Source: Centroscyllium fabricii | Lineage: Eukaryota | Assembly (NCBI GenBank): GCA_051313645.2 | Contig: JBNRSN020000005.1 | Coordinates: 49,910,001-49,974,000, forward strand | Direction of reading: 5' to 3' | Length of the DNA stretch: 64,000 nucleotides | Shown here: in pieces, positions 1 through 64,000 of the stretch | How positions within the stretch are numbered: the stretch's first letter is position 1 | Layout of the letters: every line of letters begins with the position of its first letter | The notes under the pieces: model-generated | What the model was told of the DNA's origin: nothing | The model's database searches: none | Seen by the model: the letters and a program-made list of their open reading frames with translations, nothing else | Position numbers and translations under genes: made by a program

Positions 1-400
1 AATGGCAGCGGCAGCTGCGAAAACGCCGTCGGACCGAAAATGCTACTTCTGCGGCCAGGGACAGCACCCGCGAGCGAAATGCCCTGCGAGGACCGCGACC
101 TGTGAGAGATGTGGCAAGAGAGGACACTACGCCAGGGCCTGCAAATCGGCTCCAACGCCCAGCTCCAGACACAACAGCGTGGCCTGTGAGAGTTCCAACG
201 TCATCCCATGGCCTAAGGTAAGCTGCTGTTGCAGCGCGACCCAGCAGCGGTCCGGGGGTAGATCACAGGCGCCCCGTCTCCCACCCCTGTACGGCAGAGG
301 CCGGCCGCGCACACGGCACGAGCACTGCCACGCCAGAGACGGCCGCGGCCGGCCATGGGCGACCCCCCAACGCCGACACCTCGCCCGGCGCGGTCCGCTG

Positions 401-735
401 CGTGCGAATCACGGGCGCCGCCACCTCGGCCACCGCGGTCCACCACGTGCGAACCACGGGCACCGCCATCTCGTCCACCGTGGCCCGCCACGTGCGAACC
501 ACGGGCGCCGCCATCTTGTCTTCAGCGGCCAGCCATGTGCGACTCCCCGGCGCCGCCATCTTGTCTTCAGCGGCCAGCCATGTGCAACTCCCCGGCGCCG
601 CCATCTTGTGACCCCCGGCGCCGCCATCTTGTCTTCAACGGCCAGCCATGTGCGACCCTCCGGTGCCGCCATCTTGTCCACCGCGGTCGGCCGCGTGCGA
701 ACCACGGGCGCCGCCATCTTGTGCACGGCCCCAGC
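401..735 (+). repeat. 45-bp tandem array in the gag-protease linker of copy A, with GCCGCCATCTTG units
   Basis: Motif recurs at about 416, 461, 506, 551, 596, 619, 664 and 709; the first two are degenerate and one unit is shortened. Confidence 0.9.
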
Positions 736-3308
736 TAGCGGAGGGCCCCCACACACACACACACTTCGGCCTCAGCCATCATCGACCAGGCTAGACCGCA
801 CACCCTATCAAATTCCATGATGAGGATTAAAGTTAACGGTCACATCACAAACTGCCTGTTCGACACCGGAAGCACAGAGAGCTTCATTCACCCCGACACA
901 GTGCGGCGCTACGCACTGCGGACCCTGCCCATGCACTACCAAATCTCCCTTGCTTCAAAGTCCCACACGGCGGACGTCACCGGCTACTGCTCCGTCACGC
1001 TCATGGTCAGGGACTGCGTGTACCGTAATTTTAAACTGTACATCCTCCAGCAGTTGTGCGCCCCAGTCTTACTGGGACTGGATTTCCAGTGCCACCTGAA
1101 GAGCGTGACAATGGAGTTCGGCGGGACCCTGGCCCCCCTCACCGTCAGTAGCCGGGACAATCCCTTCCTAAAGCGGAGCCCGACTTGCGGCCTATCCACC
1201 CTGAAAGTCGACCCCCCCTCACTGTTCGCCAACCTCAACCCCAACTGCAAACCTATTGCTACCAAGAGTCGGCGTTACAGTGCGGGGGACCGGGCATTTA
1301 TCAGGTCGGAAGTCGGGCGTATGCTGCAGGAGGGGATAATTGAGGCCAGCACCAGCCCCTGGCGGGCCCAGGTTGTAGTGGTTAAGACTGGCGAGAAACT
1401 GCGGATGGTGATCGATTACAGCCAGACTATTAAGCGCTACACCGGGCTCGACGCCTACCCCCTCCCCGTATCTCGGACATGGTTAACAAGATCGCCCATA
1501 ACAAGGTCTTTTCAACAATCGACCTTAAGTCGGCGTATCACCAACTCCCGATCCGGAAAGCCAATCGCCAGTACACCGCCTTCGAGGCGATCGGTCGGAT
1601 CTACCACTTCCTCCGGGTCCCCTTCGGCGTGACCAACGGAGTGTCGGTGATCCAAAGGGAGATGGACCGTATGGTTGACCAGAACGGGTTGCAGGCCACC
1701 TTCCCCTACCTGGACATCGTGACCATCTGCGGCCATGACCAGCAGGACCACGATGCCAACCTGGCCAAATTTCTCCACACGGCGAAACGGCTCGATCTCA
1801 CTTACAATAAAGACAAGTGCATCTTTAGTACAGATCGGCTCGCCATCCTCGGATACGTGGTGGAAAACGGGGTCCTCGGCCCCGACCCACAGCGTATGCG
1901 CCCCTTACAGGAACTGCCCCTACCTCACAACCCCAAAGCCCTGAGGAGATGTCTGGGATTTTTCTCCTATTACGCGCAATGGGTTCCCCAGTTCGCGGAT
2001 AAGGCCAGACCGCTCCTCAAGGCTGCTGTCTTCCCCCTCTCGGTAGAAGCCCAAACGGCGTTCGCCCTGATTAAGGAAGATATTATCAAGGTGACCATGC
2101 ATGCCGTTGATGAGTCCATCCCTTTCCAGGTGGAGAGTGACGCTTCAGACTTTGCCCTTGCCACCACCCTGAATCAGGCAGGCAGGCCCGTAGCGTTTTT
2201 CTCCCGCACCCTACAGGGACCCGAAACTCGCCACTCTGCAGTGGAAAAGGAGGCCCAGGCCATCGTGGAGGCCGTGCGCTACTGGCGTCATTACCTGGCC
2301 GGTAAGCGTTTTACCCTGCTCACCGACCAACGGTCGGTCGCGTTTATGTTTAACAATAAAAAAAAAGGGGAAAATCAAGAATGATAAGATCCTGCGGTGG
2401 CGGATTGAACACTCGACTTACGAGTACGACATTCTTTACCGACCAGGCAAACTCAACGAACCCCCGGACGCACTGTCCAGGGGAACGTGCGCCAGTGCCC
2501 AGCTAGACCGGCTGAAGGAACTCCACGATCGCTTCTGCCACCCGGGTATCACCAGACTTGCCCATTTCGTTAAATCCCGTAGCCTCCCCTACTCCATCAC
2601 GGAGATCAAGGCTATGACCCGAGAGTGCCCTGTTTGCGCCGAGTGCAAACCCCAATTTTACAGGCCAGACACGGCGCACCTCATCAAGGCCACCCGACCC
2701 TTTGAACGTCTGAGCGTGGACTTCAAAGGCCCCCTCCCCTCCACCGACCGCAACTCGAACTTCCTCACGGTCGTGGATGAGTTCTCCCGCTTCCCCTTCG
2801 CTTTCCCCTGCCCAGATATGATGAGCGCAACGATGATAAGACACTTCACCACGCTGTTCGCCATTTTCGGTCTCCCCAGCTACATCCATAGCAACCGGGG
2901 GTCGTCGTTCATGAGCGACGAACTGCGTCAGTTTCTGCTTCAGAAAGGGGTTGCCTCAAGCAGAACGACCAGTTACAATCCCCGGGGGAACGGCCAGGTA
3001 GAAAGGGAAAATGGGATAATCTGGAAGGCGGTCAGCCTGGCCCTGAGGTCCAGAGGCCTTCCAGTGTCCCGTTGGCAGGTAGTCCTCCCAGACGCGCTTC
3101 ACTCCATCCGCTCTCTGCTGTGTACGGCTACAAACGCCACACCTCATGATTTATTATTTTCCTTCCCCAGGAAGTCGACTTCGGGGACGGCGCTTCCACC
3201 GTGGCTCACGATGCCGGGGCCGGTCTTACTTAGGAAACATGTCCGCGGCCATAAGACCGACCCCTGGTGGAAAAGGTGCAGCTGCTGCATGCCAACCCGC
3301 AGTATGCC

Positions 3309-3584
3309 TGACGTATCGTCAATTAACTCAATAAAGCCAAAGACGAGTAGTGACCTTAACTACAGGCTTTTATTGACTTACTTAGGAGCTATACTCCGAA
3401 CGAACAACAGGTACAGAATGAACGGGTCCGGTCAGTCCTCACCTATAAAGGGCCTCACCTGGGGGAGGAGTTAGAGGTGTGGCTGACCTGGCCCCACGAC
3501 AGTGTCGCAACATCTTACTATGTACAGTGGCAATATTGGCACCAATATTACAGTGGTAATTAATACATATATATGGTTACCACA
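3309..3584 (-). mobile_element. Solo LTR of a related Gypsy subfamily, nested antisense in the integrase of copy A
   Basis: Reverse complement reads TGTGGTAACC...CGATACGTCA, like the copy C LTR. 5-bp TSD ATGCC (3304-3308 / 3585-3589). Removing it restores ANPQYAYVQFPDGREDTV. Confidence 0.95.
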
Positions 3585-3990
3585 ATGCCTACGTGCAGTT
3601 CCCAGACGGGCGCGAGGACACAGTTTCCATCAGGGACCTAGCGCCCGCCGGGAGCACTAGAGCAGAGCCCCTGGTCGAGCCTCAGCCCGACCAGCCACCG
3701 CCTACAGAACACTGGCCGGCACACCAACCACCAGCTACCGAATACTGGCCTACACACACCGGGGCCCCCGACACTATCGGCTGATGACCCAGGACCGGAC
3801 GCCAAACCGCAGGCACGGTTGCCGGAGGACCCGACCCCGTTACCACAACCGGCACCAGCGCCGCTACCGGAACCCCGGCGGTCTTCACGGCAGACTCGAC
3901 CACCGGAGAGACTCATTGAGAACTGCTGATATGGACACATAAAACATTTTTTTTGCACTGATCGGCTCTGTTCCATTTAGAAGGGGTGAA

Positions 3991-4269
3991 TGTGGTAATC
4001 ATATTACCATTGTATAGTTGGGTCACACCACAGACCAGTACGTATAGTGGCTGGAGGTATTGTATATAGTATTGTATAGAACACTGTTGTAAGGTCAGGT
4101 CGGCCACACCTCTAACTCCTCCCCGCAGGTGAGGGCTTTATAGGTGAGGTCTGCCCTGCCCCCATTCATTCTGTACTCGATGTTCGACTGGAGACTAGCT
4201 CCATCTTTAAGTGATTAAAAGCCTATAGTTAAGGTAACTACTCGTCTTTGCATTATTGACGATACATCA
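3991..4269 (+). repeat. 3' LTR of copy A (279 bp)
   Basis: Follows the PPT; TGTGGTAATC...GATACATCA. TTTATAGG TATA-like box, TCATTCT Inr-like motif, ATTAAA. 3' half is homologous to the copy C LTR. Confidence 0.9.
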
Positions 4270-5195
4270 CTCCTCTCCCCCAGGACCATCCCCAGTGCTG
4301 CTCCTCTCCCCCAGGGCCATCCCCAGTGCTGCTCCTCTCCCCCAGGACCATCCCCAGTGCTGCTCCTCTCCCCCAGGACCATCCCCAGTGCTGATCCTCT
4401 CCCCAGGACCATCCCCAGTGCTGCTCCTCTCCCCAGGACCATCTCCAGTGCTTCTCCTCTCCCCAGGACCATCCCCAGTGCTGCACCTCTCCCCCAGGAC
4501 CATCCCCAGTGCTGCTCCTCTCCCCAGGACCATCCCCAGTGCTGCTCCTCTCCCCAGGACCATCCCCAGTGCTGCTCCTCTCCCCAGGACCATCCCCAGT
4601 GCTTCTCCTCTCCCCAGGACCATCCCCAGTGCTGCTCCTCTCCCCAGGACCATACCCAGTGCTGCTCTCCTCCCCAGGACCATCCCCAGTGCTGCTCCTC
4701 TCCCCAGGACCATCCCCAGTGCTTCTCCTCTCCCCAGGACCATCCCCAGTGCTGCTCCTCTCCCCAGGACCATCCCCAATGCTGCTCCTCTCCCCAGGAC
4801 CATCCCCAGTGCTGCTCCTCTCCCCAGGACCATCCCCAGTGCTGCTCCTCTCCCCCAGGACCATCCCCAGTGCTGCTCCTCTCCCCAGGACCATCCCCAG
4901 TGCTGCTCCTCTCCCCAGGACCATCCCAAGTGCGGCTTCTCTCCTCAAAGGAGCACCTGTGCAGATTCTCTTCCCAGCTGAGTTCCAGTGCTCTTTGCAG
5001 TCAGTCTTTGATGCTGCTCCCCTCACTAAACGACTCCCTCTTTCTGCTCCTTTCACTGAGTCAGTCCTCCATGTTATTCTTTTCCTCGAGTGAGTCTCCA
5101 GAATTGCTCCTCTCCCTGAGTCAGTCCCTGATGTTGCTCCTCTCTCCAGGTGAGTTCCTGATGCTGCTTTTCTCCCTGAGTCAGGCCCTGATGCA
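4270..5195. repeat. 30-31 bp minisatellite (CCCCAGGACCATCCCCAGTGCTGCTCCTCT), about 22 copies to ~4930, then a degenerate tail
   Basis: Units visible directly; explains the repetitive ORFs in both directions. Confidence 0.95.
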
Positions 5196-5721
5196 GTCCT
5201 TAATACATCTTCTACCCTTGAACCCCCACAGTGTTTCAAACTATGCAAAAGACAGATGCAATATGACTAAGGTGCCTCAGTTAAATGTCTCATCCAAGTT
5301 ATGGCAGTCCCGACAATACATCCTTGGAGTGTTAGCATAGATCATATGCTCAAATCCTGGACTGGAGCTTGAAATGTTGACTCAGGTGAGAGTTCTACCA
5401 ACTGAGCCATGCTGAAAGAATTTGGCAAGATCCCAGGTCGGCTGTTACAGCACACGTTTTCATTGCAATAGCTGATTTGCTATCCAAGATGAAAGTATGC
5501 AAATGTTTAATCACAGTGCAGACATCTGCCGACATCAGTGTACTGTTATTTTAAGGATTACATCCCAAACCAATTGTTCTTGAGTTTGGCTCACTCTATT
5601 AGTACAAATCATGTTCTCCAGGCAGTTTTCAATGTTTTGAATACACAATACGAACCACAGCTTCCTGTGCAGCACTAAGAGCGGTGAAAGATGAGATATT
5701 CACAGGACTGTAAATGCCGAC

Positions 5722-5970
5722 TGTAACCGTCAATAACGTCTTCGGAGTCGAATAGTTGGTTATAATAATCAGGCTTTTATTAACTTCGTTGGAGATACAC
5801 AACCGAGCTGACTGTCCCCAGAATGGCGCGGGGGATGGGGACAGTCCTTTATGTACCTCCTCCGGCGGGGGAGGAGTCATGGGCGGTGCCAGGTATCATA
5901 CAGGTGTTACATGGTATTACAGTGCTATACAGGTGTTACATGGTATTACAGTGATATACAGTTTATCACA
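5722..5970 (-). repeat. 3' LTR of copy B
   Basis: Matches 10154-10402. Contains a ~29-bp U3 tandem duplication and an 11-bp inverted repeat (5810-5820 / 5836-5846). Confidence 0.97.
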
Positions 5971-6099
5971 TTCACCCCTTCTTTAAAAACTAAAGTACGG
6001 TGGGGTGAACAACTCGCGGGGGGGTACAAAAAGGGAAAAGAAAAACAACTAATTACACTGTGCTAAATAACGAAATATATACAATTAACGTTCTTTTGA

Positions 6100-9000
6100 C
6101 TATATGTTCAGTCTTTCAGGCGGTTTCGTCGTCCGCGCTGATCTTCGTAGCGCTGGTGGTGCCTGTGGTGTTCGTTGTCGTTGAGTGGCTCGCCGTGCTG
6201 GCAGTGCCTGTGGTGTTCGTTGTCGTGGGGTGGCTGGTTGCGTCGTTTGTTCCTTTTCTGCTGGTTGGCCGGTGGTGGTTATGTCACTTCCGGGTGGCGG
6301 TGATGCCCTTATTTCGACAGCAGGTGGCGCGCTCTCTCTTTCGTCCTCTGGCTCTGGGGGGAGCGCATTGTGGATCCAGGCTTGGGGCTGGGTCGTGCTG
6401 CGCGCAGGTGCCTTGTGGACATACTGGGGTACTGGGCCCACGTGGCGGAGCTCGTACTTCGGCTTCGGTGGCTCGGGGGGGGTCACTGGGGGTTTTGGGA
6501 GCTCGGGCTGCCTGGCTGGGCTGGTTTTGGGGATCCCTGCTGGGGCTAGGTCCTTTATGGACACGGTGTCCTCCCTCCCGTTGGGGTACGCTATGTACGC
6601 GTACTGGGGATTGGCGTGCAGGAGGTGGACCCGTTCGACTAGGGGGTCTGCTTTGTGTCCCCTCACATGCTTCCGCAGCAGAACCGGTCCCGGAGATAGC
6701 AGCCACGATGGTAGCGAGGTCCCGGAAGCTGACTTCCTGGGGAAGGCAAAAAGTCTTTCGTGAGGGGTGGTGTTAGTGGCAGTACACAATAGGGACCGGA
6801 TAGAGTGGAGTGCTTCAGGGAGAACGTCCTGCCATCGGGTGACTGGGAGGTCTTTTGACTTTAGGGCTAACTGGATGGCCTTCCAAACCGTGGCGTTCTC
6901 TCTCTCTACCTGCCCGTTCCCCCGGGGGTTGTAGCTGGTGGTCCTGCTGGTTGCAATACCTTTCGCCAGCAGGTACTGACGCAGCTCGTCGCTCATAAAA
7001 GAGGCCCCCCGGTCACTGTGGATATAGTTCGGGTACCCGAACAGGGAGAAGATGCTACTGAGGGCTTTGATAACAGTGGCGGAGGTCATGTCCTGGCAGG
7101 GGATGGCGAAAGGGAAACGGGAGTACTCATCTATAACGTTGAGGAAATAGACGTTCCTGTTGGCTGAGGGAAGGGGCCCTTTAAAATCGACACTGAGTCG
7201 TTCAAAGGGGCGAGTGGCCTTGATTAGGTGCGCCCGGTCTGGCCGGTAGAAGTGCGGCTTGCACTCCGCGCAGACCTGGCAGTTGCTAGTCATGGTCTTG
7301 ACTTCTTCGATGGAGTAGGGGAGGTTGCGGGACTTCACGAAGTGAACCAACCTAGTGACCCCCGGGTGGCAGAGGTCGTTGTGAAGGGTTAGGAGACGGT
7401 CAGCCTGTGCGCTGGCACAGGTACCGCGGGATAGGGCATCTGGGGGTTCGTTAAATTTCCCGGGCCGATACAAAATATCATAATTGAACGCTGATAGTTC
7501 AATTCTCCACCTTAATATTTTGTCGTTCTTAATCTTACCCCGCTCTTTGTTGTTGAACATAAAAGCGACTGAGCGTTGGTCAGTCAACAGGGTAAAACGC
7601 TTTCCGGCCAGGTAGTGCTTCCAGTGCCGCACTGCTTCAACAATTGCTTGGGCCTCCTTTTCGATTGAGGAATGGCGGGTTTCTGGGCCTTGGAGGGTAC
7701 GTGAAAAGAAGGCCACGGGTCTGCCCGCCTGGTTAAGGGTGGCGGCCAGTGCAAAGTCAGATGCATCACTTTCCACTTGGAATGGGACGGACTCATCCAC
7801 AGCGTGCATCGTGGCTTTGGCTATGTCCTTTTTTATTCCGCAGAATGCCGAGTTGGCTTCTGCAGAAAGTGGGAAAGAGGTTGATTTTAATAGTGGGCGA
7901 GCTTTGTCCGCATAATTGGGGACCCACTGGGCATAATAAGCAAAAAATCCCAAAATCCGTTTAAGAGATTTGGGGGAGTGGGGGAGGGGAAGCTCCATGA
8001 GGGGGCGCATGCGGTCCGGGTCTGGACCGATGACTCCATTTTCCACCACGTTGCCGAGGATGGCGAGGCGCCCGGTGTTAAACACACATTTCTCCTTATT
8101 ATACGTGAGGTTCAGGGTTTTGGCGGTGTGGAGAAATTTTTGGAGATTGGCGTCATGGTCCTGCTGGTCATGGCCGCAGATGGTCACATTATCGAGGTAC
8201 GGGAAGGTCGCTCGCAGCCTGTACCGATCGACCATTCGGTCCATCTCCCTTTGGAAGACCGAGACCCCGTTCGTGACTCCGAACGGCACCCTAAGGAAGT
8301 GGTAGAGGCGGCCGTCAGCCTCGAAAGCAGTATAGAGACGGTCCTGTGAGCGGATGGGGAGCTGGTGATAAGCAGATTTTAAATCGATGGTAGAGAACAC
8401 TTTAAATTGGGCGATTTGGTTTACCATGTCCGCTATCCGGGGGAGGGGGTAGGCATCTAGTTGGGTGAACCGGTTTATGGTCTGGCTGTAATCCACTACC
8501 ATCCTATTCTTTTCCCCGGTTTTCACCACGACTACCTGTGCTCTCCAGGGGCTGTTGCTAGCCTCTATGACCCCTTCTTTTAGGAGGCGCTGCACCTCAG
8601 ATTTTATAAATGCCCTGTCCCCAGCACTGTAGCGCCTACTCTTGGTGGCGACGGGCTTACAGTCTGGGGTGAGGTTAGCAAAAAGGGATGGAGGGGTAAC
8701 CTTAAGGGTTGAGAGACCGCAGGTAGTATACTGGGGGTTCCGCTTTGAGTCGCGGTTTGTGACCGTGAGGGGAGGGAGGGGTCCACCGAAAGCCATCGTA
8801 ACGCTCTGAAGGTGGCACTGGAAATCCAGTCCCAGGAGTAGGGGGGCGCAGAGCTGCGGCAGCACGTAAAAACTAAACTTGTTAAAGATAGCCCCCTTTA
8901 CGTTTAGCGTTACACTACAGCGCCCGGTGACATCAGCGGATTCCGATTTTGACGCCATAGATATTCTCTGGCGCGCAGGGATTACTTTAAGGGAGAGGCG

Positions 9001-10134
9001 CTTAACAGTATTCTGATGTACAAAACTTACTGTGCTCCCGCTGTCGAACAGGCACACCACCTCTTCACCGTTAACTTCCACCGGCATCATTGATCTCCCC
9101 AGTGGCTGGATTGTCTTCTGATCTAGGCTCATAGATGCTAGTACTGGGTCCTCCCCAAAATCTTGATCCGGAGAGTAGTTATCTCGGTCTGGATAGTAGT
9201 GATTTTGATCCGGGGAGTAGTCCTCCAGGTCAGTTTCCTGGGATGGCTGCCTCCATGTGCTCTGCTGTTGGGTGGGGGATGGGTGCTGCTGCAGCCTTGA
9301 GCTTGAGTGCTGCTGGTTGGGGGATGGGCGAGGCCGATTTTGCAGCTCCCTTGTTCCACAGGCAGCACTGTCCAGTCTTGGTTTAACATATGGGCCTTTG
9401 CAGACCTTTGCATAGTGCCCCTTTTTGTCGCACTTGGAGCAGATTGCTTCTCTGGCGGGGCAGCTACGTCTTTGATGCTGTGGTTGTCCACAGAAGTAAC
9501 ATTTCGCTTTAGCGTGGGCCGCTGTGAGAAGTTCCTCTGACGGTCTCTGCCCCCGCACTGTCCAAGATTGCGGGGCTGGGCCCGTATAGTTAGTAGAATA
9601 CGATGATAAATCTGTAGAGGCGCTGTCTAGCGCGTGTCCCAAATCGACAGTGGCCTGTAAGTCCTGGCCATTTTGTTCTAATAGTCTTTGCCTAGCATAG
9701 TCCGATTTTAGGCCTGTTACATAGGCATCCCTGATGAGACTCTCCATATGTACTAGGGCCGTTTGTGCTCTGCAGTCACAGTCCCGTGCCAGGGTTCTGA
9801 GGGCTCTTAGGAACTGCACACTTGATTCGTTGTCCTGCTGTTTTCGGGTGGCCAGTATGTGTCTCGCGTGGACTCTGTTTGGCGCCCGATTGTATTCCCC
9901 GTCGAGGGTCCTGAGGGCTTCGTTAAATGATGAGGCGTCCACGATCATCGAGTATACTTGCGGGCCCACCCGGGCGTGGAGGAGCCGTCGTTTTTGCTCC
10001 TCGGTCATTATGTCCGTTGCGTTGGCTCTAATGTATCCTTCCAATACATTTCGCCAGTGTGAGAAGGCATTGGATGCTCCAGGAGATCGGGGGTCAACCT
10101 CGAACACTGATGGTTTCAACATTGCAGTATCCAT
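6100..10134 (-). CDS. Gag-Pol polyprotein (1344 aa): Gag with 2 CCHC knuckles, aspartic protease, RT, RNase H, integrase
   Basis: CYFCGQPQHQRRSC and CSKCDKKGHYAKVC; LFDSGS; IDLKSAYHQ...PFG...YLDN; VESDASD; H-H-C-C (HNDLCH...CQVC); D-D-E (SVDFKG, HSDRG, VERENA). No chromodomain and no env seen. Confidence 0.97.
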   Translation of the reverse strand: MDTAMLKPSVFEVDPRSPGASNAFSHWRNVLEGYIRANATDIMTEEQKRRLLHARVGPQVYSMIVDASSFNEALRTLDGEYNRAPNRVHARHILATRKQQDNESSVQFLRALRTLARDCDCRAQTALVHMESLIRDAYVTGLKSDYARQRLLEQNGQDLQATVDLGHALDSASTDLSSYSTNYTGPAPQSWTVRGQRPSEELLTAAHAKAKCYFCGQPQHQRRSCPAREAICSKCDKKGHYAKVCKGPYVKPRLDSAACGTRELQNRPRPSPNQQHSSSRLQQHPSPTQQQSTWRQPSQETDLEDYSPDQNHYYPDRDNYSPDQDFGEDPVLASMSLDQKTIQPLGRSMMPVEVNGEEVVCLFDSGSTVSFVHQNTVKRLSLKVIPARQRISMASKSESADVTGRCSVTLNVKGAIFNKFSFYVLPQLCAPLLLGLDFQCHLQSVTMAFGGPLPPLTVTNRDSKRNPQYTTCGLSTLKVTPPSLFANLTPDCKPVATKSRRYSAGDRAFIKSEVQRLLKEGVIEASNSPWRAQVVVVKTGEKNRMVVDYSQTINRFTQLDAYPLPRIADMVNQIAQFKVFSTIDLKSAYHQLPIRSQDRLYTAFEADGRLYHFLRVPFGVTNGVSVFQREMDRMVDRYRLRATFPYLDNVTICGHDQQDHDANLQKFLHTAKTLNLTYNKEKCVFNTGRLAILGNVVENGVIGPDPDRMRPLMELPLPHSPKSLKRILGFFAYYAQWVPNYADKARPLLKSTSFPLSAEANSAFCGIKKDIAKATMHAVDESVPFQVESDASDFALAATLNQAGRPVAFFSRTLQGPETRHSSIEKEAQAIVEAVRHWKHYLAGKRFTLLTDQRSVAFMFNNKERGKIKNDKILRWRIELSAFNYDILYRPGKFNEPPDALSRGTCASAQADRLLTLHNDLCHPGVTRLVHFVKSRNLPYSIEEVKTMTSNCQVCAECKPHFYRPDRAHLIKATRPFERLSVDFKGPLPSANRNVYFLNVIDEYSRFPFAIPCQDMTSATVIKALSSIFSLFGYPNYIHSDRGASFMSDELRQYLLAKGIATSRTTSYNPRGNGQVERENATVWKAIQLALKSKDLPVTRWQDVLPEALHSIRSLLCTATNTTPHERLFAFPRKSASGTSLPSWLLSPGPVLLRKHVRGHKADPLVERVHLLHANPQYAYIAYPNGREDTVSIKDLAPAGIPKTSPARQPELPKPPVTPPEPPKPKYELRHVGPVPQYVHKAPARSTTQPQAWIHNALPPEPEDERESAPPAVEIRASPPPGSDITTTGQPAEKEQTTQPATPRQRTPQALPARRATQRQRTPQAPPALRRSARTTKPPERLNI

Positions 10135-10139
10135 TTCAA

Positions 10140-10152
10140 GAAGTTAATAAAA
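10140..10152 (-). promoter_or_regulatory. Non-tRNA PBS-position element of copy B (TTTTATTAACTTC), complementary to LTR 10207-10219
   Basis: 13/13 reverse-complement match to GAAGTTAATAAAA in its own LTR; 1 nt from the LTR end. Function is inferred. Confidence 0.8.
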
Positions 10153-10153
10153 T

Positions 10154-10402
10154 TGTAACCGTCAATAACGTCTTCGGAGTCGAATAGTTGGTTATAATAA
10201 TCAGGCTTTTATTAACTTCGTTGGAGATACACAACCGAGCTGACTGTCCCCAGAATGGCGCGGGGGATGGGGACAGTCCTTTATGTACCTCCTCCGGCGG
10301 GGGAGGAGTCATGGGCGGTGCCAGGTATCATACAGGTGTTACATGGTATTACAGTGCTATACAGGTGTTACATGGTATTACAGTGATATACAGTTTATCA
10401 CA
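10154..10402 (-). repeat. 5' LTR of copy B
   Basis: Matches 5722-5970. Followed (minus strand) by a 19-nt leader and then the ATG. Confidence 0.97.
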
Positions 10403-10717
10403 CCGACAAGTGTCCAGATAAGTCATGTACAATTAGCCAATTCTCTGTACTGATGTCCATTTGAAGATCAGAGGGAAGACAAGACCAAAGGTCAGATCCG
10501 TCAATCTTAGTTTTATATTAGGCCCAGAAATTCGGGTTGGAGGCTTCCTGCGAGTGCATTGTTATTTTGTATTAGCAGCTCCTGGTGTGTGTGAATATAG
10601 GTTCAAATTTATATTTTCACTCTCGTGATGACGTTATAATGAAGGCACCGACTGCTTTATTATTAAACATGCAGATCAGAAAGTCTCATGTTTAATCTCT
10701 GATCTATACTGAGTTAT

Positions 10718-11555
10718 GGGGAGGAATTTTAATCTAAGAATCAACAGGTGGGTTGGGGGTGTGTGAGAAGTTAAAGTGTTAAAAATCTGAATCCTGACCA
10801 GAATCCACCTCCAACCCGCCCACTTCAGGTTTTAACGGAGGCGAGACGGGACGGGGGCGGGCAGCCAATCTGCTGCCAGGAGGCTGGTCGTCCATTTCAA
10901 TATTATAATGAGGCTGGAAGCCTCTACTTTAGCCTCCATTTTGAATTTATCTTTCGCTGGTCGGGCTTTGCAGGCATCGTGAAACCTGCCAGCTAATGCA
11001 AGGCAAGGATTGCTGGATCCAAGAGGTAAGTGCCTTTACACTTAACTCCTGAATCCAGCATCCCTGCCTAGCCCACCCACCCCGTGATCAGAGACCCACC
11101 CCACCCCCTAGCCCCTGGCTAGGCCTCCACTCCCCCCCACATCCTCCAGGCCTCCGCTCCCCCCCACCTCCTCCAGGCCTCCGCTCCCCCCCCCCCACCT
11201 ACTCCAGGCCTCCGCTCCACCCACCTACTCCAGGCCTCCGCTCCCCCCCCCGCCACCACCTCCTCCTGGTCTCTGCTCCCCCAACTAGGCCTCCGCTCCT
11301 GCCCTCCAGCCTCCGATTTCCCTCCTCCCAGGCCTCTGATCCCTATCATGAGGCCTCCCCCTCCCCATGCTCCTCTGGCCCTCCCATGCCATCTCCATCT
11401 GGCTGGATGCAGGTTGGAAACAGAGGCTCCCCATTGCAAATCAGGCCCTGTCATTAAATTCAGCAGGGCCTGCAGGAAGCCCATTCTCCCGGGTTACCCA
11501 ACCGCTTCGGAGCCGCCCCACACCCAACCTGTCTTCCCCATTGGATTTCAGCAAA
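10718..11555. mobile_element. Old GC-rich MITE-like DNA transposon with internal AGGCCTCCGCTCCCC short repeats
   Basis: Degenerate termini GG..GGAATTTT / AAAATCT. Architecture resembles the other MITEs in the window; boundaries approximate. Confidence 0.45.
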
Positions 11556-11568
11556 ATCTAACAGTTAA

Positions 11569-12016
11569 AAGAAAAGAAAGACCTGCATTTATATAGCACC
11601 TTTCATGACCAACGGGCATCCCAAAGCGCTTTACAGTCAATGAAGTACAGTTTTGAAGTGTGGTCACTGTTGTAATATAGGAAACGCGGTAGCCAATTTG
11701 CGCACAGCAAGCTCCCACAAACAGCAATGTGATAGTGACCAGATAATCTGTTTTGGTTATGCTGTTTGAGGGATAAATATTGGCCAGGACACTGGGAATA
11801 ACTCCCCTGCTCTTCTTCGAAATAGTGCCATGGGATCTTTTACATCCACCTGGGAGGAGTAGTCGGGGCCTCAGTGTAACGTCTCATCTGAAAGACAGCA
11901 CCTCTGACAGTGCAGCACTCCCTCAGTACTGTGCTCCGGTCTCTGGAGTGGGACTTGAACCCACAACCTTCTGACTCAGAGGCGAGGGTGCTACCAGCTG
12001 AGCCACAGCCGACACT
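11569..12016 (-). mobile_element. tRNA-headed Deu-domain SINE (SacSINE1/AmnSINE-like)
   Basis: tRNA-like head (rc GTGGCTCAG...GGTTCAAGTCCC), Deu core (GTGCAGCACTCCCTCAGTACTG, GTGCCATGGGATCTTTTAC), TTTC-type tail. Confidence 0.8.
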
Positions 12017-12188
12017 GATCTCACCACCCCTGGGTTAGGAGGCAGAAAATCAGCCAGGATTCTTGCAACAATTTAGTATCCAGTGATCCCTACCAAAAGT
12101 GCGTGTGTGTGTGTCAGGTGAGGATCGGATCAATCTTGTCTCTGGTGCTCCCTGAGTCGGATAGCATGCCAACACTCACTCTTGACGA

Positions 12189-12506
12189 ATCATAGAATCA
12201 CAGAATCCCTACAGTGCAGATAGAGGCCATTTCGGCCCATCGAGCCTGCACCGACTCATATCCCACCCTATCCCCGTAACCCCACATATTCAATCCCCCT
12301 AACACTAAGGGTCAATTTATCATGGCCAATCAACCTAACCTGCACATCTTTGGACTGTGGGAGGAAACCGGAGCACCCGGAGGAAACCCACGCAGACACG
12401 GGGAGAATGTGCAAACTCCACCCAGATAGTACCCGAGGCTGGATTTGAACCCGGGTCTCTAGTGCTGTGAGGCAACAGTGCGAACCACTATGCCACCGTG
12501 CCGCCC
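12189..12506 (-). mobile_element. V-SINE (HE1-like)
   Basis: rc GGGCGGCACGGTGGC...GGTTCAAATCC head, V-domain TCTGCGTGGGTTTCCTCCGGGTGCTCCGGTTTCCTCCCACA, CR1-like tail. Confidence 0.9.
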
Positions 12507-12561
12507 TTGAATCACACATGAAGAATGGCTGCTGGGACAGTGGAGCCCTACTCCAGGATGA

Positions 12562-12738
<177 letters not shown>

Positions 12739-13012
12739 TAAATGAAGAGAATAATTGTTACTGTATTTAATGATCGGTACTCTTACAATTAAAAACTCAC
12801 TGTTAAAATGAAGCTCTAACTCACATGAAGCACAAAATTTGACCGTGCACTGACAACTTTGTTTATAAAACCTATTATTACTGTTCAATCTGCTTTTTCA
12901 TATTCTGCAAACATAGAAAGTTTGCCACGTTTTTCTATCAGAAAATAATAGAAAATGCGTTACAGCCTTACCAGGGGTTTATTGAACAAGGCAAGTTATA
13001 ATGTGTGTTAAT

Positions 13013-13751
13013 GGGCCAGAAATTCGGGTGCCTCGCACCAGTTGCACCCGCAGGAGTCAATTACACCCAAAAATCCCAATTGAAAAGGGTGAAAATTAGT
13101 GTGTGAATCTGTGGGCAAGTGGCCTTTGAGTTGCACGGGAAAAAAGGAGTCGTAACCTGTGCGTTGGTGAGAGCAGTGCGTTCTTAAACAAGGTAATTGA
13201 CTTTTTTACCTTTAATTTTAAGTATTATAAATTTTTTAGAGTAATGTGGCCAGATCGCTATCATTTAATTTGGCTGTTAAAGTTTTGTTTTTTTATTTAA
13301 AAATCCAAATTTCAATTGTTATACACATTGCTTTCTATTCCAAATCGCTTATTTTTAAATTTTAAGTTCTGAAATTTTTAACTATTTTCTTAATTTAAAA
13401 AACTAAGAGAAGAAATCGCTGAGACTTACCTCCAAATCTGCCCTGGCCGCCGTTGCTCACTGCCGAGTCTGTGGGTGCAGCAGTGGGCGTGGTCCTAATC
13501 GAGGCCTCACGTGCCTGCTCCCTACGAAATCTCTACGAAATCCGACTGTGGGCGGGGCATCACTCCAACGCATGCACGACGGCAGCGTATATGCAGCGCT
13601 CCTAGTGTGGCTGGACTGCCACGCAGCCCAGGAACGGGGCGGAGCCAACAGGAAGTTTTGGCCGTAAAAAATGTGCGATTATGGTGCGGTGCTATAGGTG
13701 TCCGCATGGTCCTTGCACCCGCACCAACCGGCAGACTGCAATTTCTGGCCC
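13013..13751. mobile_element. Harbinger-like MITE
   Basis: TIR GGGCCAGAAATT / AATTTCTGGCCC, 3-bp TSD AAT. Confidence 0.8.
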
Positions 13752-13914
13752 AATATTCCTGTTATTGTTCTGATTACTGAAAAAAACATTAACACTGTAA
13801 ACTGAGTGATATACAGATTACACTAGTCAATCTCCTGTGGTATTGCACACAAAGTCAAGACCAAATGCAACTTTCAGGTAAGGCAGTGTTAGAAGGCAGA
13901 GGATAATTGGACCA

Positions 13915-14850
13915 TTACAAAAGCAAAATACTGCAGATGCTGGAAATCTGAAATAAAAACAGAAAATGCTGGAAATATTCAGGTCAGGCAGCATCTGTAG
14001 AGAAACAGTTAATGTTTCAGGTCGATGACCCTTCGTCAAAACTGGAAAAAGCTAGAGATATAACAGATTATTAAACAAGTGTAGGGGCAGGGAAAGTGGG
14101 GAGGGGAGAAAAGGAAAAGAATATATATTAAAAAAAATAGGGGCGGGGTTATAGTCTGAAATTGTTGAACTCAATATTGAGTCCAGAAGGCTGTAAAGTA
14201 CCTAATCGAAAGATGAGATGCTGTTCCTCGAGCTTATGTTGAGCTTCGTTGGAACAGTGTAAGAGGCCAAGGATGCAGAGATCCGAGTGGGAGTGGAACA
14301 GAGAATTAAAGTGACAGGTGAACGGAAGCTCAGGGTCTTGCTTACGGACTGAACAGAGGTGTTCCACAAAGCGGTCACCCAATCTGCATTTGGTCTCCCC
14401 AATGTGGAGGAGACCACATCATGAGCAGCGAATAAAATATACTAAATTGCAAGAAGTACAAGTAAATCGTTGTTTCAAGCGGCAGGTGTTGCATCTCCTG
14501 CGCTTGCACGTGAAGGTGCCAGGCAAAGGGGAAGGGGTGTTTGGGGTGATAGGGAGGAGTGGACCAGGGTGTCACGGAGGGAGCGGTCCCTTTGGAATGT
14601 TGAAAGGGGAGGGGAAGATGTGTTTGGTGGTAGGATCACGCTGGAGATGGTGGAAATGGCGGGGGATAATCCGTTGAATGCGGAGGTTGGTGGGGTGAAA
14701 GATGAGGACAAGCGGAACCCTATCATGGTTCTGGGAGGGAGAAGGGGTGAGAGCAGAAGTGCAAGAAATGGAACGGACACGGTCAAAGGCCGTGTCAACC
14801 ATGGTAGAGGGGGATCCTCGGTTGAGGAAATAGGAAGACATATCGGAAGT
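13915..14850 (-). mobile_element. Penelope-like element fragment (GIY-YIG C-terminus plus pseudo-LTR)
   Basis: GDRFVEH...HFNS...KLEEQHLIFRLGTLQPSGLNIEF. Terminal repeat with a degenerate hammerhead core near 14000-14040. Confidence 0.8.
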
Positions 14851-14852
14851 AC

Positions 14853-15262
14853 TAGTTTTCCTTGGAGCAGAAAAGGCTGAGTGGGGACCTGATTGAGGTG
14901 TACAAAATTATGAGGGGCATAGATAGGGTAGATAGAAAGGAACTTTTTCCCTTAGTAGAGGGGTCAATAACAAGGGGGCATAGTTTCAAGGTAAGGGGCG
15001 GGAGGTTTAGAGGGGATTTGAGGAACAACTTTTTCACCCAGAGGGTGGTTGGAATCTGGAACTCACTGCTTGAAAGGGTGGTAGAGGCAGGAACCCTCAC
15101 AACATTCAAGAGGCGTTTAGATGAGCACTTGAAGTGCCATAGCATACAAGGCTACGGACCAAATGCAGGAAAATGGGATTAGAATAGACAGGGCTTGATG
15201 GCTGGCATGGACGTGATGGGCTGAAGGGCCTCTTTCTGTGCTGTATAACTCTATGACTCTAT
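14853..15262 (+). mobile_element. CR1 LINE 3' fragment
   Basis: GDLIEVYKIMRG...FFTQRVV..WNSL; CTATGA-type tail. Confidence 0.9.
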
Positions 15263-16174
15263 GGGGGCTAAATTCGTCAGCGCACGATTTCTGGCGAGAA
15301 AATTGGCGCAGTGCTAAAATTAGCGCCGAGGCGCCCGATATTGGTGTTAGCGTCGGCCTTGCAGATTTCGGCGCTAATTCAGGTCTTGCACGGCTTCCAG
15401 GCGGCCAATTTATTTCCGCAATTGCCGTTCCCGGGCGCAGCGCTCCCTCACCAACTGCTTGCTTCCCCATGACCTCTGCAGCCGAATAGGTCTTAAAAGA
15501 GAAGCAGAGCAGCATCTTTTCCTCCCCGCTCTCTTATCAATTGGCCGATCAGCGGCCGCCCGACCCCCCTCCCCGCTCTCTGATCAGTTGCCGATCGGGG
15601 CCGCCCAACCCCCCTCACCGCTTTCTGATCAGTTGCCGATTGGGGGCCGCCCGACCCCCCTCCCCGCTCTCTGATCAGTTGCTGATCGGGGGCCGCCTGA
15701 CCCCCCCATCGGCAACTGATCAGAGAGCGGGGAGAGGGGTCGGGCGGCCCCCAATCGGCAACTGATCAGAGAGCGGGGAGGGGGTTCGGGCGGCCCCCCC
15801 TCCCCGCTCTCTCATCAATTGGCCGCTCGGGCCGACTCCCCCCATCAGCTGGCCGCTCGGACCGAAGAGGGAGGGTGGCCCTTTTAGCAGCGCTGCAGCG
15901 GCCACTCAAACCCGCTGCAGCGCTCGCCGAAGCTGGCGCTGGCAGCACAGGGTGGGGTGGACTGGCGCAAAAGCACATTTCGGGTGCAGACCAGTGGGCA
16001 AGCGTTGCACACGCATTTCCACGACAATTGCTGATCGCTAATTAGCGCACGCTAACATTTAGCGCCGATGCTAATCACTATGCCAATTTACCATCTGCCG
16101 CTAATTTGGCACCGGCCCATTAACGCCGATTTTGGGCATTAATGGGCCGGCGCTAAGGCACCAATTTTGCGCCC
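15263..16174. mobile_element. GC-rich Harbinger-like MITE inserted in the CR1 tail
   Basis: GGGGGCTAAATT...AATTTTGCGCCC, TSD TAT, internal tandem and inverted repeats. Relatives at 42221, 51949 and 63715. Confidence 0.75.
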
Positions 16175-16242
16175 TATGAGTATGGAAGGTGGCATCGTCA
16201 GAGCAAATGCGACGTAGATGGAGAAACTTGGAGAATGGAATC

Positions 16243-16632
16243 TGGGGATCTCATTGAAACTTATAAAATTCTAACAGGACTAGACAGACTAGATGCAGGA
16301 AGGATGTTCCCGATGGTGAGCGAGTCCAGAACCAGGGGGTCACAGTCTAAGGATAAGGGGTAAGCCATTTAGGACTGAGATGAGGAATTTCTTCACCCAG
16401 AGAGTGGTGAATTTGTGGAATTCTCTACCACAGAAGGCAGTTGAGGCCAATTCAATAAATATATTCAAGAAGGAGTTAGATAGATTTCTTAAGGCTAAAG
16501 GGATCAAGGGATATGGGGAGAAGGCAGGGACAGGGTACTGAATTTGGATGATCAGCCATGATCTCGTTAAATGGCAGAACAGGCTCGAGGGACCGAATGG
16601 CCTACTCCTGCTCCTATCTTCTATGTATCTAT
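16243..16632 (+). mobile_element. CR1 LINE 3' fragment
   Basis: GGGGATCTCATTGAAAC...TTCTTCACCCAGAGAGTGGTG...CCTACTCCTGCTCCT tail. Confidence 0.85.
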
Positions 16633-17087
16633 GGAATAGAGTTCTTACAGGAAATGGGGTGGGAGGAAGTGTAGTCCAGGTAGCTGTGGGAGGCTTATAC
16701 TGAATGGATAATTGGACCATGATGTGCAGATATAATCCAGGCCCCATTTGAAATAATACATTCTGTCCTTATATAATATTTGATTTTATATTATTATCAT
16801 TAAAAATAACAAAACATGATGTGGTAACCGTATTACCAGTGTATATAGTAACCGTATTACCAGTGTATATATGGATGTGCTCACCTTTGACATTGTACAT
16901 TGTATGCAAGGCCAGGTCAGCCACACCTCTAACTCCTCCCCTCAGGTGGGAGCATATAGGTGAGGGCTGTCCTGCCCCCGCTCATTCTCGCCTTGAACTC
17001 GACAGGAGACTAGCTCCATTGTAAGTGAATAAAAGCCTGTAGTTTGGGTATCTACTCGTCTTTCGTGCTTGATTGACGATACGTCAA

Positions 17088-17100
17088 TTTTATTCACTTA
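17088..17100 (+). promoter_or_regulatory. Non-tRNA PBS-position element of copy C (TTTTATTCACTTA), complementary to LTR 17022-17034
   Basis: 13/13 reverse-complement match to TAAGTGAATAAAA in its own LTR; 1 nt from the LTR end. Function is inferred. Confidence 0.8.
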
Positions 17101-17110
17101 ATTTTAAAAC

Positions 17111-20100
17111 ATGGAGAGTAACGCAGTGAAACCGGATCGCCTCGACATCAATCCTCAGGCACCCGATGCTGCTAACAACTTCGAACACTGGTTCGGCCTG
17201 GTCGAGGCCTACATGAAGGCCGTGAAGGCTACAAGTGATGAGGATAAACTCCAGGTACTCTCATCACGGATCAGCGGCCGGGTGTACTCCTTTATCCGCG
17301 GCCTCAAGACGTACGGGGAAGCGGTGAAAAAACTAAAGGACTGCTACATGCGCCCGGCCCACTCGGTCTATGCCAGGCATGCTCTGGCGACCAGAAGACA
17401 ACGACTCGGTGAGTCCAACGAACAGTTCTTACTAGCGCTTCAAGCCCTCGCACGGGCCTGCAACTGCCAGCCAAGGACGGCGGAGGAAGAAGCGAACCTC
17501 CTAATCTGGGATGCATATGTAGCTGGACTCCGGTCCAGCCAGGCCCGCCAGCGGCTGCTGGAGCAGGATACACTGTCGCTCGAGTCCGCAATAACTCTTT
17601 CTAATGCGGTGGACGGAGCGCTCCGAAAGCTGGAGGCGCATGGAGACCACGGCCCACACGAAACCCCTGACCCCTGGGCGCCACCGCGACAGGCCGAGAC
17701 CCCCACGATGGCAGCGGCGGCTGCGAAGACACCGGCGTGATACAGATGCTACTTCTGCGGCCAAGAAAAGCACCCGCGGGCGCAGTGCCACGCGAGAAAC
17801 GCGACCTGCGAGCGGTGCACGAAGAAGGGGCACTAAACGAAGGTGTGCAAGTCCAGCCCAGCCTCCACCTCCAGACCCAACAGCGCGGCCTGTGAAAACA
17901 GCGATGCCACTCCATGGCCCAAGGTACGGTGTTGCAGCGCAACCCAGCAGCGGTCAGCCGGGGGTAAATCGCGGGCGCCACAGTCCCCTTTGACTGTACA
18001 GCGGAGGCCGGCCGCGCCCATGGCACAGGCGGCGCCACTCCAAACGCGACCGCGACCGGCCATGTGCGACCCCCCGGCGCCGCCATCTTATCGACAGCGG
18101 CCGGCCATATGCGACCCCCCGGCGCCGCCATCTTGTCCACTGCGGCTAGCCACGTGCGAACCACGGGCGCTGCCATCTTATCCTCAGCGGTCGGCCATGT
18201 GCGAACCATGGGCGCCGCCATCTTGTCCACCGCGGTCGGCCACGTGCGAACCACGGGCGCCGCCATCTTATCCACAGCAGTCGGCCACGTGCGAACCACG
18301 GGCGCCGCCATCTTGTCCACAGCAGCCGGACTCGAGCGCATCGCCAGCGCCGCCATCTTATGAGCGGCCATCTTGCCAACTGCCCCGGCCGGGGCCCCAG
18401 CTAGCGGAGGGCCCCCACTCACACACATACACCTCGGCCTCAGCCACTGTCGATTAGGCTAGGCCGCACACCTTGTCCAACTCCATGATGGGGATTAAAG
18501 TGGACGGGCACGTCACTAACTGCCTGTTCGACACCGGTAGCACAGAGAGCTATATACACCCCGACACAGTGCGGCGCTACGCACTGCGGACCCTGCCCAT
18601 GCAATACCAAATCTCCCTTGCCTCAAAGTCCCACACGGCGGATGTCACCGGCTACTGCAGCGTCACGCTCACGATCAGGGACTGCATTTACCGCAATTTT
18701 AAGTTGTACATCCTCCAGCAGTTGTGCGCCCCAGTCTTACTGGGACTGGATTTCCAGTGCCACCTGAAGAGCGTGACGATGGATTTCGGTGGAACCCTGG
18801 CCCCCCTCACCGTCAGTAGCCGAGACAATCCCTACTTAAAGCAGAGCTCGACTTGCAGCCTGTCCACATTAAAAGTCGACCCCCCCTCACTGTTCGCCAA
18901 TCTCGACCCCAAATGCAACCCATTGCTACCAAAAGTCGGCATTACAGTGCAGGGGACCGGGCATTTATCAGGTCGGAAGTCGGGCGTATGCTGCAAGAGG
19001 GGATCATTGAGGCCAGCACCAGCCCTTGGCGGGACCAGGACGTAGTGGTTAAGACGGGCGGCAAACTGCGCATGGTCATCGACTATAGCCAGACGATTAA
19101 CCGCAACACCGGGCTCGACGCCTACCCCCTCCCCTGCATCTCGGATATGGTAAACCAGATCGCCCATTACAAGGTCTTTTCCACAATCGACCTCAAGTTG
19201 GCGTATGACCAACTCCCCATCCGGAAATCCGACCGCCAGCACACCGCCTTCAAGGCGAACGGCCGGCTCTACCACTTCCTCCGGGTCTCCTTCGGCGTGA
19301 CCAATGGAGTGTCGGTATTCCAGAGGGAGATGAACCGTATGGTTGACTAGAATGGGTTGCAGGCCACCTTCCCCTACCTGGACAACGTGACCATCTGCGG
19401 CCATGACCAGCAGGACCACGATGCCAACCTCGCCAAATTCCTGCACATGGCGAAACGGCTGGATCTCACGTACAATGAGGACAAGTGTGTCTTTAGTGCG
19501 GATCGGCTCGCTATCCTCGGATACGTGGTGGAAAACGGGGTCCTCGGCCCCGACCCACAGCGTATGCGCCCCTTACAAGAGCTGCCCTTACCTCACAACC
19601 CCAAAGCCCTGAGGAGATGTCTAGGGTTCTTTTCTTATTACGCGCAATGGGTCCCCCAGTACACGGATAAGGCCAGACCTCTCCTCAAGGCCGATGTCTT
19701 CCCCCTCTCGGAAGAAGCCCAAACGGCATTCGCTCGCATTAAGGAAGACATCATCAAGGCGACCATGCCCACCGTTGATGAGTCCATCCATTTCCAGGTG
19801 GAGAGTGACGCTTCGGACTTCGCCCTTGCCGCCACCCTGAATCAGGCAGGCAGGCCCGTAGCGTTTTTCTCCCGGACCCTACAGGGACCCGAAACTCGCC
19901 ACTCAGCAGGGAAAAAGGAGGCCCAGGCCATCGTGGAGGCAGTGCGCTACTGGCATCATTACCTGGCCGGTAAGCGTTTTACCCTGCTCACCGACCAACG
20001 GTCGGTGGCGTTTATGTTTAATAATAAACAACGGGGTAAGATCAAGAATGATAAGATCCTGCGGTGGCGGATCGAGCTTTTGACTTACGAGTACGACATT

Positions 20101-21285
20101 CTTTACCGTCCAGGCAAGCTCAACGAACCCCCGGACGCACTGTCCAGGGGAACGTGCACCAGCGCCCAGCTTGACCGGCTGAAGGCCCTCCACGATCGCC
20201 TCTGCCACCCGGGTGTCACCAGACTCGCCCACTTCGTCAAATCCCGTAGCCTCCCCTACTCCATCACGGAGATAAAGGCTATGACCAAAGAGTGCCCTGT
20301 CTGTGCCAAGTGCAAACCCCAATTTTACAGGCCAGACACGGCGCACATCATCAAAGCCACCCGCCCCTTTGGACGCCTGAGCGTGGACTTCAAAGGCCCC
20401 CTCTCCTCCACTGACCGCAACTCGTATTTCCTCACGGTCATAGATGAGTTCTCACGCTTCCCCTTCCCCTGCCCAGACATGACGAGCGCAACAGTGATCA
20501 AACACTTCACCACGCTGTTCGCCATTTTCGGTCTCCCCAGCTACATCCATAGCGACCGGGGGTTGTCGTTCATGAGCGACGAACTGCGTCAGTTTCTGCT
20601 TCAGAAAGTGGCTGCCTTAAGCAGAACGACCAGTTACAACCCCCGGGGGAACGGCCAGGTAGAAAGGGAGAACGGGACCATCTTGAAGGTGGTCAACCTG
20701 GGCCTGAAGTCCAGAGGCCTTCCTGTCTCCCGTTGGCAGGAGCTCCTCCCAGACGCGCTCCATGCAATCTGCTCTCTGTTGTGTACCGCTACTAATTCAA
20801 CACCTCACGACCTGTTATTTTCCTTCCCCAGGAAGTCGACTTCGGGGACAGCACTCCCGCTGTGGCTCACAGCGCAGGGGCCTGTATTGCTTAGGAAACA
20901 CGTCCGCGGCCACAAGACCGACCCCCTGGTGGAACGAGTGCATCTGCTCCATGCCAACCAGCAGTATGCTTACGTGACATTCCCGGACGGGCGCGAGGAC
21001 ACAGTCTCGATCAGGGACCTGGCGCCCGCCGGGAGCACTAGGGCAGAACCCCCGGTCGAGCCTCAGCCCGCCCAGCCACCACCCACCGAATACTGGCCTA
21101 CATACATACACACACCGGGGCCCTCAACACCACCGATCAACGACCCGGGATCAGACACCGCACCGCCGGCACCGTTGGCGGAGAGCCCGATCCTGGCCCT
21201 GCAACCGGCACCACCACCGTTACCGGCACCCCGGCGGTCCTCGAGGCAGACGCGACCGCCAGAGAGACTAATAGCGCAGTGTTGA
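17111..21285 (+). pseudogene. Disrupted gag-pol of copy C
   Basis: Premature stops at about 17738, 17834, 18455 and 19348, and a frameshift near 18918. Retains LFDTGS, YLDN, VESDASD and integrase motifs. Confidence 0.92.
18060..18380 (+). repeat. 45-bp tandem array in the gag-protease linker of copy C
   Basis: CGCCGCCATCTT(A/G) at 18078, 18123, 18168 (variant), 18213, 18258, 18303 and 18348; exact 45-bp period. Confidence 0.92.
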
Positions 21286-22347
21286 TCTTCTCTCGTTCAC
21301 CCCGCCGGACTTGTTTTTAAAGAAGGGGTGAATGTGGTAACCGTATTACCAGTGTATATAGTAACCGTATTACCAGTGTATATATGGATGTGCTCACCTT
21401 TGACACTGTACATTGTATGCAAGGCCAGGTCAGCCACACCTCTAACTCCTCCCCTCAGGTGGGAGCATATCGGTGAGGGCTGCCCTGCCCCCGCTCATTC
21501 TCGCCTTGAATTTGACAGGAAACTAGCTCCATTGTAAGTGAATAAAAGCCTGTAGTTTGGGTAACTACTCGTCTTTCGTGCTTGATTGACGATACGTCAC
21601 ATGATCATTTGGGAAACATGGAAGTCGAGTTGGTTGCAGCATTGTTTTTTTTTCCACAGTACAGGCTGAAAAGCTGGGAGACACAAAACTGAGGCACTGC
21701 AATGCTGCCACTAGCAGGAGAGTGTAATTACAGCATAATAAGTTTGCAGAGGCAGTTTCTATTCTATATTTGGACATGGGAATTTATCATCGAAAAGGCT
21801 GACATAAAACCGTGACAAAAATATCACAAGAGGAATTAGGTTCTGCAGACAGGAAGTGTGTGCTGACGTAAGATTTTTAATATGTATAGATTCGAGCCCG
21901 CTGACTCAGTGATTTGTCAGGGAGCATGGTAAACCCTGTTGATAATGAACACACTAGCCCGAACAATTAAAGAGGTACTGCACTTGTATGCATTACCACA
22001 TGATCTCAGTGAATGCAAAGGGATAAATCTGTACGGTGATTGGTGCCTCCCACTTCTACCTGCTTCGTTGTGTATTGTCCTTCAAAAATGCAGACATTTT
22101 ATACAGTGATAGTAATGTTGTGATGCACAGGACTGGAAAAAACCATTTCCGTCATCTGCCTGGCCTTAGAGTTCGAAAACAGAATACACAGTACACTATC
22201 TACATGCCTCAATTGATTTTCTCACTAAATTCCAAGCCAACTCTCTCAAAATTACTGATGTTATCAACCTTGATTGGTTCCCTGGTCAGTTGACTCCACA
22301 CATTCACCACCCCGTGTGAAATGCCCATTCACCTTCCTTCTCACACA

Positions 22348-22880
22348 CGAACATACAAATTAGTGGCAGGAGTCGGCCACTCGGCCCTTCGAACCTGCTC
22401 CGCCATTCAGTAAGATCATGGCTGATCCGATTACTCCACCTTCCCGCCTACCCCCCCGATAACCTTTCACCCCCTTGCTTACTAAGAATCTATCGACCTC
22501 GGCCTTAAAAATATTCAAAGACTCTGCTTCCACCGCCCTCTGAGGAAGAGAGTTCCAAAGACTCACGACCCTCTGTGAGAAAAAAATTCTCCTCATCTCT
22601 GCCTTAATTGGGCAACGCCTTATTTTTAAACAGTGACCCCTAGTTCTAGATTCTTCCACAAGAGGAGACATCCTCTCCACATCCACCCTGTCCAGACCCC
22701 TCAGGATCTTATATGTTTCAATCAAATCACCTCTTACTCTTCTAAACTCCAGCAGATACAAGCCTGGCCTGTCCAACCTTTCCTCAAGACAACCCGCCCA
22801 TTCCAGGTATTCGTCTAGTAAACCTTCTCTGAACTGCTTCCAATGCATTTACATACTTCCTTAAATAAGGAGACCATGTG
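22348..22880 (-). mobile_element. CR1 LINE 3' fragment
   Basis: RGDLIETYKILRG...FFSQRVVSLWNSLP. Confidence 0.9.
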
Positions 22881-23578
22881 CTACATCCCATGCCTACTTG
22901 TGTTGTTCTCAGAGCCATGGTAAATAATTTTTCAGGGTTCAACATGTTCAACATGTCGATTACACTTAAGAATCTTGAATATCTCAATAAGATCCCTTTT
23001 AAAGATTTCCTTCTCAGGTGTAAACAAGCTCAGCTTCTGTAGTCTCTCCTTGTAGCTCAGGCATCAGATTGATAGCTCTTTTTCCAGTGCCATGATATCC
23101 TTCCTGTAGTATAGACCAGAGCTACATACAGTAACGCAGACAGGGATGAACTAATAGCCTGTACAGGCTTAGTATCACATCTTGTGATCTGTATTCTATT
23201 CCAAGTGGTATACAGTTCAAAATTCTATGGCCTAGAAACTTGTCTCAGGCTGTGTTGTACAACGTGCGGTATCGGATCAGCCGCCCATTGTACGCACCGC
23301 CTGATACTGCAGTCAGTGGAACCGCCCGAGATGAATTTCTAGCCCAAGGTGCCTTATTTACCTCTGTGACCGGTGGCTTCAATGATCTGTCTTTTTCCTG
23401 AGCCTATTTTGTATTTAGGTTATAAATCCACTGTTTATATTTATTTCCTAGTTTCATCGCTTTGTATGTATCAACATTGAATTCCATTTACAATTTATTA
23501 GCCAAACTGCCCAATTTATTCAGAACAAAAAATGCTGGAAATACTCAGCAGGATGAAGGGTCATCGACCAGAAACATT

Positions 23579-24370
23579 GGGGGGGATTTTCATGTCCCCG
23601 TCAGGCGGGGTTTTCGGCGGCTCAGCCGGCAAAAAAGCGCAACCAGTGGGTCGCGACGCCCCGCCCCGCCAGATCCCCGCCGTTTTATCATTTTCCCCCG
23701 CCCTGATTCCCCGCCCCGAAACCTTCCCGCCGCTGGCCGGCGGGGATGGGTTGTCACCTCGTTAAGGGCCCTTAATTGGCATGTTTAATGCCATTTTAAG
23801 GGCCCTCAGCCATTTTGAGCTGTTTCCCACCCTAACCCCATCACTTGAAACCCTGCTGGGTGAAAACCAGTGGGAGCACAGCGCTGGTCATTACTTTCTC
23901 CTTCAAGGTGTGAAGGACATGCTGCCAAATGCTTGGTATGCCTCCAGCACCTTAGAGGAGTAAGTTACTCCATGATGGCTGCACCAGCTGTGGGCAAAAA
24001 CGGAGAAATCTCAGCTTTGCACATTTGCTCATAGCCGGTGCCGAGCTGTCAAGGATTTGGAGCCCGCCCGCCCACCTGTCAGTCACCAGCACTTGACCTT
24101 TCCCATTGGTTCCACTTGACTGTGATGTCACAGTGGAGTGTTTCCATGGGAACTGTCAACAACCAGTGCTGGAACTGTCAATCAAGCTGCTCGCGGCCCT
24201 GCTGCAGCCTGACTCGATTGAGTTAATTACCACCCGCTGCCGCTGGCGGGGATTTAACAACTCAATTAAATTAAAATTGCATGGGCTTCCCAGCTCTTTG
24301 GGCGGACGGGACAGGAACCCGCCCAGACCAATCCCCGCCAGTTTCCCGCACTTCCGGCAAGATCCCCCCC
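23579..24370. mobile_element. Harbinger-like MITE inserted in a Penelope terminal repeat
   Basis: GGGGGGGATTTT...AAGATCCCCCCC, TSD ATT. Flanks rejoin to GAAACATTAACTCTGTTTCTCTCTCCACAGATGCTG. Confidence 0.85.
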
Positions 24371-24714
24371 ATTAACTCTGTTTCTCTCTCCACAGATGCT
24401 GCCTGACCTGCTGAGTATTTCCAGCATTTTCTGTTTATAGTTCAGATTTACTTCATTTTACTCTTGTCCCAATATATTCAGCTTTTTCTGCACCTGATAA
24501 TCCTGCTCTTAATTATTTTCAAATCTTACCACCCCACCCCACCCCACCCCACCCCAAGCTTAGTGTCATTTTCAATTTGGATATTGACCGGCATCAAAAG
24601 AACACTAACGTATCAGTAGCTAAATGCACCATCCTGGGTGTTGATCCTTTATAGACCAGGAAGGTATTGATTCATTCCAGTAACACATTGGAACAATCCA
24701 ACAATGAGGGAAAC

Positions 24715-26457
24715 AGTGGCTGCGAATTTCATGGAGGTGGTGGGAGTACTGGTCTCCTGGTTCCAGTCCCGCTCCCAGCTGCAGCTGCTCTGTAGACGTG
24801 ATTTTCCCTTGATTGGCCTTGTTAAGCCCGCCCTATTAACAGGAAGCAGGTCTGATGATGTAATTTGATGACTCGTCATCAGCCGGTTTCCTTAAAGGGA
24901 CCACGTCCACTTAGAGTTTGACAGTTGTTCTGTCCGTGTTTGACAGCATTGAGGTGCTGCAAACACTGACAAGCACTGCACAAAGGTGAACGCTTGCACC
25001 CAGGCTCGCCAATGACTCTCTCCATAAGCTTATGGGGGGAGTCACAGCACACAGGGAGGTTCTCTTCCCTTTCAAGGGTGGAAGGGACCTCCCCAGGACA
25101 CCACTGCAGCCTGGTTGCACATTGCACAGGAGGATAAAAGCAGAGATGCTGTCAGGGGTCCCTGGCTGCAGTGCCGCCAACCTTTTAATGATCTCAGTGG
25201 ATCACGAAATGTAACTGCAAAGCCACACTCAAACTCACCCTGCTGTGCCACTTAACTCATCCCCATCACTCTGCCTATCATACCCTTCTCCTGCACATCC
25301 TTACTCACACCAACTTAACTTGCACCTCCACCCGGCCCCTCTATCTACTTTATCACTTCCCCATCTCACTAGCCACTCCTCACACTCACCCTCATCCTAC
25401 TGCAAGCATACCAACTAACAACACAAAAGGGTAGGCACTTGAGAGGTTCAGCCAATGTCCATATGGTGTTTCTGGTAATGTGTTGTCATACAGTGAAATC
25501 TAACCTTCTAAAAGTGCCCCTTATTGGACAGATCTGAGCGCACCTTGAGAAGTATCTTACTGAGTTCCAGCGATTGTTCAGACATAACTCCCCCTCGCCC
25601 CGCTATAATGATGTGTGGGCATGGAATGGCTTAGATATTAAAGGGATGCTTCACGGTGCTGGTGTGGGATGGTGTCAACCTGGCGCATGATGTGACAACT
25701 AGGGTTTACAGCATCAAGTGAAGAAAATCTGGCCATGGTGGTGCCATCACTTGCCTCCCGGGCAGCAATGTTGTCAATGGCTGATGCCCTGTGTCCAGTG
25801 CAGCATCAGGTGATGGCAGAGAGGGTTGATGATGTTGGTGTGCCTGGTGATGTTGGTGTTGGGGCTGATTGTGGAAGGATTCGGAGGACCAAGGTCTGAT
25901 TGTTTCAATGGCTCCGATGTTGCTGCAATAGATGGCAGCTGCAGGTGAGATGACAGAAGCGATTTGTCAATGGTGAGAGAGGTTCTCCCTATGAGGTGGC
26001 ACTGGATATACAGTTGGATCTAAAAACTTGTAAGCTAAAGAATTCTCTATATGTATTAAAAATACAGTAACCAACATTTTCTGCACTCTGAAACTGACCA
26101 TCCGCAACATGGCATCCTGTACACCACTTCTGCAGCTGTCAGCTTATCAGAAACATCAGAGCAGACTCAACTCACACCAGGGTGAGCTGGCGTGTTCCCC
26201 GAGCAGCGGGAAACCTTTGGGGGAAAACTTAAAATTAGAAGTAAGCCTCAAAATAGTCTTAAATTGGCTCTTAACAAGCCATTTAAGTAGCTGAATTGTA
26301 TCCCCGCGGCTTGGTGTCGGGTCAGTTCTCCCGCTAACAGACCAGACACTCGGGAGACTAGCGTGGAGGCGGGTTGACAGCGGGTTTCCTACCCACTGTC
26401 AGTCTATGCTATTTTCGTCTCCAAACCCGCCCCCGGAGCGCTATAAAATTCATGGCC
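24715..26457 (+). mobile_element. Harbinger transposon deletion derivative with a Myb/SANT ORF remnant
   Basis: 24996-25195 encodes APRLANDSL..LMGGV..HREVLFP and, after a frameshift, AWLHIAQE...WLQCRQPFNDL (trihelix/Myb-like). Shares blocks with 38650-39497; ends approximate. Confidence 0.65.
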
Positions 26458-26731
26458 AGTGACACGGGAATTATTGGAATTGCTTCTGTTGTGTTGTAGT
26501 GGAGTATATTTTCCTCCATTTACTAGTGTTAGTGAAAGTTTTCTCACTGTACATTCAGGCTAATATTTTGGTTAACATTAGTGATATATAGCCCAAAAAA
26601 CTTCATTTTTAACCCAGTCATTTTGATGACCTTTGGGAAATTGAATGTAAAACAGAATATTTGGCCTTTTTTTAACTTAATTCATAGGTTCATTTTTTAA
26701 GTTTGTGTAAAATTAATTTGCATTCTAATTT

Positions 26732-27032
26732 GGGCGGCATGGTGGCATAGTGGCTAGCACTGTTGCCTCACAGCGCTAGAGACCCGGGTTCAAATCCGGC
26801 CTCGGGTACTATCTGTGTGGAGTTTGCACATTCTCCCCGTGTCTGCGTGGGTTTCCTCCGGGTGCTCCGGTTTCCTCCCACAGTCCAAAGATGTGTGGGT
26901 TAGGTTGATTGGCCAGGATAAATTGACCCTTAGTGTTAGGGGGATTAAATATGTGGGATTACGGGGATAGGTGCAGGCTCGATGGGCCGAAATGGCCTCT
27001 ATCTGCACTGTAGGGATTCTATGATTCTATGA
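26732..27032 (+). mobile_element. V-SINE (HE1-like)
   Basis: Same head, V-domain and tail as 12189-12506; ends in ATTCTATG repeats. Confidence 0.9.
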
Positions 27033-27159
27033 ACATCCGGCCATTACATATTTAGTCATAGAGACATAGAGGGCTAAATCTGGTTGATTTGCGCCTCCCG
27101 TTAGTGCCCTAAGAGGGTAGCCGGCAAAGGTAGCACCCAAGGCTACCCGATGCTTACCC

Positions 27160-29020
27160 CATAGAGTCATAACGGTACAGAAGGAGGCCATTCGGCCCAT
27201 CGAGTCCATGCCGACTCACTGTTGAGCAATCCAGTTAGTTCCATTCCCCCGCTCTATCCCCGTAGCCCTGCAAGTTTATTTCCCTCATGTGCCTATCCAG
27301 CCTCCCCTTGAAAACATTGAGTGTCTCCACTTCCGCTGGCAGCGAATTCCAGGTCATCACCACTCGCTGCGCAAAAAAGTTTTTCCTCACGTCCCCCCTG
27401 TATCTCTTCCCAAAACCTTAAATCTGTGTCCCCTAGTCCTTGTACCATCAACTAGTGGGAACCGCCTTTCCCCGTCTAGCCAATCCAAACCCGTCATAAT
27501 CTTGTACACCTCTATCAAATCACCTCTCAACCTCCTTTGCTCTAATGAAAACAAATCCAGCTTCTCCAACCTGTCCTTGTAGCTAAGATCCCCCATCCTC
27601 AGAACCATTCTGGTAAATCTCTGCAGCCTCTCAAGTGCCTTCACATCCTTCCTAAGGTGTGGTGACCAGAACTGGACGCAATAATCCAGTTGTGGCCTAA
27701 CCAGCGCTTTATAAAGGTTCAGCATCACCCTCACCAGTACTCAGAACAGAATACTGGTTGGAGAGCGCGATGCACTCCGAGGACTCATGCACTACCTGCC
27801 TGGTCCTCCTCTTCTGTCTGGCGGTCACCCATTCCCTCTCTGCCTGCATACACTTAAGCTGCGGGGTGACCACCTCTAGAAATGTGCTATCCACGTGACT
27901 CTAGCCGCCGCTCAAGCTCCGAAACCTGTAGCTTGAGTTGCTGTAGCTGGCAACACTTCCCGCACATGTGGTCGTCCAGGCTACACGAAGCGTCCAAGAC
28001 TTCCCACATGGCACAGGACGTGTGCTCCACGGGACTGAGCTGCCCTGCCATGCCTCTATTTAATAGACTTATGCCCTAGTTTCACTGGAGGCTACGAATT
28101 CCCGAATCGTGCCGATTGTGAAATTTGGCCGATTCGTGGGTCATTCTTGCAATTCGTAGTGGATTCGTAGTAGATTCGTAGTGGATTCGTAGTGGATTCG
28201 TAGCGGAATCGTAGAGTTCGCGGTAGTTCGCGGGAGTTCTTTTAGTTTTAAAGAAAGTTTTTGTTTGTCAAAAAATTTCGTAGCTGGGTTCCCGATTTTC
28301 CAATTCGTGATAGATTCGTAAACAATTCGTGACCCATTCTTACCGTTCGTGACCCTTTCTTACCGTTCGTAACTGATTCGTAGTGGATTCGTGGTGCATT
28401 CTTGACTATTCTTGGGCATTCTTGATTTTTTCAAAATCAGGAATGCACCACGAATGCACCACGAATGCACCACGATTGTCCACGAATGTCCACGAATGCA
28501 CTACGAATGCAATTCGTAGATAATTCGTAGCTAATTCGTAGAATTCGTAACTAATTCGTGGAGTTCGTAGTGGATTCTTAATTAATTCTTGCAATTCGTG
28601 GTGGATTCGTGAGTGATTCGTACCTCATTCGTAAAATAATTCGTGATAGATTCGTAACCTTGTCCAGAATCGCCAAGAATTCACCAAGAATCGCCAAGAA
28701 TCCACCAAGATTTTTCGCATTTCTTGCAGAATCCCCAAGAATCGCCAAGATTTTCGATTCTTGACGATTCTTGGGATACTTGGCATTCTTAGCCTCCAGT
28801 GAAACTAGGGCATAAGAACAAACTTAGCAGAAACAAACTTAAAACTTAACAAAAAACACTCACCAGCTACTCACCAATCAGCTCCTTCCCTTGTGCCGAT
28901 GTCACTTTTTATACTCTGACGTCACTCTTTCGGATTCTGCCTCTGTTGAGTTGCTGCCTCTCTCATTCTGCTCCCGCTCCTGCTCTTGTCTCGCCCAGCT
29001 CCGCTGCCTCCTCCCAAATA
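27160..29020 (-). mobile_element. Internally deleted CR1 LINE (5' UTR/ORF1 start joined to the ORF2 3' end), interrupted by a MITE
   Basis: ORF2 end (LVRPQLDYCVQFWSP) abuts ORF1-like EREWVT...LSNQYSVL near 27730. 5' region has CCAAT and TGACGTCA. Confidence 0.7.
28072..28812. mobile_element. MITE with ~23-bp TIR and dense ATTCGT/ATTCTT arrays
   Basis: TGCCCTAGTTTCACTGGAGGCTA / TAGCCTCCAGTGAAACTAGGGCA, flanked CTTA|TAAG. Confidence 0.88.
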
Positions 29021-29805
29021 AGTCTAGACTTATTTTATTTATTTAACTAGTTAAAATCTTTAATCAACGAATGGTGTACTATTTTGTTATAGCTAGTGAA
29101 CACAGGAGTTCTTCAGCCATGTTACTTCACTATCAGCACCAGACATTTTATATTCAGAGGCTTTGAGATGATGCTGTGGAATGCTGGTGCACAAATGTTA
29201 ATGTTTATTTGAAGTTCCTCACTCTGCTGTTCTAGCAGAGCTACTAACCCACTTTAATTAACTGGGTTTACACCTCCACTATTATCCCAAAGTGAAATGG
29301 CAAAGCCAGGAGGTTTTGTGCTCCTAGCAGAATGACTGTCCTGTGTGCTTTAAAGCAATGCTGCCGAGATGGAAGAAGTGCTTATCAAAACTACTTTTGA
29401 TCAGGGAGAGAAAGAGCTGTCCATTGTGTTTGTCAGGATTGTGTCATACACAAGTGATGTGGTAATTATTTCAACGCAGTAGTGTCTCTTTAAATGTACA
29501 AGTTACTTGAAAACTTTCAGTAGATTACATGTAAACCAAGGCTTAAATATTAACCCTGTTTAAGAGTCACACTGTGCTATAAAATGCAGAACACGTTAAC
29601 ATTTTGTCTGCAAAATAACCCTCAGAAGCAATGAAATATTACTGACAACAGAAATACATGAAACTGGCTGCTTGAACTCACTTGAGTGCCAAACATAACT
29701 ACACCTGCTGGCTGTTCTGTTGAACTACCACTCTACAATATTATTTGATCACTGCCTTTAACAACTGTCAGACAGGCTGTTAAATCACATTCCTTTGTTG
29801 TTTGA

Positions 29806-29949
<144 letters not shown>

Positions 29950-31207
29950 TAAAAAGGTTTAAGGTAACCACTAAAATAACATGCCTCAGGTTTGCAACTT
30001 TGACAAGCCATATTGTACCAACAGCACAATCACAGGGCAGCAACCAACAAAAGAGAAAGAAGGCTTCTCCCCCACCTTCTATAAGGTGTAGGTCCACTGG
30101 CGATTGAGCACTGTCCTTTCACCTCTCGAATCTTGGTTCAATTCCCACCTGCTCCCTCTGCATGATCGACAGGAAATGAATTTGAGCAGTCTCTAGAAAA
30201 CATGAACCCAAAGCAAAACTCTCACTCTCCTGCTACCGCACCCTACCCCGCACCACCACCTCCCCCCCCAAAAAAACCAATTGGGTCTTTAATCTCAGTC
30301 AGCACCAACTTACATTTCTATAGTGCCTTTAATTTAGAAAAGTATTCCAAGGCACTTCAGAGGAATGAGGAAAACAGAGGCTGAGCTGAAGAAGGCGAGG
30401 TGACCAAAAGAGCTACGTATACAGAGGTTTTAAAGAGAGAGAATTGCAGAGAGTGGGACCTAGAAAACTCTGAAGGACAGCTGTTTTGGTAAAACAATCA
30501 CACTGGTGCTGTTGAGAGGGATGGGGAACTCTTCTGAATTGGGGTCAAAGCTTTAATCGGCACCTGGATTTGCTACTTAATGCTGATGGTGGGAGACTCA
30601 TTCCCCAGCACTGACAGCCATCATCTTAATAAGCACAAAAAATCACCAAACTTCACAAAGACATGAAGAGAGAACAACATAACTGGCAGTAAGCATACAT
30701 TTTATTTTAAATTGGTAGCTTCTGAACCATGGATTTAATATTTGAGGTATCGCTGTGTGTTTTTTAAAATTAGCAGTGGGCTCAGTAATTTAACAGATCT
30801 GCACTACTTCTAAGTTACCATGTGTGGTGTTAGCGCATCACCATGTCTTTTTAATTTGTTTTTAAATGACAGTGAGGAAGAGCCCTGAATTACTGTTGGC
30901 ATGTACCTGGCAGAAGCCAAATGCCTCGAAACAGACGGGGAGGGAAAATCAGAGAGCGTTGGCATTAGGCTGCTCTTGTAATTGCTTCGAGCAGAGGCAT
31001 GAAAGTCAGGTGCCTGATCCCGTGGCGTCTCATCTGCTGGAGGAGCATAGCCTCATTAGACAATGAAAAGGAGAATGGAGAGTGGGAATCATGCAGTGTA
31101 ATACAACCTCAAAATGGAGGAACTTCAAGAGGGTGGCATACCCTTGAAAAAACACTGCATTGACTTTGATTTTGATTGAACCTATCTTGAACTGTGTAAC
31201 AGACTGA

Positions 31208-31423
<216 letters not shown>

Positions 31424-32751
31424 TGAAATCTGCCTGCTACTCAGTTTCAGTCTCTGGAGTCATTTGATCCTGTCGGCTTCTATCAGTGTTATTGGCATTT
31501 CATTGCAATAATCTACTTACTGACAGGCTGGGTACACAGAGATCATTGGTTAGATAGCATTCCATTTCTAAAATGGCCCTCCCTTTGGCAGGCCAATAAC
31601 TGGGAATTTGCCAGACTGTATGCAGTGTAATGTAACCAGAATTGTATATAAGAAGCTGCCTGCACATTACTAAAAAGAGATGATGTTTAAACATAAAATA
31701 GTTATAATCACCTAATCTCAGTAATTAAAAGGAATTGAAAACATTTTTTTTTAAATATATAACCTGACTCAAGTACAAAGGTGTTGGTTAGATATATATT
31801 ACAGTAAAGGAATTGAGACATGGCGTACAACCAGACTTGTGTTTAAAAAGGGCTGACTGTACGAGTTAGCACATTGAGAAAACTTTCATCCAACAGGGAT
31901 TTGCAGACAACATTTTCTTACAAGTGGACGTATTTAATTCTGAAGCACATTCAAAAATAAACGAACACATGAAAAAAATGAAATTACTTTTCCTTTACTG
32001 AGACTGAGTAATCTTGGAATATTTTATTTTTATCTTGAGTTGTCACTTGAGAATGAGAGAGTAATTAGAGGCTCTGGGCTGGAGCTTGATTAGCAGTCCA
32101 TGGTCCTGATCACACACACACAGCGTTGACAGGTCTAATGGTGCACAGATAGACCACATTTTACATTAACTACGTCTCTGTAATTAAAGGGAATTTGCAA
32201 GCTGATTTATATATTTTTTTCCTGTGGTGGTTAGGTTGGGAACTGTTTGAGAATGAAATGCATAATTAATGTGTCAAAGTGTAGCTGTGCTTGTGTCCAT
32301 GGATCTAGGTTTGAAGCATTACAGTATTGTCCTCTAGTCTTTAGTATGTCAGTAGCCATGCTGCAGCCAGTTTAATGTAGGGCTGCCACCTTTTCTCAAG
32401 TGCAAAACTTGACAAGGACAGGATAGGGGCAAGGCAGAGGGCGGGCTCATGTCGTCAGTTCTGATATTTTCTCTATTGCTGGTGAAAGTTCTTGCAAACT
32501 GTAATGACTGTTGCCTCCACGAATGCAGCAGCGGGCAATTCTCCCCCCAAAAATACATGCCCAGTAATCCATTACTGCTTCTTGAAGAGCCCAACAGAAA
32601 ATGCCATTTAAAAAAAACTGCAACACCAATACTCAGCCCCACAAATCTCCCCGTAATGGCACATTCAGACACACAAATAGCTGCTGCCGAAAGGGCACAA
32701 TAGTGCCACACACTGTTCAGCTTGAATGAGGCAACCTTACTTTAGCTGAAG

Positions 32752-33291
32752 CGATGGCAAAATACTGCAGATGCTGGAAATCCGAAATAATAACAGAAAA
32801 CGCTGGAGAAACTCAGCAGGCCAGGCAGGTGGAGAGAGGAGCAGAGTTAACGTTTCAGGTCGATGAATTTTCTTCAGAACTCGAGGAGCAACACCTCATC
32901 TTTCGCTTAGGCACTCGACAGCCCTCTGGACTAAACATAGAGTTCAACAATTTTAGGTCATAACCTCGGCCCCCACCACACTTTTTTATATATATATATA
33001 TATTTCTCTCTTTTTCCAATCCACACTTTCGTCTGGACTTTTTTCTTTTTCCTTTACTGTGCCAGAGCCGTTCACACCTCCTCCGGAGCCATCCTGTGTT
33101 CCTTGAATTTCTGATCCTTCCTTTGTTCTTTCAGCCCCTCCCCCTTTCCCCAGCCCCTACAAGCTTTAAAATCTATCCCCCCCTCCCGGCTGCTCCAGTT
33201 GTGAAGAAAGGTCATCGACCAGAAACATGTTTCTCTCTCCACCGATGCTGCCTGGCCTGCTGAGTTTCTCCAGCATTTTCTGTTGTTATTT
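32752..33291 (+). mobile_element. Truncated Penelope-like insertion with an inverted pseudo-LTR
   Basis: Inverted terminal repeat copies flank LEEQHLIFRLG...NIEFNNF. 15-bp TSD TTACTTTAGCTGAAG (32737-32751 / 33292-33306). Confidence 0.85.
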
Positions 33292-33511
33292 TTACTTTAG
33301 CTGAAGTTTGTTGCATCATTCAATGTGTGTATAAAAGCTCACATCAACAGCTTATTGAGAAACCTAGTTGAAAAATCAAGCCCTATAATGTAGGACATCA
33401 CCAATGTTGAAAGAAAGTAAAAGGGAAGCCAAAATAAATTTAGTAATAATTTCACAAATAGAAATAAATGCCACATACCTATAATAATGTTCTTCCTACT
33501 TTAATTTTTAA

Positions 33512-33682
<171 letters not shown>

Positions 33683-33990
33683 TAAAAAAATGAATTATTG
33701 GCAATCTTTGAGAATAATGTGGTGAATCTCATAAATCAAGACTTCCAGAACTGTTTAACTAAGGATCCTTACAGAAGCCAAAATGGAAGCTCATGAGATT
33801 TAAGATGATGTTATAAATTGGGTTATTAATTAGCTAGATAAAAGGAAACAGGGTCAGTATCAATGGCAATAGTTCCAGTTCACAGAGAAGAATTCCAAGG
33901 AGCTGATACTGACAGTCTGTTTAGATTACAGAGGCACAGAAAGGACTCGAGGAAAATCAGAACAAGCCTTAAATCAAAGAGAAGAGAGCT

Positions 33991-34585
33991 AATAGAACAT
34001 AGAACATACAGCACTGTACAGGCCCTTGGGCCCTCAATGTAGTGCCGCGCTTAGTCCGTCTCTGATTTTTCCTGTCCCCCCTACTCTTCCTTCCCCTCCA
34101 TGTACCTATCTATCATCCTTTTAAAAGCTCCCAGACTGTCCGCATCCACTATTTCAGATGGTAGCCTATTCCACTCCCCGACCACTCTCTGTGTAAAGAA
34201 CTTGCCCCTGCCATCCCTTCTGAATCTTCCTCCTTGAATCTTGTGTTCGTGCCCTCTTGTTGTCGTTCTTCCCACCCGTGGAAACAGTCTCTGCACGTTT
34301 ACTCTATCGATCCCCTTCATCATCTTAAACACCTCTATTAAGTCCCCCCTCTTCCTTCTCCGCTCCAGGGAGAAGAGTCCCAGCTCCCTCAACCTCTCCT
34401 CGTACGACTTTCCCCCCATTCCCGGCAGCATCCTGGCGAATCGCCTCTGTACCCTCGCCAACGCCTCCACATCCCTCCTGTAGTACGGTGCCCAGAACTG
34501 CACACAGTACTCCAAGTGTGGTCTCACCAGTGACCTGTACAGCTGTAGCATGACCTCCCGGTTCTTAAACTCTAATCCCCTGTTA
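33991..34585 (-). mobile_element. Young CR1 LINE 3' fragment
   Basis: Open ORF2 C-terminus (LVRPHLEYCVQFWAP...FFTQRVV); near-identical to 44317-44957. Confidence 0.92.
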
Positions 34586-34773
34586 AATTCATTAAATCTG
34601 TTCCTATTAGGAAGAAGGACAGGATTCAAGTTTTTTCTTTAATCATGAAGTGCTGTAACTTTTAATTTGTTCTTGAGATGTGGAAAAAGCTGCCCAAGCC
34701 AGTATTTATTACTCATCCTCGTTGCCCTGGGGGCATTAAGAGTCAACGTAGTATGGGATTGGAAAGACATGTA

Positions 34774-35624
34774 GGGCAGGATTTTCCTCGGGCCGTGAGG
34801 TGGGTTTCCGGGCAGGACTGCAGCGAAAATAGCAGAAATGAGGGTCCGCGACCCCTCCCGCCTGCTTGTCAATTTCACCCGGCGGGTCCGGTCAGCCCAC
34901 CTCAGTCCCGCCCGGCATCGGCGGGGATGCTCGTTAGGCTCATTAGGGGCCCTTAATTGGCATCGGCAATGCCATTTTAAGGGCCTCTTGCTACTTTGAG
35001 CCTCTTCCCACCAGCTTTCACCGCCTGGTGGGAACACCGCCGGTGAAAGCTGGCGGGCACCCAATCGGCTGGGTGACTGCCACCTTCAAGGCATGGGAAA
35101 CAGCAGCTTGCTAGCCTCCACCATGCTGGAGGTGTAACTGGCACCCAAGGGTGCCAAACTTCAGTGCCCAAAGAACTTAAATCGCTTACCTGCAGATGCG
35201 TCCCACTCATGCACAGACATCGCGCTGCGAGCTGTGTCTATGAAGCAAAGTGTCAATCATCCAGTGGATCAGTTTCTGTTTACATTCCACTGAAACCACA
35301 AACAGAGCCAGCCTACTTAAAGCTGTCACTTTTAGATTTGTGGTTTCATCTGTTGACATAGCATTATGACATCATAATACCCTGAAACCATAGAAAGAGA
35401 AACACCAAGCCTATCAATGCAGCTGCCAATCATTGGCTCTGCTGCTGACACAGGTCAAAGCCCACCCAGTTTCTCGGCAAAATCCCTCAATTGCTAGGAT
35501 CTTCCCACACTCTGGGAATTAATTGGCCAATTAAGCCAGAATTGCATGAGGATTCCACACCCTTTAAAAAGCGGGAAGATAGAGTGATCAGTGGTGATCC
35601 CACCCATTTAGGAAAATCCTGCCC
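34774..35624. mobile_element. Harbinger-like MITE
   Basis: 15-bp TIR GGGCAGGATTTTCCT / AGGAAAATCCTGCCC, TSD GTA. Confidence 0.85.
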
Positions 35625-36594
35625 GTAAGCTTCAGACCAGGTAGGGGTGACAGACTTTTATTAAATTTCAGCAACTTTCTTGGTGATTTGCTAGTGAATT
35701 TGCATTCACAAGTTGCATTGATGGGATTTACACTCATGACCCTGTGTTTGTTAGTCCAGTATCATAACCAGTAGGCTACCACACCTTTGTTTTAGGGGAG
35801 CAGATATAAGGGGAGTGGACATGAAGAGGTTCTTTCTTTGAGCCAAGAGAGCTGATTATACAAAAAATGAAACTACAAGCTAAATATAACTTGAGGAATA
35901 AAGGGAGTGTAGTAGTGAGATAGTATATTTGACGCCAAAACAGGAAGGAGATAAAAAGAAGTCTGATCAGGTGCGAGCAAGGACCTGAATAATAGGATGG
36001 GCAGAATGGTCTATTGTCATTCCTGCCTTCTTGTACTCTTATTTTTTATATGTCTACTGGTGCACATCTGTGGCTTTGCACATGGATTTATATGGAGCAG
36101 GCTCTTACCCCTTTCCCGTTCCTGCTGGTAACCAGTACTCACCCAGTGAGAGAGTGCAACACTGAGGTGGTATCTTTTGTGAGCAGACTGATATTCAGTA
36201 AAGGGGAAGCTGTGGTTGTGGCAGTTATGATTGGTGAGGTGTAACCAATTAGGAAGCAGAAAATTAGACATTTGGCCAAGCAGAAAGAAGATTACAGACA
36301 CATAAAGAATTATAAAAATTTCCTTTCTGAAGGTGGTGTTTTGCACTGGGGTACTGTCCCATGGGCACGTGCAGCCCTCTGGTGCCTCATTCAAGTGACC
36401 ATTAGGGATCACAGCTAAGTCTAATTTTCCATCTTTCCTAACCTGGGAACGCTCATCCAATTGTTCATATATCAAGAGCGCCATTTATTTGTACTATGTT
36501 TAGTGCTTTGGGGGAGGTGTACATAAGTCGCAGTTTTTGTCATGCGACTTGTGATCCGGTGGTTAACAATATATTGTTTGCACATTTTCCCTAG

Positions 36595-37404
36595 GATCCT
36601 GATGTAATAAACACGTCTTTGCCGGTAGAATACGGGCCTCCAGCAGAAGAAGAAGGAAATGTTCCTATGCGCCCAGATGACCCTGATGGATTATCGCCAC
36701 TTTTAGTTTCACCAGCACAAGAAACAGAGAATGAAGGTGCATCCACTGACCCCTCCCCACCACCCCAGCGTCCGACCAGCCTCTGCCTTGGTGAACATCG
36801 GATCAAATTTGTTCCAAGCGATACAGCTGTTGTACATACTGGAGGGCCAGCTGAGGAGGGGGCTCATGTCAACAAGATATACTCACAAATTAACAACTCT
36901 TCTGCTTTACAACAAGGTAGGGGCTCCCGGAAAAAACCCACCAACCTCTGGAACCCTACGTATGGGTCATGGTTCACAGAAAAGCCCATTGTGCAAAACA
37001 ACACTTTGACTGACAACAGACCACCGGAAAGGGAAGACTCTGGTTTCCATGCCAGCAGCGGTTCTTCTACGACCATCCCAACATCCAGGCCGCAGGCCTC
37101 TGCTGTTGTACTTGAACCTTCTTCCCTTGTCGCCAATACATTGGATGTGCCTCTATTCCGGCTGCAGCATTTCCCTTGTGGGAATGTGAGTTATGCATTC
37201 CAACAGCAGCAACAGCTGCAGCAGCAGCAGGGATTGTCTCCTGAAGCTATATCTGCTTGTGTTTCTTGTAAGGAAGATTACAACTCACACATTAGCAAGG
37301 GCCTACCTGCCCAACAGGACCCACGTGTTCACCCTGTTGCCAATATACCCACTTGGGACTCAGGACTCTCTCTAGCAGAGGATGTAAATGTTACTATACT
37401 GTAA
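36595..37404 (+). CDS. ALK: ALK terminal coding exon (equivalent of human exon 29; C-terminal tail)
   Basis: TAG acceptor, then DPDVINTSLPVEYGP...KPTNLWNPTYGSWFTEKP...VPLFRLQHFPCGNV...NVTIL*. The tail after NPTY matches ALK rather than LTK. Confidence 0.95.
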   Translation, partial: DPDVINTSLPVEYGPPAEEEGNVPMRPDDPDGLSPLLVSPAQETENEGASTDPSPPPQRPTSLCLGEHRIKFVPSDTAVVHTGGPAEEGAHVNKIYSQINNSSALQQGRGSRKKPTNLWNPTYGSWFTEKPIVQNNTLTDNRPPEREDSGFHASSGSSTTIPTSRPQASAVVLEPSSLVANTLDVPLFRLQHFPCGNVSYAFQQQQQLQQQQGLSPEAISACVSCKEDYNSHISKGLPAQQDPRVHPVANIPTWDSGLSLAEDVNVTIL

Positions 37405-38649
37405 AGGAGAAAAACTAAAAGGTGGTTTTACTTAGGCAAGTGTTACACCAACCAAAAAAAAAGCAGCAGCAAGTACCATTTGGCTCACAGGACTAGCGCA
37501 GGGTTTTTGTTTTAAATTGAAAATATAGTGAGAGCCACATTTGAATATGAGAAGGTACCAAGCCTGCGTACTGGCAATCTTGGGCTGAAGTTACAGGTAC
37601 AAGAAAGTGACTGCAGCACTAACGGAGCTAATTTATAGCGTTACAGTAACTTTTGAACTAATATAGTGTTTTTGAGTAAATGTTCCACAACAGACAAAAC
37701 CCGCTGCACAGAATTCCCCCCGCTGGTATTATTTTTGCTGAGCTTTTAATTATCATGTCCCATTGCTCACCAGCTTCAGCATATAACATTCTGAGGAGGG
37801 AGATGATCGGGATCAGTAAGATCAAAAAGAAGAATGAACTTGCGTTTATATAGCGTCTTTCACGATTTCAATATGTTTCAATGTATTTCACAGCCAATCA
37901 AGTACTTTTGAAGTGTAGTCGCTGTTAATCAAATGTGAGAAGTTCTTCATGCAAAATCAAAGGGAGAACAAGGAGACTTAACACCCTCTAAATTATGCCG
38001 GGATCAGGCGGAGACTCAGCCTCTTACAAGGCCAAGTAGGAACGAAGACACTAGGCCGACACCTGGTGTAACCAGATCCTGGCCTATTTTCTGGTCCTTT
38101 TGCCACACTCCCACCAGAGTTACTGCAGTGGTGCACTGGAAATGCCCAGAATTTTCAGCCTCAGCATGTACAAACAAGCAAAACCTATTTGGCCACATCA
38201 AGCTCACACTGTTATCCGGACCCTCATTTAAGTCCTTATTTGACCATTTATTCATATTTTTCATATCCACATCCATTTCCCTCTCGTTCCTGCTAAATTT
38301 GGAATTGTTCCAATTCCCTTTAAATTCTTCAACAAATAGCAATGTTTTGCACAAGTCAACAATTATAAAGGATATATTTATAAACTGAACAAATCCACAA
38401 GTCAAAGTTAATGTAAAGAGTAACTTCTTCAGACTTAGATTGTTAATAATTAGCCTACCATAAAATACACTGAATGTGATCTGGTTAAAGTTGGTTAAGT
38501 TGTTTCAGCAGGCATAGAACCTTGGTTTAACTAGATAATAATTTTCATAATTGTAATAAATGAAAGGGTGACCATGCCCAATACATATATATATCTTCCA
38601 CATTTAAGTACTAAACCTTCATCATGAAGATTTCAGTTCTTTTGAACTC

Positions 38650-39497
38650 TTAGCGCGCGATCTTACCTTTCAGTGTGAGTTTGGAGTGGGTCAGCTGCCT
38701 TCCGGGTTCCGATCCCACCCCCAATGACACCTGACGCACTGATGTAATTTTACATCCATTGGCCTTGTTAAGCCCGCCCTGCGGGCTTGCCGGCCAATTA
38801 AGAGAAAGCCAGTGTTAGATGACATCAGTTGATGACGCGTCATCTGCTGGTTTTCTTAAAGGGGACACGCACATTTTTTTTACATGATTTTTCAGTGTTT
38901 GACAGCATTGAGGTGCTGCAAACACTGCCAATCACTGTACAAAGGTGAGCCCTTGTACCCAGGCTCTCCGGTGACTCTCTCCTTAGGCTAGAACAGATGG
39001 CAGCTGCAGATGAGGTTACAGAAGCGATCTGTCACTGGTGAGAGAGGTTCTCCCAATGAGGTGGGACTACACAAATACTTCAAACCTTGTTATCTACAGA
39101 AAAGTCTAAATGCATTAAAAATGATTTTCCTGACATTTTCTTACCTCTGAAACTCACCAGTGCACCATTGGATCCTTCACACCACTTCTGCAGCTGTCAT
39201 CAATGCACAAACCTTACAGTGGACCCACAGCACGCCAGACTTACCCTGGCGTGGTGTCCGGATGTCGGAAAGCCCGCAGTCGACCTGTCAAAATTGAAAA
39301 GAGCCTGTTAACAGGCAGTTGAGTATCCTCTTCCCGCCACTAGGTGTCGGGTCCCTGCGCAAATCAGGGACCTGACACTTGGGAAGATTGTATGGCGGCG
39401 GGTTGACAGCGGGTTCGGCACTCGCTGTCAATCTTTGCAATTTTGCCAGCAGTCCCGCCTCCAAACCCGCCCCTTGAGCACCGGTAAAATTCCCCCC
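38650..39497 (+). mobile_element. Shorter non-autonomous relative of the 24.7-26.5 kb Harbinger derivative
   Basis: Shares GACAGCATTGAGGTGCTGCAAACACTG, GATGGCAGCTGCAG and GGCGGGTTGACAGCGGGTT blocks; ends AAAATTCCCCC. Confidence 0.65.
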
Positions 39498-40338
39498 TTA
39501 CTATCATGCTGTGCAGGTGGTATTCGGATGTTGAAGCGATTAAATATACAAATCCCATCATTGCTTTTTCAGAAGGGCTCCATGCTTCATTACTGAAAAT
39601 CTCAACCCTTTGAACTAGTGGTGACTCCATTTTAACCCACTTAGATTCGGGGATAGTTGCCTTGCAGCACCATACATTGGAGACATGAAAATTATCTAGA
39701 AGTGCAGAATTTTCCAGAGTAACACCATATTCCCTTAATAGATTTTTGGTAGTATGTTTTGAGAATGTAGAGTTTAGAAGTAATTTATTTAAAATAATGT
39801 TCAGGTTAAAAAGTTTTGGGTTGTTGCCTTTACATGTATATACCAACTGGATATTTATTAGGGCTGAATGGTCTTCCTTGTATTAATATATCATCATGAA
39901 ACACTGGCCTCGATTTTAACTTGCAGGGGGCAAGGACACCCACCCCACAACTCTTTAAATATGCCTCCAATTTGCTATTTTAACCTGAGGCCTGAGCGGG
40001 ACTGCACTGGTGGCTTCCCCACCAAGCAGCCAGGGCCAGAAGAGGTCTATCGAGGTAAAGTTTCCTTCTGGGCCAGGAGGAGCCGCATCAGTAACAGAGA
40101 ATTCCCTCCTGACATTGATTCCTGCCAGGCTCAGTCAGGAGTCTGAGCTTGCATATGTAAATGTGGTTCAGGCAATTAAAACCTCCAGGTCTCAGCATGC
40201 AAGCTTGTCGCTCGCCATTGCCAGGGGTGGGGGAGGAGACCTTCCCCGCTCTGAGTTCAAATCAAGGCTGCTATTTCTGGAGTGAGTTAATGGATTCTGT
40301 GGGGAAACACAAAATAAGCAACAGAAAAAGAATCTTAG

Positions 40339-40945
40339 GTCATAGAGTCATAGAGTAATACAGCACAGAAAGAGGCCCTTCGGCCCTTCGCACCGGGCCG
40401 CCCATCAATCCCAGTCTATACTACTCCCATTTTCCCGCATTTGGTCCGTAGCCTTGTATGCTGTGGCATTTCAAGTGCTCATCCAAATGCTTCTTGAATG
40501 CTGTGAGGGTTCCCGCCTCTACCACCCTCTCAGGCAGTGAGTTCCAGACTCCAACCACCCTCTGGGTGAAAAAGTTCTTCCTCACATCCCCACGATACCT
40601 CCTGCCCGTTACCCTGAAATTATGCCCCCTAGTTATTGACCCCTCAACCAAGGGAAAAAGTTCCACTCCATCCACCCTATCTATTCCCCATATAATTTTG
40701 TACACCTCAATCAGGTCCCCCCTCAGCCTCCTCTGCTCCAAGGAAAACAATCCCAGCCTGTCCAGTCTCTCTTCATAGCTGAAGCGCTCCAGCCCAGGTA
40801 ACATCCTGGCGAATCTCCTCTGCACCCTCTCCAAGGCAATCACATCCTTCCTATAGTGTGGCGACCAGAACTGCACACAGTATTCCAACTGTGGCCTTGC
40901 CAGCGTTTTGTACAGCTCCATCATAACCTCCCTGCTCTTATATCC
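40339..40945 (-). mobile_element. CR1 LINE 3' fragment
   Basis: KSREVMMELYKTL.RPQLEYCVQFWSP...FFTQRVV. Confidence 0.92.
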
Positions 40946-42220
40946 TTGAGTCGTACAAGCCAGTACCTTATTTCTCAAGGAATACATTTGTGTGTTGAAT
41001 CTATTGTACTGTCTGCTTCAGTGCCTTTCCCTGATACCATTCCATAACTCTGGTTAAAAAAGTTACTTTTTAGCTCACCTACTTACCCTTACTTCCTCAT
41101 GTTTAACTTGAAATAGAAAATTAGACCAGAGAATTGTAAGTTTGTATCCCAGTATCAACTGACATTGGGATTTTTTTGTTGGGGCGAGGAATACTGAACA
41201 GGAATATATATTTTCTGGTTGTTATTTCTTTCAGTAACTGTTCTGATTTTATGGAAACAATTTGCCTACATATTACTGCACTCCAAAAGTCATTAATTGT
41301 GTGAAGCATTTTGAGATGTTTTGATGCTCCATAAATGCAAATATTTCTTTCCTTTCGTTTGTTGAAGGAAAATCCTGTGTAAAGTCCTGTGAGACAGGAT
41401 TCAGGTCAGACTTCTTCATTTACCTGACCTGTTCAAAAGAAATAAAGATATTTGAGGGTCTGAACTTTCAGCTGCCTCAGAGAGAGCCAATCTGTTAGTA
41501 ACTAGGAAGCCAGTTTTTGACTTGCCATAAAAAAAAATCCATCTGACCGAAAGAGACCAACAACAAAGTTAATGTTCCACATTGGGTACAAGATCTACAA
41601 GCTGTAGGGAGCTACCATTCTCACAGAAGGTACTGAAATCTCTAAATAATATAAATGTTCATTATGTCTGTTTCAACACTGTTCAGAAACTTCTTGTCTG
41701 GGTGAAACTGGCTCCTTATTGGTTGATACTGACTGCATGGTCACCAAGCCAGAATACACAATAATTTAGAACATGGTGGTGTCAGTGTACGACCTTTCTG
41801 CATAAGTTTACCAGTTGCAGCTCCTCCCTGGTGATCAGTTGGCATTGTAAAGTTATTATTAGATGCATGGCCCTATGATTGTTTTACATTGAGCTTAGTT
41901 ATCAGTTACAATGAATAGGTTTTGAAGTCATGTATTTTAAAAGAGCTGGATGTTAAAATTAAAATCAATAAAACCTAGGAATTGCAATATTAGTGTAAGA
42001 ATGCTTAATACATTTGTATGACATTTATTTATCAACTATTTTAACAGAGGCATTAACCTATTTATTTTAAATAGGATGACATCTCCCATAAAATAGTGAA
42101 CAGAAGAAGTATGTCACAGAATGCTAACATTGCAAACAGTAATTTCTCGGCTTAAAGCATTAATAATTTGATCTTCAGATTCTGATTGCTGAAAACACAC
42201 GGTCATTTTTTTCATCTAAT

Positions 42221-42970
42221 GGGGGAAAAATTGGTCAGCGCATATTTTGTGGCGCTGACCTGGGCGATGCGCTATTTTTAGCGCCAGCAATGAACTGCCG
42301 CAAAAAATGCCGAAATTGGCCGCATCGCCCATTACGGGTGGGCGGGTGCTGAATCGGGTGGGTCGCCTCGCTCTTGGTGTGATGCGGCCGAATATCGGGG
42401 CGTTGGGGCAGCGCTGCGTGAGGAAGCCGTAGCGTCAGCCCGCGGAACGGCAGGCCTTCCTCCCCGGTTAAAGGGGGGGGCCTAGCACGGCTGCGGCCAG
42501 AGCCCCGCGGGGCCGCCGAGGGAGCAGGAGGCGGAGAACAAGCCCGGCACTGGAGGGAAGTGCGCCGGGCTCAGCTGACAGAGGCCTTACCCCGCCGGGG
42601 GAGCAGCGGGGGGAGGCTGAGGAGGAAGGTGCTGGCGGTCGGCCAGCAATAAAAATGGCCGACCGCCAGCACTTGCCTTTAAGCAGCGCTCGGGCGCTGC
42701 TGTTTCGGCAGGGGAAAGCTGGTGCGGGCAGCGCCCAGCGACAAAACTGTGGGCGCTGCCCAATTTCGGCCACGGGTGCCTCCCAGGCGCTGCGTGGCCT
42801 GATGACATCATTCGCGACGTCCAGCTGGGCACTAAATTCGTTGGGGCGCTAACAGTTAGCCCCCAACTTAGCGCTGAGCTGAATTTAACGCTGGGCGCTA
42901 TTCCTAGCGCTAATTCTGCGGCGCCCGGTTAGCGCTAACGGGCTGGTGCTAGAGCACCAATTTTGCACCC
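42221..42970. mobile_element. GC-rich Harbinger-like MITE
   Basis: GGGGGAAAAATTGG...CCAATTTTGCACCC; many AGCGC(T/C) repeats. Confidence 0.7.
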
Positions 42971-44316
42971 AAAGTGTGTTAATTTTAGCAAGCCCACATT
43001 TGGAAATCATAACTTTAAGCAGCAGAATTATCCCATCTGGTATAACACTGCGTGAATGTATATTTATTTATTGATATGTATGTATATATTATATATATAT
43101 ATATATATTTAAATATCATGGTGTAAAATTATTGATAAATGATTCATTCCATTCTTAACACTTTATTTATGGCATGTAGCTCCTTCAAGGTGCTGAGGTA
43201 AATAAAGACCTACCTGTTGAAGATAAAAGAAATTTCTTGCCAAATGTTTAACAGTGTTAACCATCAGTTGCTGAGCCAGAGTTATTATAATTTTCATCAG
43301 GCTGTGGGAAGTCTGTCGACTGTTCATATGCCTCATTACAGGTCAATGTAAATACATTAGGTCAGTTGGCGTCTGAAAGAGGAAGACAACTGAAGGTCTT
43401 GCATGTGATTCTTCATCGTGAAGGGTTACACCTGAAATATTAGTGTGTCCTTTTCTTTCACAAGCTTGGTTGAATGATCTTTCTTCCAGAAAATAACTCT
43501 AGGATCTTCCCATTACAGCATCTAACTCTTTTCTTAGAGTCCAATATCTAAGGTTTCAACTGTTCTTTCTGACCTACCTGAAGTGGGCTTCTAGCATTTT
43601 ATGTTGTTTTTCAGATTTCCAGCACTGTTGCAGATGGTACTGGCTGCAGCCCATTGGTATACCAACGAATATACAAATAATCTTCAAAACACCCTGGGAA
43701 TTTCAACCACGTTGCTCCCTTTCAAAGGTGGTTGGATGATATTTATCTCCATGTTAAACAACATTAATTGTACGGAGCCTTTCCCACTTAGTCTATATTT
43801 TAAATGCAATAACCATCTCTCCCTGAACAGTATTCACTGCCAGTGTCAAGTTAACAAAAAAAATATTTCCCCAAACATTCAAAATGGCTTTTAAATTAGA
43901 TGCAAAGTTCAAACTCTAAAATATGACAGAAATCTACCACCATTTTGGTGAATAATTTGGTGGGATTTTCAGCATTCTCAGTGAGAGTTTTAAAAATATG
44001 TTTGAATGTGCTTAAGTTGAATGTTGTTTAACTGCTTGAAAATATGGAAATGCAATGTTATTTCAATTGTTACCCACACCAATTCCAACTTTGGTTTTGG
44101 GTCAGGATCTAATAATCACTAGTACATGTGCACTCTCAATTACTGATTACATTTTGATGTTTTCAATGACAAAATCGCATTCATGCACCATTTTTGTAGT
44201 GTTTCCTGCAGGGTCCTATGGAACAATAGAGAAAGCAGACAAAGTAATTTTACTTTAAATAGTTTGGAGCTTCTACTGTTTACTTTGCATTATATATGTA
44301 CGTAAAACAAGAATGT

Positions 44317-44957
44317 CATAGAACATAGAACATACAGCACTGTACAGGCCCTTGGGCCATCAATGTAGTGCCGCGCTTAGTCCGTCTCTGATTTTTCCTG
44401 TCCCCCCTACTCTTCCTTCCCCTCCATGTACCTATCTATCATCCTTTTAAAAGCCCCCAGACTGTCCACATCCACTATTTCAGATGGTAGCCTATTCCAC
44501 TCCCCGACCACTCTCTGTGTAAAGAACTTGCCCCTGCCATCCCTTCTGAATCTTCCTCCTTGAATCTTGTGCTCGTGCCCTCTTGTTGTCGTTCTTCCCA
44601 CCCGGGGAAACAGTCTCTGCACGTTTACTCTATCGATCCCCTTCATCATCTTAAACATCTCTATTAAGTCCCCCCTCTTCCTTCTCCGCTCCAGGGAGAA
44701 GAGTCCCAGCTCCCTCAACCTCTCCTCGTACGACTTTCCCCCCATTCCCGGCAGCATCCTGGCGAATCTCCTCTGTACCCTCTCCAACGCCTCCACATCC
44801 CTCCTGTAGTACGGTGCCCAGAACTGCACACAGTACTCCAAGTGTGGTCTCACCAGTGACCTGTACAGCTGTAGCATGACCTCCCGGTTCTTAAACTCTA
44901 TTCCCCTGTTGATGAAGGCCAATACACCATAGGCCTTTTTTACTGCCTTATCCACCT
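44317..44957 (-). mobile_element. Young CR1 LINE 3' fragment
   Basis: Open ORF2 C-terminus; near-identical to 33991-34585. Confidence 0.92.
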
Positions 44958-45744
44958 AATTATTAACAGTGGGTTACTAGACAGTTCTAGCACAAGTGAG
45001 TAACCATCCTGACTGTTATCTCTTCTGGAACGTGCATGTGTTAACTTCAGCCGAAAAAAAGAGTGGCTCATCTCTTCTGTGGTTGAATAAGTCTTCTGAC
45101 ACTCACTGTTTAAACTCACACAAGAAGGATATCCACATGGGTTATTTATTTAGATCTTCATTTATTTAATCTCTTGAGATCACAAGATAGCTACAGATGA
45201 GGAAGGCCACTTAGTTGATCTTAATGCAGCCACTTGGGATCAGGCTCATCTGTAATCATGGATGAATAGTCTCCATGTTTTTCCCCTGACCCCGATAGTC
45301 AAGAACACTCTACAATATCTGTCCCCAATTACAGCACCATTATTGCAGTTAGGGTGTTTGCTAACAATAGTTATAGTTCCATGGTCTAAGCACCACAGAA
45401 ACCACCATGTCCCATGGAGTATGCGCATTGTATGAGGAAAAGGAATAGATTATCACAGTAATACTGGAAATCTCTGCTGCAGCCAGATAGGCTCGCGCAC
45501 TGCCAGCACTAATCAGAAATTTGGGCACACATTAAAAAAAAGGCTAGTGAACAAATAGTTTGCAATTATTTATCTATTAAAAATCAAGACAGTGCAATTA
45601 AGATCATAAAATGAGCTACTTCATCACTGGAGTTTAGTTCCCCATTGAAAAGGCATAAGAACCTTTGTTTGAACTAGCTTTCATGTTGTTTCCCCATAAA
45701 CTGAAGATAAGGGGATAGGGTGGGATATGTGTCGGTGCAGGCTC

Positions 45745-45888
45745 GATGGGGATCTAGGGATATGGGGACAAGGCAGGGACAGGGTGCTGGGTTTGGATGA
45801 TCAGCCATGATCTCATTGAATGGCGGAGCAGGCTCGAGGGGCCGAATGGCCTACTCCTGCTCCTATCCTCTATGTTTCTATGTTTCTA
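45745..45888 (+). mobile_element. Short CR1 3' end
   Basis: GATCAGCCATGATCTCATTGAATGGCGGAGCAGGCTCGAGGGGCCGAATGGCCTACTCC plus TATGTTTC tail. Confidence 0.75.
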
Positions 45889-48800
45889 ATTGCCCTTGAG
45901 AAGGTGGTGGTGAGCCGCCTTGTTGAACCGCTGCAGTCCGTGTGGTGAAGGTACTCCCATAGTGCTGTTAGGGAAGGAGCACCAGAATTTTGATCCAGTG
46001 ACGATGAAGGAACGGTGACATATTTCTAAGTCAGGATGGTGTGTGACTTGAAGGGGAACTTGGAGTTGGTGGTGTTCCCATGTGCCTAATGCCCTTGCTC
46101 TTTAGGAAGTGTTGCCAAAGAAGCCTTTGCGAGTTGCTGCAGTGAATTTTGTAGATGGTACACACTGCAGCCATGTCGCACCAGTGGTGGATGGAGTGAA
46201 TGTTTAAGGTGATGGATGGGGTGCTGATAAAGTGGGCTGCTTTGTCCTGAATGGTGTAGATGAGTGTTGTTGGAACTGCACCTATCCAAGCAAGTGGAGA
46301 GTATTCCATCACACTCCTGATTTGTGCCTTGGTGGCGGTGGAAAGGCTTTGGGAAGTCAGGAGGTGAGTCACTCACTGCAGAATACCCAGCCTCTGACCT
46401 GCTCTTGTAGCCACAGTATTTATGTGGCTGGTCCAGTTACGTTTCTGGTCAATGGTGACCCCGCCAGAATGATTCAACAATGGTAATGTCATTGAATGTC
46501 AAGGGGAGGTGGTTAGACTCTCTGGTTGGAGATGGCCATTGCCTGGCACTTGTGTGATATGAATGTTACTTGCCACTTATCAGACCAAGCCTGGATATTG
46601 TCCAGGTCTTGCTGCATGCGGGCAGACTGCTTCATTATCTGAGGAATTGTGAATAGAACTGAACACTGCAATCATCAGCAAACATCCCCATTTCTGACCT
46701 TATGATGGAGGGAAGGTCATGAGGGAAGGTCATTTACGAAGTAGCTGAAGGTGGTTGGGCCAAGGACACTGCCCTGAGGAACTCGTGCAACGATGTCCTG
46801 GGGCTGTGATGATTGGCCGCCAACAACCACAACCATCTTCCTTTGTGCTAGGTATGACTCCAGCCAGTGGAGAGTTTTCCCTCTGAGCTCCATTGACTTC
46901 AATTTTACTAGGGCTCCTTGGTGCCACACTTGGTCAAATGCTGCCTTGATATCAAGGGCAATCACGCTCACCACACCTCTGGAATTAAGCTCTTCTGTTC
47001 GTGTTTGGACCAAGACTGTAATGAGGTCGGGAGCCGAGTGGTCTTGGCGGAACCCAAACTGGGCATCAGTTAGCAGGTTATTAGTGAGTAAGGGCAGCTT
47101 GATATCACTGTCAATGACACCTTCCATCACTTTGCAGATGATTGAGAGTAGGCTGATGGGGTGGTAATTGGCTGAATTGGATTTGTCATGCTTTTGTGGA
47201 TAGGACACACCTGGGCAATTTTCCACTTTGTCGGGTAGATGCCAGTGTTGTAGCTGTATTGGAACAGCTTAACTCGAGGCACAGCGAGTTCTGGAGCACA
47301 TGTCTTCAGCACTACAGCCAGGATGTTGTCGGGGCCCACAGCTTTTGCCGTATCCAGTGTGCTCAGCCATTTTTTGACACCACATGGAGTGAATCGACTT
47401 GGCTGAAGTCTGGCATCTGTGATGGTGGGAACCTCAGGAGGAGGCCAAGATAGATCATCCACTCGGCAATTCTAGCTGAAAATGGTTGCTAATGTTTCAG
47501 CCTGATCTTTTTCACTCACGTATTGGCTCCGGCATCATTGAGGATGGGAATGTTCATGGAGCCTCCTCCTCCCGTTAGTTTTTTAATTGTCCACTGCCAT
47601 TCCTGACTGGACGTGGCAAGACTGCAGAGCTTTGATCTGATCCATTAGTTGTGGGATCGCTTAGCTCTGTCTATAGCATGCTGCTTCTGCTGTTTAGCAT
47701 GCATGTAGTCCTGTGTTCTAGCTTCGCCAGTTTGGCACTTTATTTTTAGTTATGCCTGATGCTGCTCCTGGCATGCTCTTCTACACTCCTCATTGAACCA
47801 GGGTCGGTCGCCTGGTTTGATGGTAATGGTAGAGTGAGGGATCTGCCAGGCCATGAGGTTGCAGATTGTGGTGGAATACAATTCTGCTGCTGCTGATGGC
47901 TCACTGCGCCTCATGGATGCCCAGTTTTAAGCTGCTAGATTTATTCTGAATCTATCCCATTTAGCACAGTGGTAGTGTCACACAACACAATGGTGGATGT
48001 CCTCAGTCTCCACAAGGACTGTGCAGTGGTCACTCATACCAATACAGTCATGGACAGATGCATCTCTGACAGGTCGATTGGTGAGGACAAGGTCAAGTAG
48101 GTTATTCCCTTGTGTTGGTTTTATCACCACCTGCCGCGGGCCCAGACTGGCAGTTATGTCCTTCAGGACTCGGTCAGTGGTGGTGTTACCGAGCCACTCT
48201 TGGTGATGCATATGGAAGTCCCCACCCAGAGTACATTCTGTGCCCTTGCTACCCTCAGTGCTTCTTCCAGGTGGTGTTCAACATGAAGGAGTACTGATTC
48301 ATCAGCTGAGGGAGGGTGGTAGGTGGTAATCAGCAGGAGGTTTCATTGCCCATGTTTAATCTGATGCCATGAATCTTCATGTGGTCTGGCGTCAATGTTG
48401 AGGGCCTCTCAGGGCTACTCCCTCCCTCCCATATACCACTGTCTGGCCAACTCTGGTGGGTCTGTCCTGCCGTTCGGACAGGACATATCCAGGGATGGTG
48501 AAGGAGTGTCATGTGGGCTGAAAGGTACGATTCTGTGAGTATGACTATGTCAGGCTGTTATTTGACTAGTCTGTGTTCACGTTCAAGTTTACTGTATTTG
48601 TCACATCCATCATTATACATGTACAAAGTGCAGTGAAATGCTTAGTCGCAAGCTCCATGTCTGTGCTCTCCGGATAACAATAAATACAAATAATAAATGA
48701 ACAATTATAAGAAGAAAGGCATTCAATCATCAGTATGCCGGCCCTTGGCAACCCTTGGCAGTGTCTTTAGGATCCAGATGGCTTGGGGGTAAAAGCTCCT

Positions 48801-49910
48801 CCTAAGCCTCTCTGTGTTTGTCTTAATGCTGCAGTAGTGTTTTCCTGACCGTAGCAGTGAGAAGAGGCTGTTGTTCGGGTGATTAGGATCCTTAATGATC
48901 ATCTTAGCCTTAGTCATGCACCGCCTGGTGTAGATATCCTGCAGGTTAGGGAGTGCACCCCCGGTGGTACATTCTGCCAACCGTACCACCCTCTGCAGGG
49001 CCCTACAGTCTTGTTTAACGCTGTTACCATACCAGGCGGTGATGCTCCCCGACAGGATACTACCTTTAGAAAAGTTGTTTAGTATTTGGGGGGACATTCT
49101 AAATTTCCTCAGCCTTCTTCACCACGGTGTCTATATGAAGGGACCATGTCAGGTCGTCAGAAAGATGGACCCCGAGGTATCTGAAATTACTCACCCTCTC
49201 TACTGGGGTTCCATCGATTGTGAGAGAGTTTTTGTACCTCTCCTGCTTCCTCGCAAAGTCTACTATCAGCTCCTTAGTTTTGCTGACATTCAGGAAGAGG
49301 TTGTTGTCCTGGCACCACAGTGACAGGTTCCCCACTTCCTTCAGGTAGGCCTTCTCGTCGTTGTTGGTGACCAGGCCCACTACAACTGTATCATCAGCAA
49401 ACTTGACGATGGTGTTGGAGTCATGCGTGGCTACACAGTCGTGTGTGTGTACAGGGAGTACAGGAGGGGACTCAGAACACAGCCTTGGGGGTCCCCATAT
49501 TGAGGATGATGGTCGATGAGCTGTAGCCTCCTACCCTCACCACCTGGGGTCTACCCGTCAGGAAGCTGTGGGACAGCTCTCCCAATTTTTGCATGCCCCC
49601 AGATGTTATTGAGGGCTTTGCAGGGTTGACTGGGCTGGGTATTCCTTTGTCATGTCCGAATCTGATGCCTAGGTCAATGCTGGGTGGGCCATCCGGTTTA
49701 TTCTTCTTATACTTTTTTTGCAACGGTTTAATATAACTGAGAGGCTTGCTAGGCCAATTCAGAGGGCAGTTAAGAGACAATCACATTGCTGTGGGTCTGG
49801 AGTCACATATAGGCCAGACCAGGTAAGGGTGGCAGATTTCCTTCCCAGAGGACAAAAACCAGATGGATTTTTATGACAATCCGATAGTTTCATGGTTACC
49901 ATTACTGATA
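45889..49910 (-). mobile_element. Decayed CR1/L2-clade LINE (endonuclease + RT) interrupted by a Rex1-like LINE
   Basis: NLLDLVLT...SDH (endonuclease); NYHPISLLS...QFGFR...ALDIKAAFD...VPQGSVLGP (RT). Resumes at 49566 after the insertion. Confidence 0.8.
48576..49565 (-). mobile_element. Rex1/Babar-like LINE 3' fragment nested in the older LINE
   Basis: KFADDT-like motif; WCQDNNLFLNVSKTKELIVDF; SILSGSITAWYG...SFYPQAI. Apparent TSD CTGTG (48571-48575 / 49566-49570). Confidence 0.8.
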
Positions 49911-49985
49911 CTTTTGTTTTAAAGTGCATGAGTCACTAAACCGGACAAGGTATCGGCAGCAGACCAAATCTTGTAACAACCATAT

Positions 49986-50746
49986 TGCCCAGTATTTCCG
50001 ATGCTCACACCTGGATTTGGAGCCGGGTGTAAGCGCACCCAAGCTCCAAATCGCATGAAACAGCCATTTCCAGCTGCTCTATGCATTTCTGAAGGCGGCC
50101 AGCAGGGGAGGGGGGAGAGCTGCTGCGAGGAGGATCGCACTCGCCTGCGCACCAGGGGGTGCGCAGTAAACTTCCGGGTTTTTTTCAGAATTTTTCATCG
50201 GGGTAAATATTGAAGATTTTACACTTCAAAATATCAGACGCAAGCACCCGTTTTTAGCAGGTAAGTCTTTGTTTTATACAATTTAAGTATTGTTCTTACA
50301 GGTTTTTAATTTTTTTAAACTTTAAAGACAGGTAAGTATTCTTTTAGGCCAGTTAAAGACTGTAAAAAAAAAATCTACATTTTTCTTTAAAATAGATAAT
50401 TTATGTTAGTTGGAGTATTGTTAAAAAATGTGGTGTTTTTTAAATTTTATTTTTGAGTTTAGATGTGTTTTGGAAGATCTCTCTTTTCAAAAGTTACACA
50501 GATTTCTCCGTGTAAGTTTTGAATGGAGGATTGCTTCCATTGATTGGCTCCCTGCCGATCACGTGGTCTCGTGCGATATTTCGAATGAATTATGTCGTTC
50601 AGTTGCACCAGCAGCTCGCATAGAGCTTTCACCAGCTGTACAACTCGGGAGTTCACAGCGTAAAATTTCAAAACGGCAAAAGTGCAGGGTAAGTGCAAAT
50701 AGGAGCCCAATACTCGCACGAAGGCTCCAAGGCTAATTTCTGGGCC
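49986..50746. mobile_element. Older Harbinger-like MITE
   Basis: Degenerate TIR (GCCCAGTATTT / AATTTCTGGGCC), same style as 13013-13751. Confidence 0.5.
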
Positions 50747-51217
50747 ATTATTGGCCCCCTGCTAACCATTATTTCTATAAAATTCATTTTATATAATAAA
50801 TACAAACAGAAAATGCTGGAAATGCACAGCAGATCATTTAGTATTTATAAAGAGAGACGATAATCCTTCATCGAAATGACGACTGCTGCACACAAAATAT
50901 GTGAACCTTTCAGACACTGATGGACTGGCTGTATATTTCCAGAATTTTCTGTTCTTCAGTTCTGCAGTTTCACACAAAATTAATTTAGAAATAAACAAAT
51001 TCCAAATGTAATACTGTACAGCACTATCATCCTGTGAAGACCTTCTGGAACTAATTTTGACCTTGTACAAAAGTGTAAAACGGGTGATAGAGAATCGGCA
51101 GCACATTTTCCATCTCTCCCAATTTTTGTTTTCATTGACTTCAAATTCAGAGAAATAAATAATAGACACAAATAGTTGTTTTGGGCCTTTATTGAGGCTG
51201 TCTTTAATTTTTATATT

Positions 51218-51948
51218 GGCCCAGATTTTCCTGTCAAAATAATGGTGAGGTTAATGGTGCTCGCCGTTATTTATGTGCAAACGGTACAGCAACTTCAGGC
51301 GAGGGGCAGATGTGCAGTTAAACTCAAAAGTCCAAATGTTGCTGTCCGAGCTGCGCCACTCTGCTGTTGGCTTTGCAAAAACGGCCTCTCGCTGTCAGCC
51401 TCACCATTGAAATGCATTGAATGGCATGAAGTTACTATATTTGCGCACTAGATACGAACTAAACTCACCACAAAAAGTTAAGTCTCGGCCATTCCAGTCT
51501 AAAAACCATTTTAACGATGTGATAATTGTTAATTACTGCCAGACAACTTCTCTGGCACTAAAAATTAACTATTACAAGTGTGGAGTCTCATTCCTTCAGG
51601 TTTTAATTATTGATGGAGATTTTAAAAAGGTGAAATTTAAATTTTTATTGTATTTTTATCTTTTCCTTTGTGTCTGTTTTTTCTCTCTCACTTAATCCAA
51701 TCTTTCTTTCCCTCTTTATTTTTCTTTGACAGTGAATTCACCCATTCTAATTTACACTTCCTTCTCAGTCCTTGGGCTGTTAATTGCATAATTCTTCAAT
51801 ATGATAGGTTAAGGTGATACACAGTTGCTTGCCCTGTTCACGGAGGTCCCAGATACCCAATTTCCTTTGCTGCGGCTTTATCAGCTCGCACTTTCAGCAA
51901 CATGCCACGAAAAAATGTAAAAACATAAATGTGCAAGGGCAAATCTCA
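51218..51948. mobile_element. Older MITE-like element abutting a younger MITE
   Basis: Starts GGCCCAGATTTT; ends GGGCAAATCT where the next element begins. Confidence 0.4.
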
Positions 51949-52682
51949 GAGCGTGAAATTCGTGAGCGCACGATTTGGGGCACTAAATTGGGGCGCACTG
52001 CTAAAATTAGCGTCCGAGCGCCCGATATTACGTTTTGCACCGGCCTTGCAGATTTTAGCGCTAAATCTAGCGTTGCGCGGCTGCAAACGCCCAATTTCAT
52101 GGCGCTAATTGCCGATCGCGGATGCAGCGCTCCTTCAGCAACTCCTTGCTTTCCCATGATCTCGGGCCGCCCGACCCCCCCCCCCCCCTCATCATCTGGC
52201 TGATCTCGGGCCGCCCGAACCCCCTCAACATCTGCCCGATCTCGGCCGACCCCCCCTCAGCATCTGCCCAATCTCGGGCCGACCCTCCTCCCGCAGCAAC
52301 TGGCCGATCTCGGACCGACCCCCCGCAGCAATTGGCCGATCTCGGGCCGAAGAGGCTACCGAGGAAAGGGAGGGTCGCCCTTTTAGAAGCGCTGCAGCGG
52401 CCACTTAGACCCTCAGCAGCGCTTGCCAAAGTTGGCGCTGGCAGCGCTGCACCAGGGGGACTGGCGCAAAGGCAAATTTCGGGCTCAGCTCAGCGGGCGG
52501 GCTTTGCACCCGGCTATGCATGATGACTGCCGATCGCAAATTAGCACGCGCTAACAGTTAGCACCGGCGCTTGGGTGGCGAATTTAGCGCCCGGCGCTAA
52601 ATTCTTTATGCTCGGCGCAAAACCCTCCTGCGTCCATTTTCCGGCACTAATCAGCCGGCGCTAAGGCGCCAATTTCGCGCCC
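51949..52682. mobile_element. GC-rich Harbinger-like MITE (family of 15263-16174)
   Basis: AAATTCGTGAGCGCACGATTT...GCCAATTTCGCGCCC; clearly homologous to 15263-16174. Again next to a CR1 tail. Confidence 0.75.
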
Positions 52683-52834
52683 ATAGAGTCACAGCACAGA
52701 AAGAGGCCCTTCGGCCCATCATGTCTATGCCGGCCATCGAGCCCTGTCTACTCTAATCCCATTTTCCTGCACTTGGTCCGTAGCCTTGTATGCTATGGCA
52801 CTTCAAGTACTCATCCAAATGCTTCTTGAATGTT

Positions 52835-53175
52835 AAAAGTCACACAACACCAGGTTTAAAGTCCAACGTTTTATTTTAAATCACAAGCTTTCGGAGCTTT
52901 TGCCCCTTCGTCAGGTGAAAGAGAAACTAAAGTCAAAGATCACACACATGGGGGAGGGGAGAAATTTGATCCCATACATCCAACCCTAGAGCACACAAGC
53001 ATATTAGCATACCTTAACACCTCAGTCTGCGAACAATGGGGCACAATTGCAAAACACAGAGTGATTTTTTTTCCCTTCTTTAAAGCAAAAAAGGCACATC
53101 AAAAGGGTGCAGTCACAGGGCCTAACGCTAGTCTGCTGTAAATCCCACAGAATTACTTTTTTTATATAAAAAAGC
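52835..53175 (-). mobile_element. Short Penelope-like insertion within CR1
   Basis: 8-bp TSD TGAATGTT (52827-52834 / 53176-53183); carries a hammerhead motif. Confidence 0.8.
52881..52918 (-). ncRNA. Minimal type I hammerhead ribozyme motif
   Basis: rc TCAC-CTGACGA-A-GGGGC-AAAA-GCTCC-GAAA-GCTT-GTGA: intact core, stem I TCAC/GTGA, stem II, palindromic AGCT stem III. Confidence 0.75.
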
Positions 53176-54678
53176 TGAATGTTGTGAGGGTTCCTGCCTC
53201 CACCACCCTTTCAGGCAGTGAGTTCCAGATTCCAACCACCCTCTGGGTGAAAAAGTTCTTCCTCAAGTCCCCTCTAAACCTCCTGCCCCTTACCTTGGAA
53301 CTATGTCCCCTTGTTATTGACCCCTCTACCAAGGGAAAAAGTTCCTTTCTATTTACCCTATCAATGCCCCTCATAATTTTGTACACCTCAATCAGGTCCC
53401 CCCTCAGCCTTCTCTGCTCCAAGGAAAACAACCCCAGCCTGCCCAGTCTTTCTTCATAGCTGAAGCGCTCCAGCCCAGGTAACATCCTGGTGAATCTCCT
53501 CTGCACCCTCTCCAAGGCAATCACATCCTTCCTATAGTGTGGCGACCAGAACTGCACACAGTACTCCAGCTGTGGCCTTAGCAGCGTTTTGTACAGCTCC
53601 ATCATAACCTCCCTGCTCTTATATTCTATGCCTCGGCTAATGAAGGCAAGTATCCCATATGCCTTTTTAACCACCTTTTCTACCTGTCCTGCTGCCTTCA
53701 GGGATCTATGTACATGCACACCAAGGTCCCTCTGATCTTCTATCTTTCCTAGTGTCTTACCATTCATTGTGTATTCCCTTGCCTTGTTAGTCCTTCCAAA
53801 ATGCATCGCCTCACACTTTTCAGGGTTAAATTCCATTTGCCACTGCTCCGCCCATCTGACCAACCCATCTATATCGTCCTGCAGACTGAGGCTACCCTTC
53901 TTGCTATCTACCACCCCACCAATTTTCGTGTCATCTGCGAACTTACTGATCATACCCTTTACATTCATATCCAAATCATTAATATAGACTACAAACAGCA
54001 AGGGACCCAGCACCGATCCCTGCGGTACCCCGCTGGACACAGGCTTCCAGTCACAAAAACAACCTTCGACCATCACCCTCTGCCTTCTGTCACTAAGCCA
54101 GTTTTGGATCCACTGTGCCAAGGTACCCTGGATCCCATGGGCTCTTACCTTCTTGACCAGTCTCCTATGCGGGACTTTATCAAAAGCCTTATAAAATCCA
54201 AGTATACCACATCCACTGCACTACCCTCGTCCACACGCCTAGTCACCCCCTCGAAAATTTCAATTAAGTTGGTCAGACATGATCTTCCCTTGACAAACCC
54301 ATGCTGACTATCCTTGATTAATCCTTGCCTCTCCAGGTGAATGCTAATTCTATCCCTCAGAGTTTTTTCCAATAATTTCCCTACCACTGATGTTAGGCTC
54401 ACTGGCCTGTAATTCCCTGGTTTATCCCTACTACACTTCTTGAATAATGGTACTAAATCTAACTAACAGCAGGCGCTGTTAGATGTTCTGCAACAGCAAA
54501 ATTTGGTCCCATTGTTTTTCCATGAAGTCTAGGAAGGAAGCAGCAGGTTAATTTATCTGCACATGCTATTCACTACAGGGTTTGCTGAATAGTGATCAAG
54601 AGCAGAACTCTGATCAATTGTCCCCTCCCTCACACTGGAGCTCAAGTGTTAGGTTTCCCATCACAGTCAATTAGCTTC

Positions 54679-54713
54679 CACCTGACGAAGGAGCAGCACT
54701 CCGAAAGCTTGTG
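54679..54713 (+). ncRNA. Minimal type I hammerhead ribozyme motif in a Penelope-type terminal repeat (~54677-54800)
   Basis: CAC-CTGACGA-A-GGAG-CAGCA-CTCC-GAAA-GCTT-GTG. Confidence 0.72.
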
Positions 54714-55069
54714 ATTTAAAATAAAACTTTTGGGACTATAACCTGGTGTTGTGTGATTTCTTGCATTTGTCCACCCCAGTCCAACACCGGCACATCATAA
54801 TTAGCTATCCAGCAGTCACAGCCAAGGCTTAAACATGAATATGGATCACTTGGGAGAGGTACTGTGGAGCAACTGATACCTGTGGAACCATACCACAGTG
54901 AGGTGAGAAAATAAAAAACATTAGTGTGCATTTTCTGGGTTCTCTGCACAGTATGTACCAATGCCAAAGGAATAATAATTATTGAGTAAAGGGGTACCTT
55001 CTTTGCCTTCATAACAACACTCACAATACTTCAAAGTAATTTGTTGTACCTAATGGACTTTCATACAAT

Positions 55070-56270
55070 CAGAATGATTGATTAGGCCTCATCTGGAGCA
55101 GTGTGTTCAATTCTGGGCACCACACTTTAGGAAGGATGTCAAGGCCTTAGAGGGGGTGCAGAAGAGATTTACTAGAATGGTACCAGTGATGAGGGACTTC
55201 AGTTATGTGGAGAGACTGGAGAAGCTGACGTTGTTCTCCTTAATGCCCCAGTTTCACTGGAGGCTAAGAATGTCAAGAATATCAAGAATCGTCAGGAATC
55301 GAAATTCTTGGCGATTCTGCAAAAAATGCGAAAATTCGTGGTTGATTCTTGGCGATTCTTGGTGAATTCTTGGCGATTCTGGACAAGGTTAAGAATCTAT
55401 CACGAATTATTGTAGGAATGAGGTACGAATCACTCACGAATATGAAGAATTAATTTACGAATCCACTACGACCTCCACGATTAAGTTACGAATTCTACGA
55501 ATTAGCTACGAATTATCTACGAATTGCATTCGTAGTGCATTCGTGGACATTCGTGGACATTCGTGATGAATTCGGCGTTTTTCCACGAATTTGAGAAAAT
55601 CAAGAATGCCCAAGAATAGGCAAGAATGCACTAAGAATCCACTACGAATCAGTTACGAACGGTAAGAAAGGGTCACGAACGGTAAGAAAGGGTCACGAAT
55701 TGTTTAGGAATCTATCACGAATTGGACATTCGTGAACCCTCCCACGAAATTTTTTGACAAACAAAAACTTTCTTGAAAACTCAAAGAAATCCCGCGAACT
55801 TCCGCGAACTCTACGAATCCGCTACGAATCCACTACGAATCAACCACGAATTGCAAGAATTACCCACGAATCGGACAAATTTCACAATCGGCACGATTCG
55901 GCAATTCGTAGCCTCCAGTGAAACCGGGGCATTAAGCAGAGGAGGTTAAGAGGAGATTTGTAAGAGGTGTTCAAAATCATGATTGTTTTGATAGAGTAAA
56001 TAATGAGAAACTTGATAGAGTAAATAATGAGAAACTGTTTACAGTGTCAGAAGGGTCGTAACCAGAGGACATTGGTAAAAGAACCAGAGGTGACATGAGG
56101 ATATTTTTTTACACAGTGAGTTGTTGTGATCTGGAATGCACTTTCAAAAGGGAAATGGATAAATACTTGCAAGGAAAAAAATTGCAGGGTTATGGGGAAA
56201 GAGCAGGTGTGTGGGACTAATTGGAGAGCTCTTCCAAAGCACGATGGGCCGACTGAGGTGTGATCAAGTG
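55070..56270 (+). mobile_element. CR1 LINE 3' fragment interrupted by a MITE
   Basis: IRPHLEQCVQFWAPHFRKDV...LFSL; resumes at about 55932. Confidence 0.8.
55244..55931. mobile_element. Second, inverted copy of the ATTCGT-array MITE
   Basis: TGCCCCAGTTTCACTGGAGGCTA / TAGCCTCCAGTGAAACCGGGGCA, flanked by TTAA on both sides. Reverse-complement homolog of 28072-28812. Confidence 0.88.
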
Positions 56271-57639
56271 CTACATATAAATACAACTCTCTTCAAGAAG
56301 TGTCAAACTTTTTTTCTTACTTTGCTTGCAGTTTTATAAGCTAAACTGAAAAGCATTCATTTTTAGCCATATTATCATGATAAGGCTCTTTTCCCTATCC
56401 AAACAAAGAAAATTGTTTGCTGATTGATTTTCCTTAGACAGTGGTGCCCAGTGAGCAACAAGCTATCATTTTGACTCTGACCCTTCATCAATACACATGA
56501 AAAGTCCCGCCTGAAAAATGACCTTGCCTTTCTATTTCCATTGCTGTTTCATTTACTGTGTACTTCCAGTATTTGTACTTTCTATTTTTATCTTCAAGAA
56601 ATGAATTGTCATTCTTCATAAAAGCATTTATGATAACTAAGGGAGGGACTTTGTCAAATAAATACAAGTATGCTGTTGAAAAGCAAGCTTACAAAGATTC
56701 AGATACATATTTACCAGATGGTCATTTATATTAAATAATTAGCCTTTCACTTTCAGGACAGAAACAAGAGACAAAGGCCATATGAAAAGTTGAAGATGAT
56801 ACAAAGCAAAGGAAAGAACTGAGAATTGAGTGAAAAGTGCAGGCAGAGCATTAGAACACCTTATTTGGCAACACTAGTCAGGTCTCCCATCCTGTCACAG
56901 GTCCAACCCTGCAATGCAGAAATCAGTCCTTCAAGCTGATGCGAGGGCTGTTTTGTGCTATAGATTTGTCACAATTGAACTGTGACAGACACTGGTGCCT
57001 TTCCCCTTGGATCCTAAGGTCACAGAAAAGAAGCTTTCATGCAACAAATACAAAGGCAATTATAATGCACTAAACTACCCAATAATCAAACCTTTTAGAC
57101 TGATTTAAATACATCACATTTCCTACATTATAGAGTTGGAAATTAACTACAATGATGGATATTTGTTGGAAACACTAACTAACATTTAGTTTTCTCATAA
57201 AATATAACTCCTTGACTGCCTGGCAAGTATTTCTTCAGATATACTTTAATATTTTGAAACAGTAGTCTATGTGCCAAATTATATTTGACGACATATCTGT
57301 ATGTGAATAATATCTTTAAATCCTTGCAGACATACTAGCTGTTACTCAGGGTCAATAGCAGTTAATAAGAGTCTGGTGCCAGATTTTTTAAAGGTCACTC
57401 TCTACTGTGATGCATTTGTTTGGATAGAAACCTATAATGGGAAATGACTGGTTTAGCTATTCAGCTGTGATAGAATGATCACAAATTAATCTGATCTGTC
57501 GATGTGCAATATGAACTTGTAAAAATAAGTATCATCCTCAAAATTCAGTCATAATTTTTTTCTTTATCGTAACAGATTAAATGGATCTAATCATCTGGCA
57601 AATAGTCCAGTCACGCAACTTATGTATGTTGAATACAAA

Positions 57640-57990
57640 CATGCATTTATATAGCATCTTATCACAGCCTCAAGGTAGCACAAACACTTTACAGCTAATG
57701 GATTATTTTTTGAAATAAACTATTGTTTTTTGGCAGCCGATTTGCACACTGTAAGGTCACACAAACAAATGACCATTTTTTGATGGTGTTGGTTGAGGGT
57801 AGTGTGTTGGTCAGGAAACCTGTAGCCCTCCCTCTTCTCTGTTTTGAATAGTGCCATGGAATTGTTTATGCCTACCTGAGCTACCAGATGGGGTTTAATG
57901 TCACTTCCAGCAATGCAGAACAACTCTACTGCACTGAAGCGTTAGACTAGATTTTGTGCTCATGTCTGTAATGAGGCATAAACCCACAGG
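57640..57990 (-). mobile_element. Degenerate Deu-domain SINE
   Basis: TGCATTTATATAGC...AATAGTGCCATGG...; homologous to 11569-12016. Confidence 0.6.
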
Positions 57991-58889
57991 GGGTTAAATT
58001 GAGCCAATTAGCACCCATTTTCAGGTGCGACACCACTTCCTCAGGCCCCAAAATGGTGAGTAGTAAGCGCGCGCATACTTATAGTAAAGGGAAAGGGAGA
58101 TTTTGATTTTATAGTGGGGTTAGAATTATTTGCAAAAGTTATTATACATGCTACATCCTTATTTCTCTTAAATTGTACCCTTTCCATAGCCTCCAATATT
58201 TTGGTGCCCTTCTGCCATGTATCATTTACCTGCGTGACCAGGCAGTCAACTGTTCCCAAGTCTCCATCAAAGTTGCCCTGCAACTGCTGCTAGTGCTACC
58301 ATGGGTAGTTTTCACCAAAGTTGTTTCCCTTACCAGGGGGACACATACGTACCCTCTCCCTCAAAACACCATTATCAAAATCAATTACTTTCTCAACATT
58401 ATGGAAAACAAGACATCAACTTGCATCTTACCCAAAGGGCATTCTAAAATGTTGCATGCATTCTGCACATTTTGCTCTATTTTCTCTTCATCTGATTAGT
58501 AGTTTAAATTCACAAGAATACAACTTTTTTGCATCCTGGTGCTTTAAAACTGCAAAGGCTTAATATCGGACATGTCCATCAAATAATATATTAAATTGGA
58601 TATTCAATACTGAAATATGTTGATTATCTTGAGTTCTTTGTAGAAGCTATATTTATTATTTCTTTTAGAACATGCTTCAATACAAAATAGTTCTGAAGGA
58701 GATGTCAACTTTCCACTTCTTGGTATTTAATTCATAAATTCAAAGGACTGAAAATTGTCCTTAAGAAGCTTGGGCATGTTGATATTCATGGTGATTCTCC
58801 TGCTCATCCGCCGTAACTATGGCAGAAGAATTGTGGAAACCCCCCCTCCCCCAAGAAAACAACATAAACATTGTTCATCCCCTTACTCT

Positions 58890-59385
58890 TTAGTACTGCA
58901 TTCAGTTATGGACAAAAGGATATATTGGCATTGGCGAGGGTACAGTTCCAATTTACCAGACTGATACCAGGGCTTAAAGGGTTAAATTTTGAGGACATAA
59001 ACTTGGCTTGTGTTCTCCTGAGTTTAGAAGGTTGGGGGGTAATCTAATCGAGCTGTTTAAAATTATAAACAGTATTTAATAAGGTAGAAAGAAAAATATT
59101 TCCTCTTTTGTGGAAATCCAGAACAAGAGGCCATAACCTTAAAATTAGATCCAGGCCATTTAACAGTGAAATCAGGAAGCACTTTTTCACTCAAAGGCAA
59201 TGCAACTCACTCCCCTAAAATGGTGGGTCAATTGAAATTTTGAAGACTGAGATCGCTAGATTTTTATTAGGTAAGGGTATCAATGGGACATAGGTGGGTA
59301 AAAGGTGTTGATGTACGGATCAGCCATGATCTAACTGAATGGCGAAGCATGCTCGAAGGGCTGAATGGCCGACTCCTGTTCCTAG
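58890..59385 (+). mobile_element. Old CR1 3' fragment
   Basis: Ends GATCAGCCATGATCTAACTGAATGGCGAAGCATGCTCGAAGGGCTGAATGGCCGACTCCTGTTCCTA. Confidence 0.7.
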
Positions 59386-61724
59386 TATCAAAACCCATTA
59401 CTACAATTATAGCTGTCTTAAATGCTTTGTAATAGTCTTCTTACAGAGAAGTCACCTTCAAGGAATATGAGTGAGATTTATGACCAAAAGGAGTGAGACA
59501 GATTGAAAAAACATTTCAACTTCTGAAAAGATGTATATTTTTAGGAGTGAACTAGGGCACGTTTTTAGAACAAAATGAGTGAGGCTCACCCCAAATTGTA
59601 AGAGTTGACAGCCTTGTTTATGTTGGCAATAATTTCTGTGGGCACAATGAATTGCAGTTTTCCTGGGACCTCACCGCATGTACGTATAAATGGAGCTTCA
59701 AGAAACAGCGACCAAAACAAAGAATTCAAACATGTTTATTCTGCTTAGCGGGAAACAAAGAACAAAACAATTTATTTGACGTTTCAATTTCACCCATTAT
59801 GGAAGCAATTAGGAGTTTGTCACACAACACTAAACAGTATTAATAATGCATGATTCTTATCGAAGTTGTACTGAACAGATGATTTTTAAATGGGTGTGTC
59901 CACTACTGTATCTGTGTTGTAAATGTGTTGTCTGCCATCTATACTTGTACATGTTAAAAAATAAAGTTGAACTCTATCTTAGCACAATGTCTACAATCAT
60001 TTTAAGAGAAAGACTTGTACATCAAAATAGTTCTGCATCATCAAATGTTTACATTTCTTAAAATTCCTTCAGTAAAATACTGCAACATTTTTTATTTTAG
60101 TAAGTAGAAAGCAATTGCTAGCTCTCTAGAGGTGCCACAATAGATCAAAATAACTATAGCAATATCCAAAAATAGCACAAACTCTATTCAGCTGAAGAAT
60201 TTATTTAAATACCTTAGTGCTGTTGTTTATTCAGAGCTAACATTTTGAAGAGACAGTGGCCGTTTATTTATCTTTCATACAGAGTAAATATTTCTCCTGG
60301 TTTTAGTTGTTTCTCAAGCAATAATCTAGGGGGGGGAAATTCCCTTGCATTCCTACCCTATCAAGAAATGTGGGAGTACAGAGATGATAAACTAAGATTT
60401 TTTTCCTTTCTTCCCATAGAGATGCCTTGACTCAAGTCTTATTAGCAATATAGGATATATATTTATAACAATCTTGCCCTGTGAATTGGTCTAGCTGAGA
60501 GCTGACAGTTCAGAGGCATCTGAATTCATAGCATCAAAGCTGGGTCTTGAATCCTAGTTTCCTAATAAATTAAAGCCACTAAGCCATCATAAATCTAATC
60601 TACCTATAGAAAAGTCTTGTACCTAGTGCATCGATCGCATGTGTTACTCTTGCAGAGTCTTTGCCACATTTGCACCAGATTAGCTCACAGATATTCATAA
60701 AACAGCAACAAATCACAACTGAACAGATAACACTTGCTCACTGGTAGTTTTATTATCTTAAAAATATAATTTTTTACAAAACCTAATTTCTTCTGACCTG
60801 TAATTGGGATTTATACGCTGCTACCAATCCATAAACCTCCCTCACTAATAGCAATTAGCTTCCAATTGATCACAGGATGTGGCTATTTAGAGTAAAAAAT
60901 ACTTGGTTGCTTTAATGGGGTAGATCAGGTTATATGTGGCAGGGCCTTTTTTAGATTGCAATGGCGGCCGCCTGAAATGAGCGCAGGTCTCATTTCAATA
61001 ATGGAATTAGGCTCCTGCACCCATTTCCGGACCAGTTCACAAAATTGGTTAAAATTAGTCAGAGCTTGTGACGCCACAAACTCCGACTACTTTTCCAAGC
61101 TCTACAGCGGCCCTTAAATGGACCGCAGGAGGCCACGGAAAAAGCCTGCAGGCAAGTTTTTTAAACTTAGCTTAATGTGTAGCCAGGAGGAGCAGGAGCC
61201 CCTATGAGACTTGGCCGATGTCTGCCCCAGACAAAACTGATCAGCCCCTGACCGGCGAGCTGAGCCCGATTAGCACCCACAGCTCGATGGAATTATGATG
61301 ATGAGGGCCGACGACCGATTTAGGCCAGTCCTCAGGCCACTCCGTTCTTGGGCGCCTTGACTGCACACTACATGAAACATGCCCAGTTTCGGACGCTAAT
61401 TTAGGCCCCATGACATCCTCCAACTTGCCATCTGCAACAAATATTTTGTAAAAAAGTATGTCAAGTCTGTTAGAATGTTTGATGTACTTTAAATCAAGTC
61501 GAAGAACAAGGCAATGGTAGTCCAGAAACCAACTATCAATAAAAGTATCCTGACATTGCCAGTTGGATTATAGAAAACAGACATTTCAGAACATTTATAA
61601 AACAGTATATTGAGGATATTACATCTTTAACCAGCAAGAATTTAGGGACTGATGTCCCAGGTCAGATTAAGATGGGACGATGTTAAAAAATGGCAATGAG
61701 TACCAAAAGAGGATGTTCATTATC

Positions 61725-63165
61725 CAAAATAACAGAAAACGCTGGAAAACCTCAGCAGGCCAGGCAGCATCCGTGCAGAGAGAAACAGTTAACGGGGGGG
61801 AATTTCCTGTCCCTGTGAGGCGGGGTTTTTGGTGGCCCGGTCGGCAAAATAGCGGAACCAGCGGGTTGCGATCCCCCCCCCCTGCCGTATCCCCGCCGCT
61901 TTTTCATTTTCCCCCGCCCAGATTCCCCGCCCCGAAACCTTCCCGCCGCCGGCCAACGGGGATGGGTTGTCACCTCATTAAGGGCCCTTAATTGGCATGT
62001 TTAATGGTATTTTAAGGGCCCTCAGCCATTTTGACCTGTTTCCCGCCCTAACCCCGTCACCTTAAACCCCAGCGGGAGCACAGCGCTGGTTATTACTTTC
62101 TCCTTCAAGATGTGAAGGACATGCTGCCAAATGCTTGGCATGCCTCCAGCACCTTAGTAAGTTACTCCGTGCTGGCTGCAGCAGCAGCTGAGCAGAAACT
62201 GAGAAATCTCAGCTCTGCACATTTGCTCACAGCCGGTGTTGAGCTGTCAAGGATTCTGAGCCCGCCCGCTCACCTGTCAGTCACCAGCACTTGACCTTTC
62301 CCATTGGTTCCACTCGACTGTGATGTAACAGTGGAGTGTTTCCATGGGAACTGTCAACAACCAGTGCTGGAACTGTCTATCAAACTCCTCGCAGCCCCTC
62401 TGCCTCCCGACTCTATTGACTTAATTACCACCCGCTGCCGCCGGCGGGGATTTAAAAACCCAATTAAATTTAAAATTGCGTGGCCTTCCCAGCTGTTTGG
62501 GCGGGTGGGACAGGAAGCCGCCCAGACCAATCCCCACCAGGTTCCTGCCCTTCCGGCAAAGTCCCCCCCAACGTTTCAGGTTGATGACCCTTTGTCAGAA
62601 CTGGAAAAAAGCAGGAAATGGAAAGCAAGTTTAGGGGCTGGGAAAAGGGGGCGGGGATAAAAGAACAAAAGGGAAGGTCAGTGATAGGACAGAAAGCAGG
62701 AGAGATTAAGAGACATTAACAGATATTCAAGGCAAGCGGAGGTGGTAATGGGACAGGTTAAGGAACAAAGGATGGCTCCAGATGAGGTGTGAATTGCGCT
62801 GGCAGAATGAAGGACAGCTGCCATGAGGGAGGGAAGAAAAAAAAGGGGGCCAAACAAAAAGTGTGGATAAAAAAAAAATGTATATATATATGTGATAGGG
62901 GCCGAGGTTATGATCTGAAATTGTTGAACTCTATGTCGAGTCCAAAGGGCTGCAGAGTGCCTAATCAAAAGATGAGGTGCTGTTCCTCGAGGTTACGCTG
63001 AACTTCCGTGGAACAAAGCAAGAGGCCGAGGACAGTGAGGTCTGAGTGGGAATGGAGCGGTGAATTAAAGTGACAGGCCACCGAGCGCTCGGGGTCCCCC
63101 TTTCAGACTGAACAGAGGTGTTCCTCAAAACGGTCACCCAATCTGCGTTTAGTTTCCCCATTATC
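61725..63165 (-). mobile_element. Penelope-like fragment interrupted by a MITE
   Basis: Homologous to 13915-14850 (GIY-YIG tail plus terminal repeat). Confidence 0.8.
61794..62569. mobile_element. Harbinger-like MITE (same family as 23579-24370) in a Penelope terminal repeat
   Basis: GGGGGGGAATTT...AAAGTCCCCCCC, TSD AAC. Flanks rejoin to CAGTTAACGTTTCAGG. Confidence 0.85.
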
Positions 63166-63714
63166 CAAACTGGGCAGTAGCTTTAGGAGATCAAGGTGTA
63201 CAAAGTTAATTCTACCTGCAAATTTTGAGCTCAGTCTCACAAATTAATGCAAAAATCACTAATGCATACACTCACACTGTTTATTTTCTTAAGTGAGGCA
63301 ATCAGTAATTAATGCTTAAAATAGAACATATTTAAGGGGCCCTTCACAATTTTCAACATTTTCACAAGTGTACAAAGAGTACTCTTTTTTGCTACACCCC
63401 CCCCCCCCCCCCCCCTCGGAAGTGTACACCAAAAATGTTGTTTTTTTCCAACATGGAATTTAAAAGCGGCCGGAGCAGCATTACGATGACAAAAATGCAT
63501 AAACAACCAGAATGAATAGCACAGATAAAAAAATGAAATAAAACCAAAATATAAAACTACTGTTTACAGAAATGAAAATTGTGAATACTGTATAATGAAT
63601 ACCATTGTATTAAAATATCAGTACAGTACAAGGAACTATATGCTCAGTCTGTCATTTGTTGTTAACTCACAAACACCAAATGTGCTATCTGGTAGTAGGT
63701 ACTGTATTTTCACT

Positions 63715-64000
63715 TCTGCGCCGGCCTTGCAGATTGCGGCGCTAATTCTAGCGTTGCACGACTGCAAACGCCCAATATCATGGCGCTAATTGCCGATCGC
63801 GGGTGCAGCGCTCCTTCATCATCTCCTTGCTTTCCTTTGAACTCTGGAGCCGGACAAGTCTTAAAGGGGGTAGGGGAAGCAGTGCATGATGTGTCGGCAC
63901 CCCTCCCTCATCATCTCCCCGATCTCGCCCGACCCCCCTCATCATCACCCCGATCTCGCCCGACCCCCCTCATCATCTCCCCGATCTCGCCGCACAGCAA
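63715..64000. mobile_element. Partial GC-rich MITE (family of 15263 and 51949)
   Basis: CGGCCTTGCAGATT...GGCGCTAATTGCCGATCGCG shared with 52040-52130. Confidence 0.65.

Follow-up and report, generated by a model that had tools for sequence, protein, structure and literature searches.

How does an LTR retrotransposon start reverse transcription when its leader holds no canonical tRNA primer-binding site? The question is raised by copy C, one of three elements (copies A, B, and C) with Ty3/Gypsy features, i.e., TG...CA LTRs, a polypurine tract, and a target-site duplication, found in the window, the whole 64,000-nt stretch of Centroscyllium fabricii DNA analyzed here (Table 1). No TGG site follows the LTR end in any of the three copies; a tRNA scan detected no tRNA genes in the 64-kb window, and the leader varies with the LTR, with no meaningful Rfam match. 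The results presented below suggest that reverse transcription is probably primed by the element's own RNA.

The initial annotation had described a 13/13 pairing between the LTR of copy C and the leader that follows it. The two arms are indeed exact reverse complements with Watson-Crick pairs throughout and unpaired flanks, separated by a 53-nt spacer, and the right arm begins one base (A17087) past the LTR-end CA at 17086. Between copies B and C, motif positions 1 and 6 differ, and both arms are matched in each copy (10219-10207 with 10152-10140 in copy B). The register of the right arm, CA-A-TTT, is common to copies A, B, and C, and the genomic junctions described below were selected by the pattern CA-A-TTTA. 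The LTR pair of copy C (267 bp) has 7 differences, and the gag ATG lies only about 10 nt downstream of the duplex. A transcription start about 38 nt upstream of the duplex had also been proposed; TATAGG is found at 16955, a TATA-like box precedes the initiator also in copies A and B and in a second family, and the reverse copies described below, which halt at the initiator A, support this start independently.

Table 1. Features of the three elements and of the solo LTR in the window, with those of the proposed priming region of copy C.
Feature	Position	Strand	Remarks
Copy A	1..4269	+	3' LTR 3991-4269; target-site duplication CTCCT
Solo LTR, TAAGTCAATAAAA family	3309..3584	-	Nested in copy A; 5-bp duplication GGCAT
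Copy B	5722..10402	-	Identical 249-bp LTRs; one 1347-codon frame; target-site duplication GTCGG
RT active site YLDN	copy B 6100-10143, residue 649	-	Also in copy C, 19351-21285
5' LTR of copy C	16820..17086	+	TG...CA, 267 bp; target-site duplication CATGA
TATA-like box	16955..16960	+	29 nt upstream of initiator A
Initiator TCATTCT	16982..16988	+	A16984, probable transcription start, 38 nt upstream of duplex; reverse copies stop at homologous A
Putative self-primer, first 51 nt of RNA	16984..17034	+	Predicted cut after A17034
LTR arm of duplex	17022..17034	+	Contains poly(A) hexamer AATAAA at 17028-17033; arm ends AATAAA plus one A
Rest of R to putative poly(A) site (about 17049-17050)	17035..17050	+	By analogy with polyadenylated copy L338 (n = 1)
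U5-end hairpin TGACG-ATA-CGTCA	17074..17086	+	Predicted for copy C; not recovered across 24 variants
Primer-binding-site position	17088..17100	+	Reverse complement of LTR arm, one A past LTR end, no TGG
Interrupted gag-pol of copy C	17111..21285	+	Gag, protease, RT with YLDN, RNase H, integrase; several frames
Polypurine tract of copy C	21319..21332	+	
3' LTR of copy C	21333..21599	+	Motif copy 21535-21547 without leader partner downstream

The 141-nt leader of copy C folds only modestly better than its shuffled versions (z of -1.65, with 12 of 200 shuffles equally good), so the argument for the duplex is one of covariation, not of energy. A hairpin that had been suggested at the end of U5 appears in the predicted fold of copy C and is missing from the alignment-wide structure, which was computed from 24 sequences (the 18 perfect-pairing variants introduced below and 6 others) and whose pair counts are descriptive only. 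A short GGAG...CTCC hairpin just upstream of the duplex arm (17008-17018 and homologous LTR positions) does emerge from the alignment fold, supported there by a few compensatory changes. Elsewhere in the elements, 45-bp tandem repeats occur within gag (copy A, 242-774; copy C, 17949-18383), and copy A sits in a 30-bp minisatellite (window 4250-4977) that continues upstream of its 5' LTR.

Two predictions had been made for sequences beyond copy C. For copy A, whose 5' LTR and leader lie upstream of the window (L031:5102-5394), the DNA that was read there pairs 13/13 as anticipated, while the predicted letters are off at one position (actual arms, TAAGTTATTAAAA/TTTTAATAACTTA), because the 5' LTR of copy A has a T where its 3' LTR has a G. 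For the solo-LTR family, the predicted partner was present at 7,125 exact genomic matches, compared to 0 for the reversed-pattern control.

We then examined this pairing across the 7.2-Gb genome with a junction pattern consisting of the LTR end, the leader, and the gag start, which is blind to the LTR arm. At least 135,287 5' junctions matched the pattern, compared to 2 for the control, and covariation was analyzed in the first 70 of the 100 matches listed among them. In this sample, 49 of 70 junctions paired 13/13, in 18 variants, whereas in 10,000 shuffles of the leaders among loci the number of such junctions averaged 4.9 and never exceeded 13. Pairing per position ranged from 0.90 to 1.0 across the 13 positions and was 0.26 at the 14th, and the distance from arm to site was 50-62 nt in 69 of the 70 junctions. 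Each of the 21 imperfect combinations was a singleton, while the recurring variants were strictly Watson-Crick, and the LTR arm in the variants of this genome contained AATAAA or ATTAAA, switching between those two only. A further 12,676 matches carried other variants; those listed come from families with different LTR ends. A host RNA would presumably be unable to track so many variants, and half-tRNA priming could not be expected to follow 18 of them. An 11-nt primer of Tf1 size, starting at the AG of the motif, was considered and rejected, since both pairing and covariation extend to positions 12 and 13, counted from the end.

Not all of this covariation need reflect two selected mutations, as part of it may have been produced by primer copying. 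In a test of rare variants at position 4, for which the initial pattern was swamped by other families and a restricted version was used, 26 double changes were found compared to 14.8 expected at an assumed leader rate, and 10 of the 26 were compensated, about the chance level. This compensation test is uninformative to mildly negative: it did not reveal an excess of compensated changes of the sort to which primer-templated repair might lead.

Covariation was also found in distant relatives. Among 80 metagenome loci, 42 include the gag start; 36 of these have a CA-A-TYTA junction, with 21 distinct leaders, 16 of which pair over 12-18 bp with their own LTR (5 of the 21 lack a long match), as opposed to 2 of 420 cross-pairs that reach that length. 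Each of these long duplexes has AAA at its end, with G or A as the next base and C after that. In 6 of the 16 long-duplex families no canonical poly(A) hexamer is present, yet the AAA end and the CA-A-TTT register are kept; what stays constant is thus the register and the end point, and the hexamer less so. Sharks and rays supply the best named RT-RH homologues (76-86% identity), and those of a sea anemone, a damselfly, and nematodes come next (60-64%). Altogether, the selected duplex between LTR and primer site that had been claimed is supported by covariation, both in this genome and among distant relatives.

If a self-RNA primer were copied past its 13 paired bases, a reverse copy of the upstream LTR would be expected at the primer site. 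A search for such copies, set as a test beforehand, revealed 773 places where the leader runs on as the reverse complement of the LTR, compared to 0 for the control; end points were determined in the first 90 of the 100 listed among them. In 16 of the 90 loci, the reverse copy stops at the initiator A or a single base past it; curation leaves at least 9 of these junctions as independent, significantly more than the ~1.5 expected from the downstream density (P of 2.5e-5). Another ~20 copies stop short of the initiator A, at +28 to +1, and ~5 stop in the 110 nt beyond the start, while 47 reach the LTR 5' end or beyond, 12 of these with 5-bp duplications and 9 continuing through the polypurine tract into 3' internal sequence. 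By curation, 12 automatic events at 0/-1 were reduced to 9, with L260 and L269 removed, as they end earlier, and L234 merged with its group; 5 of 11 automatic ends between -2 and -60 proved to be indels in copies that run on. One gag junction that recurs in 7 of the 16 start-ending loci was counted once. Genome-wide, a non-LTR base directly follows the initiator copy in 100 matches, and 506, some of them double-counted, continue. A second family with a different LTR end gave 45 matches. Of the 30 that were examined, 5, with 3 junction types, stop at 0 to -2, 7 stop before that point, and 17 extend to -85 or farther, which leaves a single end (at -19) in the interval from -3 to -80.

The fossil primer site that remains in the start-ending class is a 51- to 54-nt reverse copy of the LTR, from which the sequence jumps to internal sites of the element, mostly at short microhomologies; one locus, L182, resumes at the normal leader. 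Both LTRs were recovered in 14 of 20 loci that had been picked by hand from this class and extracted at greater length; in 12 of these, the 5-bp target-site duplication is perfect. These fossils are therefore products of retrotransposition, not of later chromosomal rearrangements. The base that follows the copy varies and is mostly explained by microhomology, and a cap-derived extra C at the copy ends was accordingly rejected.

Three further observations were made at these loci. The recurrent junction (L177, L187, L222, L236, L248, L271, and L234, with many of the genome-wide matches) joins a start-ending copy to gag at a point ~160 nt inside the internal region. It occurs in two or more LTR subfamilies and represents either a repeated slip at a 7-nt microhomology or a mobilized non-autonomous subfamily with a 53-nt primer site. 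L171, L181, L190, and L256 are among the small palindromic insertions in which an LTR and one A precede an inverted U3-R; these have U3 at both ends and carry 5-bp duplications. An origin of the palindromic insertions (12 of the 47 long reverse copies) in the pairing of plus-strand strong-stop DNAs is possible. A polyadenylated copy of the element 3' end (L338:1050-1540), the only such match to the pattern used, carries its tail 15 nt past the motif and has no U5.

Considering these data together, we think it probable that the element primes itself in a Tf1-like manner with a ~51-nt fragment from the 5' end of its RNA that ends on the poly(A) signal; the cleavage and priming steps are those that we infer. 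According to this model, transcription would begin at the initiator A, 29 nt past the TATA-like box, and RNA bases +39 to +51 would pair with the primer site, a pairing read in the DNA and predicted for the RNA. The RNase H of the element's RT may then cut after the A run, by analogy with Tf1, releasing the ~51-nt primer, from which minus-strand DNA would initiate opposite the single spacer A, and the ~15 nt of R between the cut and the poly(A) site would carry the first strand transfer. Usually the primer would be trimmed or copied only to about 13 nt; longer copying would send the second transfer astray by microhomology, or permit annealing to another plus-sense LTR copy, and so leave the fossils described above. 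The duplex of the 5' LTR likely also hides the poly(A) signal there, since the partner follows the 5' LTR only, and the 3' copy would stay usable. Two aspects of the data lie outside this scheme. The 13-nt limit on copying of the 51-nt primer is explained by none of the results, and the 47 of 90 copies that reach the LTR 5' end need a template other than the 51-nt primer and fit a primer from the 3' copy equally well. In addition, start-ending copies could have arisen if plus-strand DNA that ends in the 13-nt site annealed wrongly to another RNA molecule, at its 5' R.

Since the motif is present in both R copies, the one in the 3' R might instead pair with the primer site of a circularized RNA, in which case the cut after the A run would make the 3' end of the genomic RNA the primer, and the ~50 nt upstream of the motif would serve strand transfer. 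This arrangement would give the first transfer a homology longer than ~15 nt, and it predicts reverse copies that run past U3 and the polypurine tract to 3' internal regions, as do 9 of the 90. However, the 5' copy, just 50-62 nt from the site in 69 of 70 junctions, would be the first to pair as the RNA is made. An extra jump is also needed to explain both the excess of start ends and the ~20 ends that fall slightly short of them, and no precedent was found in the accessible text of the literature; we consider priming from the 3' copy unlikely. An inverted repeat might also act at the level of DNA, by fold-back of the plus strand or by chromosomal template switching, and the reverse copies would then be uninformative on an RNA primer. 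A plus-strand DNA template fits the 47 of 90 reverse copies that end at or beyond the LTR 5' end, 12 of them with 5-bp duplications, but it leaves unexplained why ends are in excess at the initiator, why the pairing is conserved among distant relatives, and what primes the minus strand, and the target-site duplications exclude a post-insertion chromosomal origin for those loci. An exclusively DNA-level action is thus highly improbable.

A different possibility is that the duplex merely hides the 5' poly(A) signal or regulates gag translation, with priming by another primer or at another site. The precedent is HIV-1, which is primed by tRNA-Lys3 and has a polyA hairpin within R-U5, whereas the arm of the present elements pairs outside the LTR, with the primer site itself. 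Several features suit such a role: AATAAA or ATTAAA is part of the arm in this genome's variants, the signal was used in the one polyadenylated copy, and the gag ATG is found about 10 nt beyond the duplex. It accounts poorly for the 6 of 16 distant long-duplex families that have neither hexamer and still keep the AAA end and the register, for a partner placed exactly at the primer-site position of an element with no tRNA site, for recurring variants that are strictly Watson-Crick, and for integrated reverse copies that begin at the same register. A purely regulatory duplex therefore seems improbable to us, and self-priming by the 5' fragment is the reading carried forward below.

Self-priming has been described for Tf1, which has no tRNA site and whose primer is freed by an RNase H cut (PMC7175516, PMC4600332), and Tf1 cDNA often retains a copy of the primer site (PMC11042837); it has also been predicted for Tj1, the Tf1/sushi group, Tcn1, and TAR (PMC4600332, PMC6317226, PMC5341516, PMC3601003). 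As far as the accessible portions of these papers describe them, Tf1/Tf2 of Schizosaccharomyces pombe, Tj1, and the Tf1/sushi group have in common with the present elements the lack of a tRNA site, a primer site complementary to their own R, and the order PR-RT-RH-IN. In the same portions, the Tf1-type primer consists of the 5'-terminal ~11 bases of the RNA, whereas the arm here is internal (+39 to +51), 38 nt past the probable start, and the putative primer is ~51 nt. Unlike in Tf1/sushi chromoviruses, the primer would end on the poly(A) signal, no chromodomain was detected, and the RT is mostly YxDN; a conserved U5-IR-like stem of the Tf1 type is predicted here in copy C and is absent from the 24-sequence alignment fold. 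The plant lineages Tcn1 (Gypsy) and TAR/Houba (Copia) have primer sites predicted from sequence to be complementary to the LTR (PMC6317226); these belong to other clades and hosts, and the available text describes no overlap with a poly(A) signal and no fossil primer copies for them.

The domain order of the encoded proteins is Gag-PR-RT-RH-IN, and the RT is closest to that of Ty3 among solved structures. No chromodomain was detected in the full frame of copy B (E of 0.001) or in its C-terminal 218 aa together with 5 homologues (E up to 5), and a protein atlas search returned unnamed Gag clusters only. The group should not be filed under Tf1/sushi. In size and layout the elements presumably resemble the Cigr-1 clade, which we take to have one frame of ~1200 aa and short LTRs, a likeness by description and not by alignment to a reference sequence. 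The Cigr-1 clade of Ty3/Gypsy has been reported in tunicates and molluscs, according to the accessible part of the source (PMC6238403).

In the RT active site, YxDN was found in 91 of 120 homologues and YxDD in 26, with 3 not read. In Ty1, according to the portion of the report available, the RT mutation D211N keeps slow polymerase activity and abolishes transposition unless RNase H suppressors arise (PMC2148107). The same active-site aspartate is replaced by asparagine here, as the natural majority state of a widespread group, and, given the identical LTRs of copy B, recent movement would be possible with YLDN, in trans at the least.

Demonstrated for Tf1 of fission yeast, self-priming has otherwise been predicted for a few lineages; distinctive here are the internal arm, the longer primer, and the overlap with the poly(A) signal. 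The literature covered, to which older subscription papers and the repeat databases Repbase and GyDB do not belong, yielded no description of pairing between LTR arm and primer site, or of YxDN, in this group. Tentatively, and with slightly less than even confidence in the whole, we propose that a widespread animal Gypsy clade, apart from chromoviruses, has a second design of self-priming, in which a capped primer of ~51 nt would have the poly(A) signal as its 3' end, a single duplex would both block premature 5' polyadenylation and start reverse transcription, the RT carries the YxDN that is lethal in Ty1, and hundreds of integrated slips would record both ends of the primer. If this is true, no tRNA is used to prime either one of the most abundant elements of a vertebrate genome (more than 135,000 5' junctions) or the relatives of this element in invertebrates, and a different geometry ties 3'-end processing to priming. 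The priming mode and the start site would be readable from assemblies alone, and integrated reverse copies would offer a general, sequence-only test for self-priming that is applicable to other LTR elements without a primer site. The natural YxDN, in turn, bears on the role of the third RT aspartate.
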